From assembly GCA_964016885.1 (NCBI GenBank), contig OZ024755.1, forward strand, positions 6,386,001 to 6,450,000: a DNA stretch of 64,000 nt, written 5' to 3'. The notes below the pieces were generated by a model. That model was not told the origin of the DNA. It saw only the letters and a program-made list of their open reading frames with translations, and did not search any database. The number at the start of each line of letters is the position of its first letter. Positions within the stretch are counted from its first letter, which is position 1. Below, in pieces: positions 1 to 64,000 of the stretch. This DNA comes from Eledone cirrhosa. Lineage: Eukaryota. Made by a program: the position numbers and the translations under genes.

Positions 1-328
1 AACGAGAACAACAATAACGAGAACAGCAACAACGTCAAACAACAACAACAGTAACAACGTCAACAACAACAACAACAACGACAACAACGTCAACAACAAC
101 AACAACGTCAACGACAACAACAACGTCAACAATAACAACGACGTCAACATCGACACCAACGACAACAACGTCAACAATAACAACGACAACAGCAACAACG
201 ACAACAGCAACGACAACAGCAACAACAACAACGACACCAACAACAACGACACCAACAACAACGACACCAACAACAACGACACCAACAACAACGACACCAA
301 CAACACCAACGTCAACAACACCAACGTC

Positions 329-362
<34 letters not shown>

Positions 363-530
363 CCGACAGCAACGAGAACAAGAGCACTTGCTATGTTCAT
401 TATATGCAGGATGTGAAGCAGCCATACAGAAGTAGCAGCATCAGCAGTAACAGCATCCGCAGCAGCAGAAGCAACAACAGCAACAACAGAAGCAGCAACT
501 GCAACAGTCATAGCAATAGCAACAACAGCA
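1..530. repeat. Degenerate (AAC)n/(ACG)/(AGC) trinucleotide low-complexity tract
   Basis: Continuous aac/acg/agc triplets; explains the poly-Val ORF 35..511. Confidence 0.9.
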
Positions 531-1161
531 GCTTATCTCATGCAATCGAAATGCAATATCGATGAATCAACTTTGAAAATAATTTGACTTATCTGTAAAG
601 AGAAATTAGGTTGACAGTGAAGTCATTAGCTTCCCAATCTGTTTCTATGGCAAGTAACGACATTATCGAGAAGTGATCGGGTGCTTTAGATGTGTGAGAC
701 TTATTTGAGTGGAGGCTGGCTTATGTGAGTAAAGTAGGAGTGACACAGATCTAGAATTATATACTGGAGAATGAGAGAGGGGAGGAGAGAGATGAGTGGG
801 GAACTATTTATGAGTGTGACCTTCGTAAGGTAGATAAAAAGAGTAGGTAATAAGAGAGAAGGGGAGGGTAGTGTGAGAAGCAGTGAAAGTGAGAGAGATA
901 GGGGAAGCAGTGAAATAGAGGGGGGGGAGAGAAAGTGTGGGAAGTAGATAGTATGGCTTTTGTTATTTAGCCCCAAGTCAACCTATTTATCCTGATGTGA
1001 TCAAATGTTTTACGGTTGTGACAGATCTTCGAGCTGAGTAAGGCTTTGAGGTGAGTAAAAGTGACAACCATCGCGACTAAGAAAGAGATAACGGTGAGTG
1101 AGGAACCGCGTATGATGCTGATGATGGTGGTCGTGGTCGTACTGCTGCTTCTGATGCTGAT

Positions 1162-1325
1162 ATTGTTTCTACTTTTGGCACGAGGTCAGCAATTAAACCA
1201 GTGTATTACTGGTACTTTATTTTATCGACCTCGTAAGGATGAAAGGCAATGTTAACCTCGGCGGGATTTGAACTCAGGCCCTTTACGTTCTGAGTAAAAA
1301 TCCCGCCGAAGTTAACTTCGCCTTT
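1162..1325 (-). mobile_element. SINE family 1 (tRNA head, Nin/Deu-like core), partial copy with an inverted fragment
   Basis: Minus copy 1162-1278 (core reads gccgaggttaac..tgcctttcatccttacgaggtcgataaaataaagtaccag), then a plus-strand fragment 1279-1325. Confidence 0.85.
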
Positions 1326-2207
1326 GCTGATGCTGATGATGATGATGAAGCTGATGACGATAACTATGAAAAACATATATAGAAAAATAAAACGAAATAA
1401 ATATGACTGTAAAAGAAATGAAGCGAATAAAATAATATCAATATTAATAATTTGTGGCCTTATGCCAATGTTGAAGATCGATATTATTATTAGTGGATTG
1501 GCAATATTGATATTTAGTTACGTCATTTTGCTTTCTTGGATCAATTACGAGCGAGATCGAATATAATTCTGCATCGTTTCGAGAACTCGACAATTTAAGT
1601 GAAATCAAAGCAGTGGGTTCGATTCAATCAGTAATGCACGACATTACATTGTCTTGTGCCTCTCAGAAATCATTATAGACATGGCATCAAGACCGATAGG
1701 TTAGCAGCGAAAATGGTGATTGAATATGTCTTCGACCTGAAACACGACAGACACATTCATTTTTCAGATATAAGGTGTCTAGTCTCAGACACTAGGCAGT
1801 GAATTAGCAGAATCATTAGAATCTAGCACTGAATGATTCTCATTATTTCTTCCATCTTTCTGTCCTCTGAATTCAAAGAAAGGTGAGGTCAGATTTACCT
1901 TCCGTCCTTTCAAGATTGATAAACGAAGAAACAGTCTAATTGAGAGAGAGAGAGAGAAAGAGAGAGAGAGAATAAATGATGAATCCAGCACTAGACTGAT
2001 AATTCATTTATCGATCCCTAATGTGTAGTTGGTATGTGAATTTAAATCACAGGGAGCCGGAACAAATGCCGCAAGCCATTCTATACAAAGCTCTAACAAT
2101 TGCAACAATTTGCCGCATTGGAAACACACACACCCCCACACACATCCCTCTGAGTGAATACTTCCTTCACTTTGGATAGATCGATATATGCCCTTCTCGG
2201 TCACTTT

Positions 2208-2248
<41 letters not shown>

Positions 2249-2250
<2 letters not shown>

Positions 2251-2411
2251 CGAAGAAAGTGTGGTCAGGAACTAGGTGGACCATAACGCACCAGAGTACT
2301 CGATACTATGGGTAGTATAGTGGGTAATAGGAAAAGAATGAGGACCCCGACGGTTGAGCTCCGGCCGTTTCGACAGCTTTCGGATCCAGCTGTCAGAATG
2401 GTCCTGATTCT

Positions 2412-2415
<4 letters not shown>
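2249..2415. mobile_element. Fold-back element family H1 in (TA)n with hammerhead half-motif; probable Penelope-like terminus
   Basis: Matches 9476, 51854, 58812, 60756; minus strand reads GAAACGGC-cggagctca-ACCGTC-ggggtcc; TA tracts on both sides. Confidence 0.75.
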
Positions 2416-2450
<35 letters not shown>

Positions 2451-2704
2451 CACACACATATATATATATATATTGTTATACTTGGGGAGGGTCATATTGT
2501 TGTAATAATATTGCCAGAAATAATAACAGAACACACTCACTGTTTGGTTGGTTTTCGCTTCTGTATCTTTTATATCTCCATAGTTAATTTATTTGGCAAT
2601 CAGTGTTTATCATTGATTGATCAACGGTAAAAAATACAAATATAAATATATATATATAGTCCATGAAAAAAAAATTATATATATATATATATATATATGC
2701 ACAT

Positions 2705-2865
2705 AAACGATGTTATTCAACAGTTTCCATTTACCAAGTTATACTGAATTGCTTTTGTAACCCCCGTCCTATGATAGACACTACATGTGTATAGTGCCAC
2801 ACAGATGGGTCAAACCCGGAGCTATATGATTACGTCGCCAAGATCTTAATCCGACAGCCATGCCA
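2705..2865 (-). mobile_element. SINE family 3 (CORE-like), diverged
   Basis: Reverse complement resembles 60563-60720 (tail ggtaaatggaaactg, tRNA-like head atggctgtcggattaaga). Confidence 0.55.
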
Positions 2866-3890
2866 AACTTCGCTCCAGTTACTCATTCTACTATCGACAT
2901 TCCATTTATATATCTCTATCACATTGCATCTCATTTTACAATTTGGTTTCTTTACCCACCTTCCAACATATGTTGTCTGTATGCCAGATGTATTGATTGT
3001 TAATATATAGACAGCCCTACCTATTTGGATTTGTTAACTTGTCTGCCATTACAGTCTGTTTTCTACCAGTTCACCTCTTATCTAAACGAAGCTGTCTGTC
3101 TAGTCTAGTTTCATTGATGCCTACGTGCGTGTAAGCTTGTCTCTGTGTCTTTTGCTTCACTTCTTGTCATTGTCTCTCCTTATACACCCATACATAAACA
3201 AATTCCGCCTGTCTGCTTTACCAAATTTAAATGACCGCAAACATAAACCAAATCAACTTTCACATCAAACGTCACCACACCCTAATCATTTTTCACGTTT
3301 AAAAGTGCACCAGTACAATTTCTGTCATGACTTGGCTACCTCATGTACTGCATTCATCTCCACTACCACATTCACCAAAACCACCTTCTCCTACTCCTCC
3401 TCAACCATTAGCCACCACCTCCTCATCACTACCAGGTCAGCTGACTCTTTCATGTTCCTAGCTTTAAAACATCAGTTTTTTTTTGTTTAGTTTTGTTTTG
3501 AATTTTATATTTTGCTTATTTCTTTGTAGTTGTCTTCGTATCTGTGGCGTCTGACCGCTGTCTAATTGAAATGTAACATTGAAAGATTTGATGTTTGGGG
3601 AATAAAATTTCAAAAGAATTATTCTTTTGTCTAAAAGCAAAGATTCTTTAAGCAAGCATCTACCTATTGAATATGTCTTGAAGTATTGACGCGGCGTCAT
3701 CCTCACCTGCTAGACATAACATTTCTTTCCTTAGGCACTTCTTTTCCTATGTATCTTATTATGGTCGAATGAATGAGGCGGTCATTTTGGTCAATATCTT
3801 GCAGTAGAAAATGGTATTGATGTATGTATATATATTTATATTTTTGTTATGTTATTACATTAGACATTTAAACACGATATTCCTCGGTGT

Positions 3891-3925
<35 letters not shown>

Positions 3926-4545
3926 AAGATACTGTTATATCTACATCCTTAAACTGACAGTTGCAAAGTAATAACCCTAGAGGCAAATTCGTATTAACCA
4001 TATTGAAGAACTAAACAGCCGCAATCTTATTCATTCTACAAACAAAACCAGGCAGTGGAGGATACAATGTATGGTAGGAAATGAAACAGCACAATAATGA
4101 TTGTGAACCCGTATAGTTTACAGTTGGCGCCTTTGCCTCACGATTGCAAGGTCATAGGTTCGATTCCAGTGGTGCGTTATGAAATTGAGGAAGACAATAT
4201 ATATAACTTTCCCTCTCTTTTCTTTGCTGGAAAAATACACCAGGTATGTCACAGAAATCTTTCTGGGAATTAATATAAGATAAGCCACACATATCTGTGG
4301 GATGTTCAGGCAATAGTACACTAATTTGCCGAGTAGGGATTTTCATCTCTCAATTTGGAGAAGTAGTAGCTCTAATTGGGTGACTCTCTGCTCTCCGAGC
4401 TATGCACTATCGAGTAATGTTACTCAAAAGACCCCACGGAGGAACCCTATTTCGGCCGCTTTTATTCGCCATCGCATTCCTTCAGATTGAGCGACCACAG
4501 CATCGATATTACGGGCATGTGAGTGCGTATATATATATATATATA

Positions 4546-4716
4546 AGGAAAAAAGATGAAATCGAAAATGCAACTGGAGAAAAACCACAGACCCTCCATC
4601 TCAATTCTACTTTTGAAAAGCAGAAGAACTGCGAAGCTGGTAAAGGAACCAAATAAATATATTTAAAAAAAAAAAAAAAAGACTCCAGCTGCATTTTCGA
4701 TTTCATATTTTTTCCT
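4546..4716. mobile_element. MITE-like element with 34-bp terminal inverted repeats in (TA)n
   Basis: aggaaaaaagatgaaatcgaaaatgcaactggag (4546-4579) vs ctccagctgcattttcgatttcatattttttcct (4683-4716), two mismatches. Confidence 0.7.
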
Positions 4717-4833
4717 TATATATATATATATCCAGGGAGTGTAACTTGGAGTTACTGTAGGTTCACCCGGGTGAGCACTCAATGTTTAGGTTCACGTAAT
4801 GAAGGAGTAACCAATCGTCCTTGTTATTTTATT

Positions 4834-4889
<56 letters not shown>

Positions 4890-5243
4890 CAAACAAATGA
4901 ATATACTAATGATAGAAGATCTTCCAATTCTGATGTTTAGTAAGAAGATAATGCTTATCTCTTCTTCGTACATTTAGAATTTAGCAACAGAACACATGTA
5001 CTTAAAAACGACAACAGCAACAGAAGGAAAAAAAAATCTCAGATAAAGAACAAGAAATAAACACACTATCATCAGTAGTAGTAGTAATAGTAGTAGTAGT
5101 AGTGATGATAATCATCATAATGGCAATAAACTGATAATGACTAGAATGAGGATAATAATTGCAATACTAATGATAATTTTGGGGATGGTGATGATAATTG
5201 TGATAGCTTTATTATTTTCGTAATTTTAATGACCAACTATAAT

Positions 5244-5420
5244 AATAATTGTTTCTACTTTAGGCACAAGGCCAGCAATATATCCCCAGTGTATTACTGG
5301 TACTTTATTTTATCGACCCCGTAAGGATAAAAGGCAAAGCTAACCTTAGCGGGATTTGAACTCAGAACATAAAGGGCCGTAATAAATCATGGCGTCCAAC
5401 CCTCTAGCGATACTGCCAAT
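5244..5420 (-). mobile_element. SINE family 1
   Basis: Near full-length match to other copies; B box gagttcaaatccc on minus. Confidence 0.9.
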
Positions 5421-5774
5421 AGTAATAATAAAGACGAAGATGATGGCTGTTATAGTTATGGTAATGATGATGATGATGATACCACCACCACCACCACCAA
5501 CGACACCACCACCAACAACGACACCACCAACACCAACAACTAACAGAACAATATCAACAATATTTGGTATATTTTATTTTACGAGTTATGTTTTTGTTGA
5601 GTTTGTAAGTTTTTTGTTGCATTTTTCTTTGTTTTTCTTACTACATTTTCCTACGTCTATGAAAGAAGAATTTAAGAATGTATGGTCTATCTTGAAAAAG
5701 ATAGACATAAGCCTTGTTGGCAGCGACTTAAGAAACATACAGAACATACAGAAGCATGGATTCCCAATCTTGTA

Positions 5775-6150
5775 GAGAGAGGGAGGAGTGAGAGGGGAGG
5801 TGAGAGGTGAAGAGAGAAGGAGTGAAAGGGGAGGTGAGAGGTGAAGAGAAAGAGGGTGAGAGGAGAAGAGAAAGGGGGTGAGAGGAGAAGAGAAAGGGGG
5901 TGAGAGGGGAAGAGAAAGGGGGTGAGAGGGGAAGAGAAAGAGGGTGAGAGGAGAAGAGAAAGAGGGTGAGAGGAGAAGAGAAAGAGGGTGAGAGGAGAAG
6001 AGAAAGAGGGTGAGAGGAGAAGAGAAAGGGGTGAGAGGGGAAGAGAAAGGGGTGAGAGGGGAAGAGAAAGGGGTGAGAGGGGAAGAGAAAGGGGGTGGGA
6101 GCGGAAGAGAGAGGGGGTGAGAGGGTAAGAGAGGGGGAAGAGAGAGAGAT
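5775..6150. repeat. Purine-rich ~22-bp minisatellite
   Basis: Repeated agagggtgagaggagaagagaa units. Confidence 0.9.
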
Positions 6151-6194
6151 GCTAAAAATTAGAACGCAACACTACCACCACTGCCACCAGCATC

Positions 6195-6712
6195 AACACT
6201 ATCACCCCCAACACTATCACCCCCAATACTATCACCCCCAACATTATCACCCAACACTATCACCCCAATACTATCACCACCACCAATACTATCACCCCAA
6301 CACTATCACCCCCAACATTATCACCCCCAACATTATCACCCCCAACACGATCACCCCCAACAAGATCACCCCCAATACTATCACCCCCAACACGATCACC
6401 ACCAATGCTACTACCACCAATACTATCACCCCCAACACTATCACCCCCAACACTATCACCCCCAACACTATCACCCCAATACTATCACCCCAATACGATC
6501 ACCACCAATACTATCACCCCCAACACGATCACCCCAACACGATCACCCCCAACACGATCACCCCCAACACGATCACCACCAATGCTACTACCACCAATAC
6601 TATCACCCCCAACACTATCACCCCCAACACTATCACCCCCAACACTATCACCCCCAACACGATCACCACCAATACTATCACCCCCAACACGATCACCCCC
6701 AATACTATCGCC
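6195..6712. repeat. 15-bp minisatellite (caacactatcacccc)
   Basis: Dozens of units; explains the TITPN/LSPPT ORFs. Confidence 0.95.
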
Positions 6713-6901
6713 ATCAAAACAACACTAAGTTATTCAACAAGCTCTGATTTCTAAAGAGACGTTTGACATTTTTAGTGAAGAATTTAAGAATTGTGCAGAT
6801 ATGCATTGTTTCACACACATGCATGTACAATGCACATGCATACGCAAACACACACACAGACAGTACACGTATGTATATATGTGTGTATGTGTGCGTATCA
6901 G

Positions 6902-7330
6902 GAGAGATGACCCCTTAGGCGGGATAGATAACCCCTTAGCCTTTGTCAAGGCAGAATTCTAGGAGAAGGAAAACTCTGATATAACACCTGCAACCCTGAT
7001 GGTATCCAATGAAGTTGACTTGTTCTTTTTGGATAAATATCATCTTGGTTAAGAGAGTGGGACTGGCTTTGTGCAGTGCCTTTGCTCACTATAAAAGCTT
7101 CACGGCACAGGCATTGCTTTATATCTGGGATCTCTCTGCCCTTGTCGTCACATGGTACCATGGGCCCAGCGCTATGTGTCAATAATTGTCACAAGTGTAG
7201 TGTTTGTACCAGAGTTTTCAAGTCGCTGGCTGGACTAAAAAGTCACACTCGTTCAGCGCATCGGTAGGGGTTCTCCTACATGGATATAAAGTAGTGGCCG
7301 TACACGAAAACGAGTTGGCAGCCACCAGGT
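6902..7330 (+). mobile_element. Internally deleted (bipartite) RTE-type LINE derivative
   Basis: RTE-like 5' UTR motif ctaggagaaggaaaactctga (6959-6979) joined to a C-terminal C2H2 finger CSVCTRVFKSLAGLKSHTRSAH* ending 7267. Confidence 0.6.
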
Positions 7331-7451
7331 GTGCGTATATATGTGTAGGTATATACTCAAATACGTGCAAAAATATGCTAAAAGGTACATTTTAGTAGCC
7401 ATTTGTGTAAGTGTATAGTATACAAACTGAAACAAGTGTACACACACACGT

Positions 7452-7487
<36 letters not shown>

Positions 7488-7641
7488 TGTGGGGAGGTGA
7501 GTAGCGTTATAACAATATTAAATTTCGCAAACACTGGAGTTAATGCAATGAGGTAGAAAGACGGAGAGAAATGAAAAGAAATACACACACACAAACATAT
7601 GTATATACATAGACGTGTTTGTTTGTTTGTGTATGTTTGTT

Positions 7642-7673
<32 letters not shown>

Positions 7674-8639
7674 TATATAGAAGAGAGGGAGAAAGGTGGC
7701 TAGGGTAGCGAGAGAGAGAGATTGCTGGAGGGAGTGAGAAAGAAAGGGATGGCTAGAGAGAATGAGAGAGAAAGAAAAAGCAAGCGAGAGCGAGAGAGGG
7801 CGAGAGAGAGAGAATGAGACCCCGAGAGAGAGCGTGAAGAGAGAAAGGGAGATATAATTTGTTCCAAGGGATGATTTCTGCAAATAATATTAATAAATTG
7901 CAATATATGTATTTCTTAAAAAACAATCTAAATATAATTGAAATACTATAATAATACACTAGAGTCTCTTCTGATTCAAAAGTTTCCCTTAAGGTAACCG
8001 ACGTTTCAATAATTCAATCTATTTTTAACTATGTTCGACTGCAGCAATCGCAGCCCGTCTCTTTTAAATTGCTCTATTATTTGCATTTAAAAGCGTCTTC
8101 TGTTTGCTTCTTCGTATCCAGTAAATCTCCGAAGATTTACGATTTTTACATACATCCCAACCGTCATCCATGTTTGTAAATGTACTTTGTATGTAGGTTT
8201 GTGTCTAGTTATGTATTTAAGTATTAATGCATTAATATATTTATGTATGGAAAACTCAGCTCCATATATGCATACACACAAACAGACATTTCTATGTGTG
8301 TATATATATATATATACATATATATTTATGTGTATATATATATACATATATATTTATGTGTATATATATATATATATATAGACACATAAATATATATGTA
8401 TTATATACACACACAAACAAATATATATATATACACACACACAAAATTATATGTATATATACACACACACACAAAATGATATGTATATATACACACACAC
8501 ACGTTATATATGTATACATACACACACACACAAATATATATGTATATATATACATACATACATACATACATACATACAGCATAATCCAAATGAATTCTTC
8601 GATCTCAAGAATTTAGCTGCAGAGACATAGCAAGAAATT

Positions 8640-9055
8640 TACGACATTATGGGAGACGATGTACTTGCAAGTATTAATGATTTAAACTTTAACTTAGTTT
8701 AACTCAGATGGTGTTCCATACATCCAGCTTGCAACAATTGTCTCACTGAAACTTTAAAATGTTATTCCAATTGTCAACATATTCCCAGTTCTACTGAAAG
8801 CCCCAACACTAATTCCTATACTCAAACGATATATGGGAGACTGAAGCTAAAAATTCCAGGCTTGTTTCTCTCACGTCAGACACACCTAAAGTACTAGAAT
8901 CTATTGTCCGCTAAATATAATTACTAACCGCTTGGATGATACAGAAAATGGGAAGAGAATACCAGATCGAACTATTACAGTGCCATAATATTACCCTCAA
9001 TAAACTGGCAGAATATACCTTTAATTTCTTCAAGTGTTTGACAAGATTATATTGA
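8640..9055 (+). mobile_element. Highly decayed CR1/L2/Jockey-group LINE reverse transcriptase fragment
   Basis: Hand translation across frameshifts: SDGVP, KAPTLIPILK, NSRLVSLTSDTPKVLESIVR (cf. NYRPISLTS..CKVLESIV), FNFFK/FDKI (cf. LDFSKAFDKV), in the expected order. Confidence 0.65.
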
Positions 9056-9224
9056 ACAGGGAATCATCTGGCTTGCGTTAGTGGTAACACAGGAAAATTA
9101 TGATTATATATTTATATATGTGTACGTATGTGTATGTATGGATATGTGTATGTATGGATATGTGTGTGTATATATATATACATTTCTCTATATGTAAAAT
9201 ATATACATATACACACAAACATAT

Positions 9225-9268
<44 letters not shown>

Positions 9269-9383
9269 GTTTGTGTGTGTGTATATGTATATATGTTTGT
9301 GTGTGTGTATATGTATATATGTTTGTGTGTGTGTATATGTATATATGTTTGTGTGTATATGTATATATTTTACATATAGAGAA

Positions 9384-9430
<47 letters not shown>

Positions 9431-9475
9431 TATCCATACATACACATATCCATACATACACATATCCATACATAC

Positions 9476-9659
9476 AACAAAGAAGGTGTGGTAAGATATC
9501 AGGTGGAACATAACGCACCAGAGTACTCAATACTTAGGGTAGTAGAGTGGGTAATAGGAAAAGAGTCAGGACCCCGATAGCTGAGCTCCGGCCGAATAGT
9601 TCGGATCTATCTGTCGAATCGGCCGGAGCTCAGCCGTCGGGGTCCCGAGTCTTTTCCTA
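9476..9659. mobile_element. Fold-back element family H1
   Basis: Reversed tail, then inverted arms taggaaaagagtcaggaccccg...cggggtcccgagtcttttccta. Confidence 0.8.
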
Positions 9660-9721
9660 CACACATAAATATATATATAAATGGAAAATGGCGAGCCGTG
9701 TTGTTGCAAATATAATATATA

Positions 9722-10011
9722 TAATAAATGAAGAATTAGAAGTAGAAGCCAGGAGTATCCATCATCAGTGGTCTACTAGCCATCATAGATATTTAAGTGT
9801 TTCCATAAGAAAGGTAAAGGAAAGGAGAGGGCTCTATGTAGGCTACAGAGCTATTTAGCTATGTAATAAACAACATAAGACAATTATTCCATTTACCAAA
9901 GGTTTCACGAAGACAGACGAGTTCGACACAGACGTCTGTGTCGAGCTCGTCTGTCTTCGTGAAACCTTTGGTAAATGGAATAATTGTCTTATGTTGTTTA
10001 TTACATAACTA
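9722..10011. mobile_element. Fold-back element family H3: tail plus 156-bp spacerless palindrome with hammerhead half-motif
   Basis: Arms 9856-9933 and 9934-10011, centre gac|gtc; GAAACC-ttt-GGTA at 9961-9973. Confidence 0.7.
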
Positions 10012-10019
10012 TATACACA

Positions 10020-10050
<31 letters not shown>

Positions 10051-10101
10051 TCTCACATATCTATATCTATATGTATGAGTGTGTGTAGTCATGTATGTGT
10101 A

Positions 10102-10137
<36 letters not shown>

Positions 10138-10654
10138 TTTGTTTCATGACCAGAATAAAATCTTGTCCATTACTTATCAAACAGGATGCGGACAAGACAG
10201 CTAAGTAATCTTTATCTCCAATCTTTTTCCAATCAAATTTCTTAAGTTTATCATCTATTGTTAGTTGAATAATATCCTTTATCAGAGTATATAAATATGT
10301 GTATATATCATATATATATATATATATTCATATGTACATATATATATATTCATATGTACTTATGTGTGTCATATATATATATATATATATTCATATATAT
10401 GTGTGTGTGTGTCATATATATATATATATACGTGTGTGTATGTCTGTTTGTGTGTGTGTTTGTGAGTGAGTGTTTGTGAGAGTGTTTGTGAGTGTTTGTG
10501 AGTGTTTGTGAGTGTGTAACCACTAGAGCATTCTTATTTTTATTATTATTACTTTTGTTTTTGCTCTTATTGTTGTATATATTATTATTGATATTTTTTC
10601 TGGCGGTCTGGCAGATAACCAACGTTTAGTAGAATTCCATCTACAACACTGGTA

Positions 10655-10805
10655 ATAACGATTTCAACATTTGGCTCAAGGCCAGAGATTTATATGTGAG
10701 GGCAGAGTCGATTTAATCAACCTCGGTACTTCACTGGTATTTCATTGTTAGCGACTTTATTAAGATTAAAAGAAATAACTACTCCGGACGGATTTGAACT
10801 TTGAA
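10655..10805 (-). mobile_element. Old SINE family 1 copy (long form)
   Basis: Diverged ttggctcaaggccag...gtcgatttaatcaac...actggtatt...ggatttgaact. Confidence 0.6.
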
Positions 10806-10861
10806 CGTCAAGAGATTAAAATAAAATCCATATTTATGTATATGATTATATATTTATATAT

Positions 10862-10907
<46 letters not shown>

Positions 10908-10908
<1 letters not shown>

Positions 10909-11147
10909 TGAAGGCGCGTGGCTTGGTTAGAGCATTGGGCTTGCAATCAAAAGGTTGTGAGTTCAATTCTCGGACCAGGTGATGTGTTGTTTCCTTCAGC
11001 AAGATACTTTATTTCCCGTTGCTCCAATTTACTCAGCTGTAGAAATGAGATGATAGGGACTGGGGTCCCTATCAATAAATCACCCAAGACACCTCCAACG
11101 AGATATACCTAGGAGGAGGCCAACTAAACCTACGTAGGTGTGAGCTG
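10908..11147 (+). mobile_element. SINE family 2 (tRNA head, Meta-like core)
   Basis: Head gtgaaggcgcgtggct..ttagagcattgggcttgcaatc, B box gttcaattc; matches 43640 and 55800 copies. Confidence 0.85.
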
Positions 11148-11166
11148 GCGTCACACACACACACAC

Positions 11167-11207
<41 letters not shown>

Positions 11208-11210
<3 letters not shown>

Positions 11211-11385
11211 GGGTTCAATCAGGGGTAACCACAGTAAGTAAGGTACTCAATACAAAGCAGAGTATATATATATATATGTATAGAAAAGGCTTCCACATGA
11301 CCAGAACTGTTTCATTCGGGAGAAATCATCAGGGCTTCCTGAGGATTTCTCCCGAACGAAACAGTACTAGTCCTGTAGAAGCCTT

Positions 11386-11390
<5 letters not shown>
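11208..11390. mobile_element. Fold-back element family H2 with divergently oriented hammerheads
   Basis: Tail cccgggtt..accacagtaagtaaggtactcaatac shared with 51440; inverted arms 11281-11332 / 11338-11390; TA flanks. Confidence 0.8.
11331..11385 (+). ncRNA. Type I hammerhead ribozyme motif
   Basis: Stem I agggcttc/gaagcctt; core CTGAGGA 11339-11345; stem II ttc-tccc-gaa with closing mismatch; GAAA 11358-11361; stem III acag/ctgt; predicted GUA cleavage after 11377. Confidence 0.8.
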
Positions 11391-11431
<41 letters not shown>

Positions 11432-11433
<2 letters not shown>

Positions 11434-11528
11434 CGAGATACAGATGATGTGATGAACGTGGAGAAGCAAAGATGCTTAGAAAGAGTGGAAAGAAGCATGG
11501 TTCGGTGGATATGGAGAATATCACTGTA
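11432..11528 (+). mobile_element. Short RTE-type RT fragment
   Basis: Translation VMNVEKQRCLERVERSMVRWIWRISL resembles the RTE motif RLER.E..M.RWMCGVSL. Confidence 0.5.
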
Positions 11529-11889
11529 ATATCATGGTGATATCATGGTGGTATCACAGTGATATCGGGAGTGTGATAGACATCGGAATAGAATTTAGAT
11601 AAGGTTATATTAAATAATTCTTTCTCAACTAGAAATCATATTGCATGGAGAAAATTGATCAAACTCGATGTCGTTAGATAGTATGAGAAGAAAATACAAT
11701 AACTTATTGCCATTCTAATGAAGATTGGATTGGAGTGTTGCTTCTTCCTTACCCTGTCGATAAAGGAAGAACTAGGGAAGCACTGCGATGGATTTCTCTC
11801 TCTCCTCTTTCGTGGAAGAAATCACCTTTCTCAGACGCTGAATAGAATGACTTCCCCCTGATGTCATTCGCGAAACGTCGTATTTCACA

Positions 11890-12853
11890 TCGATACCACC
11901 AGATCATCGGTGCCTCTACGACACCATCAGATCATCGGTGCCTCTACGACACCATCAGATCATCGGTGCCTCTACGACACCATCAGATCGTCGGTGCCTC
12001 TACGACACCATCAGATCGTCGGTGCCTCTACGACACCATCAGATCGTCGGTGCCTCTACGACACCATCAGATCGTCGGTGCCTCTACGACACCATCAGAT
12101 CGTCGGTGCCTCTACGACACCATCAGATCATCGGTGCCTCTACGACACCATCAGATCATCGGTGCCTCTACGACACCATCAGATCATCGGTGCCTCTACG
12201 ACACCATCAGATCATCGGTGCCTCTACGACACCATCAAATCATCGGTGCCTCTACGACACCATCAGATCATCGGTGCCTCTACGACACCATCAGATCATC
12301 GGTGCCTCTACGACACCATCAGATCATCGGTGCCTCTACGACACCATCAGATCATCGGTGCCTCTACGACACCATCAGATCATCGGTGCCTCTACGACAC
12401 CACCAGATCATCGGTGTCTCTACGACACCACCAGATCATCGGTGTCTCTTCGATACCACCAGATCATCGGTGTCTCTTCGATACCACCAGATCATCGGTG
12501 TCTCTTCGATACCACCAGATCATCGGTGTCTCTTCGATACCACCAGATCATCGGTGTCTCTTCGATACCACCAGATCATCGGTGCCTCTACGATACCATC
12601 AGATCATCGGTGCCTCTACGATACCATCAGATCATCGGTGCCTCATCGATACCACCAGATCATCGGTGCCTCTTCGATACCATCAGATCATCGGTGCCTC
12701 TTCCATACCAGCAGATCATCGGTGCCTCATCGATACCATCAGATCATAGGTGCCTCTTCGATACCATCAGATCATCGGTGCCTCATCGATACCACCAGAT
12801 CATTGGTGCCTCATCGATACCATCAGATCATTGGTGCCTCATCGATACCACCA
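11890..12853. repeat. 28-bp minisatellite, ~34 units
   Basis: cgacaccatcagatcatcggtgcctcta repeated; explains three overlapping periodic ORFs. Confidence 0.97.
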
Positions 12854-13381
12854 GGGATACATAAGAACATATTAGTCATTTTTCACTAACAAAATATCCA
12901 TCTGCAATGTCTTTGCGACAGTTATTCTCACTCACTGATCAATTCAGTAAATAATTGCTAGTTATCTATCATAATTTAATAATGTTTAGAAACATCCTCC
13001 GCCTAATACAGCATTATTGTAACAAGATGAGTCCAAAGTAATTGGCTTGTTTGCTTTATTCAAACATACAGGCACACCCATACCTCCAAATACACACATA
13101 TACACACACACACATGCACACACATATATATCTATATACACATACACACACACTATATACACATACACACACACTATATACACATACACACACACTATAT
13201 ATACATACACACACTATATATGCATACACACACTATATATACATACACACACTATATATACATACACACACTATATATACATACACACACTATATATACA
13301 TACACATACACTATATAAATATATATACACACGTACGTAAATATATCTATATTTGTATATCGGTATTGTTCTCGGTATATT

Positions 13382-13424
<43 letters not shown>

Positions 13425-13514
13425 GTGTGTCTAACCATATTATATTTGTGCGTGAGTGTGTGTGTCTATATATCTAAACATTCATACATACATACATATA
13501 TATATGTGTGTGGT

Positions 13515-13735
13515 TGTGTCGACGTGTGTAAGTGTGTTTGTGTCGACGCGCGTGTGTGTGTTTGTGTCGACGTGTGTGTGTGTGTGTGTGTGTGTCGACG
13601 TGTGTGTGTGTGTCGACGTGTGTGTGTGTGTTTGTGTCGACGCGTGTGTGTGTGTTTGTGTCGACGTGTGTGTGTTTGTGTCGACGTGTGTGTGTTTGTG
13701 TCGACGTGTGTGTGTTTGTGTCGACGTGTGTGTGA
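13515..13735. repeat. (GT)n-derived minisatellite punctuated by gtcgac
   Basis: About nine tgtcgacg motifs within GT repeats. Confidence 0.9.
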
Positions 13736-14079
13736 ATGCATGTTAGTTTAATTAAGAGTCAATTGTTGATATACCGAGTAAATATATGCTTCACGTGTTT
13801 CGTTGAAACTCTTCAGTGTTTAACTAATGATTATATAACCAACATTTGTATTGAAATAATTATAGAATAGCTTCTCGTATGTTCTACCATTCTTAAGAAA
13901 CAACGAGAGAGGGGGGAGCCACGTAGATACAAAGAAGGGGAGAGAGGGGGTTAGAGACACATTGATACAAATAAAGAGAGAGAGAGATAGAAAGTTATGG
14001 ATATACTAATACAGAGGGAGAGAGAGAGGAAGAATAAAAAAGGTTAGAGAGACACGCTGATAGAAAGAGTGATAGTGAA

Positions 14080-14380
14080 AGAGAGAGAGAGAGAGAAAGA
14101 GGGGGAAGAGAGAGAGAGAGAGAAAAAGAGGGAAAAAGAGGGAAAAAGAGAAAAAGAGAGAGCTAGAGAGAGAAAAAGAGAGAGCTAGAGAGAGAAAAAG
14201 AGAGAGAAAGAGAGCTAGAGAGAAAAAGAGAGAGAGAAAAAAAGAAAGAGAGCTAGAGAGAGAGAGAGAGAGAGCTAGAGAGAGAGAGAGAGAGCTAGAG
14301 AGAGAGCTAGAGAGAGAGAGAGAGAGAGAGCTAGAGAGAGAGAGAGAGAGAGAGAGTTAAAGAGAAAGTTAGAGAGAGAC
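14080..14380. repeat. (GA)n tract with gcta interruptions
   Basis: Direct reading. Confidence 0.9.
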
Positions 14381-14729
14381 ACTTACACAAAGCGCAAGAT
14401 TGAGAGATAAAAAGAGAGAAATATGATGAGAAAAATAGTCGCCATAATGAAAGTTATATAGTCAAGTGACAACTGAAACGATACGATCTCAGCATCAACA
14501 CGACATCAAGAAACAGCAGTTCAGTTACTGAAATAATGGCATATGTTTTACAGAAATATTCTTTCTTTCACATAAAACAAAGCTCTGATATTTGCAGACT
14601 TGACAGAATAATATATTTATGACGTTCATGCATTTTACTAATTTATTACTGATGTAAAAATTACAATGTTCAGCTGCATGAAGAATGCCAGGATTATACT
14701 GACGCTAGTGGATCCGTGTCGTCAATAAT

Positions 14730-14919
14730 TGTTTCTACTATTGGCACAAGGCCATCAAATACCCAGTACATTACTGGTACTTTATTTTATCGACCCCGTA
14801 AGGATGAAAGGCAAAGTTAACCTCGGCGGGATTTGAACTCAGACCGCAAAGGGATGCAACTGTGCTGCAAAGCATGGCGCCCGCGCCCGACCCTCTACCG
14901 ATACTGCCAATCCACCGCC
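14730..14919 (-). mobile_element. SINE family 1, full length with target site duplication
   Basis: TSD gtgtcgtcaataat at 14716-14729 and 14920-14933. Confidence 0.95.
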
Positions 14920-14983
14920 GTGTCGTCAATAATGACCTCAGTACAGTTGAATATATTTAATTTTTGGTGTCTAGATTGGTATA

Positions 14984-15018
<35 letters not shown>

Positions 15019-15194
15019 GATTGCAGCATAAGTGAAAAATCGTACGAATTAGAAAATTTGCATTTTGAGACAATGTCTCGCATAAGAGAAATTCTATAGT
15101 TTATATATAATTTGTCGATCGACTTTCGTTAAATCGGACCGAGGAAACAATGTTTCCTTTGGTCTTTCCAATTGCTAATACTATCTATCGGTCA

Positions 15195-15328
15195 CAACTC
15201 CAGGTAGGAGCAACAACGTGAAATAAAGTGTCTTGCTCAAGGACATAACGCATCGCCCGGTCCAGGAATCGTACTCAAAACCTCACGATTGCAAATCCAG
15301 TTTTCTAACCAATCAGCTACACGCGTTT
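15195..15328 (-). mobile_element. SINE family 2-related head and core
   Basis: gagcaacaacgtgaaataaagtgtcttgctcaagga...cacgattgcaa. Confidence 0.7.
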
Positions 15329-15820
15329 ATATATGTACAAATAATATACAGGATTAAATATTTGAGTATCTTTGGTAGAATAACTAGTCACTGTGAAAAA
15401 CGTAGGGGTATAATCGACGACCTTATGATAGAAAAGAGAAATTTTTATTGAAAATCGGGTGATAGGAAATGCATTGTGTATATGTGTGTATGATTATATT
15501 TGTAAATATTAAGAAGTTACAGACGAAGTTGTATACAAATAAACAAACACGCATGGTTTATTTTTATGGTGGATATTTCACATTATCAAAACGTCAAGGA
15601 TGTATAAGAGTGTTATAGTGTTATTTTTTTAAATAGTGGGTGATGGTCGGAATTGGCTGCAGAATGTGATAAAATGTATGAAGGAGTTTATGGATGTTAA
15701 CAGGTTTGATTGCTCTCAGAAGTGAATATGATTAACGTTTCGGATGAATATGAATGTCCTCCATCAAAATATAATTTTTAATAAAATTACTTTGTTGAGA
15801 ATCTATAAAGATTCGGCATT

Positions 15821-16003
15821 GGTGGTTTGGCAGTGTCGGTAGAGAGTCGGACGCCATGCTTTCCAGCATAGTTACGTCCCTTTACAGAGTTCAAATCCCG
15901 CCGAGGTTAACTTTGTCTTTTATCCTTACGGGGTCGATAAAATAAAGTATCAGTAATGTACTGTGTATTTGCTGGCCTTGTGCCAAAAGTAGAAACAATT
16001 ATT
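15821..16003 (+). mobile_element. SINE family 1
   Basis: A box tggcagtgtcgg, B box gagttcaaatccc, core, tail agtagaaacaattatt. Confidence 0.9.
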
Positions 16004-17273
16004 TCATAACCACACTGCTTTCTTTGAGACATTCACAAACATACATACACACAGTGTGTGCGTGTTCTTGTCTCATTAATAACAAGAGAGATATACGAAA
16101 GAGATTAGTTTTTAATTTCATTTTTCTATAACTAATTTTTTCATTGCAAACGTAATGTAAAATCTCACTCACTATTCATTAGATAAAATATAGTATATTC
16201 TTTATATTCATCAATTATATCACTTTTTCTTATGGACAAACAAATCTATCATTTGTATTACCTAACAAGTTGTTGATAAAGTTGTAATGTTGGAACTATC
16301 TCAAGTAATATTTTCATTAACGCTTATTTCATCGTTCGTATAACTCTATAATTCTGTTTACTTTTTACTGTGTTAGGAAATCAGGAACCTATTTGCAAGT
16401 TTCTGAAACGAATACATCTCTGAAACCAGTGAATTTATTCAAGGTTAAACATAAGGATTCGAATATATACATATTCTCTTTCTATTTGTGTATTTATATA
16501 TATATATTTATTACTTTAGAAGATCGTAAGGTATCTGATATCCCAATTTAAGAACAATTTTACCGATTCTACAACTACTAACACTACTAATACCACTACC
16601 ACTACTACTACTGTAGTAGCAAAACACCAATATATGAGAGTTATATGTTGCTAAATTTAGGCAATACTGTATTTCCTCTCATATTTTCATTTCAAAACCA
16701 TCATCATCATCATTGATGAGGACTTCATTACCACACCAAGCCCTAGTCCCAGTAATTCAGCGAGTCCCCCGCCCACCCTGTATTTTTACCTACTTTTCCA
16801 TCCTCTGTGATTCTAGCATCATTAACGTCATCGTAGTCGCAGACATAGTTGTAGCTAATTAAAGTAATTATGTTCTGCATGATAGTCTTTTTAATCATCA
16901 TCATCGTCATCACCATTATCATCACCACCACCGTTACCACCACCGTCACCACCACCACCATCGTCACCACCACCGTCACCACCACCACCACCATCTTCAT
17001 AATGACAGTCATCACAATCATTATCATCTCCATAATGACCATCATCATTGTGTCTATAGCCATCACGCCATCATTATCATCAGTAATATCATCATCATCA
17101 TCATCAACATAATCGCCATTTTATTACCAAAGTCCTCTTCCCCTCTATTATACCTCCTCAGCTACATGGTCATTAACACAGTCACCATTCTCATATTTCT
17201 AATAACTAACATCATCATCATCGTCTTCATTAGCAAAATTACTGCAATTGATGTCACCTCAATTGTCATTAAG

Positions 17274-17667
17274 GACGGTGGGTTGGCAGTATCGGTGGAG
17301 GGTCGGAAGCGATGCTTTGCAGCATAGAGTTACGGCCCTTGCCATTCTGAGTTCAAATCCTGCCGAGGTTAACTTTGCCTTTCATCCTTACGGGGTCGAT
17401 AAAATAAAGTACCAGTAATGTACTGGGGTCATTGCTGGCCTTGTGCCTATATAAGAAACCATTATTATTATCAGCGTTGGATTGGCAGTATCGTTAGAGG
17501 GTCAGACACCATGCTTTGCGGCATAGAGTTACGCCCCTTTACGGGCTGAGTTCAAATCCCAGCGAGGTTCACTTTGCCTTTCTTCCTTACCGGGTCGATA
17601 AAATAAAGTAACAGTAATGTACTGGGGTCATTGCTGGCCTTGTGCCAAAAGTAGAAACAATAATTAT
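17274..17667 (+). mobile_element. Two tandem SINE family 1 copies (17274-17470, 17474-17667)
   Basis: Two complete head-to-tail units. Confidence 0.9.
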
Positions 17668-17674
17668 CACCGCA

Positions 17675-17898
17675 GAGGCATTCCGTCGGTTACTACAACG
17701 AGAGTTCCAGTTGATCAGGTCAATGGAACAGCCTGCTCATGAAATTAATGTGTAAGTGGCTGAGCATTCCATACACATGCGTACCCTTAACAGAGAATGT
17801 AACAAGGTTGGCAGTTCGAACTACAGGTACAATGCACTTTTGCCAGCTGAGTGGACAGGAAGAAGGTAAAATAAAGTGTCTTGCTCAAGGACACAACA
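17675..17898 (-). mobile_element. SINE family 2 variant with alternative 3' region
   Basis: Core aaataaagtgtcttgctcaaggacac and gccagctgagtggac; ggaacagcctgctcatgaaattaa segment shared with 32165 and 40300 regions. Confidence 0.7.
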
Positions 17899-18203
17899 TT
17901 ACAATTGTAAGCCAGATACCCTAACACAAAGCAACGCGACTTAGGAATGGAATAAACACATGAAAATATAAAACAGGCAGATATACGAGATATGTAGCTT
18001 GAATTATGTATATGGATATATATATATGTGTGTGTGTTTGTGTGTGATATTGAAGATAGGACTGGGTTCCAATTTAATCATATATATCCAGTATACACAA
18101 ACATCTATTTTGTTGAGAGATCAAATACCCAGAACCGTTATTATTGATTATAAATTCTCACTATAGAAAAATTAGAGAAAAACTGAAGTATATATATATA
18201 TAT

Positions 18204-18386
18204 ATATTAAAGTAACAGATTAAAGTTTAAGCAAAGAATCGCTGCTTTCACCCTTAAGCAGCGATTCTTTGCTTAAACTTTAATCTGTTATTTTAATAAA
18301 TATTTGCTCTACGGTTCTTATATATTTGATATATATTTATCCTTATGGAGCCCTCTTTGTATTTTAGTCTTCAAATTTATTATTAT

Positions 18387-18390
<4 letters not shown>
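18204..18390. mobile_element. Fold-back element family H4
   Basis: Arms 18204-18247 / 18256-18298, then tail; matches 52241-52342; TA flanks. Confidence 0.75.
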
Positions 18391-18422
<32 letters not shown>

Positions 18423-19225
18423 TATATATATTCGCTTGGGTGTATGAAGGGTGTCAGAGACAAGAAATTACACTGGGTGTAAAAGATCCCCATACATGCA
18501 AACTATTTTTAATATTCTCCCTTCCCACAACACCCCAGTGAACATCTGAATTTTTTCCCTATCTATTGACACCCCTCCCCCCTCCATACACACAAGAATA
18601 CACGCACGCACACATGCGTATATATCTTAACACACCCTACCTCATAAGCCTATATCTTCGAATCATGCGCAAGAATGAATACAAGCTCATAACATCTTAA
18701 AAAATGCCTGCCGGGCTCCAGAAGCTTTGGCATGCTGTTACGCTGTTATGCCGCTATGCTGTTATGCTTCTGATTAAATATACATGAAAGCATAAACACA
18801 TAACTGTCTTAATATATATATATATATATATATATTATGTGTGTATGTATGTATACACATGAGTGTGTGTACGCTTCATTACTATTATTTCAAACAACGG
18901 CTCGAGCTGGCTCATGTCCTTACAATCATGTAAATAAGGGCAACTATACTCAACCCTTCTCTCTATATTAAGTAGCATATTACGATACACCTATTTCTAT
19001 TCATAGCTATTATGTGTTATTACTATGTGTTATTAATATGCTGGTATACGTGTACACTATCTGAGACGAACAAATGTAGTTGTAGAAAGGCAGGAATTTG
19101 TCTTTATATGGTTAGAAAAGCTTTAATGCAGACAAGATGATGCATACTATATATTTACAGATGGTTTACGATACAAACCTGGCTATATGCTTCGATGGAC
19201 AACATATAACTGAAGCAATAACTGA

Positions 19226-19262
<37 letters not shown>

Positions 19263-19394
19263 AATATATATATATTTCAACAGATATATAGGTATATATA
19301 AATGCACAACTATACTTACACGTATATATATATTATATATATATATTTATGTAAGTGTGGTTATTTATATTTATACACATACACACACACATTC

Positions 19395-19424
<30 letters not shown>

Positions 19425-19438
<14 letters not shown>

Positions 19439-19596
19439 AGCAATCATACATATGCGAAAATACGTATATATAAATACACACACACGCATATATATATATA
19501 AATATATATATATATTCATATATATATTCATACACAGGCATATATATATATATATGCCTGTGTATGAATATATGTATAGATCTAAACAAGTATGAT

Positions 19597-19630
<34 letters not shown>

Positions 19631-19785
19631 AGCAATCATACATATGCGAAAATACGTATATATAAATACACACACACGCATATATATATATATTCATATA
19701 TATATATTCATACACAGGCATATATATATATATATATATATATGCCTGTGTATGAATATATGTATAGATCTAAACAAGTATGATG
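19425..19785. repeat. ~190-bp tandem duplication of a microsatellite-rich unit
   Basis: aagcaatcatacatatgcgaaaatacg and agatctaaacaagtatga each occur twice. Confidence 0.85.
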
Positions 19786-20159
19786 TATATATATATATAT
19801 ATATATATGCATGTATATATATGTATGCAGGTTTTCTTGTATAGAATTATACCATATAGACATGCATCTATGCATGTGTGTTAGCTATGTATGGAGACTG
19901 AAATATATAAATAATAAAACTAGAATAGTTTTACTGTTTAAAGCATAAACAAACCGATGATATGAAGAAAGCAGTAGCTGGGTCAATATTTCGTCTCATT
20001 AATGTACATTCTATGGCGGGCCCCTCAAGACATGTTTCCAGGAATTAAGCTGTCTTCTATACATGTTCTTTGTTATTAAATAATATGAAGAAGATGGATA
20101 TATAATTATATTTTCGCTCACGTCAATATATATATATAGACACAGAAACACACACACAC

Positions 20160-20205
<46 letters not shown>

Positions 20206-20216
20206 CATACATACAT

Positions 20217-20280
<64 letters not shown>

Positions 20281-20971
20281 TGAGAGAGAGAAAGAGAGAG
20301 AAAGAGAGAGAAAGAGAAAGAAAGAGAAAGAAAGAGAGATTGATAGACGTACTTGTATGTATGTATGTGTGTGTGTATGTGTGTGTACGTGTGTGTATGT
20401 GTGCGCATGTGTGCGCATGTGTGCGCATGTGTGCGCATGTATGTGCGTGTGTGTGTGCATATGTGTGTGCATATGTGTGCATATGTGTGTGTGCATATGT
20501 GTGTGTATATGTGTGTGTATATGTGTGTGTATATGTGTGTGTATATGTGTGTGTATATGTGTGTGTATATGTGTGTGTATATGTGTGTGTATATGTGTGT
20601 GTATGTGTGTGTATATGTGTGTGTATATGTGTGTGTGTGGTTCTGTGCATACACGTGTATATATATGTATACATGCCATGCATGAATGCATGTATATAAG
20701 TGTAATATCTTTCAAATGTACTGATGCATATATGTATGTAGTTGTGCAGCGACATAGAAAACGGATGTATATACTAGCTCTTGTGGAAAAATAAAGTCTC
20801 AAATCTTCTCGAATGCACCGAGAGTATTAAATCCAAGATAATTGAGCTAATTCGTCGCCAGCTCTGTTACAAATTACACTTTAGTAAATTCCGTAATGTT
20901 TTATTTAATATAAATCGTGAGAAATTGCTAAACATAAAATAGTACAATGTCATACTTGATATACAATATAG

Positions 20972-21160
20972 GGCGGTGAATTGGCAGTATCGGCGGAGGT
21001 TCGGACACCATGGTCTCCAGCATTATTACGTCCCTTTACGGTCTGAGTTCAAATCCCGCCGAGGTTAACTTTGCCTTTCATCCTTACGGGGTCGATAAAA
21101 TAAAGTACCAATAATACACTAAGATAATTGCTGGCCTTGTGCCAAAAGTAGTAACAATAT
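20972..21160 (+). mobile_element. SINE family 1
   Basis: Full length, ggcggtgaattggcagtatcgg to agtagtaacaat. Confidence 0.9.
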
Positions 21161-22289
21161 AATATGAAGCCATGGCTGGAAGGCTTTTGATCTTAAATCA
21201 TGACTGTTCAAATGGATCTAAGTTTAAATGTAAGAAACATAACGAACGATATTTACACGTTTTATTTGAATAGAGTTCTCTCGACATAATTATTATTTAG
21301 TGTTTTACATATGTTATTGTGAGAGCGACCCCTTTCACGTTTAATATTATATTAAATAAAATTATATAGAGTAAACACATAAAAACATCCACCAATCCAG
21401 ACACAGACAGAAATATTTGAATACATATAGACATATGTCTGTGTGTATTATACATCTATACATATATATATAAACATATATACATGCAGGAATATATAGT
21501 CTCATACAGATGCACATATATGCATGCATGAATACATACGTACATAGATTCGCATTCATTCGAATATATGCGTGTATTTGGTAAATTAAATAAAATTTAT
21601 AAATTAATATGTCGCTATACATAGACAGGAAGATAAAATAATTGTATATACTGTTATATTTATAGAAAAGCATTCACTGTAAATCTTAACAATTACAATA
21701 GCGTAGTTAATTCTGATATATGTTCCCATTATGCCACAAATTATATACAGTGAAGGATATATAAGATGTAAAGCAATTAGAGTGAAGCTTTCTTGTCGAA
21801 AGTAATTAAAATTCAACGATTTATTATCGTCTTTAATAGACGTTTCCTCATTTAATTAGAGTGCTAAATGTATCTTTACAAATGGCTCCTCACTGAAAAT
21901 AACGACATTAGTAGATACATGTAAATGCATACAGAAAATTATCCACTGGAAACTGACTATTTCTTCAAATATTTCTAAATCTGTACATAGATAGAATTTG
22001 TAAAATACTACTAGCTACTTACATCTCTTTGTGCATAGCGCATACGTTTCAGTGATGCAACAAAATGAAGTTAATAACCTATACATACCAATAAATTAGA
22101 TACAGATTGAAAAATGTCAGAAGGGATATTAGTTTCATTATTTTTTACTTTGGATTTTTTAGTGTTTCTTTTTTACTAATCTCGTAGTGGTATTTATTTA
22201 GCCACGACTAAGCAGACCTATATTAAACGGCAACCATTCCAAGAATGATTACGTTTTATATATGACATTGTCACAGACATTATATCCTA

Positions 22290-22467
22290 AATAACTGTTT
22301 CTACTTTTGGCACAAGGCCAGCAATTATTCTAGTATATTACTGGTACTTTATTTTATCGACCCCGTAAGGGTGAAAGGCAAAGTTAATCTCGGCGGGATT
22401 TGAACTCAAGCCTTAAAAGGCTGGAACTCTTTGCTGTAAAGCATGGCGTCAGACTATCGATACTGCC
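22290..22467 (-). mobile_element. SINE family 1
   Basis: Core and tail match. Confidence 0.9.
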
Positions 22468-22594
22468 CCGATGTCTTTTTTTCATTTCTAGGACCGTACT
22501 GTTTCATTCAATGGAGATTCTGCTATCATTTCTCCGGAGAGCGTATGTACAAGGGTTATAGGAAATGTTCATAGACTGATTTTGAATGATTGCT

Positions 22595-22866
22595 GCTAGA
22601 GCTGTGAAATCTCGCATTCATTAATTTCAACTCTTCTTATTAATAACTCTAATATTTCTTCTCTAGGGAATATGTTGAAAAATAAAACTCATTTGATCAG
22701 TCCTTGTGAGTATCTTAGTCAGAATCTGAAATAGTGAAGCTAGAGCTGTGAAATCTTGCCTGCATTAATATCAAATGTTCTTATTAATAACTGCATTATT
22801 TCTTATCCAGGGACAATGTTTAAAAATAAAACTCATTTGGTCATTCCATGAGAGTATCTTGGTCAG
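22595..22866. repeat. Diverged 144-bp tandem duplication
   Basis: gctagagctgtgaaatct at 22595 and 22739; aaaaataaaactcatttg and gagtatctt in both units. Confidence 0.85.
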
Positions 22867-23197
22867 CCTATGAACTTTTCAAGTGACCCTAGTTATGTGC
22901 CGTTTCCTAGAAGAGTTTACATGAGGTGTAAAAAACAAAACTTACACAGGAAATATTCACTATCCACAATGTTATGGTGGTGGTGTTGTGAATGAAATGT
23001 AAGTCTATGGTAAAATATACTCTCGGAAGGTGCAGCGTTGTGGGATTGAACTCTAATCCTCGTATTTTAGAAGTGAACTTTATAAAAATACGACCATGTC
23101 TGTGCGTACTATGAAAATATGAAACTTCTGTTAAACAGTTAAAACTGAAAGATAGCTGTGTTTTTACATACGCGCGCACACACACACAGACATGTCC

Positions 23198-23232
<35 letters not shown>

Positions 23233-24358
23233 CACACACACACCGACCTATAAATACATGCTCATAAAAGCGTAAATAAATGGGTTTTATAGTTTGAAAT
23301 TGTATGAAATTTCTGTAATGTATTTTTTTATCGCACAGCTTTTCAAAGATGTGTATATTTTATCTAGCCAAATATTACGTGGGAAGTTAGACAGAAACAT
23401 ATAGTAGTTATAGCTGGTATAAGTCATAATATTTACACCAATGTACTTGGTTATGTATAAACTATTTCAAAGTGTAATAATATAAAGGTTGACTTAAGAA
23501 ACGCCGCGTTGAGTTTATTACAACATACACCATTTGATATCTTTTTTATTCCTAGTCAAAATATTCATAGATTTCCTACTTGTTGTTGCCTCCTCACTCT
23601 TCTCATATTACACACGTTTGAATATACACACACACACACACATATATATCTATATATATCTATATATATCTATATATATATATATATATATAGTATTCAC
23701 TACTTTTCGCCTCGATAGATTCACTGTACCCCTTTCCCCTGTTTTGCTCTAACCTCATTATATGCTATTCAGAATAACATCCAGACGTTAACTCTATAGA
23801 TTACAGTTTACAGATGTGAGAGATAACACCTTGCAATCGTTGTTAATCTTTAAACTTGCTGCGGGGCGAACGATAAAATGTACTTTTAACATTAGTATGT
23901 GTTTGGAGAATTCCTCTGGCTTAGCAGCTTTGAAACACTATAAAAAGATCATAGGAATAATTGTAGAAATCCGAAACAAGCTTTACTCGCTTGGAACAAT
24001 AACAATGCCTAGAGGCTTTGGTGACAAGACACCATCCCTTTATTAACTCCAACACTAAGAAAATTGTACATTTATTCCCACACCATAACTGACAGTCTAT
24101 TGTAGGAATACGTTGAAATATCTTCAGAGTTAGTTGAGCGTAGTTTGTTCTTGGGATTAATGAGACAGAAAACAGAGGTGATACATACATCCATATGTTC
24201 ACGCATACATACACACATGTATACACACATACATCAATATAGGGCGGAATTCAACACGTTTCCAGGTACAACCACTTAGCAAAAAAGACACATTGGCAAA
24301 AAACAAACATACATAGATACATACATGATGGCTGCCCCCTCGTTATCGGGTATGACCA

Positions 24359-24523
24359 TGGCACAAGGCCAACAATTATCCCAGTGCATTACTGGTACTT
24401 TATTTTATCAACCCAGTAAGTATTAAAGGCAAAATTAACCTCGGCGGGATTTGAACTCAGATCATAAGGGGCCGTGACTATGCTGCGAAGCATAACGTCC
24501 GACCCTCTACCGATACTGTCAAA
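24359..24523 (-). mobile_element. SINE family 1
   Basis: Core and head match. Confidence 0.9.
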
Positions 24524-24531
24524 TAAAAAAT

Positions 24532-24578
<47 letters not shown>

Positions 24579-24699
24579 GCATACATATCTATACACACAC
24601 ACACACACTAAATATTAACGGTGCTGCGATCGAATATGGTTTTTTTAGACCAACCGATGATCTAAAATGTCTTGCACAGAGTAAACAACCAAAACATTC

Positions 24700-25320
24700 A
24701 CACACACACACCTGAACCCCATACACACACACACACACCTGAACCTCATACATACACCTGGGTCACATACACACACACACACCTGAACCTCATACATACA
24801 CACACCTGAACCCCATACACACACACACCTGAACCCCATACACACACACACCTGAACCCCATACACACACACACCTGAACCTCATACACACACCTGGGTC
24901 ACATACACCACACACACCTGGGTCACATACACCACACACACCTGGGTCACATACACACACACACCTGAACCTCATACATACACACACCTGAGCCACATAC
25001 ATACACACACCTGAGCCACATACATACACACACCTGAGCCACATACATACACACACCTGGGCCACATACATACACACACCTGGGCCACATACATACACAC
25101 ACCTGAACCTCATACATACACACCTGGGCCACATACATACATACACACACCTGAACCTCATACATACACACACCTGGGCCACATACATACACACACCTGA
25201 ACCACATACATACACACACCTGAGCCACATACATACACACACCTGAGCCACATACATACACACACCTGAACCACATACATACACATACCTGAGCCACATA
25301 CATACACACACCTGAACCAC
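24700..25320. repeat. ~22-bp (CA)-derived minisatellite
   Basis: cacacacctga(a/g)cc.catacata units. Confidence 0.9.
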
Positions 25321-25454
25321 AACAGCCGCAAAGCTATTAACGGTATCAAGTATTACCTCGCCATTATATAAATACGATAAGTTGAAGAATAATTTTACTG
25401 TGATAAATAAAAGACTAAATAGAACATCGTAATACTAGTAATGATGATGATGAT

Positions 25455-25603
25455 GATAGTAGTAGTGTTAGTAGTAGTAGTAGTGTTAGTAGTAGTAGTG
25501 TTAGTAGTAGTAGTAGTAGTAGTGTTAGTAGTAGTAGTAGTAGTAGTAGTGTTAGTAGTAGTAGTAGTAGTAGTGTTAGTAGTAGTAGTAGTAGTAGTAG
25601 TGT

Positions 25604-25635
<32 letters not shown>
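25455..25635. repeat. (AGT)n microsatellite
   Basis: Direct reading. Confidence 0.95.
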
Positions 25636-26204
25636 ATCGCAGACTGTATGATTAACCTTCTGGGAAATATGAAGTGCCTAACAAATAAAAAATAATTCTT
25701 TATATAAAGCTGAAGTCAGACATTTTTTTCGCCTGTTTGCTATATTTACTATTTTAGTTTCCGTTTGATTGTTATTCTTATTTGACCAACATAAATTGCT
25801 AACGAACTAAAGGAGCGTTAATTCAGTGGTTAAACTCTTTAAATCTCTCCTGTAATGAATCAGAGATTTGACTTAAGACCACGCCACCCATGTTATGAGC
25901 AGTGGAATTAATTTGTCTCAGGTTTTCTGTTTGTAAGCTAACATGGGAGCCTATACATGCTACCTCCACCAGTTAGAAATAACAGCCAAATTCCTGTGAA
26001 TCACATGCAACACAAATAGTCTCATTATTGATACATATACAATATGACAAGCTGCAATGACTTGGATCATATGTTTTCTATTCACTCAGGGTTATTTAAC
26101 AAATTGCATTTGTTTTATTTCACTGAAGGAGTGAATTGGAAAGTGGATCTTTATTTGTACACCTAGCGCGCGTGTGCGTGCGTGCGTGGCTTCCAATGGT
26201 TCCG

Positions 26205-26440
26205 ACAACGAACAATCCAGTTGTTTGACGAACGATGAAACACCCTGCGCGTGAAGTTGCCGTAGTTCTCAGGGAGATCTGTAACAAGAATGGGCTTTTG
26301 TATTTAGAGATAGAGCTCATTTTTGCCAGCTCAGTGAAAAAAGTGTCTTGCTGAAAGACACAGGACATCACTAGGAATCGAACACTCGACGTTGCAATCA
26401 CAAGTCAATCCCCTTTAACTACTAATCAACGTGTTTTCAC
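26205..26440 (-). mobile_element. SINE family 2 variant, diverged
   Basis: tttttgccagctcagtg..aaagtgtcttgct..gacac..ggaatcgaac. Confidence 0.6.
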
Positions 26441-26542
26441 AGCCTATATAATGTAGACAAGCTGTTACATTGAAATCAATCGCTAAGCAACATCAACAAA
26501 TCTGAATTTTCACCAGCTGAATGAAGAAGAGTAACGTGAAAT

Positions 26543-26575
<33 letters not shown>

Positions 26576-26990
26576 CAAGGATACAACACTTTGCCGGGAA
26601 TCGACCTCAAGACGTTCCGATCTAGAGCTTATCGCTCTTAGCAACCCTGCCGATCGCTTCACACAAAATTATATAAAAGAATCTTATTCGTTCGTTGGAA
26701 GTAATGGCTACAGAGGAGCATCAGTAATTTTAAATATGTAGTATCATGAGAAACTTGGTGCAGCATCAGAATTATCTTGTTTTGAACGTTGATGGAACGA
26801 ATATATATATAATTGATGTTTGATAATTTCATGTTTGCATATTATTACACTCTGTTGCTTGTATCATAGAGTGAAATAATTACCAAACAATAGCAAGACT
26901 CCATCAATAGTTTCTATATTTCTTTTGGATTCGCTTAGCTTCAATAATGAAATTCAATAAATACGTCGTTTATATCATTATTTTAAAGAT

Positions 26991-27177
26991 GGCGGTGAAT
27001 TGGCAGTATCGGTAGAGGATCGGACGCCATGCTTTGACGCATAGAGTTACGGCCCTTGCCATTCTGGGTTCAAATCCCGCCGAGGCTAACTTGGCCTTTC
27101 ATCCTTACGGGGTCGATAAAGTAAAGTACCAGTAATGAACTGGGTAATTTGCTGGCCTTGTGCCAAAAGTAGAAACA
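26991..27177 (+). mobile_element. SINE family 1, full length with TSD
   Basis: TSD attattttaaaga at 26977-26989 and 27178-27190. Confidence 0.95.
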
Positions 27178-27451
27178 ATTATTTTAAAGAACGATTTATG
27201 TCATTTGATGGTTCGCAATATTGATATGTTTTTAGTTGCTGTTCTTGATATCAAAATGGAGATCCTAATGTTATATATATATATATATATATGCTTATAT
27301 ATCATATATATATACATATATACATACATACACACAGACAATATATATATGCTCATATATATATACACACACAAACGCAATATATATATATACATGCACA
27401 CACCCACACAATATATATATGCTTATATATATATAAACATATACATGCATA

Positions 27452-27482
<31 letters not shown>

Positions 27483-28184
27483 ATATATACACACACAATA
27501 TATATATATGCTTATATATAAATACACATATACATGCATAATATATATATGCTTATATATATAATTATTTATATTTGCTGCTGCTTCTAATGATTTTGTT
27601 GGTATTACTATTGTTCACTTCGCCATTGTTGCTTTTGTTGTTAGTATAGAATTGTTGGCTGTAGTATGGTAGGAATCGTTGTTCAAACAGTTATTGTCAT
27701 TGATTGTATTTATGACGTAGTTGTTGTTGTCGTTGCTGTTGTTGTTGCTGTTGTCTATGGCCGTGACTGTTATTCAAGTTTTAGTTGTTTTACTTAATTT
27801 TGCCTTTGATAAAATGGCTGCCAATCTCCGTATCTATTGTATGGTGAGAGTCATTGTTGTTTTCGTCTTCATAAACTCGTCAGCAATGTCGCATTGTTTA
27901 TAATTAATAATACCATGACAGTGTTGTTTCAATAATGAGATCATTGTTGTCGATTTATATACATACAATGGACATTGTAATAGTAGTAGTAGTAGTAGTA
28001 GTAGTAGTAGCAGCGGTGGTGGTGGTCATGGTGGTGGTACTAGTGGTGCTGATGTTGGTGGTAAGATTGTCTTTAGTTGCTACTACTGTTATTGTTGTTG
28101 TTTAGCCGTCAGTTGGTATTGCCATGTCACGTGCCCTTAACTCCTTGTGGATTTCTAGAGGTGCTGTTGTATTATAAGTTATTT

Positions 28185-28385
28185 AAGGTTGCGAGCTGGA
28201 AATATTAGAACCTATGATAAATTGGTCGGTAGTATTTGTTTAAGCTCTTTCTATTTGAATGTTATATCTCGCTAGGGTCATCCCTCTCGGATCAATAGAA
28301 CTAAATAGTAAAATAGTATTGGAGTCGATGTAATCAACTTTCAAAAATTTCTGAGCTTGTGCCTAAATTACAAACCATTATTATT
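28185..28385 (+). mobile_element. Old SINE family 1 copy (long form)
   Basis: Tail gagtcgatgtaatcaact..gagcttgtgcctaaattacaaaccattatt. Confidence 0.55.
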
Positions 28386-30254
28386 CCAATTTATTACTAC
28401 TGTTGACATTCTTGTTATTTCATTATAGTAGCTGTTGTTGATATTCTAGCGTTAGGTTAAATAAATGTTTAATCAGAGACGAGAAGTGGTGGAAAAATGT
28501 AGAGTGGGAAATAATAAGAAATGCTGTTGACTGAAAGTGTCATGATAATATATACGTTTCTAAGAGGGGGAAATTCTGCAGCAAACGGTAGGGGTTGATT
28601 CTGACGTTAAGTGATGGGAAATGGGAAGAAAAAAACGTTTAATGGAGTTGAGAGTAAAAAAGAAAATTGCTGAACTATATCTAAAGACAGAGAGGAAAAC
28701 ATGTGGAGTGTGTGAGTGTGAGTGTATATACATGTGTGCAGGTGAATATATGTGTTTTTTAATGTGTGTTCGTGAGTGTGTGTGTGATGAATGATAAAAT
28801 GGAAGAGTGATAAATGACGGAAGGAAAGATAACGAAAGAAATAAAATGAAACAAAGTAAAGGGGAGCAAAACAAAGTCAAAGAAAGAAGGAAATATGTGA
28901 GGGGAGCAGATAAGAGATTGGTAAAGAATGCATACGTAGTAGGCCTAAAACATTCTGATGATCTTTCTTAATGACCTCTCATATACAATGTAACCAAAAG
29001 CTGCATCACAAGGGAACGTTTTCCCAACTTCACTACTAGAAAATTCTTCAGATCTTAAGAAATGCCGAGTTTTCTACAATTACAGTCGTTACTTATATTT
29101 TTGTAATGTTTACATATCATGGGAAATACCGGAGCTCTGCCCGTACACAAATATTTTAGGTCATATACAAAGACAGGGCATCTTTCTGAAGTTTTAATGT
29201 TTAATCTTCAGGTATTGCCGAATAAACTGCAAAATAATACACATATCAAGGTGATGGCTTTAGATATATTACGAATTTAAGGGACTCAGACAATGTGGAC
29301 TGGAACCATGAAAAGTAAAGATTCTTCCTCAAGAACACAACTCTTCCCTAGAAATAGGACTCACAAATATGAGTGGCACACTATACTCAATATGTCAGAC
29401 ACCCTCATACTGAACCTATTAACTTGTCAACGAACTGTTTGCTTTGATGGATTTAAGTATTCTTGTAATCGTTCTGTAATACAATAGTTGGACCGCCTTT
29501 ATTCTTTCTTCAAAATTAATCTAATTTGTCAAATAATTCATTTCACTTGAATAATAGCAAGCTAATTATATATTTGTTGTTTATTTTTCTGTATTCTGTC
29601 TCTATTAGTTACTTTTTTGTTGTTGTCAGTTCTGTATTTGTATATCTAACTTTACTTACATTTCATTCCTGCTGTGATGAACACATTTTCTAACTACAAC
29701 AGAGATAAACTATCTATTTATATTGTGATGTACCAGACGTATGAAGATCTTTTCTACTGGGAAACAACGAATACAAATGTATTTGGAATACACCAACTAA
29801 TTACTGTGTGAAACAACAAATAAATGAGAGTCTCTGTAATAAGTCATTATAACTGAGACAAAGATTATCGAATATATATATAATGGTGATTCCTGAAACA
29901 ATAACCTCAACGATGCAGTTGATATATCGTCATTCAGGTAGCTACAGATACCAGTTAAGTGGTCATCAAACAATGTGTGTGTACGTATGTATAAATATAT
30001 ATATATATGCACATAGTTAGATATTAATATATATATATCTATGTATATATATATACATACACACACATGTAGATAGATAGAAAGATATATATGTGAATAT
30101 GTATATATATGTTTATACATACGTACGTAGACACAGATGTCTATAGCCGGTATTTACTGAGACATACAGGTAAAGTGTGTACTTAACACCGCCTGGTACT
30201 AAAACACTATTACTAAAAGAATGGCTTCACACGTACTCTCAAACATATATATGT

Positions 30255-30375
30255 GTGTGTGCATGTGTATTATGTCTGTGTGCGTGTGTATTATGTCTGT
30301 GTGCGTGTGTATTATGTCTGTGTGCGTGTGTATTATGTCTGTGTGCGTGTGTATTATGTCTGTGTGCATGTGTAT
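30255..30375. repeat. 21-bp tandem repeat
   Basis: gtgtattatgtctgtgtgcgt, about five units. Confidence 0.9.
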
Positions 30376-30537
30376 ATTTAAACCACCATATCAGAGTTAC
30401 AGTTGTATAACCAGACGTTGGAAAATACGAAGTATCCGACACATCTGTCTCAACTTAATAAATCTTTTGACCTAAATAGTTAATCAAATATTGAATTTAT
30501 TTTTAACACCTGAAACTAACCGTGTAAGAAACAAATG

Positions 30538-30871
30538 CCTAAACATGACTATCTGTGAGAGAAGAGATGTTTGTCTGATGAAACTCCATTAAACACCTAA
30601 ACATGACTATCTGTGAGAGAAGAGATGTTTGTCTGATGAAACTCCATTAAACACCTAAACATGACTATCTGTGAGAGAAGAGATGTCTGGTGAAACTCCA
30701 TTAAACACCTAAACATGACTATCTGTGAGAGAAGAGATGTCTGGTGAAACTCCATTAAACACCTAAACATGACTATCTGTGATAGAAGAGATGTCTGGTG
30801 AAACTCCATTAAACACCTAAACATGACTATCTGTGAGAGAAGAGCTGTCTGGTGAAACTCCATTAAACACC
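30538..30871. repeat. 54/58-bp minisatellite, six units
   Basis: cctaaacatgactatctgtgagagaagagatgtctggtgaaactccattaaaca. Confidence 0.95.
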
Positions 30872-31656
30872 ACTGCCAAATCCTGATTCAACATATATTA
30901 AGTAACGTAAAACCGTAGCGTTATGGGAAAGGTTATTTGATCATTGCAGGACACTGAGTGAGGGTGAGAGAGTGAGGGTGAGAGAGTGAGGGTGAGTGAG
31001 GGTGAGAGAGTGCGGGTGAGTGAGGATGAGAGAGTGAGGGGGAGTGAGGGGGAGTGAGGATGAGAGAGTGAGGGTGAGAGAGGGTGAGAGAGTGTGAGTG
31101 AGTGAGTGAGGGTGAGAGGATGAATATGAGTGAGTGAGTGAGTGAGTGAGTGAGTGAGTGAGTGAGTGAGTGAGTGAGAGAATGTGTAAAAGTGTGTGTG
31201 TGTGTGTGTGTGTGAGAGAGTGAATGAGTGAATGAGTGAGTGAATGAGTGAATGAGTGTGTGAATGAATGTGAGTGTGTATGTTTTGGACCTCCATCAAT
31301 TGGTTCAGATTTTCCAACAACGACATACTCATTAAATCTCCATCGAGGGGTCGACATTTTCTTTTATTCTTCCAAGATCAATAAAATAGACACGTTGTCT
31401 CGACTTACGCATTCCTTTTTGATCTACAGCGCTAAGCAATATACTAATATTACTATTTCTACTTTAATAACAGAGCTTAATGGGAATGGCTGAGACAGTA
31501 AAACTGCAGGTTAAATGCATTATAGTACCATATATCGATTATTTGTGTTCTGATTTGAATTATGGCGGAGCAACACATCAGTTTATATTGATTGGCCTTA
31601 TTTAATCATCTGTGCATGGCATGAAATCTATATTTTCAGTACACACCTCTCAAGTT

Positions 31657-31805
31657 GGGCGGCGAATTGGTTAATTCGTTAGACCGTTGGATAAAACTCT
31701 TTGCAATATTCGTCACGAGTCATGTACACCAGGTTCAAATCTCACCGAAGTTGACTGTCTTTTATCGATTTAAGGTCGATAAATGAAGTTCCAGTCAAAT
31801 AATGA
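31657..31805 (+). mobile_element. Old SINE family 1 copy
   Basis: ggcggcgaattgg..ggttcaaatctcaccgaagttgact..ggtcgataaat. Confidence 0.65.
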
Positions 31806-32367
31806 GGACAATTATTCCTCCGTCTTCGCTCTCTTTTTCTCTCACTCCTCGCACTTTCTCAAGAAGAAATCTGAAGTTTTCAAACTTATTTAAACCTGGA
31901 GATTGGTGGTCTCCGCCAAGAAACTCCGTATGTTAGGACGGCGCCACTAGGACTCCACAGAGTTAAGGGTGGTTAGACCAACATCACAGCTAGCTATAGT
32001 AAGCCATGTGTAGATAGTTTCTATACAAAAATGAATAGGTTGTCTCTTCAGTGACTTCTGTGATAATCTGCTTCGTCTACAGCGAGGAAAATATTGTGCT
32101 GAATAACCAAGATATACGACTATCGATCTACACCTGTGTATCGATGAGATTGGGTTGGACGAGTGTTTCAGTTGTTTGAACAACGGATCAGCCAGATCCT
32201 GAAATTAACATGCAAGTGGATAACTAATCCACAGACATTAGAACCGTTAATGTAATTCTCTCAGAGAGATTTAGTGTGGGGTGTGTCTGGCTCTAAATGA
32301 ACTGACGTTGACATGACGTCTTGAGCCGAAAATGTTTACCACTAAGCCACGCGCAAACACATGCAGC

Positions 32368-32402
<35 letters not shown>

Positions 32403-33744
32403 TGAGGTCGTTGTTAAAGTCATGAAATAATTACTTGGCCTAAAGGCTTCATTTAATCAACGTTTAAGGCGTAAATGTACGCATGACTTGATAAGGAAAT
32501 TAAATTTCCAGTTCGGACGTTAATGTCCAGTCGTAAAACATTAAATACGCCACCAGCATTTACACTAAACCTGGTAGGCTTTGCGTTATATAGTATCGAT
32601 AATCACTTTAGATATAACATTTCACTCATAAAATAATTCCTTTCAAGAGCATATTATATGAACCCCAACTAGTTATTAATACTTGCAGAAATTACTAGAG
32701 TAACATGAATTTCAATTAATAATCCTTAAACTAACGCCCTTGCATTTAATGTCGTAACACGATTTAATCATAAACTAATATTATACAGTGAACTCCAAGT
32801 AAACAAAATATACCATATTAAATATAATAGGAAAAGCAGCTGCAAACATCGCCATAATATTTAATTTGAAAGATATTCCAATGTCATCATCAAATAGAAT
32901 ATCTACTTCGTGAAAGACAATAACCTAAAACCCATTATATGATGGAAACAATAAATTAGAAGATCTTCTCTTCTCAGAAATAATGTCATAAAAAGATGCA
33001 AAACAAAGATACAAACTTTACATGAGACTTCAGGAAAAATTAACTAATATGATCTAGAGCTTGTCATCAAATAGACAAATAACTAGAATACCGCTATTAT
33101 TAGCTTCAGACTATCAGAGTAAATATAATGACTACGCCATCTGGGTTTCTATTTTTGTGTGTATATATATATATATGAGGGAGAGAGAGAGACCTCAATT
33201 TCTTAGAGTGGCCGAAGGCAATTTTTTTTTTCTATCTGTTAAGGATGTTGACCCTATTTTATAAGCTCTTATAGCATTTCTGAGATTGAGCACTTTCTTC
33301 ACACACACACACACTGAACATTTTAGCTTAGACAAAATATTAAAATATCTGTTCCAAGTATGTGTGGTCCATTTCCTGAGCCTTCCATAGACACGTGTAC
33401 CCTTAGCGTAATTCTCAGGAAGTTTCAGGGTAGCACATAGTGGTGTGGTGTAGCAATGGTGTAATGTAGTAATGTGATCTAGTGTAAAGGTGTGTAGGGT
33501 AGTGGTGTGGTGCAGTGTATGTAGTAGCATGATGTATGTAGTGTAGTGGTCTGTTGTAATGGTGTAGTGGTGTGTTGTAATGGTGTGTAGAGTAGTGGTG
33601 TGTTGTAATGGTGTGTAGGGTAGTGGTGTCATATAGTGTTATGTTTTGTAAGGGTGTGATAGTATAGTATGTATGCATGTATGTGTGAATGTGTGCGTTA
33701 TAAATGTATTGTGTACATATGCGGTATAGATATTTCTAGCAATT

Positions 33745-34590
33745 GTGTGCTGTAGAGGTGTACTGTAGAGGTGTGCTGTAGAGGTGTGCTGTAGAGGTGT
33801 GCTGTAGAGGTGTGCTGTAGAGGTGTGCTGTAGAGGTGTGCTGTAGAGGTGTGCTGTAGAGGTGTGCTGTAGAGGTGTGCTGTAGAGGTGTGCTGTAGAG
33901 GTGTGCTGCAGAGGTGTGCTGCAGAGGTGTGCTGCAGAAGTGTGCTGTAGAAGTGTGCTGTAGAAGTGTGCTGTAGAAGTGTGCTGTAGAAGTGTGCTGT
34001 AGAAGTGTGCTGTAGAGGTGTGCTGTAGAAGTGTGCTGTAGAGGTGTGCTGTAGAGGTGTGCTGTAGAGGTGTGCTGTAGAGGTGTGCTGTAGAAGTGTG
34101 CTGTAGAGGTGTGCTGTAGAGGTGTGCTGTAGAGGTGTGCTGTAGATGTGTGCTGTAGATGTGTGCTGTAGATGTGTGCTGTAGATGTGTGCTGTAGATG
34201 TGTGCTGTAGATGTGTGCTGTAGATGTGTGCTGTAGATGTGTGCTGTAGATGTGTGCTGTAGATGTGTGCTGTAGATGTGTGCTGTAGATGTGTGCTATA
34301 GAAGTGTGCTATAGAAGAGGTGTGCTATAGAAGAGGTGTGCTATAGAAGAGGTGTGCTATAGAAGAGGTGTGCTATAGAAGAGGTGTGCTGCAGAGGTGT
34401 GCTATAGAAGAGGTGTGCTGCAGATGTGTGCTACAGATGTGTGCTACAGATGTGTGCTACAGATGTGTGCTACAGATGTGTGCTGTAGAAGTGTGCTGTA
34501 GAAGTGTGCTGTAGATGTGTGCTGTAGATGTGTGCTGTAGGCGTATAGGGGTGTAGATGTGTGCTGTAGATGTGTAGTGTAGGCGTATAA
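33745..34590. repeat. 12-bp minisatellite (tgtgctgtagaN), ~65 units
   Basis: Direct reading; variants occur in blocks. Confidence 0.97.
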
Positions 34591-34899
34591 TGGTGTTAAG
34601 GAGAGAGAAAAAACCCAAGAAGAAAATGATATACAAATAGGAAACAACCGAAAATACACATCAAAAACATGGCAAAAAATAACTGCTAAAGCAACTGTTT
34701 AGCTAATTATATTGATGTTAGCCTGAATTTCTCGTTTACATTTCTTTGATGGTTCTCGAAAGAGTTAAATATATACAAGCGCTTGTGTACGCATATAGAC
34801 ACGCACATACATTCATACTTGCACACAATACACACACGGACAGATAATACACGCAAACACTCGCACATAAACACACGCACACACGTGCACATATACATA

Positions 34900-34920
34900 C
34901 ATACATACATATACATATAC

Positions 34921-34951
<31 letters not shown>

Positions 34952-35766
34952 TATATAAACACATTTATATATATATATGTTTATATATATATATATATTT
35001 ATATATATGTTTATATATATTTATATATATATATATTTATATATATATATTTATATATATATATATTTATATATATGTTTATATATATTTATATATATAT
35101 TTATATATATATGTTTATATATATTTATATATATATTTATATATATATATTTATATATATGTTTATATATATTTATATATATGTTTATATATATTTATAT
35201 ATATATTTATATATATATTTATATATATATATATGTTTATATATATATATGTTTTTATATATATATATGTTTATATATATATGTTTATATATATATGTTT
35301 ATATATATATGTTTATATATATGTATATATATATTATATGTATATATATATATATTTATTATATGTATATATCTATATATATATATTTATTAGATGTATA
35401 TATATATATATTTATTATATGTATATATATATATATTTTTTTTATATGTATATATATATATATTTTTTTTATATGTATATATATATATATTTTTTTTATA
35501 TGTATATATATATATATATATTTATTATATGTATATATATATTTATGTGTTATATGTATATATATATATGTGTATATATATATGTATATATGTATATGTA
35601 TATATATATGTGTATATATGTATATATATGTATATGTATATATGTATATATATATGTGTATATATGTATATATATATATGTATATATATATGTGTATATA
35701 TATGTGTATATATATATGTGTATATATATGTATATATATGTGTATATATATATATATGCGCGTGTG

Positions 35767-35800
<34 letters not shown>
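34900..35800. repeat. Long degenerate (TA)n tract
   Basis: Direct reading; source of YIYI ORFs. Confidence 0.95.
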
Positions 35801-35804
<4 letters not shown>

Positions 35805-37633
35805 TGCGAGTGTGTGTACATTGTTAATATGATTTATATTGATAGATGCTAAACTTCATTGATCGTCTTCTCACGTTCAGCCGATTTTATCTGGAACATT
35901 CGTGAAGAAATCACATATTTTAACGCTCTCTCTTTTTCTTTCCACATATATTTTTCTATTTTTTCACTTTCCTTCATTTCAATTTATTTCTGAATTCATT
36001 TTTCTTATTGTTTTGCTGAGTTTTCTTCTATAATCAAGCTCCACAACTTAGTCGAGTTGTGTTTTCTTTTAATTTTTTGTAAGAATAGTTCTTTTAATAG
36101 TGTATTGCTCTGCCATTTATTGGCTTTTGACTTTGTTTCGTTTCACAGTTTATTTCATTTGTTTATCACTTTCAAAGAGCAGGAATAACACCAACCTTCA
36201 CCTCACTCACTAGATCTATTACATATAATCTACATTTCAGTGATGTCAGTGTAGCCTAGCCATTAAGGCATCAGCCAGCTTCTCAGCTCAAAATACTAAA
36301 TGCACTGTCGATAAATTTACATTTATAGAATTATGTGTCCCCATTTTAACTCGCAATGTCCTGTAAAGCATGAAGTTGCACTAGGAAAATATTCTTTAAA
36401 AGTACAAAATATTACTCTGCTTGCATCACATTAAAAAATACCTTTCTTTATAATTATACAGCAAAATGTCTCAACTGTCTGTCATTGCCTTTCCCTTGGA
36501 CAATATCGGTGGCGTTAAGAAACTAGACGAGCATGCATGGGCGACTGCTGGTCTTCGACAAAAATCACCTTGCCCAGGCTTGTGCCTCGGAGAACTTTCT
36601 AGATACAAAATCATGGTTATTTGTGACCGACAGGAGGCTACGATACGATATCCACCCTTTCTATTTCTACTTGGATATATATGTAGTAGCTATATTTTAA
36701 TTTCTTGTATCTTTTAAATAATTCCATTATTAAATAGCTCCATTATATATGCATGTATATATATATACATACGTATATGTATATATGTATATATGCATAT
36801 ATGAATGTTTGTATATATATACATACGTATATGTATATATGCATATATGAATGTATGTATATATACATATGTATATGTATATATGCATATATGAATGTAT
36901 GTATATATACATATGTATATATGCATACATATATATATTTATGTATATATGTATATATGAATGTATGTATATATACATATATATATTTATGCATATATGT
37001 ATATATATATGTATATATGAATGTATGTATATATACATATATATATTTATGCATATATGTATATATGCATATATGTATATATGTATATATGCATATATGT
37101 ATATATGTATATATGCATATATGTATCGCTGTTTGTATGTTTTGATATAGATATATATCAGAATTTCGAAATTGATATTTTCGGAACTGAATTTTAACGA
37201 AGAATACAAATTATGAAATGTATGCTGGAGATTGCTTTTGGATAAATTCCATATTGTATTTCCCACGGTTGCAGAATAATTGCTTCGTGCATGTAAAAGA
37301 GACATTGCTAGAATAATTACAACTAGAAATCGTATTAAAATCTCTGAAAAGCTTTCGATAAAATTATCACCAGGCAACACAATGTCGACCCAGAACATAT
37401 TTACACACTAACATTTATCTGTCCATAACTCTGCCTGGGATATTCTATCGATCTCTGATTTCGAACAGCTAGATCCAGGATATAAACAACAACATAATTA
37501 CAGCTGTGGACACACAGAGCACCCTCAGGTACAGACCCCCACACAAACACTCATCCTGTCATATACAAGCATTGAGTACTCCCATGAGTAGTGATCTCCT
37601 CGGTCCGGTCCCAGCACCGCAGACTATCTCTGT

Positions 37634-37661
<28 letters not shown>

Positions 37662-37665
<4 letters not shown>

Positions 37666-38091
37666 GTAGGAGGTGAGTTTTATTGTAGTACAATAAAGCA
37701 ATGCAGATATCGGATAAGTAGCACTCTACAGTTTGTAGGACTGGAGTATAAATAATATAAGGTCAAAAGATGGTTAAAAGAGTTCATGTATTTCATGCGC
37801 ATTTCAAAAACAAATATCATCATGAGATGACATTTGGGTTTTCGTCAGATAAAATAGGGAGACACGATATGAAGGTTAAAAAGCACTTGTGAATAGTGCA
37901 GTTTTAAATTAACATATCATGATATGTTGATTTAAAACTGCACTATTCACAAGTGTTTTTTAACCTTCATATCAGGTCTCCCTATTTTATCTGACGAAAA
38001 CGCAAATGTCATCTCATGATGACATTTGTTTTTGAAATGCGCATAATAAAATACATGGAACTCTTTTAACCATCTTTTGATCTTATATTAT
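37662..38091. mobile_element. Fold-back element family H5: tail plus ~340-bp spacerless palindrome with hammerheads
   Basis: Arms 37752-37919 / 37920-38091, centre ca|tg; TA tracts on both sides. Confidence 0.85.
37983..38053 (+). ncRNA. Type I hammerhead ribozyme with palindromic stem III (Penelope-like type)
   Basis: Stem I tattttat/ataaaata; CTGACGA 37991-37997; stem II caaatgtcatc-tcat-gatgacatttg; GAAA 38034-38037; stem III ATGCGCAT; predicted AUA cleavage after 38045. Confidence 0.85.
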
Positions 38092-38322
38092 ATATATGTA
38101 TGTATCCGACGTGCTTCTGCACAGTCTCCATAATGTAAGATTTCAGGCAAGTGTAGTATAAGTAGCAAGTATACAGACCATCTCTGTGGTATTCGTTCCA
38201 GCTCACTGCTCTCTGACTTCAAATCGTACCGAAGTCAACTTTAACTTTCGTCCTTTGGAATACCAGTCCAGTATCTGGTTCAGAATTTCCTCTGAATCAC
38301 TTTCTCATTACCTTTCTACCAT

Positions 38323-38463
38323 TGAGTTCAAATCCCGCCCAGGTTAGCTTTGCCTTCCACCCTTACGTGGTCGATAAATAAAGCACCACTAATACACTGG
38401 GGTCGATTTAATCGACTTTCCTCTCTCCTTCAAACTGCTGGCCTTGCGCTTAAAGTAGAAACA
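38323..38463 (+). mobile_element. SINE family 1, 5'-truncated long form
   Basis: Has the extra ggtcgatttaatcgact..ccttcaaa segment; flanked by attac.tttctacca repeats. Confidence 0.85.
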
Positions 38464-39448
38464 ATTACTTTTCTACCACTATCGTTCTATTCTCCTGCAA
38501 CAAATTGACTGTGTTCAGGCCTAGAAAAGAGGGGTTACACCAGGTTTTAAAAAGCATTGTATGTCATTACGGCTCACCTACGATTCCAACAGGGGTTATG
38601 GGTTAAAAAAAGTAGAAGAATTTATAGTAGGAATACACTCCAGTTCTGAAATTTTGTGATTGAAAATAGCAACTTCTTTCCTCTGCTAGTAGGGCTATAA
38701 AGATGTTATTTAAAGTCAGTTTTCATTCATTTTTACTGAATGATAGGCAAACCACTTATCGATGTATTGTGGATTAACTACATCAAATGTACCTTCCATT
38801 TCTGTAAAGTGTCTTTCCATTTGACAAACTGATTCACACAAAAACACGCACACTCACACACGAATGAGTTTGAATGCAGAAACCAGAAATATATATTCTG
38901 AAATCAGACAAGTAGTTTGAAAATATATATATGCATGGTAAAGATGTTTGTGTTGGAGTAGGTATGTGTTTGTGTGCATACTTATGTGTGGAGATATATA
39001 TGTATGTATGTATGTATGTATATATATATATATGTATGCATGTATATATATGTATGCATGTGTGCGTGTGCGTGTGTGTGTGCGTGTGCGTATGTACGTA
39101 CGTGCGTACGTGCGTGCGTGCGTGCGTGCATGTGTGTATGTGTGTATGTGTGTGTGCGTGCGTGCGCCTACATGTCTGAGTTTGCAAGCGTTTCTCTGTA
39201 TGGAGTCCACGATATTCTATATTTTAAATAACGCAAAAAACAAAACAAAACTAAAGGATTCACGAAAAGAAATATATTGAGAAATGAAGGTAACGAAAAG
39301 AAAGCAGCCCGGTCCATTTATGCATGGTGTGGCAATTATCAAATTGGGGGGGGGGGGGGCAATCTCATTGTGCAGTGGCACAGTTGTGTGTCGACCCAAG
39401 CTTATGTGTGAAATACGTTAAACAGAAATTTCCCAGAAAATGAGTCAT

Positions 39449-39592
39449 ATCTATCTATCTATCTATCTATCTAGGGCGGGTAAAATTCCCGAGATCCATA
39501 GACGAATTCTCTCCATCGGTCTCTGTCCCTTATCATTGCTGCCATGCCATGCGTCTCCAAGAGACCGGTGTCTGTTCTTAGGGCATCAATAT
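39449..39592 (-). mobile_element. RTE-type LINE 3' end with (TAGA)n tail
   Basis: Matches 58187-58307. Confidence 0.85.
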
Positions 39593-39618
39593 AAGTATAT
39601 ATATAATGAGAGTACCCG

Positions 39619-39672
<54 letters not shown>

Positions 39673-39677
39673 GAGTA

Positions 39678-39715
<38 letters not shown>

Positions 39716-40299
39716 AAAAAACTGAAAAGAGGACGCACAGACAGAGACACTCACATCCCTATTGGTAGCAGGTCGAGCGATTAAACTGAATCCACTAAGT
39801 TTCTTAGGTGCGAAGTTATGTGCTCTGTTACATACTTCAACACGTTTCAATACTCTGTTGGATATAAAAGAACAAAGATTAAGAATGTTTGTAAGAAAGT
39901 ACCTCGGTATATTACATAATACCCTACCTAAGTCCACAGCCGCAGAAGAATAACAAAATGGAAACAAATAGAAAAGAAAAACAGTAGAGAAAAAAATATC
40001 CGAAACCTTGGAAGAAACAATTTGTAAGTCAATGAATGTGTTTATGTATTGTGAAAGCATATCACTTTCTTTCCTCCCGAACAGTATAAACAAACACCAT
40101 CGCCTTATCACCTCCTATAAAACCTGAAACATCACCTCACTATCAATATGATTATCCATTCCAACACCACTTTAGATTCGTTAGTAATAAAACCCCACAT
40201 CCACCTTCATTACCACTACCATCTAAATACAACAAATATCAGTATATAACGTGTTGCTTCTGTTGTTTTTCAGCCTCGACGCAGACTTACATTTATTCT

Positions 40300-40545
40300 A
40301 ACAACGGAACAGCCTGCGCAGAAAATGAATCTGCAAGTGTTTGAGAATTCCACAGACATAAGAATCTTTAAACGGAGTTCAAAGAGAAATTCAGCATGAC
40401 GTGACTGATCCTTTTGTACAACTGATTTTTGCTAGCTGAGTTGACTGGATCAACGTGAAATAAATGTATTACGTAAAGCCTAGCCTGGAATCGAAATCAC
40501 GACCTATCCATTATGAGGTGAAGACCTAATCACAAAGCCATCACA
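40300..40545 (-). mobile_element. SINE family 2 variant, diverged
   Basis: ggaacagcctgcgc..gctagctgagttgactggatcaacgtgaaataaatgt..ggaatcgaa. Confidence 0.6.
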
Positions 40546-41836
40546 TGAAGTTATAAAAATACTAATATCAACATACTATATCCATGCCTTCACTATTACC
40601 ATCTTCACCCGCAGCATAATCACTACAATTTAAATACTTCTAATGCCAGCTCCTTGACCAACAACCCCGAATATTAAAGAAAGAGCCTGTTAATGACCAG
40701 TGGATATGCTAAAAATGGCAGCCAAATTTTCCTAGAATCACACGCTGCTGCCTCAAAGAATACGTTGAACAATGTAGTAATTGACGAAACAAAATACGAG
40801 ATAATTGCGATTGAACCAGCGTTGATTATAAGGCTGCTCAATCTGAGCTGATCTAGAGTTAAATAACTGGAACACTAAAGTTATATCTGATATTGCCAAT
40901 ATCTAAACTGGTGAAACGGTCGTCTCGACATTCACTATTATTGGGGGCGGAGTAGCGCCTTGTTCCAACCCACTCAGCTAGTAAAACATCACTTGCGACA
41001 ACACTGGACCTAAACTCCGTCAGCATTTGACTTTCCCTAAGACAGCATCACTGTCCCGGAGCTGGGGTAAATGAATGCATGGGGCACTGCTGCTCTGCCT
41101 TACCCTGGCGTGTACCTCGCTGAGGCATACCCATAGCTAGCCATGACAGGAGGATAAAGGAAGAGGGTGGGGTTATTGAAATACTTAATTTCTTATATTT
41201 ACCTCCCACCTTTCTTTAAGAGATGCTAACAATTATTGCTGGGTTTGTATTTCCTTTCTAAGAAGGAAACTTAAATTGAATGACATTTCTTGCATTTCAT
41301 TTATAGCGTCATCACTTAATTATTTTTGTGATATGTTGTCGTCTGGTGAGACTAATACATCGACCAGGAAACATTTCCTTTCCCGGGGGAGTTTGAGGAC
41401 AATATCCGGTTGATTTGTCTTAATCTTCTTGTCACTGTGAAATGACATTATTATTATAGAGAAAAAAATAATGTAATAACTACATGACTAAAGAAATAAT
41501 AGATAGTATTATCATGATCCTTATTGTTACTCCGGTTATAGTTATAGCTAGAAGCATTTAGTTACATTAAAGATACGAATCCTGTAATTAGAAACGTGAG
41601 GGCTCTAGCTCAATGATTGCTGATAGTGATGTCAAGACTAGAGTGTCTCATTGGTATGAGAAAAACATAGCTAAAAAAAAAAAAATGAAATCTATACCTC
41701 ACACTTATGTGAGGCTGTATCCTATAAGAACCTTCTAAATATCACAATTCCAGTACAGTAACTACTAGGTGACGCGTCTCAGCTTTCAAATAGGTATCAA
41801 ATAGGTATGTGTTTCTAATAAGCAGTAAATAATTAG

Positions 41837-42024
41837 AGTTTCTACTTTTGGCACAAGACCAGCGATTATCCCAGTGCATCACTGGTACTTTATTTTATCG
41901 ACCCCGTAAGGATGAAAGGCAAAATTAACCTCGGCAGATTTGAACTCAGAACACAAAAGGCCATAACTCTAAGCTGCAAAGTATGCAGTCTGACGCTCTT
42001 CTGATACTGCCAAACACCACCTTA
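41837..42024 (-). mobile_element. SINE family 1 with TSD
   Basis: Flanks agcagtaaataattag (41821) and agcactaaataattag (42025). Confidence 0.9.
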
Positions 42025-42169
42025 AGCACTAAATAATTAGGACACCAATAGTAACGTTATGGTATATTCTTGTTACACAACCCCTTCGGTCTTAAATGTT
42101 TGTTAGTATTACACTGCAAGCAGAATAATTGCTACTAATGTCGATACCGCCATCATTATTGCATTTCAA

Positions 42170-42356
42170 GGTGGTGGTTTGGAAGTATAGGTAGAGGGTC
42201 TGGCGCCATGTTTTGCAGCAAAGAGTTACGACCCTTTATGATCCGAGTTCAAATCCTGCCGAGGTTAACTTTGCCTTTCATCCTTACGGGGTCGATAAAA
42301 TAAAGCACCAGTAATACACTGAGGTAATTGCTGGCCTTGTGCCAAATCTAGAAACA
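42170..42356 (+). mobile_element. SINE family 1 with TSD
   Basis: Flanks attattgcatttc and attattgcatctc; divergent to the previous copy. Confidence 0.9.
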
Positions 42357-42815
42357 ATTATTGCATCTCTACAAATAAATACCCTCTACGACACCACAAT
42401 ACAGCAGACAGTAACAGCAGCTGTAGCAACAACAACAATAGCTAAAGTAAGAACACCGTCCTGGTGTTTGTGTCTATACCATATTGGATTGGTGATGGAG
42501 AGTAGAGATATGATTGCAGTGATGGGGAGGATGAGGTTCCATATGAAACTGTGACATATGCTTATAGAACGGAAATGAAACAAACAGGAAGTAGAACAGA
42601 ATCAGTAAAAGTCAGGTAAGCACTATCATCACCAGCAGCAGCTACAGCAATAACAATTACACGAACAAGAACAACAACAACAACAACAGTTCTGATGAAG
42701 AGGAGGATTTTAATAATATAGAAAGAAGAGAATGAAAGATAAGTGGTAAGCAGTGAGATTACGTTAAGTACCGGAAATCAGACGAATGGGCTGGCATACA
42801 CACACACACACACAG

Positions 42816-42850
<35 letters not shown>

Positions 42851-42883
42851 GATATATATATATATACACACACACACTCACAG

Positions 42884-42921
<38 letters not shown>

Positions 42922-42985
42922 TCGCAGATATATATATATATACACATACATATATACACACATACACATATATACACACTCAGAC

Positions 42986-43037
<52 letters not shown>

Positions 43038-43639
43038 CTGGTTCCTGGTGCTAATTTAGTTCTTCCTTTTGAAAATGTGACATAGATTTATTGTGACGTC
43101 AATCCCCTTTAAGCTCTGCAAAGATGCCATATTATAGTTTGTTACTTTTTTCCCCTCGAAAACATGATTTACCGCAGCCATCGTCATAACCACCGCCATA
43201 ACTACTAAAATCAATAACAACAAAAATAATAGTGATAACATCCGATTGCAGTGATTTAAATGACAAACATAACCATAATTTATTTCTTAATCAATCAATT
43301 ATAGATAAGCTCTTTTGTTTAACCAGAGCTTCTAATCTCCCACCGAGACGAAATATATGTTTATTAATGATATCAATATGATTAGTAGTTTAGTTATCAT
43401 TATAGATAGGTTTGCTCCGTGTGAGACAATATACTTGGTAAACTTGGGGCGATATCGTGTTTTCCTAACTTAAATTTTAGTTGTTACACACTTGTGTATA
43501 GTGGTACAGAGCTTCAATTTGAACTATAGATTCCGATCTACGACAAACGTAAATATACTTTATAACTTAATGATATATAGATGTGTGTGTTCTAATCACA
43601 CAGCCAGAGTAAATATATATATACACATTGTTTTGTTTT

Positions 43640-43882
43640 GTTGTTACAGCTCACACCTATGCAGGTTTAGTTGGCCTCCTCCAAGGTATATCTCGTTGGA
43701 TGTGTCTTGGGTGATTTAATGATATGGACCCCAGTCCCTATCATCTCATTTCTATAGCTGAGTAAACTGGAACAACGTGAAATAAACGTGTCTTGCTTAA
43801 AGAAACATCACCCGGTCCGATAATTGAACTCACAACCTTTCGATTGAAAGCCCAATGCTCTAACCATTAAGCCATGCGCCTT

Positions 43883-43885
<3 letters not shown>
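43640..43885 (-). mobile_element. SINE family 2, full length
   Basis: Matches 10908-11147 and 55800-56032. Confidence 0.9.
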
Positions 43886-43923
<38 letters not shown>

Positions 43924-43929
43924 ATTTTC

Positions 43930-44160
43930 TAAAGAGTTGCAGGACAGGTTTTACAGGCAAAACCAACCGGTAAGAGATTCAGGGGTAGGCCCTGAGCAAG
44001 GTGGTTGGATAACATCCATGAGCTTGGCTGGTAACGCTTGGGGATCTCTGCCGGATCAGTTGGAGACGGTTGCTTGACAGGACCCACTGGGGGGATTGTT
44101 TGAGGGCTATGTCCCCTCGGTCCTCTCAGTGATAAGTGGGCAAAGAAGGAGACGAAAAAG
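43930..44160 (+). mobile_element. RTE-type LINE 3' fragment (second family)
   Basis: Translation RVAGQVLQAKPTGKRFRGRP*ARWLDNI..LGW*RLGI, typical RTE C-terminal GKRPRGRP..RW motif; homolog at 57080-57290. Confidence 0.75.
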
Positions 44161-45409
44161 TAAAAATGTGGTAGTGACTTCGAAGTTTCATTCTGGTCGC
44201 TTCGTGTGGATGTTTATTAATGATATGGATATGATTAGTAGTCTCGTTATTATCATAGATAGATTTGCTCGGCGTTGAATAAAATATTTGGCAACCTGAT
44301 GGGGTTACAGAGATTTCCTAACTATAATTCTAGCTTTTATACCAGGCTGTATAATGATATTGAGTTTCAATTTAATCTATAGTTCCTGGTCTATATTTAA
44401 TATATTCTCTCACATCTTTCATTTAAAAGATTTTACTAAACATCTATATTTTCATATCTCAAACTTTCATTACGAATGTAGCGAGGATGAGACTTTCTAT
44501 GCTGTTTCACTGGGAATATTCTCTTGACTTGGAAAATATACAGAATTTCTAGTATTAATTACTCTATTATATTTGTGATACTGTATTGGCTTTTATTAAC
44601 TATTAGTATTAAATATTTTCTCCAAAACAAGACAACACATTTTAACTCTCACAGTTAAAATGTATGTCTGACCTCCTATATAATTTAATCCTCAAATTTG
44701 AAATATAAGTGAGATCAAGTTTATATTTTATGTTCCACTTTTGTAAATATAGTTAGGCTTAACTTTATATTCGCATTTCATCGTTTCAGTGCTGAAGTGG
44801 CTCCGAAAATCATTAAGTTTCTTATTTCATCTGATATTTCAATCAATTACAGAGATGCACATATTATTCTATGATATTTTTGACGAGCATGCATGTATAT
44901 ATTATCTCTAAATACACGAGCACTCCATGTTTAGGAAATAAAAAAAAAGAAAGATTTTGTTTCTTTTTAAATTACATGTAATGTGGCTTGTTGTACTAAG
45001 AGGCATATCTGCAAACCCAACTTATGTTTTATATTTGTGCCCACACATACAATTCTACATTTTCAAAACCGCTTACACTGATCTAAACATTATATAATTA
45101 TTTACTGATATATTAACTGAATTACATAACAAATTCGTGTACGTTATATAATCAACCAGTCTCTAGCAGAGTCGGTTCTGTATATTTTCTTATCTTCTTG
45201 TATCCCTCGACCTCTTAACTGTGCTATCTACCTACCTGCTTACGTATTCCACTACACACTTATCTAATCATCTCTCTACCTAACATACATTCGTGAAAAT
45301 CTCAGCTAATCACACAAAGCTTCCCCTCTCTAACTGGTTATGGAATCGGAATGTATCTATTTATCCTACTATTATTCCTCTCCTTTTCGCTCACTCTCTC
45401 TCATATATA

Positions 45410-45443
<34 letters not shown>

Positions 45444-45445
<2 letters not shown>

Positions 45446-45690
45446 AAGGACACAGGTACACAGGCACAGATAGATATTGAGAGATGTAAGATAACTTTTA
45501 TATACATGTGACTAGATTTGTTTTATTATGAAACCTACTGAGAAATTAAAGTCCTGTTAAAGGCATTGCCTTCTCTCTAAACACAGAAACATAAGAGATT
45601 GCTTTTGCATGTTTCACAGAGGTTTGGTCGTTCATCAGCAGAAACAAACAGATTGAACTTATGTCAGTCGCAATTGATATCATACATTAT
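45444..45690 (-). mobile_element. Candidate Penelope-like 3' end with degenerate hammerhead core (H7)
   Basis: Minus strand CTGATGA-ac..gt-GAAACATGCA (45638-45607); abuts a TA tract; stem I not convincing. Confidence 0.35.
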
Positions 45691-47197
45691 GTTAAACGTA
45701 TATTTGTTTAATATAATGTCCAATTTGTATGAGGTGCATTCTTTTGACAACGAAATTAAATAAAGTATGTCCAACACAAGTTTCTCTACATATGTATATA
45801 ACCTGTTGAAGTGAATTTAAGGAAGACACCATTACATGGTCTGTAGAATGTCTAAAAATAGAAGGCAGCTGTCTCATAACATCTTAGCAACTTGTGAAAT
45901 GTTAGATACTGTATTCTTAGATACAATGTCCGACATTCAGCAGGGATGGTCACTAATGGAACAGCATTTATCATAGGTATCGCTCGATCAAAGATGACAA
46001 AGCTAAATAACAATACCGGAAACAACAACAAGACAATAGCAACAATACAAGAATAACACTAGTAGCAGCATTGCCAAGAAAAAACAACAACCACGTCATA
46101 TTTTCTTTTCTTTTTGAGGTCATTTCATCTGGTTTTATTATAAACGTCTGCCCGTTTTACACGTTTGCATTTATATTAAATTCTTCCGACATAATTGTAT
46201 ATGAAAACATTGAAATTATGTTCTAGAAATCTAGATTTACAAAGTATGAAAATGCTAACCGATAGCAAATATAAAGAATTGTGAATACATACGACAATCC
46301 TAGAATCTAAATTGAAATATCGTTTGACGGCGAACATGTATATTGCGCATGCTCTCACCTAACATTGATTCCCATGCGGTGAATACACAATGAGAGTAAC
46401 ACTAGCTATAAAGTAATGTGTTGTCTAGGAGAATAAAACAAATGAACATATGTAAATACATTGAAATACATAAAATATAAGAACTAAAAGAAAAATACAT
46501 GGAAGTTGTATTGAAATCTAATGAGAAACAATACTAAATAAATAAATAAATAGCTAAATAGTTAAATGGAAGTGTTTCATCACTATTTTTTGCTGACGAT
46601 AAAAATGTGTGAAAGAATTTCAATAACCTTACTCTTTTATTTATTAGCTATTTTATTTAGTTTCAGTGTGAATTTTCCTAACGGGCAAAAGAGAAAATAT
46701 ATGCATGCATATTCAGCTACACATTCATGCATACATATATATATATATACAGACAAGAAAAAGACACACGTGCATATACAAAGACACACGCACAAAGGTG
46801 GAGAAGAATAAAGGTAAAATACGTGTATAAGTTGTTATAAATGGTAAGAAATACTCGCTCTCCCTACATATATATATATACATTTTAGTACAGCATTGGC
46901 GAAGCTTTAGAATACGGCCAAGCGATCGTATATGCATAATCGGTCTGTAGCTTGAGCACTCAGATGAGGAAAGACCCCAGAGTAATAACATTACGTTCAG
47001 ACAGCTTAGCAAATCAGATATAGCGGTCGGCAGTCCAGCCGCATCACTAGAGCAACGAAAATACAGGATCCAGGAAAAGATATTATACTGACCTGGACAT
47101 AGCGGTGAGGCTGAGTGCAAAATATATAACATACATCGTATATCAACAATATACTTTACATATAGCATCCAACATCAGCGCTATATATATATATACA

Positions 47198-47235
<38 letters not shown>

Positions 47236-47236
<1 letters not shown>

Positions 47237-47484
47237 GAAGAAAGAATAGACAAGGAATTGCCTATTTTTTCTTCAAAGACCCTACTGCAGTTTCATCAAC
47301 TGGTTTACAGCATTGATGCACTAAAGAGGTGCATCAATTGTGAGGCTGTCGAATCGTCAAGGAGACACCTCACCGCGTTGGTGCTCTTCACTCGTACACC
47401 AATGCTGTAAACCAATTGTTGAAACTTCGGTATGGGCGTTGATGAAAAAATAAGTAGTTCTTTGTCTATTTTTTTTTTCCTTCG
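47236..47484. mobile_element. Inverted-repeat element family H6 with hammerhead half-motif
   Basis: Arms 47236-47315 / 47399-47484; minus strand GAA-ACTGCAGT-A (palindromic stem III, GUA); plus arm gaaacttcggta at 47421. Confidence 0.6.
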
Positions 47485-49229
47485 CATTTATAATTTGATA
47501 AATAGCTGATTAAATGAGTATTTTAATCCTTCGGTCATTGTGCAAAACTGGTGAAGGTGGGTCATTAATGACATATCTATGTATTTATGTAACTGTATGT
47601 GTATCATATGTGCGTGTGCGTGTGCGTGTGCGTGTGCGTGTGCGTGTGTGTGTGTGTGCGTGTGTGTGTGTGTGTGTGTGTTTATATGATTGTCGGTGCA
47701 TGTGTATATCTGAGTATGTGTATGTACGTACGTGTTCTCCAATGTGTCGGTCTATGTGTATAGGTGTCTATGTATGCGTTTCTGCGTGTGACGTTATGTA
47801 TGTCCCTGTCTACATATGTGTGTTTGTGTCAAAACAAGTTTATAAAAAGCAGAAGAGAAATTTAGCTAAAAAATTAAGGGAGTGGACTAAGATAAGAGAA
47901 CGTTTGGAGTGCTTCAAGAAAGCATAGAGATAAGGGAAAGTTCAGTTCTAGTGAGTTAAGTTTATGTTAACATACAGTGAACACCAAAATGTGACTAGAA
48001 ATATATATATATATATAAATATGTGTGTGTGTGGGAGAGGTGTCAACTGTGCGAAGACCATACAATAGAGTACTACTGGATGAATTATATACCGATTAAG
48101 GACATTGAATCAGTCATAAGCCTTAACCTTTCATAAATATAAGTAGTTAACTTTAATCTAACATTCAAAATTTCGGAATTCGCTCAACGATGCTGAAAAA
48201 TACGATTATATGTATATATATATCTACATGTATATGTGTATGTATGTACATGTATGTACATATACGTATGTACATGTATGTGTATGTCTGTATGAATTCT
48301 TCGATAACTATTCCGTGAATAGTCAAGTATATCTAAGTGATTGGTGAAGTGCCCAAGCTAGCTGTGAACAATATGAACGGCTAAAAGGAAATCTTAGTAA
48401 TATGTTTTTCATATACGCTTGGCATCTTATTGATAGCAGAACTAATATATTGAAGACTTCGATCATTGACACCAGTGGCCTCGTCTAGTCATTAAATTGT
48501 TGAGCTCACGATCATACAGTCGTGGGTTCGATGCTACATTTGTTGGTGATTTTCAGGATACAGTTGAGGATCTCCATCATTAAGACACATAAAAACCTTC
48601 AGAGATGCAACTTTGTAGGAAGCTAGCTATGACACATACGGGTGGGGTGGATGAAATTCCTTTCATAATATATTTGCTTATTGAAAAGAAACCTGGTATA
48701 ACAGCACTCTAATCCTTTGATTTCGATAGACGGAATATCTAGTAACTAATATAATGACCAATTATTTCGTATTCAATATATCTAACGGAAGATAAAATAT
48801 AAATATAACATTCATGCAGAGACCCTTTGACTTCATCAAGAATTCAAGACTAAAGAATATTTTATTCGGGGTCTGGAGTTGAGACGTTAAACATAATATA
48901 GCAGGTTTCCAGGTTTCATTCTCTTGCGGTAAACTTTGAATAGTTGTTTTTGTCCACAATCCAAGTGCACCTAGGGGTTACGTGTGCAAGTGCATAATCA
49001 GTAAATAACTCTTGCCCACGATGTTATGCGGTTGGATTGAACCGGGTACCTTATAACTGCAAAGTGAACTTCATTAACATGTATGTGTGTGTCTGTATGT
49101 AAATGATTGTGCTTTTGAAACATAACTTGAAACAACAGAAAACAAAATAAAATATATAAAACATAAGATTATTTTATATGAATAAGTAATTGAATAACCC
49201 ACCTCTACAAAATTTAATACAAAATTTAA

Positions 49230-49990
49230 TTCTCATCAAACACACACAGCATCATTAAATTCAAATGTAACCACGTTTATTTGTGTTTCTCATTATTATA
49301 ATGAACCTTTCGGAATTGAGGTCTCATAGATAAAATTCAATATACAATCAAATATAATGTTCTTTGGAGTTAAATCAGACCATAAAATAGTTTATGCTAT
49401 AATCCAATTTAGAGCTTAAACGTACTTAATAGTATTGACAAATATTTCCTAAATCAAATTTCTTTTCATTTCGCAATGAATCAGAAATATTATAAGATTT
49501 TCAATGAAAATTCCATTAATGTAAGCTATTCTTGTAAGAATTTTCCAAGCACCATTAACCATTTCAACTATAATGATACAGTTCCCCCTCTTACTTGCAA
49601 TTTAGACACAAATAATTTGCTAGCATAATAATAATTGTGAAAGCATTAATATATTATGATGTGAACAATTAAATGATAATTATAAACTAAAGTCTTATAT
49701 AATTTAGCAACATTAATTCGTTAAATGATTCGAAGAAAAACTTTAGGACAGAGAATTCCAAACATATTTGATATTTTAAAAAACGAAACTGATCTAACAT
49801 CGTTTAAATCAAGTAACCTATCCGTTCTTATATCCTCCAACCCCAATATGTACGTGACAGCTTTTGTTAGAATTATAAATGCCTTAGTGAAAAGATATTT
49901 ATTATATCCTCATACATTTATAACACTTAAACAAAAGGTCTCAAGTGGTCAGCAATTGTAGGCACAACTTAAAATTCTTGCATTCTTATT
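49230..49990 (+). mobile_element. Decayed Penelope-like element ORF (RT C-terminal linker and GIY-YIG endonuclease)
   Basis: From 49395: CYNPI*SLNVLNSIDKYFLNQISFHFAMNQKYYKIFNENSINVSYSCKN (cf. WFNPP.S.NV...IG..FL..I..HF......KIFN.N...SYSC); CLSEK at 49880; LNKRSQVVSNCRH at 49927. Confidence 0.8.
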
Positions 49991-50562
49991 ATACACAACG
50001 AAATGTTAAGTTATTAAGTATTTGGACAAATATGAATCATTACGTATTTTGGGTAATTTTAGGTCAGTCAATTTGCACAATACGCTTCTTAATATACAAA
50101 ATTATAATTTTTATGTACACGTAATATCGTTTCTTATTTCAACCATATATATATATTGTTTTGTATAACATCATACAGTTTTGTTTAAGCTGCTACCCCT
50201 GTTTTCAAATAACAGTTACATCGGGAACTAATATCTTTTTACTATATTTTATCTAGTCAACATTTATATATACTAGAAATAACAACAATAATGGAAATTG
50301 AGATTGAACTAAATGGAAGATCAGTTGTTCGAATCACTGAATGTTCATCGTCGAAAAGGACGATGAACTCAGCATTTAAACTCATTATCTTACACGTATG
50401 TGTGTTTACGTGCATATGACAGCCTTGGGTCCACACTGTATTCATATATATACATTAATATGCGGATGCATATAATATAAACATGCAGTTAATATATACA
50501 TATACAAGTGTGAAATAATTATGTACGAGTGCACTAACATGAACTCATTTGAAATGCGTGTG

Positions 50563-50599
<37 letters not shown>

Positions 50600-50603
50600 C
50601 ACT

Positions 50604-50757
50604 TATAGTCACTTATATATTATAGAATACTGTTGGCTTCTTGCTACAATACTTTCTATACCTTTCATTTATATATATATATATATGTATATATGAAAGG
50701 TATAGAAAGTATTGTAGCAAGAAGCCAACAGTATTCCAGAATATATAAGTGACTATA
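50604..50757. repeat. Inverted repeat (~65-bp arms) centred on (TA)n
   Basis: gaatactgttggcttcttgctacaatactttctatacctttcat and its reverse complement flank a TA tract. Confidence 0.9.
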
Positions 50758-51394
50758 GCGTCAAAATGTGAAAATAGTTAACGTAAGATGTGGGAAAAAT
50801 AATTCAAACTCAATTCAAAAAGAATCAGGATATAGATTTATCCAACAGAATTTAGTGAAATCCAGGGAAATGTGTGTACACACACAGACATGTGTATATA
50901 TATACACGCAAACATATACACACACAAGCATATATCTACACATACACACATATGTACACACACAAACATATCTACACAAACACACATATCTACACAAACA
51001 CACATACAAACACACAAACACGCATACACACACACACACACACACACACACTTATATACACACACACTATATATATATAAATAGTGTAGCTTCAGAAGAC
51101 TATAAATAATTAAGGCATACACCACAGTCAGAACGGTAGGGATGCCTGAATTACTTATGAAATAGAAATACTGCTAATCTAGGGACAATTCAAATTTATC
51201 CCATTAGTTCAGCAAATTGAGGCAGACAGTATTACGTGGAACTGGAGTGTACAACAATTGTGAACAATTATAAGATTAAACAGAGATTGTTTAGTGTTAC
51301 TACCGTTTCATGTGTATACAAATGTTGCACAGAACAATTTCTTTGTTTATATGTTATCTATATATACACACACACACACACACACACGTTCACC

Positions 51395-51439
<45 letters not shown>

Positions 51440-51579
51440 CCCGGGTTGAGTCGGGCATAACCACAGTAAGTAAGGTACTCAATACATAGAGTAAAAGTAA
51501 TTTAATATAGAAATGGCTTCTACAGGACTAGAACTGTTTGATTTCCTCCGAATGAAACAGTTCTAGTCCTGTAGAAGCC
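51440..51579. mobile_element. Fold-back element family H2, second copy
   Basis: Tail as 11208; ggcttctacaggactagaactgttt...gaaacagttctagtcctgtagaagcc. Confidence 0.8.
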
Positions 51580-51634
51580 ACACACACATACTTTCACCTG
51601 TATATATATATACACACACACATTCACCTGTATC

Positions 51635-51666
<32 letters not shown>

Positions 51667-51714
51667 AGTATTCACCTGTGTATATAAACATATATATGTA
51701 CATATATATATACA

Positions 51715-51814
51715 CAGGGTGTCCGCCAAAAATGTATACACAAAGGCTGTGCATTCTAATAAATATTGCATGTACAGGTAATCAAAGTGTGTATACATTT
51801 TTGGGGATACCTTG
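51715..51814. mobile_element. Tc1/mariner-like MITE
   Basis: TIRs cagggtgtccgccaaaaatgtatacaca / tgtgtatacatttttggggataccttg; TA at the right end. Confidence 0.7.
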
Positions 51815-51817
51815 TAT

Positions 51818-51853
<36 letters not shown>

Positions 51854-51854
<1 letters not shown>

Positions 51855-52059
51855 ACGAAGGAATTGTGGTAAGGAAGCAGATGGACCATAACGCACCAGA
51901 GTACTCAATACTTAGGGTAGTAGAGTGGGAAATAGGAAAAACTATGACCTCGACAGAAGAGCTCAAGCCGTTTCGACGACTATTTCTGGACTAAAACTTT
52001 TTTAGTCCAGAAATAGCCGTCGAAACGGATTGAGCTCTGCCGTCGGGGTCATTCCTTTT

Positions 52060-52062
<3 letters not shown>
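51854..52062. mobile_element. Fold-back element family H1
   Basis: Longest H1 arms; GAAACGG..gagctc..GCCGTC at 52022-52044. Confidence 0.8.
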
Positions 52063-52119
<57 letters not shown>

Positions 52120-52240
52120 TAGTAACACAACAGTTAGTTCACCATACCGAGAACAATTGTTTGACCTTAGCAGATATATCTCTCTCTCTCTATGGGGAAT
52201 ATATGTTACAGGTGTGTGCCTGTGTGCGTGTGTGCGTGTG

Positions 52241-52342
52241 TATAATAAATTTGAAGACTAAAATCCAAAGAGTTCCAGAAGATCCCGTTAAGGGTGAAAG
52301 CAGCGATTCTTTGCTTAAACTTTAATCTGTTATTTTAATATA
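52241..52342. mobile_element. Fold-back element family H4 with degenerate hammerhead
   Basis: agagttc-CAGAAGA-tcccgttaagggt-GAAA-gca..tgct-T-aaacttt (52269-52323); one core substitution. Confidence 0.7.
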
Positions 52343-52861
52343 TATAACACGTTCGTGTACGTGAGTGCGCATGCCCAATCGTGCTTCTTCGGAATGACGT
52401 GCATGTATAATCAACGCGCATGCGTGTAAGGCCTTTAACGGTTGTAGCTAATTCTATCTGCTTGTATACAGCTGTCTGTGTACATGACTGAATATGCAAA
52501 TATATACACGTGTTTGTATGCAGTTATGCACATATGCACGAGTAATGCTTCATCAACACTATGTGCATATACACACACAAGCACATATATATATTATATA
52601 TATATATATACTTATGTGTGTGCAAACATGTATATACACACACACACAGCAACTGCAGCAGTACTGTCAGAGAGCAACAGAGAGAGAGAGTAACAACAAC
52701 AACAACAGCTGTAGCAGCAATGTAAGGGAAAGCATGAACAACAACATTAACTACAGCAACAACTACACCAACTATATTATAATTACAACAACAACAACAC
52801 AGTAAACAGTAAACCAGTACAGATAGCATGTTAAACCAATAGCAAAACACCTCGAGCATTC

Positions 52862-53550
52862 TCACCACTAATTCCACTATAAACCCCACCACAACCTTCT
52901 ACACCACCAATACCATCAACATTACCATCGTACACCCCACCACAACCATCACCACCAACTCCACCACTAATTCCACTATAAACCCCACCACAACCATCTA
53001 CACCACCAATACCACCAACATTACCATCGTAAACCCCACCACAACCATCACCACCAACTCCACCACTAATTCCACTATAAACCCCACCACAACCATCTAC
53101 ACCACCAATACCACCAACATTACCATCGTACACACCCACCACAACCATCACCACCAACTCCACCACTAATTCCACTATAAACCCCACCACAACCATCTAC
53201 ACCACCAATACCACCAACATTACCATCGTACACACCCACCACAACCATCACCACCAACTCCACCACTAATTCCACTATAAACCCCACCACAACCATCTAC
53301 ACCACCAATACCACCACTATTACCATCATACACCCCCACCACAACCATCTACACCACCAATACCATCAACATTACCATCGTAAACCCCCACCACAATTAT
53401 CACCACCAACTCCACCACTAATTCCACTATAAACCCCACCACAACCATCTACACCACCAATACCACCACTATTACCATCATACACCCCCACCACAACCAT
53501 CTACACCACCAATACCACCAACATTACCATCGTAAATTCCACCACAACCA
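52862..53550. repeat. ~100-bp higher-order tandem repeat of (ACC)-rich subunits
   Basis: caccactaattccactataaacccc recurs at 52962, 53061, 53161, 53261. Confidence 0.9.
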
Positions 53551-54525
53551 TCACCATCGTATACGGCACCACACCACACCACAACCTCACTCCTAGTCCT
53601 ACCATCGTATACGCCACCACACCACACCCATCACCCCTAGCCCTACCACCATTAATACCATCGTAAACTCCACTACAACATATCACCACTAGCTCCATCA
53701 CCACTGTTATCACCCTATACTCCACCACAACCATTCCCACCATAGCTGCCGCCGCCGCCACCACGCCGAATACAACAACAGTAGCAGCAACAGCAACATC
53801 AACAAACGTTGCATGAGGAGGGGCACAGCAGCATTAATAGTAGTAGTAGTGGTGGTGGTGGTGGTGGTGGTAGTATCAGCAGCACCAACAGCAGCAGTTA
53901 CAGCTGGAATCATGAAAAAAAAGTACTACTGCTGCTACTACTACTACTACTACTATTGTTACTATGACCACCACCACGGTTGTTTCAACCATTACTACTG
54001 TCACTTTTACTATGACCACCACCACAACCACTTTTACTATGACCACCACCACAACCACCACCACCACCACAAACATCACTATTGTTACTACCACCACAAC
54101 GACCACTACTACTATTACTACCACCACCACCACTATTGTTTCTACCATTACTACTGTATATGTGTTGAAATCCACTGAGGCCAACTTTTATCCTTTCACG
54201 TACGTTCAAGGATCCACCAGTCAAAAGGTGGTGGAATGCTGGATTCTTTAATAAGTCTGTATCTTATACGATTCTGTGCATTCTCAGTTCAAATTCCATC
54301 TCTTACTACCAGGAGTTGACTTGCAAATAATATCAGCAATGGAAAGACCAATGGAAACCCCGTTTCTTTTAGATATTTAAGGCCGTCACACTACCATTTA
54401 TGTACCTCTAATGCCCTAGTAATAAATCAAGAGATAATGAACGAGGTAATTAGTGGGACGTAATTACGAATATAATAATGATGATTAATGGAAATAAATG
54501 AAACAATGCTGTGGATAATAATAAT

Positions 54526-54670
54526 AATAATTGTTTTTACTCTTGGCACAAGGCCAGCAATAACCCAGTGCATTACTGGTACTTTATTTTATCGACCCCG
54601 TAAGGATGAAAGGCAAAGTTAACCTCGGCGGGATTTGAACTCAGACAAAGGACCGTCAATCTATGCTGTA
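54526..54670 (-). mobile_element. SINE family 1, 5' truncated
   Basis: Core and tail match. Confidence 0.9.
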
Positions 54671-54888
54671 AATCTTAATAACAAGAAAGTTATTTTACTA
54701 ATTTTTTTATATATATTTGTGATTATTTTCAAACACGTTGGCAGTGGTTTCTATTAGATTACAATGTAGTTTTTATTAGAGGGCTGTGTAGTTTCTATTA
54801 GAGGGCACTGTACTTTCTATTAGAACCCTTGAAACAAAATAGTTAACGGTTCTCACGTCTGTAGAATACTCATATTATTTTTGTCAGT

Positions 54889-55278
54889 AGGTGGATTGGC
54901 AGTATTGGTAGAGGGTCGGACGCCATGTTTTGTAGTATGGAGTTACCTCCCTTTGCGGTCTGAGTTCAAATCCCGCCGAGGTTAACTTTGCCTTTCATCC
55001 TTACGGGGTCGATAAAATAAAATACCAATAATACACTGAGATAATTGCTGGCCTTGTGCCAAAAGTAGAAACAATTATTTTTGTCAGTAGGTGGATTGGC
55101 AGTATCGGTAGAGGGTCAGACGCCATGCTTTGCAGCATATAGTTATGTCCTTTTGCAATCTGAGTTCAAATCCCACCGAGGTTAACTTTGCCTTTCATCC
55201 TTACGGGGTCGATAAAATAAAGTACCAGTAATACACTGCTATAATTGCTGGCCTTGTGCCAAAAGTAGAAACAATTAT
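54889..55278 (+). mobile_element. Two tandem SINE family 1 copies
   Basis: 200-bp period; both preceded by attatttttgtcagta. Confidence 0.92.
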
Positions 55279-55799
55279 CTAAGATTCATGACCACAGGTA
55301 AGAGTTGGCACGAATACCGAATTAAAGATTACTTTTTACACCTACGTCCCTTCTGATTACTGAAGCTGGTGCATTACTGCATTACTGCACCAGCTGCTGC
55401 AATTCCGAAAAAACGAAAGGTAAAATTAACGGCAATAGGATGTGAACAAAGAATATAAAATCGCGGAACCACGTTGTTGTGAAATGAAAACCTTAACCAC
55501 GCAGCCACATATATAAAGTGTAAGTCATTTTACATCCATCTACTTAATTAGTATATATTTAGCTTCGTTGTGAAAATAGAACCTGTGATTAACCACAGAT
55601 TCTACTTGTTCAGTGAGGGTAAATATATAAGGCAGCAAATTAGCAGATTCGTAAGAGACTCGGATAAACCGATGTATGCTATTCGTTTCGAATCACTACA
55701 TTTTGTATTCAAACCCCGCCTAAGTTAACTTTGAGTTTCACCTCAGGATACCGACAAATAAAGTATCAGTTTAGTAGTGTGTGTGTGTGTGTGTTTGAG

Positions 55800-56032
55800 A
55801 TCACACCTATGCAGGTTTAGCTGACCTCCAAGGTATATCTCGTTGGAGGTGTCTTGGGTAATTTAATGATAGGGACTCCAGTCCTATCATCTCATTTCTA
55901 TAGCTGAGTAAACTGGAGCAACGTGAAATAAAGTGCCTTGCTCAAAGAAACACATCACCCGGTCCGAGACTTGAACTCACAACCTTTCGATTGCAAGCCC
56001 AATGCTCTAACCACTAAGCCATGCGCCTTCAC
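55800..56032 (-). mobile_element. SINE family 2, full length
   Basis: Minus: A box tggcttagtgg, B box gttcaagtc, core ctttgagcaaggcactttatttcacgttgctccag. Confidence 0.9.
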
Positions 56033-56393
56033 AAGTTTAGTAGTGGCCTTACTTGTCTGTCTCTCTCTCTCTCTCCTTCTCTCGGAGCATTTGGCCCGAG
56101 TCCAGACCTAGAAGGGATAAACTGTCAGCTTTAAATGTCCAAGACACGCAACAGATCACTGTGGCGCCCTATGACATCATTACAAGTTAAGGGCCCATGT
56201 AACGTCATGAGACTAAAGTTATATAACAATGGAAATATATTTAGGTCATTTATTTCCTGGAACACTGTAACAGAATCACACACACACACTTAATGGTAGG
56301 CATCTGTTTAATTAAACACGTGCCTTCGTGCTGAAGCAACTCTGCGTAATGGACGCTTCAGTCAACAAGTGTTCATCTACACGTTCACGTGCG

Positions 56394-56670
56394 AACATAT
56401 ACACCCGCATCGCGAGACACATACATACAACAGAACATATACACCCGCATCGCGAGACACGTACATACACCAGAACATATACACCCGCATCGCGAGACAC
56501 GTACATACACCAGAACATATACACCCGCATCGCGAGACACGTACATACAACAGAACATATACACCCGCATCGCGAGACACGTACATACAACAGAACATAT
56601 ACACCCGCATCGCGAGACACGTACATACAACAGAACACATACACCCGCATATCGCGAGACACATACATAC
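56394..56670. repeat. 40-bp minisatellite, ~7 units
   Basis: aacatatacacccgcatcgcgagacacgtacatacaacag. Confidence 0.95.
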
Positions 56671-57079
56671 ACCATATGCGCATATGTAAGTCTGTATTTT
56701 TTCGGGTGTGGTGTAAGTGTGTGTGTGTGTGTGCGTGTATGTAATACAATTATCTTTACACATACAATATATATCTTACATACATATGTTATATATCATT
56801 GGCGCAAAGCCAGAAATTTAGGGGAAGCTTTCTACTTGGTTGTAGGCTAACTTCAATATGGCATACCCCTTCTTTATTACGATCATCGATACCACCACCT
56901 ATATCGAAGTTAACAATAATTGAGAAGTCTTAATGTGGTCACTCAACCTGCTTGAAATAGAAACCAATTCTCCCTTATATCATTTAAGCCACACTGCCTT
57001 AAAAAAAGAAAGGTTACAGTGGATAATACACTCCACTGTTTGGACAAAGAGAAATAAAAGAAGACTGGGGATGCTACGA

Positions 57080-57290
57080 CTTTTCTTCACCCACATATTC
57101 CAGAAGGGTTCGTTGGGGGGGGGGGTCTCAAACGCTTATTCTAGCGGCTCCTGTCAGAAGCAACCCTCTCGAATTGATCCGGCTGGATCCCCAAGCGTGA
57201 CCAGTCATATATTTTATCCATCTATCTTGCTCGGGTCTACCCCTGGGTCTCCTGCCTGTTGGTTTTGCCCGTAAAGTCTGTCCAGCGATG
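57080..57290 (-). mobile_element. RTE-type LINE 3' fragment (same family as 43930)
   Basis: Minus translation IAGQTLRAKPTGRRPRGRP. Confidence 0.75.
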
Positions 57291-57547
57291 ATCACAAAAA
57301 ATCATGTTCGTTTGGTCACAGAGCTATTCGTTTGATGATAATCTAGGACTATACAACAACACTAACAACAGCAACAGAAGCAATTATTTTGTTATCAATT
57401 TAGGGAGTCTTTCGCAACAGTAATTGTCTCAAATATAAATAAGTCGACAGTCTGGCTCGTCATTAAAAAATAAAAATATTCAATAAAACGGTCCGTTTCT
57501 TCAAAACCTAATTAAAAGATTTATGACAAATGTATAATCATCATAAT

Positions 57548-57685
57548 AATAATTGTTTCTACTTTTGGCACAAGGCCAGCAATAAACCAGTGTATTACTG
57601 GTACTTTATTTTATCGACCCCGTAAGGATGAAAGGCAAAGTTGACCTCGGCGGGATTTGAACTCAGACCATAAAGGGCCGTAATA
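57548..57685 (-). mobile_element. SINE family 1, 5' truncated
   Basis: Core and tail match. Confidence 0.9.
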
Positions 57686-57894
57686 TATGACGTCTTTTTA
57701 GAAGCCAATATTTCTGCTCAAGCCTTATTGGTAGACCGTTAATGCCAATTAAATATTTGTTATTACTTGAAATTAAAAACAAAGCAGACAATACAGTATA
57801 TTACTTTAACGCTTGGTATAATAGAAAAAGAGTTTCGGACACTAATCCTTCGTCAAAAGATTCTCCCTCTCTCTTTATATATATATATATATAT

Positions 57895-57933
<39 letters not shown>

Positions 57934-58142
57934 AGAGGGGGTGGAGAGATAGGTATATAGAAGTAGCATAATTATTGTTGATAAAGTACGTAATCTCCAT
58001 TATTACAAATTCTATGGAAGCCTTGTCACAGTTAATCATCTCCTCTGAATATCTATATATAAATATACGGATAAACTTTAAAGCAGGTTTGCGTAATTAT
58101 CATACATAGTTACATATAAATATATATGTGGTGAGGGTGCGT

Positions 58143-58186
<44 letters not shown>

Positions 58187-58187
<1 letters not shown>

Positions 58188-58800
58188 AAGGCGGGTAAAA
58201 TTCCCGAGATCCATGGACGAGTTCTCTCCACCGGTCTCTGTCCCTCATTATCGCTGCCATGTCCTGCGTCTCCAACAGACCAGTGTCTGTCCTTAAGGCA
58301 TCAACATACGTTAACCTTGGTCTTCCTCTTCTAGTGTGTCCATGTAAGGGCTGGCTCCCACAGGAGCACTGAGTGCAATGTCAACTCTGGATGTCTGTGA
58401 GCATGTCCAGCTAACCTCAGTCTCCTCTGGTCACTTTTGAGCTGACTTTTGGGATGTTCCCATACAGCTCTGAGTTTTTCAACCTCAGTGTATACTGATT
58501 AATGTTCAGAGCCATCCTCAGCATTCTCGTGTAGCACCCATCCACTATCTGAGTGAGTTTCTTGGTCAGTGTCCAAGTCTCAGACCCGTACAGCAGCACA
58601 GACTCCACTACAGCAATGAAGAGGCGGATTTTCAGGTCTTTACGAAGGTCCGACTTCCACACCGATATCAAGCTGTGGCACGCCGCCTAGGCTTTGCCCT
58701 TCCTCTCAACCACATCATCTTCCGTATTCCCAATCTTTGCTCCCAAATACAGGAAGTCCTCAACCAATTCTAGCGGCTTCCCGCCTACATTAGTGATCCC
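58187..58800 (-). mobile_element. 5'-truncated RTE-type LINE (RT C-terminus to 3' end) in (TA)n
   Basis: VEDFLYLGAKI..RKGKA*AACHSLISVWKSDL..KIRLFIAVVESVLLYGSETWTLT..DGCYTRMLRMALNI; one stop and later frameshifts. Confidence 0.92.
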
Positions 58801-58811
58801 TATATATATAT

Positions 58812-58891
58812 AGCGAAGGAAGTGTGGTATTTCAGTCCAGAAATATCCGTCGAAACGGCTTGAGCTCTGCCGTCGGGGTCCTGAACCTTTT

Positions 58892-58893
<2 letters not shown>
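58812..58893. mobile_element. Fold-back element family H1, short copy
   Basis: About 17 nt of reversed tail joined to forward arm GAAACGGC-ttgagctct-GCCGTC-ggggtcc. Confidence 0.8.
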
Positions 58894-58930
<37 letters not shown>

Positions 58931-59296
58931 TCGTGTCGACGTGTGTGTGTGTACATATATTTTAAATGTAAGTTTACATGAACATATTGAAAAGATATAA
59001 AAACCGTGACTGTTAGGAATCCTACGCAAATCACCACTCGCGTGTGTGTAGGTACATAATATATATTATAACATGAATTGATTAACATCATATTAGAAAG
59101 AATTTTGGGGGTTTGCTTTAAGAGTCATAAAAATAAAATTGTTTCAGAACCAGCCTAAAATTACTTTCAGAAAGACACACACGGATGTATATATATAATG
59201 CAATGAAATACCAATGATGGTTGGAAAATTACTGACGAAGGACTATTTTTATCATATGTAACCCATGTGCAAACCACGCAGTATTCTTCTTTCTTC

Positions 59297-59338
<42 letters not shown>

Positions 59339-60562
59339 TTCGCGTTTTCGTGGGCTGGATGCGCATCTCTCTCTGTACTCATCTTTCCATATATATATAT
59401 ATAAATAAGAGAGAAAGAGAGAGAGAGGGGGGGGGGGGGTCGCAGATAAGTACGGAAGTGACTTCAATTGTGGAAGAAATATTATTTTTCATACTCATAA
59501 ATAAATGACAAACAAAAAACAAAACGTATTCAATTTACTGATGCCTTCGAAATGAAACGTAATTCACTGGTAAGACCGACTTTTCTAGTATCGACGTGTA
59601 GCTAACTGCAAGACTTGTTCAAGATTAGACCGAAAACATTTTGCTTCCTTTATGTAGCACAAGTTCTTTAACTCATAGATATGTGTATGTCTAAAAAAAT
59701 CATTTTTACTTATGATCTCACCATCACACTAATCGTATGTATGACACCGTAACACCAGATGGAGTCGCAGAAGGGAAGTAAGGACATAAATATCTTAGGT
59801 ATTTAAACTGGGTGGAGCGCATCCATCTCCACGCCTGAACATAAGCAATTTCTTTTTTACAAAGAAGGGAAGACAGAATGAGAGAAAGGATATGAGGGTG
59901 AGTAATGAAGGAAGAGTCCCCCCCCCCCAATATTAGACTGGTAGTTTTTCGTCGACCTTGAATGAATGAAAGGCAAAATTGATCTCGTCCAGATTTGATT
60001 TAAAGTCACCATATTTACGACTTATCTAAACCTTTCTAATTGTTTCATAGTAATACCCCGTCTGTCGTTAATTATGATAAATTCCTGAGGAGTCCCGTGT
60101 TTCAACAATCGTCCATGAGTGAGCTAACGTGGGAAAATGAAATTACTAAATCAAATTAAAGAACTTTATACATACATGAACAAATAAAATAACAAATAGA
60201 TCCGACGATGGATAAAAACAACCATTATCAGGCATATTCTTGACCAATATTTGAATTGGGGCAGATAGAATAACGTATCTTGTTGGTAAAATCCACTACA
60301 CTCCTTTAGTATATGGGAAAGTGTGCTGATAAGCTTTCAAAAATATAGTGAGTCGAAAAGTTTTCAGCACATGAAAGTATCAATTAATGGTATCGAATTC
60401 TAGGCCACATGATTGAGAAGCTAACTTGCTAACTTCTAAATTTTGCCATATGTGAATAATTCATTATCTTTGGTATAGAAGCAAATATTGTGCAGATGTT
60501 ACATCCTCACAAGTGTACAGCGGTTAAAAGTAGAAATATCGTTTTCCTAACATAAGCTCAGT

Positions 60563-60720
60563 CATGGTTGTGTGGTTAACAGTTTCGGTTCGCAACCATG
60601 TATTTTTGGATTCAGTCATACTGTACCATACTTCAGCTAAGTATCTTATAGATTCAAGTTGATCAATGGCTTTTGAGGGAAATTTGGTAGACGGAAACTA
60701 CGCAAAAGCCTGCCGTGTAT
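60563..60720 (+). mobile_element. SINE family 3 (CORE-like)
   Basis: Head atggttgtgtggttaa..gcaaccatg; tail ttggtagacggaaacta..aagcctgccgt followed by microsatellite. Confidence 0.6.
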
Positions 60721-60721
60721 G

Positions 60722-60755
<34 letters not shown>

Positions 60756-60759
<4 letters not shown>

Positions 60760-60928
60760 GAAGGAAGTGTGGTAAGGAACCAGGTGGACCATAACGCACC
60801 AGAGTACTCGATACTTAGGGTAGTAGAGTGGGTAATAGGAAAAGAGTCAGGACCCCGACGGCTGAGTTCCGGCGGTTTCTAGCTGTCGAACCGGCCGGAG
60901 CTCAGCCGTAGGGGTCCTGACTCTTTTC

Positions 60929-60930
<2 letters not shown>
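60756..60930. mobile_element. Fold-back element family H1
   Basis: Reversed tail plus arms ataggaaaagagtcaggacccc...ggggtcctgactcttttcctat; TA flanks. Confidence 0.85.
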
Positions 60931-60961
<31 letters not shown>

Positions 60962-61139
60962 CATACATGTACATGTGTGAGTTTGTCCCTACGCTTGTAT
61001 TTATCTCATATCAGTGGTTCGACAACGAATTTAGATCGATACAATAAGTACCAGATATCAAGAAATATACGTACTTGGGTCGATATTATTGACTAAATCC
61101 ATTTAATAAAAGAATAAAAGAAAAATATTTGTCTATCCC

Positions 61140-61290
61140 AGAGACAAGGCCAAACGCATTTTGAGAGACAGCTGTAATCGATTTATTGAACAATAGTACT
61201 TTATTGGCAATTTCTTTATTGATCCACCATGGATGAAAGGAAAAGTCGGCCTTGACAGCATTTGAGCCCAGAATATAAAATGACGTAAAT
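61140..61290 (-). mobile_element. Old SINE family 1 copy
   Basis: acaaggccaa..ggatgaaaggaaaagtcggccttgacagcatttgagcccag. Confidence 0.6.
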
Positions 61291-62950
61291 AAATACAAGC
61301 TATTTTGTCTATTACTTCAGAGTCGATAAATCAAGTAGAAGACTAGAGCGGTGGATTGGTTGAATTGTTCGAGTTCTAACCCGGATGACATGTGGTCATA
61401 TGATATCTCTTCTGACCAGATACATTCTGTCACCTTTTGTCACCGAAAAAATGGAAAAATGTTAAGATCATGGACCTCATATCCCACATTGACTCATTTT
61501 CTAAAAGTTAAGTATAGATGTGTGTGACACGCTCGACAGCTTTCAGGTTAATAACATGAGCAACAGTTCTGTTGATCGAAAGAAAGAGAAAACAAACATT
61601 CATCGTCGAAACTGACGATGGTTCATTCCCTTCCGCTCGATGTCATCTAAGATATTCTGGGTGAGAAACGAAATCAAGAGATCAAATGGCCGAAAAATGG
61701 TCGCTGTTATATTACTATTGATGTCTTTACGCAGTTAGTCGAACTGCAAGAAATAGCTATCAAATCGACCTCGAACCAGGTTTTGGATATTGGTTTCTAT
61801 TGGCGCAACACCAGCAATTTATGGCCAAGGGGCTGTCAATTAGTTTGACCCCAATACTTGTCCGATATATATAGTACACCTTCTCCAGAAGAAAAAAGTT
61901 GTCGAAAACGTTTCTTGCAGAATGAGAACTACGTTAAGAAAGAAGCACACACCTCGACTGATCTTAAAATCCAGTGCCCTCTCTGACAATAGTATTCAAG
62001 ACACGGTGCCACGCCAATACTGTCATGCAACGTCCTCAAAGACAAAGTACAAGCCACATAGCACTACTTATTCTGAGACCAACTCCCACCTCCTTGACCG
62101 CAATAACATCCTAGCTATCATGCTGTCGCTTAAGCTAACCATAATTAGATGTCAAACACTCCTCAAATAGCACTCTTCATTATTTATTAAAGTGACACTC
62201 TGGATAATGTAGTCCAAGATATACTATGCTTGGATTATTCAAAATCTGAATGGCCAAATCTTGAGTGCATTTGTCTATACGGCCAGATCTGACGCACACT
62301 ATAACAATAAGGACAGAGAGTAATAATTTCTATGTGAGGCACAACACTTCAAAAGCTGGTAATAGGGGGTCATTTCAATATATCGATCTCACTACTTGAC
62401 TGGTATTTGCTTTTGTTGACCGAGGACAATCAAAGTTGACCTTAACGTGGTTTGAACGTATGTTTCAGAACACCGTAAATAAATAACACAAAAGGTGCAA
62501 CCGATTCTGGTTTCCACCATTCTAAACAACTAAATCAACAATAATAATCATGGATCCATTGACTTGGTTATTAGGGGTCCCTCGTTGGGGTAGAAATAGC
62601 AGCCAAATCCCCCTCAACGCGTTTAATCATGTGTCCGCTCTCATCAAGCTGGCATGTGGCTAATCACGACAGTCATTGCAGAAGTATCTTTGATCATAGG
62701 TCTGCTCTATGCAAACTAATCTTAGGTTAATGGTGATGGTCATGGTAGAAACGTTTTTATCGTAGATCTGCTCAACGGAAACCTACCGTGAGCTAAACGG
62801 TAGAGATGAAAGCAGTAACTCTAAAGCTACGAATGTAGAGAACAATAACATATTCCTACAGTCACTGGTGCAATGTTGTTGGTGGGACTTCGTCTGGTTT
62901 AGCGACGAGTGGGAACAAACGACGAAACAGCTTGTTGGTGAAAATTTACG

Positions 62951-63245
62951 TTGTTGTTTGTTGTTGTTTGTTGTTGTTTGTTATTGTTGTTTGTTATTGT
63001 TGTTGTTACAGCTCACACCTATGCAGGTTTAGCTGGCCTACTCCAAAGGATATCTCGTTGGAGGTGTCTTGGGGGATTTAATGATAGGATCCCCAGTCCT
63101 ATCATATTTACGTGCAGGTGGCTGAGTATTTCACACATAGGTTCACTCTTCATGCAATTCTAGGAGATTCAGCGCGACAATGTGGAACACAGCTGGTACT
63201 TTCAATCACACGTACACTTCATTTTTCTGAGTTGAGTAGACGGAA
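62951..63245 (-). mobile_element. SINE family 2 3' part with (CAA)-type tail joined to a variant fragment
   Basis: 63005-63105 matches 43645-43745; gtgcaggtggctgagtatt segment follows. Confidence 0.75.
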
Positions 63246-63259
63246 ACTGTTTAAAATAT

Positions 63260-63326
63260 AATTGTTTCTACTTTTGGCAAAAGGCCAGCAATTATCCCAG
63301 TGCTTTATTTTATCGACGCCGTAAGA
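63260..63326 (-). mobile_element. SINE family 1 3' fragment
   Basis: aattgtttctacttttggcaaaaggccagcaattatcccagtg. Confidence 0.8.
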
Positions 63327-64000
63327 ATTTTAGTGCCTTGCACAAAGATATAAGGTAGACCCTGGAATCGAACTCATGATCCAGTGATGGCGAGATTAAC
63401 AACTGAATCAATAAACCTACTCCAGTACAAACTGAAGATTCACGAAACATCTAAATGAATATACACACCACTTAGATATATAAATGCAGGTGTATTCGTT
63501 GATGGAAGAATATATACATGCATGTACAAAGCACACGTATATACATACACAGGCACACCTACTTACAAACACACAGTCATACAGACGTGCACATATTCAT
63601 ATATACATGCAGACATAGATAACTATACACATACGTATATATACACGAGTGCACATACACACACATACATACCTGCATGTACACGCCTCCAAACACACAT
63701 ACATACACTCATTCACACACATGCATAGATATATATATATACAGCTTTATTTGCCTCGGCGGAATATTTCTGACCAATGAAATAACTAAGTATTTATGTA
63801 AGTAGAGACACATATACAAATACAACCACGCGTACACGTGCACACACGCACGTGTGTTTGTCTGTGCGCGCGTGCAGTTACGAATTCATCTGTTTCTTTC
63901 TCTCTCTCTCTTTCACTATGTATGTATGTGAGTATGTGTGTATGTATATATGTATATATGTATGTGTGTATGTATATATGTATATATGTATATGTGTGTA

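What the first reader, a model, noticed from the sequence alone, without database searches (positions are those of the whole stretch)
37662..38091. Complete hammerhead inside a 340-bp spacerless palindrome (family H5)
All core nucleotides are present on plus, with an 8-bp stem I, a long stem II (11 contiguous bp plus) and a loopless palindromic stem III ATGCGCAT. Palindromic stem III is the known feature of PLE-type hammerheads that cleave as dimers; the long stem II is atypical for minimal forms. The mirror copy on minus (37790-37856) has lost the cleavage site and stem I junction. Arm mismatches indicate a real, aged structure.
Basis: partly seen in the sequence, partly recalled or inferred. 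Interest (0 to 1): 0.75.

Follow-up and report, generated by a model that had tools for sequence, protein, structure and literature searches.

The report
Twin-primed Penelope leader palindrome with hammerhead
This mirror-image stretch is one of more than 1,700 similar by-products of a Penelope-like jumping gene, made of two back-to-back copies of the element's ribozyme-bearing end; the ribozyme is of a known type, and the joints suggest that both cut DNA ends were likely extended on the same, probably capped, RNA from two fixed start points.

Summary
In detail: a type I hammerhead (37983-38053, +) lies in a 342-bp spacerless palindrome, and its mirror copy has decayed. The locus is two head-to-head copies of the pseudo-LTR/5' leader of a Hydra-type Penelope-like element (PLE), inserted in (TA)n. 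The parent has intact ~810-aa ORFs elsewhere in the genome. Ribozyme, inverted arrangement and one-sided tail are all published PLE features.

What the family adds is a genomic read-out of insertion:
- 1,734 loci join two arms at the same 5' point (+1).
- 92 of 96 scored pairs have one short (+175) and one long (+258) arm.
- Arms nearly always share a haplotype.
- An extra G often precedes +1.

Best reading: both nicked target strands prime reverse transcription at two fixed sites on one capped, uncleaved sense RNA, run off its 5' end and join. Simple fold-back fits poorly. Cleavage and transcription are untested, and copies starting at the cut site are rare. The mirror copy's loss is ordinary decay, not design. 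The scan has reported twin-primed PLE palindromes on other DNA before. Verdict: new member of a known kind, moderate interest.

The parts
37922..38091 (+). Short arm: PLE pseudo-LTR/5' leader from +1 to the short 3' end (about +170 to +175)
   Evidence: 90% identical to the same part of full-length copy L070; 56 of 101 sampled copies end here
37664..37917 (-). Long arm: same leader from +1 to the long 3' end (+258)
   Evidence: 90% identical over 258 nt to the leader of L070, which reads on into the ORF; 42 of 101 sampled copies end here
37664..37746 (-). Tail (~83 nt) present on one arm only, between the two fixed 3' ends (inferred RT start sites)
   Evidence: the tail equals the stretch between two RT start sites in PAc (PMC11167929)
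37918..37921 (.). Head-to-head junction of four bases not templated by the element; puts a G before +1 on both arms (inferred cap copy plus one added base)
   Evidence: the same junction occurs at 2 of the first 50 loci listed
37983..38053 (+). Type I hammerhead with intact core, long stem II and palindromic stem III; predicted cut after 38045
37790..37856 (-). Decayed mirror hammerhead (3-nt deletion and substitution at the cut site/stem I)
37634..37663 (.). (TA)n target tract, left
   Evidence: sequence
38092..38108 (.). TA-rich target tract, right
   Evidence: sequence

Best explanation
The palindrome is two head-to-head copies of the ribozyme-bearing leader of a Hydra-type Penelope-like retrotransposon inserted in (TA)n, likely built at this site when both nicked target strands primed reverse transcription on one probably capped, uncleaved sense RNA. 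Shown: the parent element; the fixed 5' point (+1); the two fixed 3' ends (+175, +258); one of each end per palindrome; shared haplotype between arms; junction microhomologies; G excess before +1. Inferred steps: (1) Pol II starts at +1 in the pLTR, 61 nt upstream of the hammerhead and ~310 nt upstream of the ORF. (2) An RT-endonuclease dimer nicks both strands of a TA tract. (3) One 3' end primes at +175 and the other at +258. (4) When the leader copies of these sites are used, both cDNAs run off the 5' end after 175 and 258 nt, often copying the cap as C. (5) The two cDNA 3' ends join by short palindromic annealing or end-joining, and each templates the other's second strand. The hammerhead is a passenger kept by selection in the parent, predicted to cleave only as a dimer or with protein help. 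At this locus it is probably inert.
For: [quoted passage not shown] The leader reads on into the ORF. 5' point: 28 of 101 copies sampled without regard to their 5' end start at -3..+4, against 28 spread over +5..+125 and 43 running further upstream. 1,734 loci join two arms at +1, while only 126 join within about 30 nt around the longer stem III palindrome. No RNA structure is predicted upstream of +1 (MFE 0). Base before +1 among 1,997 exact anchors: G 346, A/T 467, C 1,184, of which 741 continue upstream. In loci not chosen on that base, unexplained bases are G 10, T 7, A 3, C 18. Pairing: 92 of 96 scored pairs are long+short, against about half expected from 56:42; 18 of 19 in the unbiased subset. 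Same template: 2.2 versus 8.2 differences at 18 polymorphic sites (0 of 2,000 shuffles as low), with 8 rare variants shared by both arms. When neither arm reaches +1 their 5' ends correlate (rho 0.74, n = 10). In vitro precedent: PAc nicks and extends both strands, starts RT at two internal sites and uses uncleaved RNA (PMC11167929). Penelope's promoter and start site lie in the pLTR (PMC2377424).
Against: No RNA data, so +1 as a capped start is inferred. Many G's have other possible sources: among all fetched +1 anchors, 18 are templated by the partner arm and 8 are short tandem re-copies, against 28 unexplained, and single-base junctions are ambiguous with the templated C. The cap-G signature is recalled knowledge; two searches found no paper to cite. 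L094, L095 and perhaps L127 have arms of different haplotype, so two RNAs are sometimes used. Two RNAs from one source locus, or arm-to-arm gene conversion, would also give matching arms. The 39:13 excess of short arms reaching further 5' is partly selection: it is 6:6 in the unbiased subset. Several full-length copies carry upstream pLTRs that begin well upstream of +1, which needs read-through or template jumps.
Confidence: 0.68

Rival explanations
1. Self-priming (fold-back): one cDNA, or an antisense RNA, folds back at its end and is copied, giving the second arm (the model of Arkhipova et al. 2013).
For: Proposed in print for head-to-head PLE palindromes (PMC3846280, passages). Explains matching haplotypes and correlated 5' ends. 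The window's junction is a perfect palindrome.
Against: A copy-back arm cannot extend further 5' than its template, nor gain the tail. Yet the short arm reaches more than 4 nt further 5' in 39 of 92 pairs and the long arm in 13 (6 and 6 in the unbiased subset). The commonest junction has no loop (21 of the first 50 loci). Some pairs have different haplotypes. It gives no reason for a G before +1.
Confidence: 0.12
2. Twin priming as in the best explanation, but each subunit of the dimer carries its own RNA, perhaps held together by the palindromic stem III.
For: Stem III forms a -10.5 kcal/mol 8-bp duplex and the dimer is the MFE fold. 2-3 of 32 pairs have discordant haplotypes.
Against: 18 of 32 pairs show no difference at 18 polymorphic sites although several subfamilies coexist, rare variants are shared, and truncated 5' ends correlate. 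Few loci active per cell could still mimic this.
Confidence: 0.12
3. The palindrome is a non-autonomous element (MITE- or retrozyme-like) that is copied as a unit from master palindromes, with the hammerhead releasing it.
For: High copy number with a common centre; animal retrozymes are PLE-derived (bioRxiv 10.64898/2026.07.22.740005, abstract, introduction and part of methods).
Against: Junctions differ within one haplotype. Arms span all subfamily haplotypes. Arm lengths vary continuously. No tandem array at this locus. Copies keep sequence on both sides of the cut site, and only about 0.4% start there. The whole-palindrome RNA buries the ribozyme.
Confidence: 0.05
4. +1 is not a transcription start but a joining hot spot set by the short palindrome around it.
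For: The 4-6-nt overlap is the commonest junction (21 of the first 50), and junctions near the hammerhead are microhomology-driven.
Against: The longer GC-rich stem III palindrome yields only part of 126 loci against 1,734. Single arms start at +1 whatever the partner does, including next to (TA)n. G excess before +1.
Confidence: 0.03

Closest known systems
Hydra-clade EN+ Penelope-like elements (Craig et al. 2021, PMC8557442; read: passages, section 11, supplement part 2 and search hits), e.g. Penelope-13_HM
   Same: Single ORF with RT then C-terminal GIY-YIG; DKT; CxCX5C linker; no CCHH; CxxC and CxH; (TA)n targets; hammerhead near the 3' end; inverted 5'-truncated copy at the 5' end with a hammerhead on both strands (Penelope-13_HM); tail at one end only.
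   Different: RWT in place of RWK; element longer than the usual <3 kb (ORF plus about 1.3 kb of 3' UTR); tail about 83 nt rather than 30-40; stem II 15 pairs rather than 3-7; a fixed 5' point and strict long+short pairing are not described in the parts read.
PLE hammerheads that work as dimers (Cervera and de la Pena 2014, PMC4209133, passages; review PMC6765202, passages; Lunse et al. 2017 not held, seen only as cited)
   Same: Type I, in the pLTR, palindromic helix III, enlarged helix II, dimer predicted.
   Different: First stem II pair A-U (242 of 255 copies) or G-U (13) rather than the conserved G10.1-C11.1; no unpaired base between 9 and 10.1 in the register used here; helix II about twice the 7-8 bp reported.
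PAc Poseidon element in vitro (Frangieh et al. 2024, PMC11167929; read: main text parts 1-2 of 4)
   Same: Both target strands nicked and extended; two internal RT start sites bounding the tail; AT-rich target; uncleaved RNA as template.
   Different: Other clade; that work does not, in the parts read, link one start site to each strand (it saw no strand difference) nor explain head-to-head products.
Inverted-pLTR units of Adineta vaga Penelope (Arkhipova et al. 2013, PMC3846280, passages)
   Same: Head-to-head inverted pLTRs, palindromes at the junction, optional tail on one arm, microhomology.
   Different: Explained there by self-priming on an antisense template; the copies here fit two primers on a sense RNA better.
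L1 twin priming and retroviral strong-stop DNA (recalled, not read)
   Same: Second primer from the opposite target strand; short cDNA that runs off the RNA 5' end.
   Different: L1 twin priming inverts without duplicating; here the first 175 nt are copied twice.

Membership tests
Type I hammerhead ribozyme | Core CUGANGA / GAAA / NUH around three stems, stem I open | tested here: met
   core columns at least 94% conserved in 296 copies, N7 the only variable core base
Type I hammerhead ribozyme | G10.1-C11.1 pair | tested here: not met
   A-U in 242 and G-U in 13 of 255 copies; purine-pyrimidine polarity is kept
Type I hammerhead ribozyme | Structure kept across variants | tested here: inconclusive
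   All 9 common variants are pair-preserving, loop or N7 (simple null P = 4e-4), but there is no two-sided change and shuffles are not exceeded; copies are related
Type I hammerhead ribozyme | Rfam hammerhead model match | tested here: not met
   none among 23 hits at E<=10
Type I hammerhead ribozyme | Self-cleavage | not testable with these tools
   Indirect only: about 62 copies start at the cut site versus about 23 at one control position (10 of 30 x 186; 7 of 30 x 99), a weak excess
Dimer-type PLE hammerhead | Short palindromic helix III; located in a pLTR | tested here: met
EN+ PLE, Hydra clade | Single ORF, RT then C-terminal GIY-YIG | tested here: met
   GIY-YIG match is weak (E 0.0034, below cut-off; none for L070); motifs align
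EN+ PLE, Hydra clade | DKT motif and CxCX5C linker | tested here: met
   each in 14 of 15 long ORFs
EN+ PLE, Hydra clade | No CCHH; CxxC and CxH near the C-terminus | tested here: met
   L070 ORF
EN+ PLE, Hydra clade | RWK motif | tested here: inconclusive
   RWT in the same column where 6 of 10 aligned homologs have RWK
EN+ PLE, Hydra clade | (TA)n insertion preference; inverted 5' copy; one-sided tail | tested here: met
EN+ PLE, Hydra clade | Placement in an RT phylogeny with reference Hydra elements | not tested
   Reference proteins were seen only as supplement text; motifs agree by eye
Naiad PLE | N-terminal endonuclease, no canonical hammerhead | tested here: not met
   Endonuclease is C-terminal and a hammerhead is present
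Non-LTR retrozyme | Tandem units each with a hammerhead, no coding parent sequence | tested here: not met
   Single inverted pair; unit is contiguous with a coding PLE elsewhere

The most novel reading that the evidence does not exclude
These mini-palindromes are integrated 'strong-stop' products that expose the PLE insertion reaction: an asymmetric dimer assigns one fixed RT start site to each target strand, copies one capped sense RNA twice up to its cap, and joins the two cDNAs. That would explain head-to-head pLTRs and the one-sided tail in PLEs generally and replace the antisense self-priming model.
Probability: 0.5. Interest if true: 0.68.

Novelty: new member of a known kind. Interest (0 to 1): 0.42.

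Why it matters
How PLEs make their inverted repeats and one-sided tails is still open in the papers read (PMC3846280, PMC8557442, PMC11167929). This family gives over 1,700 natural reaction products with a fixed 5' point and a near-absolute long+short rule. That turns the question into direct tests: cap mapping at +1, and two-template or one-nick TPRT with an intact ORF. The hammerhead itself is a modest variant (very long stem II, A-U first pair) and the copies suggest cleaved RNA is rarely the template. Such palindromes could also be mis-annotated as MITEs or miRNA hairpins (Rfam lists only sub-threshold miRNA-like matches).

Tried and rejected
RNA evidence: no RNA holder listed, so no reads were laid. 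Rfam: no hammerhead among the 150 listed of 275 window hits or all 23 local hits. A Naiad assignment was first considered and dropped after reading PMC8557442. An apparent two-sided compensatory change in stem II was a private mutation of the window copy. A hot spot of 5' ends at the cut site: 1 of 101 unbiased copies, about 2.7-fold over one control position with overlapping sampling error, and partly microhomology; not accepted as evidence of cleavage. Independent choice of 3' end per arm, my first model, was rejected by 92 of 96 long+short pairs. An RNA-structure block at +1 was rejected. No ORF fragment of the parent lies in the window. Pfam does not detect the RT. Literature searches for a capped start, twin priming or cap-G in PLEs returned only PMC8557442, PMC3846280 and unrelated papers; subscription papers and Lunse et al. 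2017 (not held) were not seen and may bear on novelty. A cephalopod repeat paper (PMC13282606, passages) has no mention of hammerheads or palindromes; the host species was not established.

Full report
1. Observation. It folds at z = -3.66. Two copies fold by MFE into the classic dimer with intermolecular stem III. The palindrome is centred at 37919/37920 without spacer, and the mirror ribozyme has a 3-nt deletion and a substitution at the cut site. The minus arm is 83 nt longer than the plus arm and both outer ends meet TA tracts. Rfam does not recognise the ribozyme.

2. Parent. The window lies in a 3.0-Gb genome where the arm has at least 556 candidates and a 24-nt anchor occurs 14,831 times. 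Three long copies extend upstream into a GIY-YIG-like domain, one of them also into RT motifs, and all three carry an inverted copy at their 5' side. A 148-aa RT piece has 36,239 candidates (150 scored). 15 of 16 fetched loci hold ORFs of 775-908 aa; the 16th was scanned on the wrong strand. These show DKT, YRDD, CxCX5C, no CCHH, CxxC and CxH, and RWT for RWK, matching the Hydra clade definition (PMC8557442 section 11). No tree was built. In full-length copies the same unit lies upstream of the ORF and reads on into it, with the first in-frame ATG at +310. So the arms are the pLTR, which is also the mRNA leader. No coding fragment lies in the window.

3. Fixed ends. Of the first 101 anchors on the first contig, taken without regard to their 5' end, 56 end at about +175, 42 at about +258 and 3 read through. 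28 start at -3..+4, 28 start between +5 and +125, 2 at -20..-4 and 43 further upstream. 1,734 loci join two arms at +1; 2 of the first 50 listed have the window's exact junction. Palindromic microhomology alone does not explain this, since only 126 junctions fall around the longer stem III palindrome. Nor does structure, since the upstream 100 nt have no predicted fold.

4. The base before +1. Among 1,997 exact anchors it is G in 346, A/T in 467 and C in 1,184, of which 741 continue into the templated upstream sequence. In an AT-rich setting G is in excess. One of 30 G-preceded loci continued upstream, through a short duplication. The evidence is mixed: across all fetched +1 anchors 18 G's are templated by the partner arm, 8 are tandem re-copies and 28 are unexplained; in loci not selected on this base the unexplained bases are G 10, T 7, A 3, C 18. 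An extra G as the mark of cap copying is recalled knowledge, and searches found no paper to cite. [quoted passage not shown] I put a capped start at about 70%.

5. Pairing rule. 92 of 96 scored head-to-head pairs (98 found, 2 unscored, one locus counted twice; sample enriched for +1 starts) have one short and one long arm, as do 18 of 19 in the unbiased subset. Independent choice would give about half. Arms share haplotype (2.2 versus 8.2 differences at 18 polymorphic sites; 18 of 32 pairs identical there; 8 rare variants shared), with 2-3 exceptions. The short arm reaches further 5' in 39 pairs and the long arm in 13 (6 and 6 unbiased), which a single fold-back cannot give in both directions. 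Truncated 5' ends correlate between arms (n = 10, rho 0.74). PAc nicks and extends both strands and starts at two internal sites that bound the tail. Together this supports two primers on one sense RNA, against the self-priming model in print. Two RNAs from one locus or gene conversion remain open.

6. The ribozyme. In 296 copies the 9 common variants are all at N7, in loop II or pair-preserving, which suggests selection in the parent. There is no two-sided change and the shuffle control is not exceeded. Stem II is much longer than in the published Hydra table and opens with A-U. Nearly all insertions span the cut site. About 62 start there against about 23 at one control site, a weak hint of occasional cleavage. 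Both cores are intact in 21 of 32 pairs, so the dead mirror copy is decay in an older-than-average insertion. Read-through RNA would be one -260 kcal/mol hairpin.

7. Novelty. The ribozyme type, its place in the pLTR, the inverted copy and the one-sided tail are published. Searches found no paper stating twin priming from two fixed sites on a capped RNA for PLEs; subscription papers and Lunse et al. 2017 were not seen. Earlier notes of this scan reached twin priming on other DNA; they are unchecked and not counted as support. The cap-like 5' point did not appear in the notes shown. Verdict: new member of a known kind, interest 0.42.

Noticed in passing
window 11277-11391: A second small head-to-head palindrome in (TA)n with partial hammerhead cores on both strands, from a different family.
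   Followed up: partly
L033:2902-3546: A 645-nt spacerless palindrome of another family with a hammerhead-like core and an AT-only palindromic stem III, directly beside this family's insertion; the same family is in L071, L075 and L081.
   Followed up: no
L075 (oriented 7003-7440): A +1/+1 palindrome lies about 330 nt downstream of a full-length copy, and one arm shares a rare variant with it.
   Followed up: no
L169/L170, L178, L172: A palindrome centred exactly on the predicted cut site, and pairs in which the long arm starts at the cut site while the short arm reaches +1 or beyond.
   Followed up: partly
L003, L129, L133, L134, L138, L272: Short tandem re-copies of the first 8 nt at +1, like telomerase-type template realignment at the RNA 5' end.
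   Followed up: partly
L070, L073, L077, L084 3' UTR: Variable numbers of ~111-nt and ~220-nt tandem repeats in the 3' UTR of full-length copies.
   Followed up: no
L070 ORF residues ~600-665: An Asn/Thr/Pro-rich insert between RT and the linker that is absent from most homologs, recalling the N-rich inserts described in PMC3846280.
   Followed up: no
L033:117-1205 and L078:502-1890 (oriented): Fragments of other RT-bearing elements close to family copies.
   Followed up: no
window 50633-50728: Near-perfect 36-bp inverted repeat around a TA tract.
   Followed up: no
window 37949-37956 (+28..+35 of the short arm): 6 of 8 match to the downstream promoter element quoted for Penelope in PMC2377424, at the expected distance from +1; weak.
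   Followed up: no
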